Source: Nanoarchaeum equitans Kin4-M (GTDB lineage: Archaea; Nanobdellota; Nanobdellia; Nanobdellales; Nanoarchaeaceae). From it: a DNA stretch of 32,000 bases. The stretch covers positions 60,001 to 92,000 of the forward strand of contig AE017199.1 of assembly GCA_000008085.1 (NCBI GenBank), written 5' to 3'. Shown here piece by piece: positions 1 to 32,000 of the stretch (the stretch's first letter is position 1; each line of letters opens with the position of its first letter). A program made the translations under genes and the position numbers. The notes beneath the pieces are model-generated. The model did no database searches. It was not told where the DNA came from and worked only from the letters and a program-made list of their open reading frames with translations.

Positions 1-2
1 TG

Positions 3-233
3 CTATTACAAACAGAGAAGGCCCTTAGACTATTGGAACAATATAATACCATAACTATCTTAGTTCCTAGGGAATACACTAAATCCAAAATAAAAGAATT
101 CTTTGAGAAAAAAGGCTACAAAGTTAAAAAAGTTAACACTTTAATAACAAAGAAAGGGCTAAAAAAGGCATATGTCAGATTTAAAGAGGAAGGTGTAGCT
201 AGAAAAGTAGCCGAAGAGTTGGGAGGTTTATAA
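3..233 (+). CDS. rpl23: Ribosomal protein uL23 (L23), 5'-truncated by window edge
   Basis: The frame is open from nt 3 (LLQTEKALRLLEQYNTITILV...), so the TTG at 33 is not the real start. The sequence ...KVKKVNTLITKKGLKKAYVRFKEEG... is a typical archaeal L23 C-terminal core. Confidence 0.85.
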   Translation, partial: LLQTEKALRLLEQYNTITILVPREYTKSKIKEFFEKKGYKVKKVNTLITKKGLKKAYVRFKEEGVARKVAEELGGL

Positions 234-254
234 ATTTTTAGTTTTCAATATTTA

Positions 255-470
255 ATGGATTGGAAAGACCTATTAAAAGAAAAAGATCCAAATTTGTTTT
301 TGGCCTTGCAATCTCTATTAGAAGAAGTAAAGGAATATAAAGATATTTATTTAAAAGCAAAAAACCCCTCAATAGCACAATTATGGATAGCTTTAGCTAT
401 TTTATATAAAAAGCATTCTAAAAAGAAGAAAAAAGAAACAATCCCTAAGGATTTGGAGGAAAAATTTTAG
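255..470 (+). CDS. Hypothetical small protein (71 aa) with a Lys-rich tail
   Basis: ORF only, with no recognisable motif. It overlaps the 3' end of the convergent 445-1065 gene by 26 nt. Confidence 0.35.
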   Translation: MDWKDLLKEKDPNLFLALQSLLEEVKEYKDIYLKAKNPSIAQLWIALAILYKKHSKKKKKETIPKDLEEKF

Positions 471-1049
471 CTATAATTGAGAACAAAAAGTAAGGCGCAA
501 AAGGATAACCATCTCTTATTGGAATACTAATATTTGTTTGTTTTAGTTTATTCAAGAGCTTTTTATTTAAAATAGGTTTTTTGTATACTTTATCCCAAAC
601 TATTGTGCCTTCTACTATATCGCCCTCTTCCAAATAATCAGGTTTTACCATTATTATTTTGTTTTTTAGTGTGCCTTTGAAATAATAGAATAATGCTAAC
701 ATAGTAATTAAAATTCGAAACAAAATGCTTTTGTAAAATAGTATTAGGAATAACCATATTTTATTTATGTTAACTAATACATACCACATATACAAATACA
801 AACCGTAAATATTGTTTATTCCTATTGGAGAATAAAACGAATAGGCAATTGCTAAATAATAATCCCCTATGGCGAATAGTTTAGCCTTTGTTGCTATGTA
901 AAATAAAATTGCTGTAACTATTGCTAAACCGATTCTAAACCAATTGTTAGTAACTATATTATATAATAGCATTGTCACTATATATAAATCTACTGACTCG
1001 CTAATTGTTACTTTTTTCTTTATATCTGTTATTGTATAAAGAAGAAAAG

Positions 1050-1065
<16 letters not shown>
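445..1065 (-). CDS. Polytopic membrane protein, possible A24-family (FlaK/PibD-like) prepilin/preflagellin aspartic peptidase
   Basis: Multiple hydrophobic helices. The N-terminal 'TITDIKKKVTISE' resembles the first catalytic-Asp motif of FlaK. 'LFAIGDYYLAIA' resembles a degenerate GxGD motif. The C-terminal 'IPIRDGYPFAPYFLFSII' resembles the conserved PF.P tail. This is a pattern match only. Confidence 0.4.
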
Positions 1066-4144
<3,079 letters not shown>

Positions 4145-4201
4145 ACGAGTAAGCTATAGTTCTATTTAATAATGCTTTAAACAGAATAATATTACCATCG
4201 A

Positions 4202-4999
4202 ATGGGGGAGGATCCCTCTTTCCTAGGAAACAAGAAGTTCTCTATTAATGTATACAAATTACCTACAGGGGATTTGCTAATAATTCCAGATTATATATCG
4301 AAGGAAGCACAGGAGAAATTGCATCAATATTTCGTCGAGGGCATTAATTCATATAAAGTAAGGCTAGAGAAACTATTTCCCGAAGTTAAAGTAAATTCCT
4401 GCTATACTGTTGATGTGTTGCCTTCTAATTGTCCCCATCCTATAGTGCCAATGCTTTCGGTATATCTAAATATAGATCACAAACCCTTTATAATATATGG
4501 TATAGGAGAACATAACGCAGCAAGACATATTGAGGCTTTCCATAAAAAAGTTAATAATAGGTCTTTGCTTACCGGAATAAAAGATCCAAAATATGGTATT
4601 CCAATTAGCTTATCTTGGGTATGGGGAGAAGTTCTAACATGGTTTTTGTCCGATAAACCAGAACTAATGGATTATAGAGATCTTGTATACGCAGATCGCA
4701 TATACAAAATGGATGTTAGCATTGGGCACCATGGAGATATTGAAAGTATTAAACAATTAGAAAAATCTGTAAGGGGAGAAGGGGAGCATGTGGATAATAT
4801 TTTTGGAGTTGCATTAGCCAAACAATTAGATAGGGAAGGGTATGATTTAGAGTATGTAGTAAAAAGAGTAAAAGAGAAGCCTTTCTTAACTTTAGAAGAT
4901 ATGGATAAAATAGAAAAAAGACTATCAATTGATGCTCCATCGATATTGAACATTATAAAAGCAGTGGTCAAAGCAAAAGAAGATCGTAACTACATATGA
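4202..4999 (+). CDS. Hypothetical protein (265 aa), family not recognised
   Basis: Long ORF on the sense strand with no credible competitor. ATGA start/stop overlap with the next ORF at 4996-4999. A TATA-like 'gctttaaac' lies about 22 nt upstream. Confidence 0.6.
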   Translation: MGEDPSFLGNKKFSINVYKLPTGDLLIIPDYISKEAQEKLHQYFVEGINSYKVRLEKLFPEVKVNSCYTVDVLPSNCPHPIVPMLSVYLNIDHKPFIIYGIGEHNAARHIEAFHKKVNNRSLLTGIKDPKYGIPISLSWVWGEVLTWFLSDKPELMDYRDLVYADRIYKMDVSIGHHGDIESIKQLEKSVRGEGEHVDNIFGVALAKQLDREGYDLEYVVKRVKEKPFLTLEDMDKIEKRLSIDAPSILNIIKAVVKAKEDRNYI

Positions 5000-5676
5000 T
5001 CAGGCCTAAAATAATTAAATTATCGGACAAAGACGAATTAATAGCATCTAATCCTAATATAGATAAAGCAACCAAAGCATACAAAATGGCTAAACCACAT
5101 GTAGATACAATTAGAGATTATTTGCCTGCAGAAAGGGGATTATGTATTGCTGAACCACAGTATGTTAAACTATGTTACGGTTATTTAGTGAAATTACCAA
5201 AAGAGTTTTCTATTTTACCATATAAAATAGTTAGAGATGCTGTATATACATCTTTATTGGATAATGGTATTGTTATAGAAGATAGCGAAGAACGAATAGA
5301 GGGCAATACTTTATATAGGGATAAATTTAACGCATCGGCATTGGCTTGGCTATTAACCAAACATGGAAATAATAAAATGGGCTTTTCTAGGGAATATCTA
5401 ACTCTTCGCGAAATGCTCTATACAAACAAAACTATAAAAGGTAGAGAGAAAACCTTTTCTTATGTGCTTGGATCATTATTAGGAAGTGCTTTAGAAAGGA
5501 AAAATGTTGATTTCAGAGATATACTAGATTCTTTACCAATTATAATAGAAGATAGCTTAGAAATAATTGAAGAAGAAAGAGCTAAAAAATATCCATACTA
5601 TAGGAATATATTACCTAACCCACCAGCAAATACATTGAAAGCTTGGGTCGCTTTCTCTAAAAAGTATCTAAGATAA
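4996..5676 (+). CDS. Hypothetical protein (226 aa), family not recognised
   Basis: Translationally coupled (ATGA) to the 4202-4999 ORF. No motif recognised. Confidence 0.6.
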   Translation: MIRPKIIKLSDKDELIASNPNIDKATKAYKMAKPHVDTIRDYLPAERGLCIAEPQYVKLCYGYLVKLPKEFSILPYKIVRDAVYTSLLDNGIVIEDSEERIEGNTLYRDKFNASALAWLLTKHGNNKMGFSREYLTLREMLYTNKTIKGREKTFSYVLGSLLGSALERKNVDFRDILDSLPIIIEDSLEIIEEERAKKYPYYRNILPNPPANTLKAWVAFSKKYLR

Positions 5677-6171
5677 ATTTTTGGCTAAAACCAAAAACCT
5701 TATAAATAATGGCAATAAATAAATGGGGTTTTTCTTGTATTTTTTGGCCAAATCTTTGCATTTATCTCTACAAACAAATTGAACATATTGAGTTAGGTTG
5801 CCTTTTCCTATATGGGATCTTTCCCAGTCTATTAGTATGACCCTTGGCCCTTTAAGGAATATATGTTTTATAGGCCTATGCATTTCTTCCTTTTTTATTT
5901 TAATTAAATCCAAAAAAACCATTATAAAGAAGGTTACTATCAAAGTATATAGTTTTTCCCATGGCTTTAGGTTTAAAAAAGGTTTGCCCGCATTTTCCAT
6001 AATTAGTATAAGCTTTTTATCATCGCTATACAAAAGCTTGGGCATAAACCAAAACCTTTTTGATAGGAAAAATTTTTCTTTTAAATAATTATATTTGTAT
6101 TTGTGTTGCTTTATGGCTATATTTTTGTATAAAATTACTTTACTGTGCTTCCCCGAAATAACAACTACCAT
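5668..6171 (-). CDS. Small protein-kinase-like protein (Bud32/RIO-like layout) with a degenerate catalytic loop
   Basis: The order of elements mimics Bud32. 'ISGKHSKVILY' looks like a Gly-loop. 'IAIKQ' supplies a Lys. 'LILIMENAGKP' looks like a hinge. 'MHRPIKHIFL...VILIDWERS' stands in for HxDLxxxN...IDFG, but the catalytic Asp and Asn positions are not conserved. Confidence 0.3.
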   Translation of the reverse strand: MVVVISGKHSKVILYKNIAIKQHKYKYNYLKEKFFLSKRFWFMPKLLYSDDKKLILIMENAGKPFLNLKPWEKLYTLIVTFFIMVFLDLIKIKKEEMHRPIKHIFLKGPRVILIDWERSHIGKGNLTQYVQFVCRDKCKDLAKKYKKNPIYLLPLFIRFLVLAKNLS

Positions 6172-6709
6172 AATATTCCATAAAGGTTTTCAAATCACTA
6201 ATAGTATAAGGATTAGTAACATCTTCTATTTCTCCATTGTAAGATCTCTTTATTGCATTAATATTTTTGGTTTCACTAATAGGTTTGCCATCAATTAATT
6301 GTATATATTGGTTTAAACCATCTTTATTAAGGCCAATCTGGAAAACCCTATAAGTCTTTACCCCTTCTTTAGTAATTAGTTGGTAATATTTCTCGCATTT
6401 TATATTTATGGGCCACCACCAGCATTTTACTAATAAGTTATACTCTTTTTTGTCTATATATTTTATTTTGAACCACCTTTTACAATAATCCGAAACTAAA
6501 AACTCTTTATAATCATCAAAGCTTTTAGCAGTTTTACATAGGTTTTGGCATAGTACTTTTATTTTTTCTATATCATCAATGCTAAACCCTTTTATTTTAG
6601 AAAGCTGTGATTGGGATTTAGAAAAAAACATAAATACTAGCGATAAAACTAGCAAAGATAATATGGCATAAACAATTAGATGTAGGGATAATTCTATAGA
6701 TCTATCCAA
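6140..6709 (-). CDS. Secreted/membrane-anchored Cys-rich protein (189 aa) with a possible class III (type IV pilin-like) signal
   Basis: The N-terminus MDRS|IELSLHLIVYAILSLLVLSLVFMFF has a short charged leader, then a hydrophobic helix with Glu near its start. The remainder has 7 Cys and a WWW motif. No homology recognised. Confidence 0.5.
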   Translation of the reverse strand: MDRSIELSLHLIVYAILSLLVLSLVFMFFSKSQSQLSKIKGFSIDDIEKIKVLCQNLCKTAKSFDDYKEFLVSDYCKRWFKIKYIDKKEYNLLVKCWWWPINIKCEKYYQLITKEGVKTYRVFQIGLNKDGLNQYIQLIDGKPISETKNINAIKRSYNGEIEDVTNPYTISDLKTFMEYYGSCYFGEAQ

Positions 6710-6866
6710 TTTGTCCCTTTCTAAACTTTATTACGGCCATTCTTGTAAAAACATAATAGCATTTCTTACATCTATATATAGCGCCGGCCATATCCATCAT
6801 ATATGGTTTGAATTGATGAATTACTTCTACTTCTTCGCTACCACATTTAGGGCATACAACTTTCAT
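6702..6866 (-). CDS. Small zinc-ribbon protein (54 aa), below the ORF-track length cutoff
   Basis: My own translation of the minus strand gives MKVVCPKCGSEEVEVIHQFKPYMMDMAGAIYRCKKCYYVFTRMAVIKFRKGQIG*. It has two CxxC knuckles, CPKC and CKKC. It fills the only 'gap' in a tightly packed minus-strand block and overlaps the next gene's start by 8 nt. Confidence 0.55.
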   Translation of the reverse strand: MKVVCPKCGSEEVEVIHQFKPYMMDMAGAIYRCKKCYYVFTRMAVIKFRKGQIG

Positions 6867-6874
6867 TCATAAAA

Positions 6875-7453
6875 CTATGGGTTGTATTTAAATTTAGTTA
6901 TGTCTATAGTGATTGGATTTAGTATATCGAACACATTAGTATGTGTAACAATAATCGCTATCCCTTTGAAATTCTTTAGGTAATCAATTATTTTTTGTAG
7001 ATTATTTTTATCTAAATGTGTTTCCACTTCATCCAATAGCAAAACTTTAGGATTTAAGTTTTTTGTTATTAGAAAGTCAATTATTCTTGATTCGCCCCCA
7101 GATAATTCTTTGAATAGAAATTTGTCTCTAAACCTATCTAATTCAGGATCTTTGATATTTAATGCATACAAAATGTCTTTTAAATAACCTACTTCGTTAG
7201 GCAAAACTTGGGATAAATAGAATATGCCTTTTTTAGCTCTTTCATATAAAGGCAAACCGTGTATTGGTTCTCCATTAAATATTATATGGCCATCTATTTT
7301 GTATTCAGGAAAACCGGCGATAGTTTTTAATAGAGTTGTTTTCCCAGAGCCGTTTGGACCAACTATTTTGTAAAAACCATTAGTAAATTCCAAATCAACA
7401 TTTAGCAATGGTTTATTTTTTACATATATTATACCCTTTATAGATAAATCCAT
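6875..7453 (-). CDS. Stand-alone ABC-type ATPase, SufC-like (192 aa, compact)
   Basis: Walker A 'GPNGSGKTTLLKTIAG', signature 'LSGGESRI', Walker B 'LLLDEVETHLD' and H-loop 'VTHT'. The stretch 'PEYKIDGHIIFNGEPIHGLPLYERAKKGIFYLSQ' resembles the SufC-specific region. No permease or SufB/D gene is adjacent. Confidence 0.7.
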   Translation of the reverse strand: MDLSIKGIIYVKNKPLLNVDLEFTNGFYKIVGPNGSGKTTLLKTIAGFPEYKIDGHIIFNGEPIHGLPLYERAKKGIFYLSQVLPNEVGYLKDILYALNIKDPELDRFRDKFLFKELSGGESRIIDFLITKNLNPKVLLLDEVETHLDKNNLQKIIDYLKNFKGIAIIVTHTNVFDILNPITIDITKFKYNP

Positions 7454-7482
7454 TCAATATAACAATGTTATAGAATATAAAT

Positions 7483-8070
7483 TTATTGGTATTGCGATAT
7501 AATTTTTTGCTTTACCTCTTCGAAATGGTTTGGCAATTGCTCTGGGTCTAAGCCTTCTTTTAAATAGCGAGAGAATTGCTTTTTGTATAGCTCTTCGTTC
7601 TCTTTTAACATTTTCGCGTAATTAGCGATGTGTTCCCCTCTAATTCTATCTTCGCTTGGCAATATAGTTTCGCTATGTGGTATATTTAAACCAGCGTCTA
7701 AAGCACCTTTCAATACTGCATATAAAGCGTTACCTTTTGTGGATTTGTACCTACCTATATCTAATACAGCCTCTTTGTAACCTCTCTTTAACGCTTCATA
7801 CCCAGCAATTAAACCAACCAAATATGCTGATGGTAGGTTTCCTCTATGTCCTTTCCATCCATATTTTTTCAACACATTAGAATGGATAGTAAATATAACT
7901 CTATCTCCTTTAGGATCATATTCTACTAATTGAGCTAAGATATTTGAATTAAACCTTCTTACTACTAACCTGGGTTTGCCTGAAAGTAAAAGCTTTAGCC
8001 TTTTTCTATAGACGGTTTTGCCTTCTCGCCTTCTTCTAAAGGGTACTCTATATCTAGGGCCATGTGCCAT
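7483..8070 (-). CDS. rpl18: Ribosomal protein uL18 (L18/L5e)
   Basis: [39 protein letters not shown]... is a canonical archaeal L18 N-terminus. Confidence 0.95.
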
Positions 8071-8090
8071 TCAACGCTTTTCATCAAATA

Positions 8091-8098
8091 TTTATAAA
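8091..8098 (+). promoter_or_regulatory. TATA box TTTATAAA, 26 nt upstream of ATG 8124 (aCPSF1)
   Basis: Read directly. It lies in the spacer between the divergent uL18 and aCPSF1 genes. Confidence 0.5.
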
Positions 8099-8123
8099 GT
8101 ATAAATCCATTGCCTCAACGTTT

Positions 8124-9971
8124 ATGGAGTTACTTGAGGAAATATTCAAATATATAGATAAAAACAAAATAATAGGCTATCGATTCGAAGGGCCAAAAGT
8201 AGTGCTATTTACAAGAGACAAAGAGCTTTTAGTAAAAGCCCCACAGATATTACAAGAGATTGCCAAAAAAGTAAGGAGAAGAATACATATTAGATATGAT
8301 CCAAGACTTCTAAAGGAGGAACCAGAAAAAATAGAAAAACTAATACCAAAAGAAGCAGGATTGCAAAGAATTTATTTCGAAAAGGGAAGGGGCATAGTAA
8401 ATATAGAGGTTTTATTCCCTGAAAAGATAGATTTGAATACAATAAATAAAATAAAAGAAGAAACACTTTGGTTCCCTAGAATATATAGAAGCCCATTGAT
8501 TAGATCGAAAACTATCGATATGGTTAGAGCTTATATGTTCCAACATTCTAACGAAAGAATAAAGCTTTTGCATGAAATAGGTAAAAATATTAGTGAAAAG
8601 TGGTCTATACAAAAAGGACAAACCTGGGTTAGAGTAAGCTTTTTAGGGGGAGCATCCCAAGTTGGGAGGTCTGCATTGTTATTACAAACGAAAGAGAGCA
8701 GAATACTATTAGATTTTGGGGTTGATTTGTCTTTACCTCCAAACAACAAAAATGCTTACCCCATTGTAGAATTGCCAGAATTTGATGTTAAAGAATTAGA
8801 CGCTGTAGTAATTACCCATGCACATTTAGACCATGTAGGATTTGTGCCATTTTTATATAAAATGGGCTACAAGGGCCCGGTATATTTAACACCCCCAACA
8901 TTAGATATCGCTACTCTTAGTTTGTTAGATTATTTAAGAATAGCCAATGAAAACAATGTCAAACTATTTAGCGGGGACGATATAAGAAATTTTGTAAAGC
9001 ATTCTATTACTATAGAATATGGCCAAACTACAGACATCGCTTCTGATGTAAAATTAACTTTTTACAATGCGGGCCATATACTAGGATCGGCATTGGCCCA
9101 TCTAAATATAGCCAATGGTTATTCTAATGTATTATATACTGGGGATTATAAGGTTAAACCAACTTTCCTATTTGATGGTGCTCAAATCCCACAAGCAAAA
9201 GTCAATATCGCTATTACTGAATCAACCTATGGAGATACCTATCATAAACCTAGAGAAGAAGTAGAAAAAGAATTTTTATCATTTGTAAAAGAGGTAATAA
9301 AAAGAAAAGGCAAACTATTAATACCTGTTTTAGGCGTAGGAAGAGCCCAAGAGATATTGTATTTATTGGTTAAATCAATAAGGGCTAACAAATTAGATGA
9401 AGTCCCTATATATTTAGATGGTGTAGTATGGGAAATTACTGCTATACACACAGCTTATCCCGAATATCTCAAAGAGGAAATTAGAAACAAAATATTAGCT
9501 GGGAAAAACCCATTTATTGATAAATTTGTTCATAGGGCTCCAAGAAATAGAGAGGAAATAGTTTATTCAACAGAACCATCTATAATATTGGCTACTTCTG
9601 GTATGCTAGTTGGAGGCCCATCTGTGCAATACCTAAAGCTAATGGCAGAAGATCCTAAAAACGCCATAGCTTTTGTTAGCTATCAAGGGCCTAACACATT
9701 AGGAAGACAAATACAAAGCGGGGTAAGAGAAGTAGAAATAGATGGCCAATTAATAAAAATAAACTTAGAAGTAAGATCTTTTGAAGGTTTTTCTGGCCAT
9801 GCCGATAAAGGGGAAATAGAATCTTTCTTAAGAAGGGTTAGACCAGGCAGAGTAGTAATAAACCATGGAGAGAGAAGCAAAGTATTGCATTTGGCTTCTT
9901 ATTTAAGAAAAAAGCTTAATGTAGAAACCAACGCCCCAAGGAATATGGATGCACTAGCATTAAGGATATAA
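8124..9971 (+). CDS. aCPSF1: KH-domain + metallo-beta-lactamase/beta-CASP ribonuclease
   Basis: N-terminal KH-like region, MBL motif 'VITHAHLDHVG', beta-CASP region, and C-terminal 'GFSGHADKGE...INHGE'. I prefer the start at the ATG at 8124 (MELLEEIF...) over the ORF-track start at 8064. The longer form overlaps the divergent L18 start, and a TTTATAAA box lies at 8091-8098, 26 nt upstream of 8124. Confidence 0.9.
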   Translation: MELLEEIFKYIDKNKIIGYRFEGPKVVLFTRDKELLVKAPQILQEIAKKVRRRIHIRYDPRLLKEEPEKIEKLIPKEAGLQRIYFEKGRGIVNIEVLFPEKIDLNTINKIKEETLWFPRIYRSPLIRSKTIDMVRAYMFQHSNERIKLLHEIGKNISEKWSIQKGQTWVRVSFLGGASQVGRSALLLQTKESRILLDFGVDLSLPPNNKNAYPIVELPEFDVKELDAVVITHAHLDHVGFVPFLYKMGYKGPVYLTPPTLDIATLSLLDYLRIANENNVKLFSGDDIRNFVKHSITIEYGQTTDIASDVKLTFYNAGHILGSALAHLNIANGYSNVLYTGDYKVKPTFLFDGAQIPQAKVNIAITESTYGDTYHKPREEVEKEFLSFVKEVIKRKGKLLIPVLGVGRAQEILYLLVKSIRANKLDEVPIYLDGVVWEITAIHTAYPEYLKEEIRNKILAGKNPFIDKFVHRAPRNREEIVYSTEPSIILATSGMLVGGPSVQYLKLMAEDPKNAIAFVSYQGPNTLGRQIQSGVREVEIDGQLIKINLEVRSFEGFSGHADKGEIESFLRRVRPGRVVINHGERSKVLHLASYLRKKLNVETNAPRNMDALALRI

Positions 9972-9992
9972 TATATAACACCGCTATTTCGT

Positions 9993-11207
9993 ATGAACCC
10001 CAAGGAAGAGGCATTAAAAGTACTAAAAGAAGCAGACGAAGTAGCCAATATAGATGTGTACGAATACCTTAAAGAACCAGAAAGGGTTGTAGAAACTTAT
10101 TTTCCAGCTAGAACAAAGAATGGTATAGAATATTTCAAAGGTTATAGAGTTCAATACAATACCGCTTTAGGCCCCGCCAAAGGGGGTATTAGGTTTAGCC
10201 CCACAGTAACAAAAGAGGAAGTAGAAGCATTAGCACTATGGATGGTAATTAAGAACGCTTTATTGGGATTGCCCTTTGGTGGAGGCAAAGGAGGAGTAGT
10301 AGTAAACCCCAAAGAATATGAAGAATGGGAATTAGAAAACATTGCTAGAGGGTTTGTTAGGTCTATAGCAGAGTTTATTGGAGAAGACAAAGATATTCCT
10401 GCCCCAGATGTGTATACTAATGAAAGAATTATGGCTTATATGATGGATGAATACGAAAAAATAGTAAGACATAAGGCATTTGGAGTTATTACGGGTAAGC
10501 CCATAATTTTAGGGGGTAACCCCGTAAGAAATATTGCCACATCTTTAGGGGGATATTATGTATTAAATGAAGCAGTAAAATTGAAAAAAGTTGAAAACAC
10601 TGTAGCAATACAAGGGTTTGGAAATGCTGGACAAGGTATTGCCAAGCTATTAGATGGCCAATATAAAATTGTTGCAGTAAGCGATTCTAAGGGAGGAATT
10701 TATTGTAAAGATGGGATAGATATAGAAAAACTAATTGAAGTAAAAAAGAAAACCGGCTCTGTTATAAACTATGAAGGTTGTGAAAAAATTACTAACGAAC
10801 AATTATTAGAATTAGATGTTGGCATATTAATTCCCGCTGCAATAGAGGGAGTAATAACAAAACAAAATGCTGACAAAATAAAAGCTAAAATAATATTAGA
10901 ATTGGCTAATGGCCCTACTACAAGGGAAGCAGATAAAATATTATACGAAAAAGGAGTATTAGTATTACCCGATGTATTAGCCAATGCTGGGGGTGTAACA
11001 GTAAGCTATATAGAATGGGTTGGCAACAAAAGAGGGATGCCCTTTAATGAAAAAGAAACAAAGGAATTATTAAAGGAAAAGATGGTACATGCATTTCTAG
11101 ATGTTTTAGAAGTATCGAACAAATACAATATTGACATGCGTTTAGCATCCTATATTATAGCATTAGAAAGGGTAAAGCAAGCTATGCGCTATAGAGGTTT
11201 AATATAG
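9993..11207 (+). CDS. gdhA: Glutamate dehydrogenase
   Basis: 'LGPAKGGIRF' catalytic Lys motif, 'GLPFGGGKGG', and Rossmann motif 'VAIQGFGNAG'. Confidence 0.95.
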   Translation: MNPKEEALKVLKEADEVANIDVYEYLKEPERVVETYFPARTKNGIEYFKGYRVQYNTALGPAKGGIRFSPTVTKEEVEALALWMVIKNALLGLPFGGGKGGVVVNPKEYEEWELENIARGFVRSIAEFIGEDKDIPAPDVYTNERIMAYMMDEYEKIVRHKAFGVITGKPIILGGNPVRNIATSLGGYYVLNEAVKLKKVENTVAIQGFGNAGQGIAKLLDGQYKIVAVSDSKGGIYCKDGIDIEKLIEVKKKTGSVINYEGCEKITNEQLLELDVGILIPAAIEGVITKQNADKIKAKIILELANGPTTREADKILYEKGVLVLPDVLANAGGVTVSYIEWVGNKRGMPFNEKETKELLKEKMVHAFLDVLEVSNKYNIDMRLASYIIALERVKQAMRYRGLI

Positions 11208-11223
11208 TTCTATAAAATTTTGA

Positions 11224-12033
11224 ATGGACAAACTATATTTTGGCCCCGCAGGTATACCAAATAGTGCTGAAAAAAGAGACTTATTAAATGGACTTAAAAC
11301 AGTTAAAAATTTAGGATTAGATGCGATGGAATTAGAATTCGTATATGGTGTAAGATACAACCCAAGGGTTTTACCTTTAGTTAAAGAATTCGCCCAAAAA
11401 AATAATATAGTACTTACGGCCCATGCTCCATATTATATTAATTTAGCTGCAAAAGAAAAGGAAAAAATAGAAAAAAGCATTAAGTATATCCTAGATACTG
11501 CCAGAGTTTTAAATGAACTAAATGGTTATAGCATAGTATTTCATCCTGGCTATTATATGAAAAGAGATCCTAAAGAGGTTTATAAGATAGTGAAAGAAAA
11601 TTTGGCCAAAGTATTAGAAATGGCAAACCAAGAAGGAATCAAAGTATGGATTAGACCAGAAACTATGGATTTACCTTCAAGGTTTGGCTCTTTAGAAGAA
11701 ACGTTTGAATTAGCTAGAGAATTGGGAACATTGCCTTGTATAGATTTTGCCCATCTAAGATATAGATATAAAAACAATAAACCCGAATTCTTTAGACAAG
11801 TTTTAGAAAAATATGAAGAATATTTTGGTAAAGAAGGTTTAAAGAATATGCATATCCATATGTCCGGTATAAACCTAGATCCAAGAGCATCGCACAAAAA
11901 TTTAAAAGAATCCGATATGCCATGGCAAGAAATATTAGATTTACTAAAAGAATTTAATGCTAAAGGAGTAGTAATTAGCGAATCCCCTAATTTGGAAGAA
12001 GATGCTATAATGATGAAAAAATACTATGGATAG
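11224..12033 (+). CDS. nfo: Endonuclease IV-type AP endonuclease (xylose-isomerase-like TIM barrel)
   Basis: 'LTAHAPYYINLAA', 'IVFHPG', 'IRPETM', 'IDFAHL' and 'HIHMSG' are the spaced metal-ligand His/Glu/Asp pattern of Endo IV. The stop codon overlaps the tRNA-Gln 3' end on the other strand. Confidence 0.85.
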   Translation: MDKLYFGPAGIPNSAEKRDLLNGLKTVKNLGLDAMELEFVYGVRYNPRVLPLVKEFAQKNNIVLTAHAPYYINLAAKEKEKIEKSIKYILDTARVLNELNGYSIVFHPGYYMKRDPKEVYKIVKENLAKVLEMANQEGIKVWIRPETMDLPSRFGSLEETFELARELGTLPCIDFAHLRYRYKNNKPEFFRQVLEKYEEYFGKEGLKNMHIHMSGINLDPRASHKNLKESDMPWQEILDLLKEFNAKGVVISESPNLEEDAIMMKKYYG

Positions 12034-12103
12034 CCCCGCCCGGATTCGAACCGGGGTCACGGGGACCAGAGCCCCGCATGCTAGGCCGCTACACCACGGG
12101 GCT
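12032..12103 (-). tRNA. tRNA-Gln (anticodon CUG), 72 nt, no intron, no encoded CCA
   Basis: The minus strand reads AGCCCCG TG GTGT AGCGGCCTA GCAT G CGGGG CTCTGGT CCCCG TGAC CCCGG TTCGAAT CCGGG CGGGGCT. It has a perfect 7-bp acceptor stem, 5-bp anticodon and T stems, a TTCGAAT T-loop and a CT-CTG-GT anticodon loop. The discriminator would be A (nt 12031). Confidence 0.9.
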
Positions 12104-12122
12104 AGTATATTCTTTTAATTCC

Positions 12123-12130
12123 ATTTAAAA
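12123..12130 (-). promoter_or_regulatory. TATA-like box (minus strand TTTTAAAT) at -27..-20 of the tRNA-Gln 5' end
   Basis: Counted directly from the tRNA nucleotide +1 at 12103. The spacing fits transcription starting at or next to the mature 5' end. Confidence 0.5.
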
Positions 12131-12131
12131 C

Positions 12132-12139
12132 TTTAAATA
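12132..12139 (+). promoter_or_regulatory. TATA-like box (TTTAAATA) about 23 nt upstream of the rtcB ATG
   Basis: It lies back-to-back with the tRNA box within a 54-bp divergent spacer. No Shine-Dalgarno-like purine run precedes the ATG at 12158. Confidence 0.5.
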
Positions 12140-12157
12140 GAGTACAAAACCCCAAAA

Positions 12158-13591
12158 ATGGATATAAAGCTTAGAAAAATAGATAAGTATATTTGGGAGA
12201 TACCAAAAGAAGGCAAAATGAATGTTCCAGTTAGAATATACGCTAGCGATAAACTTATAGAAAAAATGAAAGAAGATAGAACATTAATACAAGCAAGAAA
12301 TGTATCGATGTTGCCTAAAATAGTTAAACACATGGTAGTAATGCCGGATGGCCATGAGGGGTATGGCCCACCAATTGGGGGGGTAGGAGCTTTTAGCTTG
12401 GACAACCCCCCAGTAATACCTGGCTTCGTTGGTTTTGATATAAATTGTGGGGTAAGGCTATTAAGAACAAATCTAACTATTGATGAAATAAAGGACAGGT
12501 TAAATTTATTGGTAAATGAAATATTTAGAAATGTTCCTGCTGGTGTAGGCGAAGGGGGGAAACTAAAGCTCTCTATTGATGAACTAAACAAAGTTTTAGA
12601 CTATGGAGTAAACTGGGCAATAGATAATGGCTTTGGTTGGGAAGAAGATAGGAATAGAATCGAAAGCCATGGTTATTTGGATTTTGCCGATTCTGATGCG
12701 GTATCTAATACTGCTAAACAAAGGGGTAAAGACCAATTAGGCACTATAGGTTCTGGAAATCATTTCCTAGAAATACAAGTAGTAGACCAAATTTACGATG
12801 AAGAGATAGCTAAAGCTTTTGGAATATATGAAAAAAATCAGGTTACAGTTTTAATCCATACCGGTAGTAGGGGGTTAGGCCACCAAGTGGCATCGGACTA
12901 TTTAAGATTGTTCGAGAAAAAATACAAATATGATGTGCCAGATAGAGAATTAATTTATGCACCATATGATAGTAAAGATGCACAAAACTATCTAAAAGCG
13001 ATGGCCGCTGCAGCTAATTTTGCTTGGGCAAATAGACAATTAATTACCTATTGGGTAAGGAAAAGCTTTGAAAAAGTATTAAGGAAAAATATAGAATCAA
13101 TAGGTTTAGAAATAGTTTATGATTTGGCCCATAACATAGCGAAGTTCGAAGAGCATACAATAGATGGCAAAAAACAAAAACTTATAGTTTATAGAAAGGG
13201 TGCAACTAGAGCATTTCCCCCAGGGCATAAAGAATTGTGGGGCGAATACAAAAAATACGGCCAACCTGTAATAATACCAGGTTCAATGGGAACAGCTTCT
13301 TATCTATTGGTAGGACAACCAAAAGCGATGGAACTATCTTTTGGTTCTTCTGCTCATGGTGCTGGGAGACAATTATCTAGAGTAAAGGCTAAAAAGCTAT
13401 ATTCTTATTCTGAAGTAATAAGAAAACTAAGAGAAATGGGAATAATAGTTAAATCAACAACAAAAACTGGAGTATTAGAAGAAATACCTGAAGCATACAA
13501 AGATATAGACGAAGTAGTAAGGGTAACCCACGAATTGGGAATAAGCAAAATTGTTGCAAGGTTTAGACCAGTAGCAGTAATTAAAGGATGA
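12158..13591 (+). CDS. rtcB: RtcB 3'-phosphate/5'-OH RNA ligase (tRNA splicing ligase)
   Basis: 'MPDGHEGYG', 'DINCGVR', 'GSGNHFLE', 'HTGSRGLGHQ' and 'SSAHGAGR' are all hallmark RtcB metal/GMP-His motifs. Full length (477 aa), no intein. Confidence 0.95.
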   Translation: MDIKLRKIDKYIWEIPKEGKMNVPVRIYASDKLIEKMKEDRTLIQARNVSMLPKIVKHMVVMPDGHEGYGPPIGGVGAFSLDNPPVIPGFVGFDINCGVRLLRTNLTIDEIKDRLNLLVNEIFRNVPAGVGEGGKLKLSIDELNKVLDYGVNWAIDNGFGWEEDRNRIESHGYLDFADSDAVSNTAKQRGKDQLGTIGSGNHFLEIQVVDQIYDEEIAKAFGIYEKNQVTVLIHTGSRGLGHQVASDYLRLFEKKYKYDVPDRELIYAPYDSKDAQNYLKAMAAAANFAWANRQLITYWVRKSFEKVLRKNIESIGLEIVYDLAHNIAKFEEHTIDGKKQKLIVYRKGATRAFPPGHKELWGEYKKYGQPVIIPGSMGTASYLLVGQPKAMELSFGSSAHGAGRQLSRVKAKKLYSYSEVIRKLREMGIIVKSTTKTGVLEEIPEAYKDIDEVVRVTHELGISKIVARFRPVAVIKG

Positions 13592-13842
13592 ACGAACTGG
13601 AATACTATTTAGATCGAGAGTATAAAAAATTATCTCTAATTCTAAAAGATGCTAAAATAAAAAAGGGAGAAAGATTTATTAAAGCTTATTGGGAAGATAT
13701 AAAATATTTCTATCAAAAAGGGGAAAAGGTAAAAGCTTTCGAATTGGTTATGTATATATGGGGAATACTGGATTGCTTATATAATACAGGTTATTTAGAA
13801 ATAAACCCTTCCCATAAAAAATGGTTTAAAGATATGTCATGA
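13588..13842 (+). CDS. Small helical protein, DUF357-like (84 aa)
   Basis: 'AYWEDIKYFYQKGEKVKAFELVMYIWGILDCLYNTGYL' resembles the DUF357 signature as I remember it (A..Y..DA.YF...GD...A......YA.GWLDAG...G). ATGA overlap with the rtcB stop. Confidence 0.45.
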   Translation: MNELEYYLDREYKKLSLILKDAKIKKGERFIKAYWEDIKYFYQKGEKVKAFELVMYIWGILDCLYNTGYLEINPSHKKWFKDMS

Positions 13843-13895
13843 TAGTTACAAGTTTAGTGAGTATTACTTACCATTTGGTGGTTAAAAATTTTTAA

Positions 13896-14843
13896 ATGAT
13901 GATGTCGTATACTCGTATGGCGGAGGAGCTAAAGGTTTTCCCCAAGGTTTTGAAATTCCTTGTCCTTGGTAAACCTATCCAATTTAATTTTCATAGTGTA
14001 CAGAAAGGTGAGGATAAAACTACACTACAGATTGAAGACTGGGAGTACGGGTACATAAAATCCGAGTATGATTCTAGAAATAATAAAATAATATTGAAAT
14101 GGGACAATAATAAATATGAGAATGGTTTATCGTCTCCTTTTGAAATAAAAAAGGACAAGGAAAAAGATATTGATATAAAGGCCTATCGAAAGATAGTTGA
14201 TAATGGACCATGGAAAACTTTTGAAAACTGTCCAATAAGGGAAGATGATATAAACAAATACTTGGGTGGTGGTTTTTGGCAAGAAAATGAGAGCATAATT
14301 TTGGCTGTAGAAAGAAAAGGAAAATTATACTCTCTAAAATTGAGGGGCCCCAGTATAGAGGTAATGCCAGAGCTTGATGGTTCAAATGTTTATGTAATAA
14401 GAACTAGTAAGGGAGACCATGTTGCTGCAACTTTTTATTTTTCTTATCCAGATATGCCTGGAAAGGGAGACATCTTTTTTGATAATTTATTAACTCAATT
14501 ACTCTCTTATGCCCCAGCGCTTCTTCATTTATTATTAGAAAAAGGGTATATAGATCCAAATAAAGAATGGTACCTCTATTTTGAAGCTAACGATGTTAAT
14601 AATAAAAGGAAGATTCCTAGTAGCTTGTTGGACGCAATGTTTCGTGGTTGGTATGCTTATGCTAGCAAAGGCGAAAACAAGCTCGATAAAACAATAATAT
14701 TTACGCCAAGCCCAGTAGACCTTTATCAAATGATTCCTAATTTGGCGTTAGCAAATACTCTTAGGGCAGGTTTGTATTATACTGCAAATAAAATTTTAGA
14801 AGATAATAAAGACAAGCAATATGGGGACACAAAACAAGGATAA
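13896..14843 (+). CDS. Hypothetical protein (315 aa; likely real start ATG 13917, MAEELK...)
   Basis: Long unopposed ORF. The TATA-like 'aaaaatttttaaat' ends at about 13897, which is too close to 13896 but about 24 nt upstream of 13917. No motif recognised. Confidence 0.55.
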   Translation: MMMSYTRMAEELKVFPKVLKFLVLGKPIQFNFHSVQKGEDKTTLQIEDWEYGYIKSEYDSRNNKIILKWDNNKYENGLSSPFEIKKDKEKDIDIKAYRKIVDNGPWKTFENCPIREDDINKYLGGGFWQENESIILAVERKGKLYSLKLRGPSIEVMPELDGSNVYVIRTSKGDHVAATFYFSYPDMPGKGDIFFDNLLTQLLSYAPALLHLLLEKGYIDPNKEWYLYFEANDVNNKRKIPSSLLDAMFRGWYAYASKGENKLDKTIIFTPSPVDLYQMIPNLALANTLRAGLYYTANKILEDNKDKQYGDTKQG

Positions 14844-14848
14844 CAAAA

Positions 14849-14859
14849 TTTTTGTTTTT
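14849..14859 (+). terminator. Oligo-T tract (TTTTTGTTTTT) just after the stop of the 13896-14843 ORF
   Basis: Archaeal terminators are typically simple T-runs. This one is 5 nt after the TAA, within the longest intergenic spacer of the block (100 nt). Confidence 0.35.
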
Positions 14860-14914
14860 ACGCTGTAAATACTATAAAGAAATTCTAGCAGCTGTGTAGT
14901 GTATTTTTGTTAAA

Positions 14915-14924
14915 ATATTTAAAT
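14915..14924 (+). promoter_or_regulatory. TATA-like box (ATATTTAAAT) about 24 nt upstream of ATG 14944
   Basis: Same motif and spacing as at other genes in the window. Confidence 0.4.
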
Positions 14925-14943
14925 CATAACATTATACTACCGT

Positions 14944-16152
14944 ATGAGGGTAAAGCTTCCCTCAAAAGTAAACCTTGAAAAAGTGCTCCAAAAGGTTAAA
15001 ACCCCAAAGCTAACCCCAGAGAAAAAATTAGAGATAGCACAAAAGCTTTATGAACATAGCAATGTATTAAAACCCCTATTATTAAGCATAGGTTTAGGAT
15101 ATGCTTTGCCTGCTTTGGGTGAAGAGATAAAAATCGATAAAGTCAAAGTAACTGGAATAGACAAAATAAATCCATACAAAGATGCCCATAGCGAAGAAAA
15201 AGTAACATTTACTAGAGTTTTACCGAATGAAGAACAAACCATTGAATTAGAAATAGGTACACCAACTGTTACTACCATACCAGTTAATTACAATGGAACA
15301 GAAGAGCTAACTGTTACATTAAGTAATGATGTAGTAACCTTGAAGTATACAATGGATATAACAAAAACCCTAACTGTATGGGCCCAGAAAATCAAAGGGA
15401 CCGTCACAGATATTTCTACTTCGATTCGAAAAGAATTGTTTGGTCAAAGTACAAAAACCATCACAGAAATATTTAACTTAGAGGGTGTTGCTTATGTCAT
15501 AAAAGACGGCACAGCTAATATATTATTAGTATTAAAAGATATGGGAGAAAAAGCAGAATCTCTAATACCATATTTGGCCAAAGCTTATGGTTCTGCTGTT
15601 AATTATTTGTTACAGTTTGTGCCAACTATTGAAAAATGGAGTAGTTCCATTAATGAATTTCTCGGAATAAATCCCGATAGCACACCTGTGAAAGATAGCA
15701 TTAAAATAAGTAAAGCGTGGAACGAATTAATAAACAATACCAAAGCTTATGTAGAGAGAATAAAAGGAATAAACGGAGGAATAGAGATGGATAAGATATT
15801 ACCAAAAATGTCTTTTGTAAAGGCGGACGGTGGGATCGCTAAAAGAAATTATATTCCATTAGTATTAACAGAAAAAATATTGGAAGGGGAGCATAAACTA
15901 GATATCACGCAAGGGAATGGAGGAGTGCCTCCATATAAAAATTTCACAGGGCCATACGGTTTTTTCTATTATATAAAGGAATGGTTAGAGCCTTCCAAGT
16001 TTAACAGCTTAAAAGAATACATATGGGAAGTTATGTATCGTTCAGTAAGGAATGCATTAACCAAAACCGGTTTATATAATCCAAAGCACTTATATGCTGT
16101 TCCTAACCCCTATGAGGATCTAAATATAGAGGATTTGGCAAAATTAAAATAA
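14944..16152 (+). CDS. Hypothetical N-terminally anchored/secreted protein (402 aa)
   Basis: A basic N-terminal 45 aa, then one hydrophobic segment 'LKPLLLSIGLGYALPALG', then Thr/Val-rich beta-like repeats (TVTTIPVNYNGTEELTVTLSNDVVTLKYTMDITKTLTV). No homology recognised. Confidence 0.55.
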   Translation: MRVKLPSKVNLEKVLQKVKTPKLTPEKKLEIAQKLYEHSNVLKPLLLSIGLGYALPALGEEIKIDKVKVTGIDKINPYKDAHSEEKVTFTRVLPNEEQTIELEIGTPTVTTIPVNYNGTEELTVTLSNDVVTLKYTMDITKTLTVWAQKIKGTVTDISTSIRKELFGQSTKTITEIFNLEGVAYVIKDGTANILLVLKDMGEKAESLIPYLAKAYGSAVNYLLQFVPTIEKWSSSINEFLGINPDSTPVKDSIKISKAWNELINNTKAYVERIKGINGGIEMDKILPKMSFVKADGGIAKRNYIPLVLTEKILEGEHKLDITQGNGGVPPYKNFTGPYGFFYYIKEWLEPSKFNSLKEYIWEVMYRSVRNALTKTGLYNPKHLYAVPNPYEDLNIEDLAKLK

Positions 16153-16182
16153 AATCTTTAAATAATAAATTATTTACCACTT

Positions 16183-16785
16183 ATGAGTAATGAATATGTT
16201 AAAGTCCCCTTATGTGCTTTAAAAAAGGAATGGTTAAACAAATCCCAAATTATATATGAGAAAAACAAACCTTATGCTTTAATTGATAAAAACGATTTGG
16301 AAAAAGCTTTGGGTTCTCCAATAAAATGTATCGCCCCAGGGTTAGGAGAATACATAAAATCTGTGGGCTCTTATATAGCGGTAAGCCCCATACTAAATAA
16401 ATTAACAAAATTACAAGACATATACTCTAATGAAGCCATGTTCGTAAGCTGGGTCTATGGGGTATACCCTTCTATAAAAGCTTTGTACCACACATTAAAA
16501 AAAGAATATTCTAAAGCTAAAGAGGATTTAGAAGAAATAAAATTGTTACCCTATGTTTTACCTGCATATTTATCATGGGTTGCTCTAAAACAGCATATTA
16601 ATCCTAATATAGATTTAGATGGGCCAAACCAATATTTATTTAATGTATTAAACACATTTGCTAACCTAATGGCTTTAAGCATTTACATACCAACAGTTGT
16701 AAAAATGGAAATGGCCATAAAAGATAAAATAAAAAACATTTCCCCATTAAAAGTTATAAAAAATATATATGCCAAACCCCAGTAA
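16183..16785 (+). CDS. Hypothetical membrane-associated protein (200 aa)
   Basis: Several hydrophobic stretches (FVSWVYGVYPSI, LLPYVLPAYLSWVAL, FANLMALSIYIPTVV). A TATA-like 'tctttaaataataaa' lies about 22 nt upstream. Confidence 0.5.
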   Translation: MSNEYVKVPLCALKKEWLNKSQIIYEKNKPYALIDKNDLEKALGSPIKCIAPGLGEYIKSVGSYIAVSPILNKLTKLQDIYSNEAMFVSWVYGVYPSIKALYHTLKKEYSKAKEDLEEIKLLPYVLPAYLSWVALKQHINPNIDLDGPNQYLFNVLNTFANLMALSIYIPTVVKMEMAIKDKIKNISPLKVIKNIYAKPQ

Positions 16786-16787
16786 GT

Positions 16788-16799
16788 ATTTTTAAATAA
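16788..16799 (+). promoter_or_regulatory. TATA-like box (ATTTTTAAATAA) about 23 nt upstream of the EF-1alpha ATG
   Basis: Position counted from ATG 16817. Confidence 0.45.
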
Positions 16800-16816
16800 T
16801 CCCTTAAAGGTATCGC

Positions 16817-18118
16817 ATGCCTAGAGAGAAACCCCACATCAATGTAGTATTCATAGGACATGTAGACCATGGTAAGTCTACCACAGTAGGTAGGCTAAAA
16901 TATGATTTAGGTTTAATACCAGAGTCCGAATTGGAGAAAATTAGAGAAGAAGCTAAAAAGTATGGTAAGGAGGAATTCGTATTTGCTTATCTAATGGATA
17001 GACAAAAAGAAGAGAGAGCCAGAGGTGTTACAATTGATATAGCTCATACAGAATTGGAAACCCCACACAATTACATTACAATTGTTGACGCTCCTGGCCA
17101 CAAAGACTTCGTAAAGAACATGATTACTGGAGCGTCTCAAGCAGATGCGGCAGTATTAGTAGTAGCAGCAGACGACGGTGTACAAGAACAAACCCAAGAA
17201 CACGCAGTATTAGCAAGAACATTCGGTATAAACCAAATAATTGTATACATAAACAAAATGGATAAGGTTAACTACGACCAAAAAAGATTCGAAGAGGTGA
17301 AAAACCAAGTATTAAAACTATTGAAAATGATTGGATACAAAGATGAAAACATTATTGCTGTAATTCCTGGGGCGTCTTTCCATGGAGACAATGTAGTAAA
17401 GAAATCTGACAAAATGCCTTGGTACAATGGACCAACATTGTATGAAGCTTTAGACATGTTAAAACCCCCACAATTACCAGTTGATTTGCCATTAAGAATA
17501 CCAATACAAAGCGCATTATCCATAAAAGGTATTGGTACAGTATTAACAGGAAGAGTAGAGACTGGTAAACTAAAACCAGGTGACAAAATAATTGTTTTAC
17601 CATCCAAGAAGCCAAACGGTGCGATTGGGGAAGTTAAATCTATAGAAATGCATCACAAACCATTAGAAGAAGCATTGCCTGGAGACAACATAGGTTTTAG
17701 CGTAAGAGGTATCGAAAAGGGTGATGTAATGAGAGGAGATGTTGCAGGCCATTTGGATAACCCACCAACAGTTGCAGAGGAGATAGTAGCGTTAATACAT
17801 GTTATATACCATCCATCTGCAATAACCGTTGGTTATGCCCCAGTATTACATGTACACACAGCACATGTCCCAGTAAGGTTTGAAGAGCTAAGAGGTAAAG
17901 TAAACCCCGCAACTGGACAAGTAATTGAAGAAAACCCGCAAGCATTAAGGCCAGGTGAAGCAGCAGTAGTAAAATTAAAACCATTGAAACCAGTAGTAAT
18001 AGAACCATTCGATAAAATCCCACAATTAGGAAGATTCGCTATTAGAGATATGGGTAGAACTGTAGCAATAGGGATCGCAAGACAGGTAACGCCCAAACAA
18101 ATTGAAATCAAAAAATAA
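16817..18118 (+). CDS. tuf: Translation elongation factor aEF-1alpha
   Basis: 'GHVDHGKST', 'DAPGH', 'NKMD' and a full three-domain length (433 aa). Confidence 0.97.
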
Positions 18119-18447
18119 TGCCTTTCTTAAGAATTAAAATTTATTCTACTGATTTAGAAGAATTAAATAGGGTAGTAGAAAAAATAAAAGAGATAGTTAA
18201 ACAAACAGGTGTAAAGATGAGAGGCCCAATACCTTTACCAACCAAAATATTAAGAGTCCCAGTATTAAGAATTACTGGGCATAGAGGTACAAAAATATGG
18301 GACACCTACCAAATGAGAATCCATAGAAGGATTATAGATATTGCCACAGATGATAGAACAATAAAATTGTTGATGAGAACTCCTTTAATTACTAAACCCG
18401 AAAAAATACAAATTCAACTAAAATATATTAAGGATAAAAACTTATAA
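18118..18447 (+). CDS. rps10: Ribosomal protein uS10 (S10)
   Basis: 'RIKIYSTDLEELNRVVEKIKEIVKQTGVKMRGPIPLPTK' is a canonical S10. TAATG overlap with tuf, the conserved archaeal EF-1alpha-S10 pair. Confidence 0.95.
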   Translation: MPFLRIKIYSTDLEELNRVVEKIKEIVKQTGVKMRGPIPLPTKILRVPVLRITGHRGTKIWDTYQMRIHRRIIDIATDDRTIKLLMRTPLITKPEKIQIQLKYIKDKNL

Positions 18448-18468
18448 ATTCTTTAAGGCCCTATCTTT

Positions 18469-19527
18469 ATGAAAGTTGTACCATTAGATTTTCCATTGGG
18501 GGAAGCAGTAAAGTTATTAGAGGAAGAAGATTTGCTAGCTAGCAAAAAAGAAGATACTGTTTTAGGGACTAACGAATATGTTTTACTAAAAAAATCTGCA
18601 TGGAAAATGCCAGTTAATACAAAATTTGAGAGTTATTCTGTACCAATCCCAACAATAGATGGGAAAAACGATTACGAAATTGCAAAACTAATGTTTGAAA
18701 CAAGGTTTTTAGAATTGCCAAATGAAGACCTTACAAAATCTATACATTATACAGATTTGCTAAAAAAATACAAAGATAAAATAATTACTAACCCAACCAG
18801 GTATTTTGGAGACTATATAGATGTGCAAGCTAGTGAAACGGTATTAGCAGTATTGTATGAAATGAAAAGACAAAAAGTAGAATACGCTACAGTTTTAGAG
18901 GGGGAAAAACCAATTGGTGTAATTTCTTTGAAAGATATATTCTCTAAAATAATATTTCCAAAGAAAAAGCCAAGAGAAGGTGAATTCGTTGACGAATATG
19001 ATAGGCCATTAAAATTACCAATAAGAGAATTCGTAAACGATGTAGTAATAGAGACCGACGATATAAAAGAAGTAATAGAGCTAATGTTAGATAAAAACGT
19101 TAGATCTGTGCCTTTGTTAGTTAATGGCAGATATGTTGGAACAATTACTGTGGATGAAATATTAAAAGAAATAGGTTACATAGAAGAAAAGGGCAAATAT
19201 TTTATACATGTGCATTCTAATGTAGATTTGTATGAGGATGATTACGATTATATAGAAAAGGAATTTGTAAGAAAAGTATGGAGAAAATATAAAGACTATT
19301 TGGAAACCGCTACTTTATATTTAGACATAAAAAGGGAAAAAGGTGTTTTGCCCGACAATATAGAATATTTTTGGCATGTTTCTGCTAGGTTAATAACACC
19401 AAAAGGCAAATTCGTTGCTAGAGTAGTGGGACCTTCTTTGTATAGCGCTATCAAAATGATTATGAGAGAACTAGTTTATGAAATAAAGAAAAAGAAAGAA
19501 GAATCGATAGAATTCGATATAGTATGA
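18469..19527 (+). CDS. CBS-domain protein with a C-terminal HPF/RaiA (S30AE)-like domain
   Basis: CBS motifs at about aa 55-100, 115-160 and 185-236 (e.g. 'PIGVISLKDIF', 'VRSVPLLVNGRYVGTITVDEILKEI'). Residues 243-345 follow the beta-alpha-beta-beta-beta-alpha pattern of HPF. For example, 'GPSLYSAIKMIMRELVYEIKKKK' compares with E. coli HPF 'GQDMYAAIDGLIDKLARQLTKHK'. Confidence 0.6.
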   Translation: MKVVPLDFPLGEAVKLLEEEDLLASKKEDTVLGTNEYVLLKKSAWKMPVNTKFESYSVPIPTIDGKNDYEIAKLMFETRFLELPNEDLTKSIHYTDLLKKYKDKIITNPTRYFGDYIDVQASETVLAVLYEMKRQKVEYATVLEGEKPIGVISLKDIFSKIIFPKKKPREGEFVDEYDRPLKLPIREFVNDVVIETDDIKEVIELMLDKNVRSVPLLVNGRYVGTITVDEILKEIGYIEEKGKYFIHVHSNVDLYEDDYDYIEKEFVRKVWRKYKDYLETATLYLDIKREKGVLPDNIEYFWHVSARLITPKGKFVARVVGPSLYSAIKMIMRELVYEIKKKKEESIEFDIV

Positions 19528-20051
19528 AAAGAACTATAATTTTATTGCTATCTGCTTTAGCATTAGGAGTAGCTTTATCGCAAATTGCTTTTCTTTTAGA
19601 AATAAAATTAGACATAAAGAAAACCACAGATTATATAATTAGACCATATAAAACATCAAAAATCGTTAATGCTATAATTTTAGATGGAAACCAATTTGAA
19701 GGGCAGGACAATCAAACATATGTTATTCCATTATATATAAAAGGAAACGGAAAATACAAATTTTCTATAGAACTAAAAAATTTTGATGGTAGCGCTTTAT
19801 TAGCTATTGGTTTGTTCGATTCAGATAATAAAGAGTTTGGCGAACAATATAATATAAAAGCTTATTATAACAGCACAAATCCAAAATATTTCAATCCTTA
19901 TAAATATATCGTTTGCAACAAAGATTGTTCTTTATTGTATAACACAACAATAGAAAGCGAAAAGCGTTTTGTGATCCTTTTACATATATACAATATAAAT
20001 GAGAACAAAACTATAACATTATCGATTAGGGCAAATGAGGTTCCAAATTAA
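19524..20051 (+). CDS. Secreted/anchored protein (175 aa) with N-glycosylation sequons
   Basis: N-terminal 'MKRTIILLLSALALGVALSQIAFLL' signal/anchor. Beta-rich body with NQT, NST, NTT and NKT sequons. ATGA overlap with the upstream CBS gene. Confidence 0.55.
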   Translation: MKRTIILLLSALALGVALSQIAFLLEIKLDIKKTTDYIIRPYKTSKIVNAIILDGNQFEGQDNQTYVIPLYIKGNGKYKFSIELKNFDGSALLAIGLFDSDNKEFGEQYNIKAYYNSTNPKYFNPYKYIVCNKDCSLLYNTTIESEKRFVILLHIYNINENKTITLSIRANEVPN

Positions 20052-21528
20052 TGATTTCTTAGATATAGAGTATAGCGAGCAATATCCCCAAAAGATATCT
20101 GAAATAGAGTGGGCATTCCCTTCAAAGAAAAAATATGACGAGTTTTTGGGGGAATTATTATTTAATATCCAATTAATGGATTTAAAATTATCAAAAAAAC
20201 TTAGAGAGGAATATTTTGCCACTCCCTATAGTCCAATATCGAAAATGTTTGGCCAAACTGTAAGTGGGTTATTCCAAAATGTTTCCAATTTGGGTAAACT
20301 AATTAACGATCTAACTAGGGCAATAATAAGTCATATACAAGAATTGTATGGTATTAGAGAGAAATTGGACATAATAAAAGATGCCTGTGCGGATGAGAAC
20401 TGTGAAAAACTAAAATTTTTCATAACAAAAGATATGGAAAAAGAATTCAAAAAAATTGAAGAAAAATATGGAGAAATAGTTTCAGAAAGAATGATTAATC
20501 CTGCAGTATTGTATTTGAAAAGCCTATGGTTAAACAATTCTGAATATGGGCAAAGAATAAAAGCTTTAACTAATATAGCGCCGAGCATAATAGATTATTT
20601 TAACGCTATAGAGAATGAAGAGGAGGCTTACAAATTGCCAACTAATGAAAGAATAAAAAGAATCGTAGCGAGTGCAATAAAGCATTTTAGAAAATGGCTT
20701 ATACAATATAACAAACTATTGAAAGCTAGATACCAAATGCAAAAAGCTTATTTGAAAATGCAGTTAGCTTATTTATATACTTATCTAAGGATACTTCAAC
20801 CATATCTAAGAGCTTTGTATGCTTTTAACCAAAAATATGTTTCCCCTACAGAACCGTTAATTAATTTTACAAACAAAATGGTTTGGGAATTAGAATTTCT
20901 TATAGAAATAGACAAAAAAGGCAAATTTATCGCTTGTTTATGGGTTAAGGTAAAGCTATCTGGTTCGGGTAATGAGTTAAATTTGTTACAAAACCCCTCT
21001 GTAAATATATTAGTCCAAACTTTGGTTTTGAGTGAAGATGATTACAAAGAATTAGACAGAAAAATAAACCAAGATATAATAATGGCATTTCAACAATTGT
21101 TAAATATGTCTTTAGATCAATTCAAAGAGTTAATAATATATATATTCGAAGACGAAATTGATAATAATACTATTCCAGGGTTAGAGTGGTTAATAACTAA
21201 AGAAGACATAGAAAAGTATAAAAACAAAAACAAAAAAGAGGAGAAAAAAGAAGAAAAAAAGGAAGAGAAGAAAGAGGAAAAAGAAGAGAAGAAAAAGAAA
21301 TGGTGCAATTTGCCAATATTGGATGCTTTGTGTGGGTTATATTTGGCTTTCAAACCATTGTTTTCCCTATTGCCTAAAAAACCAGAGAAAAAAGAGGAAA
21401 AGAAAGAAGAAGAAAAAGATGATAAAAAAGACTGGGAAGAAGCTAAAAATAAAGCTATAGAAAAAACTAACGACTTGTTCAAAACTATAGCCAAAATAGC
21501 AGAATTGCCATTAAAAGATGCTTTATAA
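20035..21528 (+). CDS. Hypothetical helical protein (497 aa) with two Lys/Glu repeat tracts flanking a hydrophobic segment
   Basis: 17-nt overlap with the upstream ORF. Heptad-like 'KARYQMQKAYLKMQLAYLYTYLRILQPYLRALYAF'. C-terminal 'KKEEKKEEKKEEKKEEKEEKKKK - WCNLPILDALCGLYLAFKPLFSLLP - KKPEKKEEKKEEEKDDKKD'. Confidence 0.55.
   Translation: MRFQINDFLDIEYSEQYPQKISEIEWAFPSKKKYDEFLGELLFNIQLMDLKLSKKLREEYFATPYSPISKMFGQTVSGLFQNVSNLGKLINDLTRAIISHIQELYGIREKLDIIKDACADENCEKLKFFITKDMEKEFKKIEEKYGEIVSERMINPAVLYLKSLWLNNSEYGQRIKALTNIAPSIIDYFNAIENEEEAYKLPTNERIKRIVASAIKHFRKWLIQYNKLLKARYQMQKAYLKMQLAYLYTYLRILQPYLRALYAFNQKYVSPTEPLINFTNKMVWELEFLIEIDKKGKFIACLWVKVKLSGSGNELNLLQNPSVNILVQTLVLSEDDYKELDRKINQDIIMAFQQLLNMSLDQFKELIIYIFEDEIDNNTIPGLEWLITKEDIEKYKNKNKKEEKKEEKKEEKKEEKEEKKKKWCNLPILDALCGLYLAFKPLFSLLPKKPEKKEEKKEEEKDDKKDWEEAKNKAIEKTNDLFKTIAKIAELPLKDAL
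21232..21300 (+). repeat. 69-nt uninterrupted homopurine (A/G only) tract encoding the (E/K)n repeat; a second 36-nt tract lies at 21384-21419
   Basis: Read directly: every base from 21232 to 21300 is a or g. Confidence 0.9.
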
Positions 21529-21535
21529 AAATTGA

Positions 21536-22555
21536 ATGGGTGTAAACTTAAAAGAGATAGTAGATCCTGTAAAAAAGGAAATAGAGTTTAAGCAATTGTT
21601 TGGAAAAGTTATAGCCATTGATGCTTTCAATGCTTTATACCAATTTTTATTTTCTATTAGACAAGATGGAGAACCTTTGAGAGATAGCAAAGGCAGGATA
21701 ACCTCCCATCTATCTGGTTTGTTCTATAGAACTATAAATTTGTTAGAATATGGTATAAAACCAATCTATGTTTTTGATGGCACCCCCCCAAAATTTAAAA
21801 TTGTTGCATGGGAAAAAAGAAAAAAACATAAGGAACAATTAGAAAGCAAATACAAAGAAGCGTTGAAAAAAGGTAATATACAAGAAGCAATAAAATATGC
21901 AAAAAGCTTGGGCAAACTAGATAGTTATATGGTTGAAGAAGCCAAAAAATTGTTGGAAGCGATGGGTATACCCTATGTGCAAGCCCCTAGCGAAGGGGAA
22001 GCAGAAGCTGCTTATTTAACTAAAAAGGGTGTTTCTGATTATTGTGGTAGCCAAGATTATGACTCTCTATTGTTTGGTTCTCCAAGGGTTGTTAGGAATA
22101 TAACTATTAGCGAAAAAAGAAAATTGCCAGGCAAAAATATTTATGTGGAAGTAAAACCAGAGGTAATAGAGTTAGAAGCAGTATTAAATTATTGGAAGAT
22201 AACTAGAGAACAATTAATAGCTATTGCCATGCTTTTAGGAACAGATTATAATGAAAAAGTCCCTGGCATAGGGCCAAAAACAGCAATAGAAATAGTAAAA
22301 AGGTTCGGCGATCCAATAAAAGTTATAGAATACTATAAAATACCCAATGGAAAGGAAATATTCGAGTTTTTCCTTAACCCCCCGGTCATAGATTTTGAAC
22401 CTAAATGGGGAAAACCAAACAAAGAGCTAATATTTAAAATTTTGGTAGAAGAGCATGACTTTAACCCAGAAAGAGTAGAGAGAGCAATCGAAAGATTAGA
22501 AAAAGCTCTTAATAAGATAAATCAAAAAACTTTATTTAGCTTTTTTGGTAGTTAG
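21536..22555 (+). CDS. fen: Flap endonuclease FEN-1
   Basis: 'MGVNLKEIV...IAIDAFNALYQFL...GRITSHLSGLFYRTINLLEYGIKPIYVFDG', an acidic active-site cluster, and H3TH 'GTDYN...VPGIGPKTA'. Confidence 0.95.
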   Translation: MGVNLKEIVDPVKKEIEFKQLFGKVIAIDAFNALYQFLFSIRQDGEPLRDSKGRITSHLSGLFYRTINLLEYGIKPIYVFDGTPPKFKIVAWEKRKKHKEQLESKYKEALKKGNIQEAIKYAKSLGKLDSYMVEEAKKLLEAMGIPYVQAPSEGEAEAAYLTKKGVSDYCGSQDYDSLLFGSPRVVRNITISEKRKLPGKNIYVEVKPEVIELEAVLNYWKITREQLIAIAMLLGTDYNEKVPGIGPKTAIEIVKRFGDPIKVIEYYKIPNGKEIFEFFLNPPVIDFEPKWGKPNKELIFKILVEEHDFNPERVERAIERLEKALNKINQKTLFSFFGS

Positions 22556-24323
22556 ACAAAATTTTTATTATTTCTTCTTTTCCTAAAGCGATTATTAGGC
22601 TAGCAATTTTTGGCCCTTGTTCTTTGTTTATTAACATTTTATATAGCTTGGGGTAAAACTTTTTCGGATCTGTGTGCTCTTTTATTATATTGTGGATTGA
22701 TGTTTGTATCTCTTCCATATCATAATGCTTCATTTTTTCCAAATATTCAATAATTTTTTCCAATGCTTGCAATTCGTTTTTGTCTAAAGGTATAGTAATT
22801 CTCTCATAATTTGGTTTAATTTTTACTCTTTCTGGGCCATAGGTTATAGCCCAATATGTTGCTTTCCTTAGCCTTTCCAAATTATAATCCTTTAATGGAA
22901 TATTAATCCTATCAAAAGCTCTTTTTATCCTTTCTAGTACTTCTTCTTCAAATTTTATTGGTAAATGGGTATTAATTAGATATTCCTTAGGCAAAACTAT
23001 TTGTCCTATGATTGCTGCAGTGCTATATTCTATTTTCTTAGGAATCTCTTTTGGAATAGATCCTTTAGTTAAATAATAAACAATAATTTCTTCATTTTCA
23101 ATTTTGTTTTCACCAGACAAATGTAATAAAACTTTCTTTTCCAATTCATCATATTCTTTAACTAAAGAAGGAATATTCTCCATCTTTATATCTCTATGTG
23201 TTGTGGGTCTTTTAGTATATAAATACAAAACTACCTCTTTTTCCATAATTTTCAAGAACTCTGTTAAATTGTATATATTACCTTTGGAACCGGACATTTT
23301 TTTACCATCAACAGTAAAAAATTCGTATACTACCGGTATTGGTGGCTCTATATTGAATACTTCTTTTGCTATTTTAGGACTAATTTTCCAAGAAGACACA
23401 TAATGGTCTTTTCCCATTGGTTCTACATCTGTATCAAAATAAGCCCAATCCATTGCCCATTCCACATACCAATCTAGTTTACCATTTCTAATAGTGGTTT
23501 TTCCTTTATACCCACAGCCTTGTATTGTTTTTTTCTTTAGATGCCTTGATTCACATATATATTCTACTTCTTTCGTTTTAGGATTATAGTTTATAACATG
23601 TGTGCTACCGATTCTATTGCAGTTCTCACATATTACAGAGAATGGATATTCTCTTACATGCTCTTTATGCTCTCTAAGAATTTCATTTATTTTATCTTTA
23701 TTTTCTAAAGCTTTTTTTACTAAATTCTCCCATAAACCCGTATTATATAATATGGAAGGCGAGTAATATTCGAATCTTATATTATCTATTATTCCTAGCA
23801 ATTCGAACTCTTTAAAGTAAATAGAAATAAAATGCTCGCTCCAAGAGGAATGGCATTTGAATGGGTCTGGTATTCTTGCCACAGGAAAACCATCATATTT
23901 TTGTTCGTATTCATGTTTTTCTTTAAAATCAACGATATTTCCATATTTGTCCGCTATTTTCGATGGAAATCCTCTCATTGGATCTCTATCGTCAGAAGTA
24001 AATACTAACCTAACATTATATCCTAAAATGTCTATTACTTTAGCTATAAAATATGCTCTAATGACATCGTTAGCATTACCTATATGTAAAACCCCTGTTG
24101 GGGTATTAGCACATCTAACAGTAATCAAATCTTTATTCTTCTTCTTTGCTCTTTCTATTGCTTCTAAAGCAATTTTTACTGCCCAGAAATCGCTATCTTT
24201 TAGTTTTTCCCTTATATACTCTTCTATAGTTAATAACTTCCCATTATAATACACTTTGTTTTGTCTTTCTAACCCCAGTTCTTTCAATTTTTCATCTTTT
24301 GCTAATGGCAAGTACAGCTCCAC
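22536..24323 (-). CDS. lysK: Class I lysyl-tRNA synthetase (GTG start)
   Basis: 'TPTGVLHIGN' (HIGH-type), 'SDDRDPMR', 'PDPFKCHSSWSEHF', 'EPMGKDH', 'GKKMSGSKGN' (KMSKS) and C-terminal 'EQGPKIASLIIALG' are all class I LysRS hallmarks. The 3' end overlaps the convergent fen by 20 nt. Confidence 0.93.
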   Translation of the reverse strand: MELYLPLAKDEKLKELGLERQNKVYYNGKLLTIEEYIREKLKDSDFWAVKIALEAIERAKKKNKDLITVRCANTPTGVLHIGNANDVIRAYFIAKVIDILGYNVRLVFTSDDRDPMRGFPSKIADKYGNIVDFKEKHEYEQKYDGFPVARIPDPFKCHSSWSEHFISIYFKEFELLGIIDNIRFEYYSPSILYNTGLWENLVKKALENKDKINEILREHKEHVREYPFSVICENCNRIGSTHVINYNPKTKEVEYICESRHLKKKTIQGCGYKGKTTIRNGKLDWYVEWAMDWAYFDTDVEPMGKDHYVSSWKISPKIAKEVFNIEPPIPVVYEFFTVDGKKMSGSKGNIYNLTEFLKIMEKEVVLYLYTKRPTTHRDIKMENIPSLVKEYDELEKKVLLHLSGENKIENEEIIVYYLTKGSIPKEIPKKIEYSTAAIIGQIVLPKEYLINTHLPIKFEEEVLERIKRAFDRINIPLKDYNLERLRKATYWAITYGPERVKIKPNYERITIPLDKNELQALEKIIEYLEKMKHYDMEEIQTSIHNIIKEHTDPKKFYPKLYKMLINKEQGPKIASLIIALGKEEIIKILSNYQKS

Positions 24324-25018
24324 TATATGAGCAATTCCAAATTTTTAAATTTTTTATATTTTGAAACAAAAGCTTTTATAAAATCTTTGGGTAAATCCGA
24401 TAAAGTATTCCTATAACTGCTTAGACCTAGCTTTTTTATGGTCTGTTCATATTTATTAATATGATCCTTCAATAAAGCAATCGCTGTTTGTTCATCTATT
24501 TTATTATCACGCAAATATTGGATAGTTATATAAATATAACCGAATTCTTTTCCCAAATTCATTAGTATGTCTTCGTTTAGGCTGTTGTTTGCAGGTATTT
24601 GGCCTAACAATACTATATAGGAATAGAACTCGCTCTTTTTATCTATCGATTCTAAAGGTTTGCCTTTAATTAATAGTTCTTCGCCTTCCAAATAATATTT
24701 TAAAGCATCTATTATTCTATCTGGAATCCTTGCTAAATTAATAGTTTTTAATAAAATATATTTACTAGCTAAATCCTCCAAAGCATCGTTTTTTAATTTT
24801 AAGGACACATCTAATAGTTCTCCAACAAAAGAGTATATTAGAGCTTCGTCATCGTCAACATCGAACATTTTGGCTATCGCATATATTAGTGTGGCAATAT
24901 AGAAATCATTGGAAACAACCAAATAATACAAAATATCTTTATCGCCGAACAACTCTTTAGCCATATCTACGAATTTTTGTTTGTGCTTCCTATAGAATTG
25001 TAAAAAATATCCCATCAC
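24323..25018 (-). CDS. Hypothetical all-helical protein (231 aa)
   Basis: Unopposed ORF wedged between the flippase (2-nt gap) and lysK (1-nt TAGTG overlap). No convincing motif. Confidence 0.5.
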   Translation of the reverse strand: MMGYFLQFYRKHKQKFVDMAKELFGDKDILYYLVVSNDFYIATLIYAIAKMFDVDDDEALIYSFVGELLDVSLKLKNDALEDLASKYILLKTINLARIPDRIIDALKYYLEGEELLIKGKPLESIDKKSEFYSYIVLLGQIPANNSLNEDILMNLGKEFGYIYITIQYLRDNKIDEQTAIALLKDHINKYEQTIKKLGLSSYRNTLSDLPKDFIKAFVSKYKKFKNLELLI

Positions 25019-25020
25019 TT

Positions 25021-26202
25021 CTATTTTAGTTTTTCTTTATAAATTTTCTTTAGCTTTGCTTTAATTTGTGGGAACACATAGAATAAATAAGAGAAAAGCC
25101 CAAACAATATTGCTGAAGCATAAGATAATATAGTGGCAATTATAGCACCTTTGATTGAATATTTTGGTATCAAAATCAAATCGAAGAATATATTAACTAT
25201 TAGTGAAATCCATAAAGCTATAGCGCTTAAATGGGGGAATCCTTTATATTCGAACAAAACATTTATATAGGATAGGCTATCCAAAAACACAATTGGCAAA
25301 GCTATTAAAGTTAAATCATAAACTATTTCGTATTGTTTTCCCAACAATAAAACTATAACTTTTTTGCCCAGCAAAATAAAAGCTATAGCAAAAATAATGG
25401 CTATTAAAGAATGGTAAAATATTGTTTTTCCCAATAGCTTTAGAGAATCTTTCCAGTTTAAATCCCTAATAGCTGGAGCTAAAACGTTTCTAGCATTGAA
25501 TATATTTAATAAAGCCTCTATTGTTTGTGAGACCAATTTGTATATACCAGCATCTTTAAGAGAAAGCAAAAAACCCACAATCATCGTATCTGTTATATAA
25601 TAGGTGTTTTTGGCCAAATTTATTAAATTATAACTAATTAAATGGTATAGCTCACTTTTTGTTAGATTTTTCACAGTAATTTTCGGTTTAATATAGATAA
25701 ACAATGCCGATGCTATTAGAAAATCTGTTATTACCCAGTCTAAAAATATGTTTCGAGAAAAAAGAGAGATAATTAACTTTAAAATAGCATCCAATAGCAT
25801 AGATATAGAATATAAATCATATTGGTAGTTGGCTATAAGATTAGCTCTCAAAGTCATAATAAAAGCTAGGAATATACTATCCAATACTAGCAATAAATAT
25901 ATTATTGGATCCGAAATTAAAGATTGTAAAAAATAGTACAAACCTAAGAAAATAGGCAAAAAAATTATTATTCCTGCTAAAATTATACCATAGTATTTAG
26001 TATCTTTGTATTTGATTATTTGTTGGGCTGTCCCAAGGTTTATTAATAAAGCATAAGTCATAGTAAGGCTTGTAAATATTACGAACAAACCAAAACTATT
26101 TGAATCTAGCCTTCTCGCTAATATTATTGTTATTGCGGAATAAATTAAAGTGCTAATTAAAGTGCCGAGCTTTTCGTTAATAAGATTATTGAGAATTTTC
26201 AA
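25021..26202 (-). CDS. Polytopic membrane protein, Wzx/MOP-type oligosaccharide flippase-like
   Basis: About 10-12 hydrophobic helices. The N-terminal 'LGTLISTLIYSAITIILARRLDSNSFGLFVIFTSL' is typical of polysaccharide-biosynthesis/flippase proteins. Confidence 0.55.
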   Translation of the reverse strand: MKILNNLINEKLGTLISTLIYSAITIILARRLDSNSFGLFVIFTSLTMTYALLINLGTAQQIIKYKDTKYYGIILAGIIIFLPIFLGLYYFLQSLISDPIIYLLLVLDSIFLAFIMTLRANLIANYQYDLYSISMLLDAILKLIISLFSRNIFLDWVITDFLIASALFIYIKPKITVKNLTKSELYHLISYNLINLAKNTYYITDTMIVGFLLSLKDAGIYKLVSQTIEALLNIFNARNVLAPAIRDLNWKDSLKLLGKTIFYHSLIAIIFAIAFILLGKKVIVLLLGKQYEIVYDLTLIALPIVFLDSLSYINVLFEYKGFPHLSAIALWISLIVNIFFDLILIPKYSIKGAIIATILSYASAILFGLFSYLFYVFPQIKAKLKKIYKEKLK

Positions 26203-27040
26203 TTTTATCTTTTATTTCGTCATATAATAGTTTAGCAGCATTTTCTGCTCTAATTAAAATTTGGTCTATAACTTCTTTAGAAGGTATGCCCAATTCTATG
26301 GCTAAACCAATAGAACTTCTATGGGCTTTAATTAATAGTTCGTCAATTATTTCTTTAGTAGGTATAGCTAATTCTATAGCTAAACCTCTAGCTTTTATAT
26401 AAGCGTCTTTCAATTGCTCTATATATAGATCTAATGGAGTATTCAATATTTGTTTGTCATAGAATACTTCATCTTTAGCGGCTATAAGAGTTACTTGCCT
26501 TTCTATTGGTTTTATACCCAAAGTTTGTAAAACATTGGCAACTTTTGGACTTACTATTTCCCCTTCTTTTACAACTACAGCGTCTTCTACAATCTCTATT
26601 TTACCACTAGTGACTTTGGTTTTAACTCCCAATGCCCTAAGCTCTGTTTGTATTGGACCCACAGGTATATTGGTTATACCCTTTGGAATAACTATATCTT
26701 TTGGAGCAATTTCCCCTGCTTTTATCGGGACATTAACTTTATGTTCCATGAATATTTTTGCTATTTTGAATATGTTCTCGTTTGTGCTTAATAATAAAGC
26801 TGTTACCTCTTTTTCTTTTTCCAATTCGTTAGCCAAATCTTCGTAACCAGTCTCTTTCAATGCTCTAATTATTAACCTTTTTTTAGAAACTCTCATATTA
26901 GCTAGGTTTCTAACTTCTTTTCTAATTCTTTGTAAATCTCTCGTAGGGATCCCCCTAATATTAGCAATTGCTACAGTTTTACCTTTTTTTATAATATCTT
27001 TTAACCTATTAACCTCTTCAACCTTAGAAGGATTTACCAT
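26186..27040 (-). CDS. rplP0: Ribosomal stalk protein uL10 (P0), short form without an acidic C-terminal tail
   Basis: 'KVEEVNRLKDIIKKGKTVAIANIRGIPTRDLQRIRKEVR...MRVSKKRLIIRAL' is a canonical P0 N-domain. A 26-aa tandem repeat GLAIELAIPTKEIIDELLIKAH / GLAIELGIPSKEVIDQILIRAE lies at nt 26243-26386. The protein ends ...KDKIENSQ. Confidence 0.9.
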   Translation of the reverse strand: MVNPSKVEEVNRLKDIIKKGKTVAIANIRGIPTRDLQRIRKEVRNLANMRVSKKRLIIRALKETGYEDLANELEKEKEVTALLLSTNENIFKIAKIFMEHKVNVPIKAGEIAPKDIVIPKGITNIPVGPIQTELRALGVKTKVTSGKIEIVEDAVVVKEGEIVSPKVANVLQTLGIKPIERQVTLIAAKDEVFYDKQILNTPLDLYIEQLKDAYIKARGLAIELAIPTKEIIDELLIKAHRSSIGLAIELGIPSKEVIDQILIRAENAAKLLYDEIKDKIENSQ

Positions 27041-27068
27041 TGAGGTCTTACACAGAATATTTTAAAAA

Positions 27069-27470
27069 TTAGACTATAATTCTAGCAATTTTTGCGAGAT
27101 CTGGCCACCTCTCTGCAACTTCTTTAGCTATTGGAGTTTTTATTATTGTTCCTTTTGGAGTTCCATAGTCGTCTTTTAATAACGCTACAGCGTTATCCTC
27201 AAACTTAATTCTTGTTCCATCTCTTCTACGCCACTCTTTTTTCATTCTAACTACTACTGCTTTGAATATTTGCCCTATCATATCTGGTTTTCCATCTCTT
27301 ACAGATACAATAACTAAATCAGCAATACCTGCTTTAGCGAGTCTTCTTTTTCTGCCTTTGTAACCTTTTACTGCAATAAGCTTTACAACTTTTGCTCCAG
27401 AGTTATCTGCCACATTTAAATAAGCACCAACAGGTAAAGCTCTTACTATTGAAGCACTTATTGGTTTCAT
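27069..27470 (-). CDS. rpl14: Ribosomal protein uL14 (L14)
   Basis: 'LNVADNSGAKVVKLIAVKGYKGRKRRLAKAGIADLVIVSVRDGKP' is a canonical L14. Confidence 0.95.
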   Translation of the reverse strand: MKPISASIVRALPVGAYLNVADNSGAKVVKLIAVKGYKGRKRRLAKAGIADLVIVSVRDGKPDMIGQIFKAVVVRMKKEWRRRDGTRIKFEDNAVALLKDDYGTPKGTIIKTPIAKEVAERWPDLAKIARIIV

Positions 27471-27497
27471 TCATAAACGATGTTATAGAATTTAAAT

Positions 27498-27764
27498 ATG
27501 AGAAAGTGGGTTACCCTATTTGCTGGGAGTTTCGCTTTATGGTTGGGCTATTATATTATAATAGGAGAACCTAAAGCAATAAAGGAAACATCGAAACCTT
27601 CTATCAATAAACCAAAACCTATAATAGTGAAAGAAACTAAAAAAGAAACTAAAACAGAACAACCCAAAAAAGAAGAGATAATCATAAAAGATAGAGATGA
27701 TGCTTTTATATATTGGTTGTTACTCTCTTTAAATGCTAGCAATAATAAAGGAAACAATAGCTAG
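27498..27764 (+). CDS. Small N-terminally anchored protein with a Lys/Glu/Pro-rich linker (88 aa)
   Basis: 'WVTLFAGSFALWLGYYIIIG' TM helix followed by 'KPSINKPKPIIVKETKKETKTEQPKKEE'. Overlaps the next ORF by 32 nt in another frame. Confidence 0.4.
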   Translation: MRKWVTLFAGSFALWLGYYIIIGEPKAIKETSKPSINKPKPIIVKETKKETKTEQPKKEEIIIKDRDDAFIYWLLLSLNASNNKGNNS

Positions 27765-28353
27765 CTCTTTAGCTGTAATTGATAAATTGGTTTTACCCTT
27801 TCCTTTAATTTTATGGTATCTGTCTGTATTTTTGTTTATTAATTTGTTCTTTTATGGTTTATTGATTTTTCTTTCAAAGAAAAAATCCATAGATATAGAA
27901 ATTAAAGAATGCAATTGGTTTTTCTATAGTGTATTCTTTGCTATTATGTCTAAGTTGCATTTGCCGTTATATTGTATAAAAGTTCCAAAAACTAAAGAAA
28001 TAGCAAGAATATATTTGTTTGTTATATCTATTATTGGTTTGTTCGCTGTCAACGATATTCTAAAAGAGTATATAATATTTTTCATTGTTAGTAGGTTAAT
28101 TCCTTGGCAAATATTACATTTTTACTTTTATTCTATAATAGAGAAAGATCCTGAAAAAATATTAAAGAAAAAGTTTGAACCTTTAACGGATGGCGATTAT
28201 ATAATACAATATTTATTTGAAAAAGACATCTATCTCCCTATTGGTTTGATAATAATAGAATTTTTCTTAGACTTGCCATATAAAATTGCTATCCCTTCCC
28301 TAATACTAATATTTTGGTCTCTCTATGATAAAATCCTTAAATTTTTTATATAA
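27733..28353 (+). CDS. Polytopic membrane protein (206 aa), unknown function
   Basis: Five or six hydrophobic helices. The 3' end overlaps the convergent uL5 gene by 8 nt. Confidence 0.5.
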   Translation: MLAIIKETIASSLAVIDKLVLPFPLILWYLSVFLFINLFFYGLLIFLSKKKSIDIEIKECNWFFYSVFFAIMSKLHLPLYCIKVPKTKEIARIYLFVISIIGLFAVNDILKEYIIFFIVSRLIPWQILHFYFYSIIEKDPEKILKKKFEPLTDGDYIIQYLFEKDIYLPIGLIIIEFFLDLPYKIAIPSLILIFWSLYDKILKFFI

Positions 28354-28855
28354 TTTGTACTCCCAACTCTTCTTGTGCCCATTTAATAATTTCTTCTTTA
28401 TTTAACCTATGCCTACTACCAACTTTGCTTCTTTTTATTCTTCTCCTTTCAACTCTATAGCCAGGCCTTTCTAATGTTACATATGCTTCTAATCCTATTA
28501 AACCTAACTCTGGATCATATTTCATTCCTGGAATCATTATATATTCGGGGATACCAAAACCAAACCCCCTATCTGTAAAAGAAGAAGCTTTTATTTTGAA
28601 ATCTACTGCGGGTAATAGTTTTTCTTTTAATATTTTGTAAGCTTTTTCCCCTCTTAATGTTACTTTTACACCTATGGGCAAACCAGGTCTAATATGCCAT
28701 TGTTCTACCCTAACTTTTGCTTTTGTTTTTACTGGTTTTTGGCCTGTAAGTCTTTTTAACAATTCATAAGCTTTATCTAATTTTTCCCCACTTTCTCCAA
28801 CCCCAATGTTAAGAGTAACTTTTTCAATCCTAATTTTTCTCATAGGGTGTTCCAT
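28346..28855 (-). CDS. rpl5: Ribosomal protein uL5 (L5)
   Basis: 'MRKIRIEKVTLNIGVGESGEKL...GQKPVKTKAK...GFGFGIPEYI' is a canonical L5. Confidence 0.95.
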   Translation of the reverse strand: MEHPMRKIRIEKVTLNIGVGESGEKLDKAYELLKRLTGQKPVKTKAKVRVEQWHIRPGLPIGVKVTLRGEKAYKILKEKLLPAVDFKIKASSFTDRGFGFGIPEYIMIPGMKYDPELGLIGLEAYVTLERPGYRVERRRIKRSKVGSRHRLNKEEIIKWAQEELGVQII

Positions 28856-28886
28856 AGCAATAGCGAAGAAAGTTATTTAAAAATAA

Positions 28887-29444
28887 ATGGTTTCTCTAAA
28901 AATGGAGATTTATAACTATGGAACTCAAGATAACGCTTTAGTTATAGAAATGAAAAGAGGAGAATCGATTAATCTAAAAAAGGGGTCACTTATTTTTATT
29001 AAAGGTAAACATGCAATAAAACCATCAAAAGAGAATAGTTTCTTTTTATTAGAATGCCTCGGGCATTGTTCTGTAGGTGTTTCGATGGGTATTGGTAAAA
29101 AAGAAATAATAAATGTTATTGAGCCTTTATATATAAATATGAATAATGTAATTGGCTTTTACAATGCTAAATATGTAAAACTGGGCAAAAAAATAATAGA
29201 TTATAATACTTCTATGGATCTAATTTATACAAGGGAAGGTAATTACATTTTGTCTTACAAAGGGGATAAACTAGAACTTAGAATAGGAAATGAAAAAGTT
29301 TTAGTAGATTTGGACAATTTGGTTCTAACTAATGGCAAAATAAAATTTATCCCTCATAAAAATGCTGTAATAACAGGGGAAGAACCATTGTTAGCAGAAA
29401 TCGAAGGCCCAGCAATAATATATTTGCAAACCATCACTTTATAA
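28887..29444 (+). CDS. AIM24/DUF124-like beta-rich protein (start possibly ATG 28902)
   Basis: 'YNYGTQDNALVIEMKRGESINLKKGSLIFIKG' and the C-terminal 'EIEGPAIIYLQTITL' resemble the family's N- and C-terminal signatures. The TATA-like 'ttatttaaaaataaa' at 28873-28887 fits the 28902 start better. Confidence 0.45.
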   Translation: MVSLKMEIYNYGTQDNALVIEMKRGESINLKKGSLIFIKGKHAIKPSKENSFFLLECLGHCSVGVSMGIGKKEIINVIEPLYINMNNVIGFYNAKYVKLGKKIIDYNTSMDLIYTREGNYILSYKGDKLELRIGNEKVLVDLDNLVLTNGKIKFIPHKNAVITGEEPLLAEIEGPAIIYLQTITL

Positions 29445-29465
29445 AAAACATTTCGTTTACTCCAT

Positions 29466-30296
29466 ATGGGTAAAATAATAAGCGCTATACAAATTGCTTA
29501 CGAAGGAGGAATAGATTTAGATACTTTGAAAAGAATGCTTAAATCATATAAACCCAAAGGAAATGTTATTCCCGATGTTGTTACTAAGCATTATAGAGAT
29601 TTGGAATTTGGCCAACTAAAAGGGGTTAGAATAGTAAGAATCGCAACCCATCCAGATTTTCAAGGAAAAGGATTTGGTTCAATAGCATTAAAAGAAATGT
29701 CTCAAGATCTAAAAAATAAAGGATTTCATTGGATTGGTACTGGTTTTGGAGCAACAGTTAAACTATTAAATTTTTGGCTAAAAAATGGTTTTATTCCAGT
29801 CCATATAAGTCCGGAAAAAAACCCCGCTACTGGAGAATACTCGGTTGTAGTTATAAAACCATTGTCTAAAAAAACAGAAGAAATAATAAAAAGGGTTAAT
29901 TTTGAATTTAAATGGAAATTTTTAAATTCTGTTACAGATGTTTTTTTCGATATAGAGCCCAAATTGGGAGTAATGTTAACTTATAGCCCATATAAGCATA
30001 GCTTAGAGAAGCATGGCATTAAAATATTTACAGATGTTCAATTGGATAGAATAAAGCTTTATATTAATGGACCTATGACATATGAAGCTGCGGCAGATCT
30101 AGTTAGGCTTTTAGCTATTAAACATTTTGTTGAGAGAAAAATCGAACTACCAATAGAAAAAGAAGAAAAGTTGTTTGCCAAATCTTTATTGGCATGGAGC
30201 TGGAAAAAGATGTCGGAATATTATGACAAAAAGCCTTCAAAGCTTAGAGACGAAATAAGAAAGATATGCAAAGAATTATACCGTTCCTATTTCTAA
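29466..30296 (+). CDS. tmcA: tRNA(Met) cytidine acetyltransferase TmcA, free-standing C-terminal half (GNAT + tRNA-binding tail); the helicase half is absent from the window
   Basis: 'GVRIVRIATHPDFQGKGFGSIALKEM' matches the TmcA/NAT10 acetyl-CoA motif (RIVRIAVHPDxQxxGYGS). It is preceded by 'IQIAYEGGI...GNVIPDVV', typical of the region just after the helicase domain. There is no P-loop anywhere in this ORF or in the upstream ORF. Confidence 0.8.
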   Translation: MGKIISAIQIAYEGGIDLDTLKRMLKSYKPKGNVIPDVVTKHYRDLEFGQLKGVRIVRIATHPDFQGKGFGSIALKEMSQDLKNKGFHWIGTGFGATVKLLNFWLKNGFIPVHISPEKNPATGEYSVVVIKPLSKKTEEIIKRVNFEFKWKFLNSVTDVFFDIEPKLGVMLTYSPYKHSLEKHGIKIFTDVQLDRIKLYINGPMTYEAAADLVRLLAIKHFVERKIELPIEKEEKLFAKSLLAWSWKKMSEYYDKKPSKLRDEIRKICKELYRSYF

Positions 30297-30919
30297 TATT
30301 AGTATTAGTATTTCTATCTCTAATACCAAAGAGTTGTAAAGTAGAATATGTTATTGATGGAGATACAATAAAAACGAGTTGTGGTAAAGTAAGGCTTTCT
30401 TTAATTGATGCCCACGAAAGAGGAGAACCGCTATATGAAAAAGCGAAAGAGTTTGTTCAACAATTTCTTAGAAATTGTGACCCCGTTATAATAAAAGAAG
30501 GCTATGATAAATATAATAGAATTTTAGCGTTAGTTAAATGTAACAACAAAACATTGAATGTTGAGTTAGTAAAAAACAAACTGGCTATTGTTTATTTAAG
30601 GTATTGTCCTTATTCCAAATTTAGAGATTATGATATATTTTATAATTTTTGCCATTATATTAAATCAAACAAATATGGTTGTTTAGAACTAAAAAGGAAA
30701 GGGCAAAAAGTTATTATTTTTAACAAATGCGATAAAATCCATATCGATGGGTTTGTTACTACATATAATGGAGAGTTTATTCCTATTAATGTTACTATTG
30801 AAAAACAATATACTATCGATTTTTATGCCTATTTTCACAAAAATGTTTTAGACCCGAAAGAGAAAATTTTTGTATTCGATAGGAATGGCTTTTTGTTAGC
30901 TCAGCTTGGCTCTTCTTAA
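30266..30919 (+). CDS. Secreted/anchored staphylococcal-nuclease (SNase)-like nuclease with a Cys-containing C-terminal extension
   Basis: Signal/anchor 'IIPFLFLILVLVFLSLI'. The SNase core is 'VIDGDTIK...VRLSLIDAHERGEP...DKYNRILALV...LNVELVKNKLAIV'. Equivalents of the Ca-ligand Asp, R35, E43 and R87 are present. The final ~90 aa are unassigned. Confidence 0.8.
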   Translation: MQRIIPFLFLILVLVFLSLIPKSCKVEYVIDGDTIKTSCGKVRLSLIDAHERGEPLYEKAKEFVQQFLRNCDPVIIKEGYDKYNRILALVKCNNKTLNVELVKNKLAIVYLRYCPYSKFRDYDIFYNFCHYIKSNKYGCLELKRKGQKVIIFNKCDKIHIDGFVTTYNGEFIPINVTIEKQYTIDFYAYFHKNVLDPKEKIFVFDRNGFLLAQLGSS

Positions 30920-30949
30920 TCACTGCTCATCCTGGGACAGCCTCATCAT
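30901..30949 (-). ncRNA. Candidate C/D box sRNA (2'-O-methylation guide)
   Basis: The minus strand reads ATGATGA | GGCTGTCCCAGG | ATGA | GCA | GTGATTA | AGAAGAGCCAAG | CTGA. That is C box, 12-nt guide, D', 3-nt spacer, C', 12-nt guide and D box. The GA dinucleotides needed for the K-turn and K-loop are retained. It occupies the only spacer between two convergent genes. Confidence 0.6.
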
Positions 30950-31776
30950 TTTTGCTTTAGTTTTTCTAAAACTTTTTCGAAATGTGGGAGCTTATCAAAG
31001 GCATATTCAACTAAGCTATCTAAAGCTTTAGCTAAAAATTCAGAATTAATCCATATACCGACATCGTTTTGGTCATAAGCATTTTGGTCATCGTTTAGCA
31101 TAAATAATACTTCTTTTCCATCAACTATTATCATTCTACTATTTATTTTATCGCTATCCCTAATTTCTACATAAGGAGCAATTTTTTTCAAATATTCTAC
31201 ATTTCTCTCTGTTATTTTTGTTGCCATTTTTATGTTTACTCCCCTATTGTATAATTGTTTAAATAGCTCTTCAAATGCTCTTACTTTCCTAATAGCTCCA
31301 GTTTCGGTAGTGAATATTATAACTTTTTCCTCTGCTCCCCTCAGCATAGCCTCCATTTGGGAATATACACTATATCTCCCCCTAATGGAAGCAGCATTGT
31401 CAGTTATATCTAAATTCTTTAGCCCTTGTTTATATAATAATTCTAGTTGTGCAGCTAAATCGCTTTGTGCTATCAAATCTAATTTTTTAGCTTTTTCTTG
31501 TGCTTCCTGTAATAGCCTTTGTTTTACCCTATTAAATACTTCTCTAGGGGGGATAGCAGCATATTTAATAGGTTTTCCTAATCTCATAACGACAAAACCT
31601 TTTTTCTCTAAGCTTTCTAAAATATCATAAGCCCTACTTCTTGGGACATTAGCCATATCTGATAGTTCTCCAGCGGTAGCTTCCCCTTTAGCCAATAGAG
31701 CCAACCAAATTCTTGCTTCATATAGATTTAGACCAAATATTTGTCTTACTGTATTTACTAAATCCTCATTTATCAT
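30946..31776 (-). CDS. TrmB-family transcriptional regulator (wHTH + C-terminal effector domain)
   Basis: 'LNLYEARIWLALLAKGEATAGELSDMANVPRSRAYDILESLEKKGFVV' is a canonical TrmB N-terminal winged helix. Confidence 0.88.
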   Translation of the reverse strand: MINEDLVNTVRQIFGLNLYEARIWLALLAKGEATAGELSDMANVPRSRAYDILESLEKKGFVVMRLGKPIKYAAIPPREVFNRVKQRLLQEAQEKAKKLDLIAQSDLAAQLELLYKQGLKNLDITDNAASIRGRYSVYSQMEAMLRGAEEKVIIFTTETGAIRKVRAFEELFKQLYNRGVNIKMATKITERNVEYLKKIAPYVEIRDSDKINSRMIIVDGKEVLFMLNDDQNAYDQNDVGIWINSEFLAKALDSLVEYAFDKLPHFEKVLEKLKQK

Positions 31777-31795
31777 TAGCTTATAGATAGACCTG

Positions 31796-31804
31796 ATTTA
31801 AAAA
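31796..31804 (-). promoter_or_regulatory. TATA-like box (minus strand TTTTTAAAT) at -20..-28 of the TrmB-like start codon
   Basis: Counted from ATG at 31776. Confidence 0.4.
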
Positions 31805-31874
31805 TTTTTTGTTTACCTATCGTGGTAAAGTAGTTAAACATCCCATTTATAAATAAAAAAACTATTATCGATAT

Positions 31875-32000
31875 GTGCGCAGGGCACTAGAGTTGCCAAT
31901 AAACATTATAATAATATTAGTAATAGTGTTTTTCGTATTTACTATTGTTGTAGGGTTTGTACCTAAGCTATTAGGGGGAACCCTAGGCAAATTAGGAAGA
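31875..32000 (+). CDS. Partial ORF (runs off window): small protein with an N-terminal TM helix
   Basis: My translation from GTG 31875 gives VRRALELPINIIIILVIVFFVFTIVVGFVPKLLGGTLGKLGR... A TATA-like 'atttataaataaaa' lies about 25 nt upstream. The start could instead be TTG 31893. A faint TatA-like flavour ('PKLLGGTLGKLGR') is not enough for a call. Confidence 0.3.
   Translation, partial: MRRALELPINIIIILVIVFFVFTIVVGFVPKLLGGTLGKLGR

Follow-up and report, generated by a model that had tools for sequence, protein, structure and literature searches.

Gene NEQ084 of Nanoarchaeum equitans very probably encodes an orthologue of the archaeal ribosome hibernation factor HibA/AHA

In the 32-kb window, by which we mean the whole 32,000-nucleotide stretch of Nanoarchaeum equitans Kin4-M DNA analysed here, NEQ084, a gene of the hibA family, lies between the genes for EF-1alpha and ribosomal protein S10 on one side and NEQ085 on the other, all on the same strand:

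16817-18118, forward strand: EF-1alpha gene, upstream of the S10 gene
18118-18447, forward strand: S10 gene, ending 21 nt before NEQ084
18442-18449, forward strand: TATA-like box TTATAAAT, which begins 27 nt ahead of the NEQ084 start codon and overlaps the S10 stop codon
18469-19527, forward strand: NEQ084, with an ATG start and encoding 352 amino acids, plus stop codon
19524-20051, forward strand: NEQ085, encoding 175 amino acids with a hydrophobic N-terminus, its start overlapping the hibA stop (ATGA)

The reading frame at 18469-19527 had been called exactly in the first-pass annotation, down to the ATG start and the length of 352 residues, and its product is 100% identical to NEQ084 of strain Kin4-M. 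An in-frame stop, the TAA of S10 at 18445-18447, precludes a start farther upstream. The existing annotation describes NEQ084 as a CBS-domain protein and nothing more, and in the searchable literature we found no paper that names NEQ084, Q74MI4 or AAR38940.

The TATA-like box at 18442-18449 is probably NEQ084's own promoter, judging from its sequence and position. In a register analysis of the window, a TTTAAA, TTTATA or TTATAA box starting at -28 to -24 was found upstream of 16 of the 34 genes, compared with 5.9% of random positions, and genes that abut their upstream neighbour were without one; a scan for sigma-70 promoters and terminators of the bacterial kind gave no useful information on this archaeal DNA. 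The neighbourhood also varies among relatives: in other nanoarchaea the gene adjoins S4e/S14 or L29/SUI1/L18Ae/S2, and no ribosomal-protein or translation-factor gene was found beside the relatives in Archaeoglobus, Thermococcus, Nitrososphaerota or a Woesearchaeota-like contig. The TATA-like box and these differing neighbours led us to reject a conserved EF-1alpha-S10-hibA operon. A related reading would make NEQ084 a co-transcribed part of an EF-1alpha/S10 translation operon, acting in elongation and not in hibernation, as its strand and its position 21 nt downstream of S10 would allow; we regard this as most improbable, given a box at -27 in register with those of 15 other gene starts, the differing neighbours in nanoarchaeal and other relatives, and ribosomal-protein genes that are scattered singly through the window (six in all). 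EF-1alpha and S10 do lie directly upstream, as the first-pass annotation had pointed out, but on the same three grounds this context counts for little.

On the downstream side, NEQ085 may be co-transcribed with hibA, and a functional link between the two is doubtful. NEQ085 showed no family matches and no TATA-like box of its own, its proteomic abundance is at least 15-fold below that of NEQ084, and it does not adjoin hibA in relatives. A role in a defence system for NEQ084, NEQ085 and NEQ086 was also considered and rejected, as PADLOC gave it no support.

The closest relatives of NEQ084 with a determined function belong to a recently described group of ribosome-binding proteins. Experiments by Madru et al. 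(Nat Commun 2026, PMC13324472) characterised HibA as a hibernation factor of archaea, and Souza et al. (bioRxiv 2026, PMC12934967) independently described the same kind of protein under the name AHA. In PDB entry 9SR9 and its sister entries (9SR9-9SRF, 9T7H), cryo-EM shows HibA on hibernating 70S ribosomes of P. abyssi (PMC13324472), with the HPF domain of HibA/AHA occupying the 30S site also used by bacterial HPF/RaiA; HibA inhibits in vitro translation, and when its gene is deleted 70S pools drop by ~60% and regrowth is delayed (PMC13324472). HibA/AHA has been reported from 47% of archaeal genomes across 17 phyla (PMC13324472, PMC12934967), which puts out of date the earlier remark that S30AE-family factors are only bacterial or plastid, and the genome list of Madru et al. 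includes N. equitans (PMC13324472). The fusion of CBS and HPF domains in an archaeal hibernation factor is therefore an already known kind of protein, established in 2025-26 by cryo-EM, genetics and phylogenomics.

Searched with its sequence alone, NEQ084 matches P. abyssi HibA (Pa-HibA, chain 9sr9_H) at E = 4.4e-14, with residues 5-339 aligned to 18-372, and a profile of the 72-member family matches the same chain end to end at E = 2.3e-125, at an overall identity between NEQ084 and Pa-HibA of ~20%. The family profile also matches a second solved CBS-HPF chain, 9l96_a (406 residues), at 1.2e-84. With the CBS module alone, Pa-HibA is again nearest and is the sole match spanning all four CBS units. 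The choice of search mattered here: a word-indexed homologue search returned five close nanoarchaeal proteins, and it took an exhaustive search with HMMER to recover the family. The Foldseek PDB set ends at 2026-04-08 and is without 9SR9, so that a full-length structural search returned CBS-tetrad proteins, not HibA, and the link between NEQ084 and HibA rests on sequence.

Structure prediction and profile comparison divide NEQ084 into an N-terminal CBS module and a C-terminal HPF/RaiA-fold domain, with no further domain detected beyond these two:

18469-18603, forward strand: CBS1, about residues 1-45, from AF2 secondary structure and superposition on CBS-tetrad proteins
18616-18780, forward strand: CBS2, about residues 50-104, from the AF2 model and the Pa-HibA contact list
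18793-18954, forward strand: CBS3, about residues 109-162, from Pfam CBS and the AF2 model
18955-19020, forward strand: extended post-CBS3 loop, residues 163-184, aligning with the peptidyl-transferase centre (PTC) loop of Pa-HibA (residues 190-207)
19021-19179, forward strand: CBS4, about residues 185-237, with the best Pfam CBS stretch at 193-235
19195-19521, forward strand: C-terminal HPF/RaiA-fold domain, from AF2 models, Foldseek, profile and hhalign
19333-19371, forward strand: loop between the second and third HPF strands, residues 289-301, REKGVLPDNIEYF, inserted with respect to E. coli HPF (hhalign)

The full-length AF2 model (mean pLDDT 92.5) shows four beta-alpha-beta-beta-alpha CBS units in the N-terminal part, and it superposes on the four-CBS proteins MJ1225, SriA, Dri and AMPK-gamma over 260-290 columns in Foldseek. 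Three CBS motifs had been counted initially; the model and the superposition correct this number to four, even though the Pfam CBS model (E = 4.7e-15) matched just two stretches. CBS1 begins ~13 residues later than in Pa-HibA, and CBS2 keeps P59, P61, K73, L74 and E77, conserved counterparts of residues with which Pa-HibA contacts H69/H71 of the 50S subunit. In CBS3, the ribose-phosphate motif G150-V-I-S-L-K-D156 has an intact G-h-h-S-x-x-D pattern, while in the corresponding CBS4 motif, G224-T-I-T-V-D-E230, the usual ribose-binding Asp is replaced by Glu. G150 is the sole invariant column across the 72 family members, and together with the nearly invariant G224 and T227 it makes up the most conserved columns of the family. 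One or two adenylates, with AMP preferred, would probably bind NEQ084 at the CBS3/CBS4 junction, where AHA carries two AMP (PMC12934967). The affinity of HibA itself falls in the order AMP > ADP > ATP, and nucleotides had no effect on its ribosome binding in vitro.

The loop that follows CBS3 is the best-conserved block across nanoarchaeal homologues. It is similar in length to residues 190-207 of Pa-HibA, and its P164, K167, E172, E176 and P180 are identical to contact residues there. The pLDDT of this loop is 62-70, below the rest of the model, as expected if it becomes ordered only on the ribosome. By its alignment, the NEQ084 loop is the equivalent of the PTC-inserting loop of Pa-HibA, with a predicted insertion into the same centre. 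In AHA, the CBS3 loop inserts into the PTC (PMC12934967).

For the C-terminal domain, the predicted elements are a strand at 244-250, a helix at 256-278, strands at 281-291, 300-310 and 313-321, and a helix at 324-351, and each of the six segments picked out in the first-pass annotation coincides with one of them. When modelled in isolation, the domain (pLDDT 93.3) retains the layout that it has in the full-length model, and the best 24 PDB matches of this model in Foldseek are all HPF, RaiA or pY, with TM scores of up to 0.84. A profile of the domain matches PDB HPF chains at E = 1.8e-7, and hhalign aligns it with E. coli HPF over its whole length at 95.4% probability, placing LYSAIKMIMRELVYEIKKKK on MYAAIDGLIDKLARQLTKHK of E. 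coli HPF, which bears out the echo between the two last helices that had been noticed at first sight. The C-terminal similarity to HPF is thus significant at the level of sequence profiles, beyond fold alone. Curated family models score NEQ084 below their cutoffs: Pfam PF02482 (Ribosomal_S30AE) gives 13.9 bits for the whole protein and 16.2 bits for the C-terminus alone against a cutoff of 23.7, and NCBIfam TIGR00741 (yfiA) gives 14.6-15.3 bits against 40.9. Among the relatives, 20 of 72 individually match Pfam S30AE at E <= 0.01. Single-sequence searches with these two models would alone have suggested that there is no HPF domain; it became visible only with family profiles and structure prediction. 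Run in this form, the S30AE profile and Foldseek checks that had been proposed gave significant profile similarity and exclusively HPF/RaiA top matches, leaving the original reading standing.

These results also bear on whether NEQ084 could be a generic CBS adenylate sensor for a non-ribosomal partner, such as an HhpR-like regulator or replication proteins, with a C-terminus that merely looks like HPF in structure. Weak NCBIfam matches to PrdR and HhpR point in this direction, as does the joint recovery of HibA and proteins of replication and recombination in Thermococcales pull-downs. Those matches, however, score 21.3 against 795 bits and 18.2 against 520 bits (HhpR/CM-3, NF053603) and cover CBS units only, the HPF similarity is seen in sequence profiles and not in fold only, and ribosomes have been imaged with the full-length orthologue bound; we consider a generic sensor very improbable.

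The residues with which Pa-HibA contacts the ribosome were compared with their counterparts in NEQ084. On the 50S and PTC side, 12 of 28 contact residues are identical in NEQ084, compared with an identity of ~20% over the whole proteins. On the 30S side, 8 of 53 are identical and 18 of 53 similar, and 9 of 53 fall in the missing tail; NEQ084 largely lacks the C-terminal tail that in Pa-HibA reaches h23, uS7, uS11 and eS28. Several family-conserved 30S contacts are changed from Pa-HibA to NEQ084: Y317 to D286, E323 to G292, R326 to P295, R366 to Y337 and R290 to Y259. The loop at residues 289-301, an archaeal-specific insertion of 8-9 residues relative to E. coli HPF (hhalign), carries a nanoarchaeal-specific sequence that is conserved in the nanoarchaeal homologues P0002 and P0003. 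MAFFT and phmmer concur on its alignment, which pairs it with residues 322-330 of Pa-HibA, where contacts are made with G496, A1461 and uS12.

The protein is abundant. In published whole-cell proteomics, rebalanced spectral counts were 566 and 514 for NEQ084, compared with 269 and 250 for S10 and 2850 and 2260 for EF-1alpha, placing NEQ084 at about twice the level of S10. Levels are very high in co-culture and in purified cells alike, and a dependence on stress is not obvious. NEQ084 is therefore present at ribosome-level abundance, as reported for Pa-HibA, which is as abundant as ribosomal proteins.

The poorly conserved 30S contacts, the short tail, the nanoarchaeal-specific loop between the second and third strands, and the high level in both kinds of sample could together indicate a diverged HibA with altered action, in which the CBS module that engages the 50S subunit and PTC is kept and the HPF domain engages the decoding centre differently. 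Such a protein might be a constitutive ribosome-associated protein or mainly a 50S-side factor, and not a stress-induced 70S clamp; plastid PSRP1/pY, too, was first described as a constitutive ribosome-associated protein. Against this, the HPF fold is intact in a model of high confidence, Pa-HibA too is as abundant as ribosomal proteins, and deletion of the equivalent Pa-HibA loop (residues 324-330) did not reduce inhibition, whereas its C-terminal domain as a whole is essential. We judge altered action of this kind to be improbable.

Taken together, the domain architecture and fold of NEQ084, its full-length homology, its kept PTC loop and 50S contact residues and its high abundance make it very probable that this protein is the orthologue of HibA/AHA in N. 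equitans. The core of the first-pass annotation, a CBS adenylate-binding module joined to an HPF/RaiA-fold domain in an archaeal hibernation factor, is supported by the profiles, by Foldseek and by the homology to HibA. By analogy with its characterised homologues, NEQ084 itself would bind ribosomes, inhibit translation and bind nucleotides. As an orthologue of HibA, it would engage vacant 70S ribosomes through each of its two ends: the HPF/RaiA-fold domain would lie at the A and P sites in the mRNA/tRNA channel of the 30S subunit, like bacterial HPF, the four-CBS disc would occupy the large subunit in place of tRNAs, and the post-CBS3 loop would extend into the PTC, leaving a ribosome that is translationally silent yet intact and protected. 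Energy-gated silencing is unproven, even for the characterised homologues.

The level of NEQ084 looks constitutive, an observation that underlies the idea of mostly parked ribosomes. In its extended form, which we consider unlikely as a whole, Nanoarchaeales would carry a streamlined HibA of 352 residues, with a truncated tail and a lineage-specific 'GV(L/D)PDNIEYFW' decoding-site loop that co-evolved with the ribosome, and most ribosomes would be parked and released by adenylates in dependence on Ignicoccus; if true, translation in N. equitans would be directly host-gated. The assignment as a HibA/AHA orthologue gives a function to a protein of a model minimal archaeon that has carried no description beyond 'NEQ084 / CBS domain' since its genome appeared in 2003. 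On this assignment, a 490-kb obligate-symbiont genome retains a factor for ribosome hibernation, expressed at the level of ribosomal proteins, which argues that archaea can hardly do without ribosome parking. Being host-dependent, N. equitans is also an attractive case for asking whether adenylate binding gates release.

Among known systems, AMPK gamma and MJ1225 resemble NEQ084 in their disc of four CBS domains, the adenylate sites of which lie at the CBS3/CBS4 junction, but they serve a kinase partner rather than the ribosome and have neither a PTC loop nor an HPF domain. Closer in function are the ribosome-binding archaeal CBS-tetrad proteins Dri (Pyrobaculum calidifontis; 9E6Q/9E7F), SriA-D (Methanosarcina acetivorans; 9ZNF/9ZNG/9ZNI) and ARC-A/P. 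The NEQ084 model superposes on proteins of the Dri/Sri type with TMt of 0.58-0.66 and has the long post-CBS3 loop in common with them; however, Dri consists of two CBS tetrads and Sri/ARC of a stand-alone tetrad, without an HPF domain, whereas NEQ084 joins one tetrad to an HPF domain and resembles Sri and Dri chains less in sequence than it does HibA. Bacterial and plastid HPF/RaiA proteins (YfiA, pY) are stand-alone domains of ~95-115 residues or long HPF, whereas the NEQ084 domain sits behind a CBS tetrad, lacks the C-terminal dimerisation domain of long HPF, falls under the curated cutoffs for the bacterial families and carries the insertion that is absent from E. coli HPF. AHA of Haloferax volcanii (HVO_2384), going by its published description, has the same CBS-tetrad and HPF architecture as NEQ084 (PMC12934967). 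Pa-HibA (P. abyssi / Thermococcus barophilus) differs in being 40 residues longer (392 compared with 352), with a longer N-terminus and C-terminal tail, and in its decoding-site loop, which reads EKFRGVHL where NEQ084 has GVLPDNIEYF, several conserved basic or aromatic 30S contacts being replaced in NEQ084. The two proteins nevertheless align end to end as four CBS units followed by an HPF/RaiA-fold domain, and they have in common the post-CBS3 loop, conserved PTC and H69/H71 contact residues, the insertion between the second and third strands, and ribosome-level abundance.

The proposal of the first-pass annotation that NEQ084 is a ribosome-hibernation factor combining CBS domains with an HPF-like domain was supported by our analysis. 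The gene lies where it had been placed, with coordinates, start codon and length all matching, and its immediate surroundings are:

18118-18447 (+), S10 (NEQ083), ribosomal-protein gene
18469..19527 (+), NEQ084, ORF with an ATG start and 352 codons
19524..20051 (+), NEQ085, ORF overlapping the stop codon of NEQ084 (hibA)
20035..21528 (+), NEQ086, ORF overlapping NEQ085

Because the TAA of S10 (18445-18447) is in the same reading frame and closes it upstream, the N-terminus of NEQ084 cannot be extended. The product is 100% identical to NEQ084 of N. equitans Kin4-M (AAR38940.1 / Q74MI4), which carries merely the labels 'NEQ084' or 'CBS domain' in sources and was named by no paper found in our literature search.

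In the predicted model of the protein (mean pLDDT 92.5), the C-terminal region consists of a strand (244-250), a helix (256-278), strands at 281-291, 300-310 and 313-321, and a helix (324-351), and the same layout was obtained when the domain was modelled in isolation (pLDDT 93.3). The six segments earlier picked out by eye fall on these predicted elements in both models. As a single sequence, NEQ084 carries a marginal HPF signal: against PF02482 (cutoff 23.7) the full-length protein scored 13.9 bits and its isolated C-terminus 16.2 bits, and the score against TIGR00741 (cutoff 40.9) was ~15 bits. At the family level the sequence signal is clear: PF02482 was matched individually at E <= 0.01 by 20 of 72 aligned family members (best 1.8e-8), and a C-terminal-domain profile built from 48 sequences matched Pa-HibA, the Pyrococcus abyssi member of the archaeal hibernation factor family HibA, at 2.8e-34. 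The matches that followed were nearly all bacterial or plastid HPF/RaiA/pY chains, including 4v8h_AX (1.8e-7), E. coli HPF (3.9e-7, over HPF residues 3-93) and RaiA (1e-5). Aligned by hhalign to E. coli HPF, the sequence of which was confirmed to be identical to 2rql_A, the profile gave 95.4% probability (E 1.9e-8, 91 columns). Foldseek searches of the PDB with the isolated-domain model returned HPF/RaiA/pY chains for all of the top 24 matches (best E 5.9e-7, highest TM 0.84, rmsd 2.1-3.6 Å). Similarity to HPF/RaiA was therefore found by profile, hhalign and Foldseek comparison, and the HPF/S30AE fold proposed for the C-terminus stands.

Four CBS units lie in the N-terminal two thirds (residues ~1-45, 50-104, 109-162 and 185-237), rather than the three motifs originally counted, and the model superposes on the four-CBS proteins MJ1225, SriA, Dri and AMPK-gamma over 260-290 columns; the Pfam CBS model matched two stretches only. 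The ribose-phosphate motif of CBS3 is canonical and intact (G150-V-I-S-L-K-D156), that of CBS4 is conservatively changed (G224-T-I-T-V-D-E230), and G150, G224 and T227 belong to the small set of columns that are (nearly) invariant in the family. Searched alone, the CBS module found its closest match in the Pa-HibA chain 9sr9_H, the sole match covering all four units.

This chain was also the top hit among solved structures for the full-length protein (E 4.4e-14, query 5-339 against chain 18-372), and it was matched end to end by the family profile at 2.3e-125; 9SR9 and seven sister entries show 70S ribosomes carrying HibA of P. abyssi. With three nanoarchaeal sequences as queries, an exhaustive HMMER search yielded 392 cluster representatives (E <= 1e-3), most of them 360-400 aa long and aligned end to end. 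Named relatives belong to Archaeoglobus, Thermococcus, Nitrososphaerota and Woesearchaeota, one of them already labelled 'CBS domain-containing protein/ribosome-associated translation inhibitor RaiA' by one source. HibA is defined as four CBS domains (residues 1-269) joined to an HPF/RaiA-like domain (270-392) and is carried by 47% of archaeal genomes (Madru et al., Nat Commun 2026, PMC13324472); the 4026 genomes examined there include that of N. equitans, GCF000008085. AHA, of the same architecture, was described independently in Haloferax volcanii, with homologues spread over 17 phyla of archaea (Souza et al., bioRxiv 2026, PMC12934967).

Pa-HibA contacts in the peptidyl-transferase centre (PTC) state, published as Supplementary Data 1 (Madru et al., PMC13324472), were mapped onto NEQ084 through the family-alignment row of a Thermococcus member (P0028), which aligns with Pa-HibA without gaps over residues 1-389. 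Overall identity between NEQ084 and Pa-HibA is ~20%. Among the CBS/PTC-loop residues that touch 23S rRNA or uL16, 12 of 28 are identical (W45, P59, P61, K73, L74, E77, P164, K167, E172, E176, P180 and E187 in NEQ084). The loop after CBS3 (residues 163-184) is similar in length to the Pa-HibA PTC loop and is where the three nanoarchaeal proteins are most strongly conserved, F158-Y177 being nearly invariant. The C-terminal domain, for whose alignment MAFFT and phmmer concur, is far more divergent (8/53 contact residues identical, 18/53 similar), and several family-conserved contacts are replaced (Pa-HibA to NEQ084: Y317 to D286, E323 to G292, R326 to P295, R366 to Y337, R290 to Y259). NEQ084 has the archaeal-specific insertion that separates the second and third HPF strands; it reads 'GVLPDNIEYF', a version kept in the other nanoarchaeal sequences, instead of the 'EKFRGVHL' of Pa-HibA. 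The Pa-HibA tail that contacts h23, uS7, uS11 and eS28 is mostly absent, and the NEQ084 end is ~12 aa shorter than that of its nanoarchaeal relatives. This divergence explains the weak Pfam score; it does not argue strongly against function, because inhibition by Pa-HibA was unchanged after replacement of 324-KFRGVHL-330 by AA and deletion of residues 283-285 (Madru et al., PMC13324472).

NEQ084 is produced at ribosomal-protein level or higher, as judged from spectral counts relative to S10. Its adjusted counts were 259 in co-culture and 575 in purified N. equitans (Giannone et al., PLoS One 2011, Table S1, PMC3149612), and its rebalanced, length-normalised values were 566 and 514, compared with S10 at 269 and 250, EF-1alpha at 2850 and 2260, and LysRS at 163 and 187 (Giannone et al., PMC3149612). 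Pa-HibA is likewise reported at ribosomal-protein-level abundance. NEQ085 (0 and 35) and NEQ086 (17 and 21) lie far below NEQ084 (Giannone et al., PMC3149612), their abundance being lower by 15-fold or more. The N-terminus of NEQ085 is hydrophobic, and the 2011 proteome table flags the protein for a signal peptide and a TM segment; NEQ086 carries (E/K)-rich repeats close to its C-terminus, and neither gave Pfam or PADLOC matches.

The argument from translation-gene context, as made in the first-pass annotation, fails: NEQ084 has its own TATA-like box, its relatives have different neighbours, and ribosomal-protein genes are scattered. The box, TTATAAAT, starts 27 nt before the ATG, in the 21-nt gap after S10. 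In this window, whose G+C content of ~31% is in keeping with N. equitans, 16 of 34 genes are preceded by a TTTAAA/TTTATA/TTATAA box that begins between -28 and -24, as against 5.9% of random positions, with examples at 16791 (EF-1alpha), 18442 (NEQ084) and 12132 (RtcB). No such box precedes genes that lie flush against, or overlap, the gene upstream of them, among which are S10 and the ORFs at 19524 and 20035. Because of its box at -27 and the absence of boxes from abutting genes, NEQ084 probably heads its own leaderless-type transcription unit; the pattern suggests that transcripts in the window are mostly leaderless and that operon boundaries could be read from sequence. In two other nanoarchaeal contigs the orthologue adjoins S4e/S14, or L29/SUI1/histone and L18Ae/S2, and EF-1alpha/S10 were not found beside it; its neighbours in Archaeoglobus, Thermococcus, Nitrososphaerota and a Woesearchaeota-like contig include no gene for a ribosomal protein or translation factor. 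Counting S10, six ribosomal-protein genes are dispersed singly or in pairs over the 32 kb, not in the usual large operons:

3752-4144, S11
7483-8070 (-), L18
26186-27040, P0 (L10)
27069-27470, L14
28346-28855, L5

Several of these appear to have their own promoter box. In such a genome, a translation-gene neighbour is therefore expected by chance.

An AIM24-family gene (28887..29444 (+)) adjoins L5, and in a related nanoarchaeal contig (L003 2607..3170) adjoins S5, a proximity that may be chance in such compact genomes. The GTG start of an FttA/aCPSF1 homologue (8064..9971 (+)) overlaps the start of the divergent L18 by 7 nt; no TATA-like box was found before it, and translation may in fact begin at an internal codon. 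The ORF at 1786..3816 (-) encodes a 676-aa fragment of a family-B DNA polymerase that has the exonuclease domain and only positions 13-239 of 453 of the polymerase-domain profile; it resembles the N-terminal half of a split PolB gene whose second half is not in the window. A 276-aa ORF (29466..30296 (+)) matches only the GNAT_acetyltr_2 part of TmcA-type tRNA cytidine acetyltransferase, not the helicase/ATPase part, and may be another split or truncated gene. The tRNA-Gln(CTG) gene (12027..12104 (-)) overlaps the last few bases of an opposite-strand endonuclease IV-like ORF (11224..12033).

NEQ084 combines the four-CBS plus HPF architecture and full-length orthology to HibA with a retained PTC loop, retained 50S contacts and high abundance. 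Its HPF domain would sit in the 30S mRNA channel around the A and P sites, and its CBS disc would take the place of tRNAs on the 50S subunit, with the loop in the PTC, so that both contacts would clamp and protect an intact, silent 70S ribosome; AMP would be bound at the CBS3/CBS4 junction. In HibA, the C-terminal domain has a fixed position in the 30S mRNA/tRNA channel and is required for inhibition of translation in vitro, while the CBS module takes three positions on the 50S subunit (PTC, uL5 and L1 stalk); deletion of hibA in T. barophilus lowered 70S pools by ~60% and doubled the regrowth lag (Madru et al., PMC13324472). In AHA, the CBS3/CBS4 junction is occupied by two AMP molecules and the CBS3 loop lies within the PTC (Souza et al., PMC12934967). 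Silencing may be energy-gated, as the first-pass annotation suggested: Pa-HibA has a higher affinity for AMP (Kd 12 uM) than for ADP (65 uM) or ATP (113 uM), yet its conformational classes were unaltered by AMP, and ATP added only a weakly populated extra uL5 state (Madru et al., PMC13324472).

NEQ084 merits an annotation line and perhaps an experiment, and is no discovery of a new kind. The kind of system it represents is already known; what sets this case apart is a nanoarchaeal HibA that is compact, short-tailed and remodelled in its decoding-site loop, and that is abundant in an obligate symbiont.
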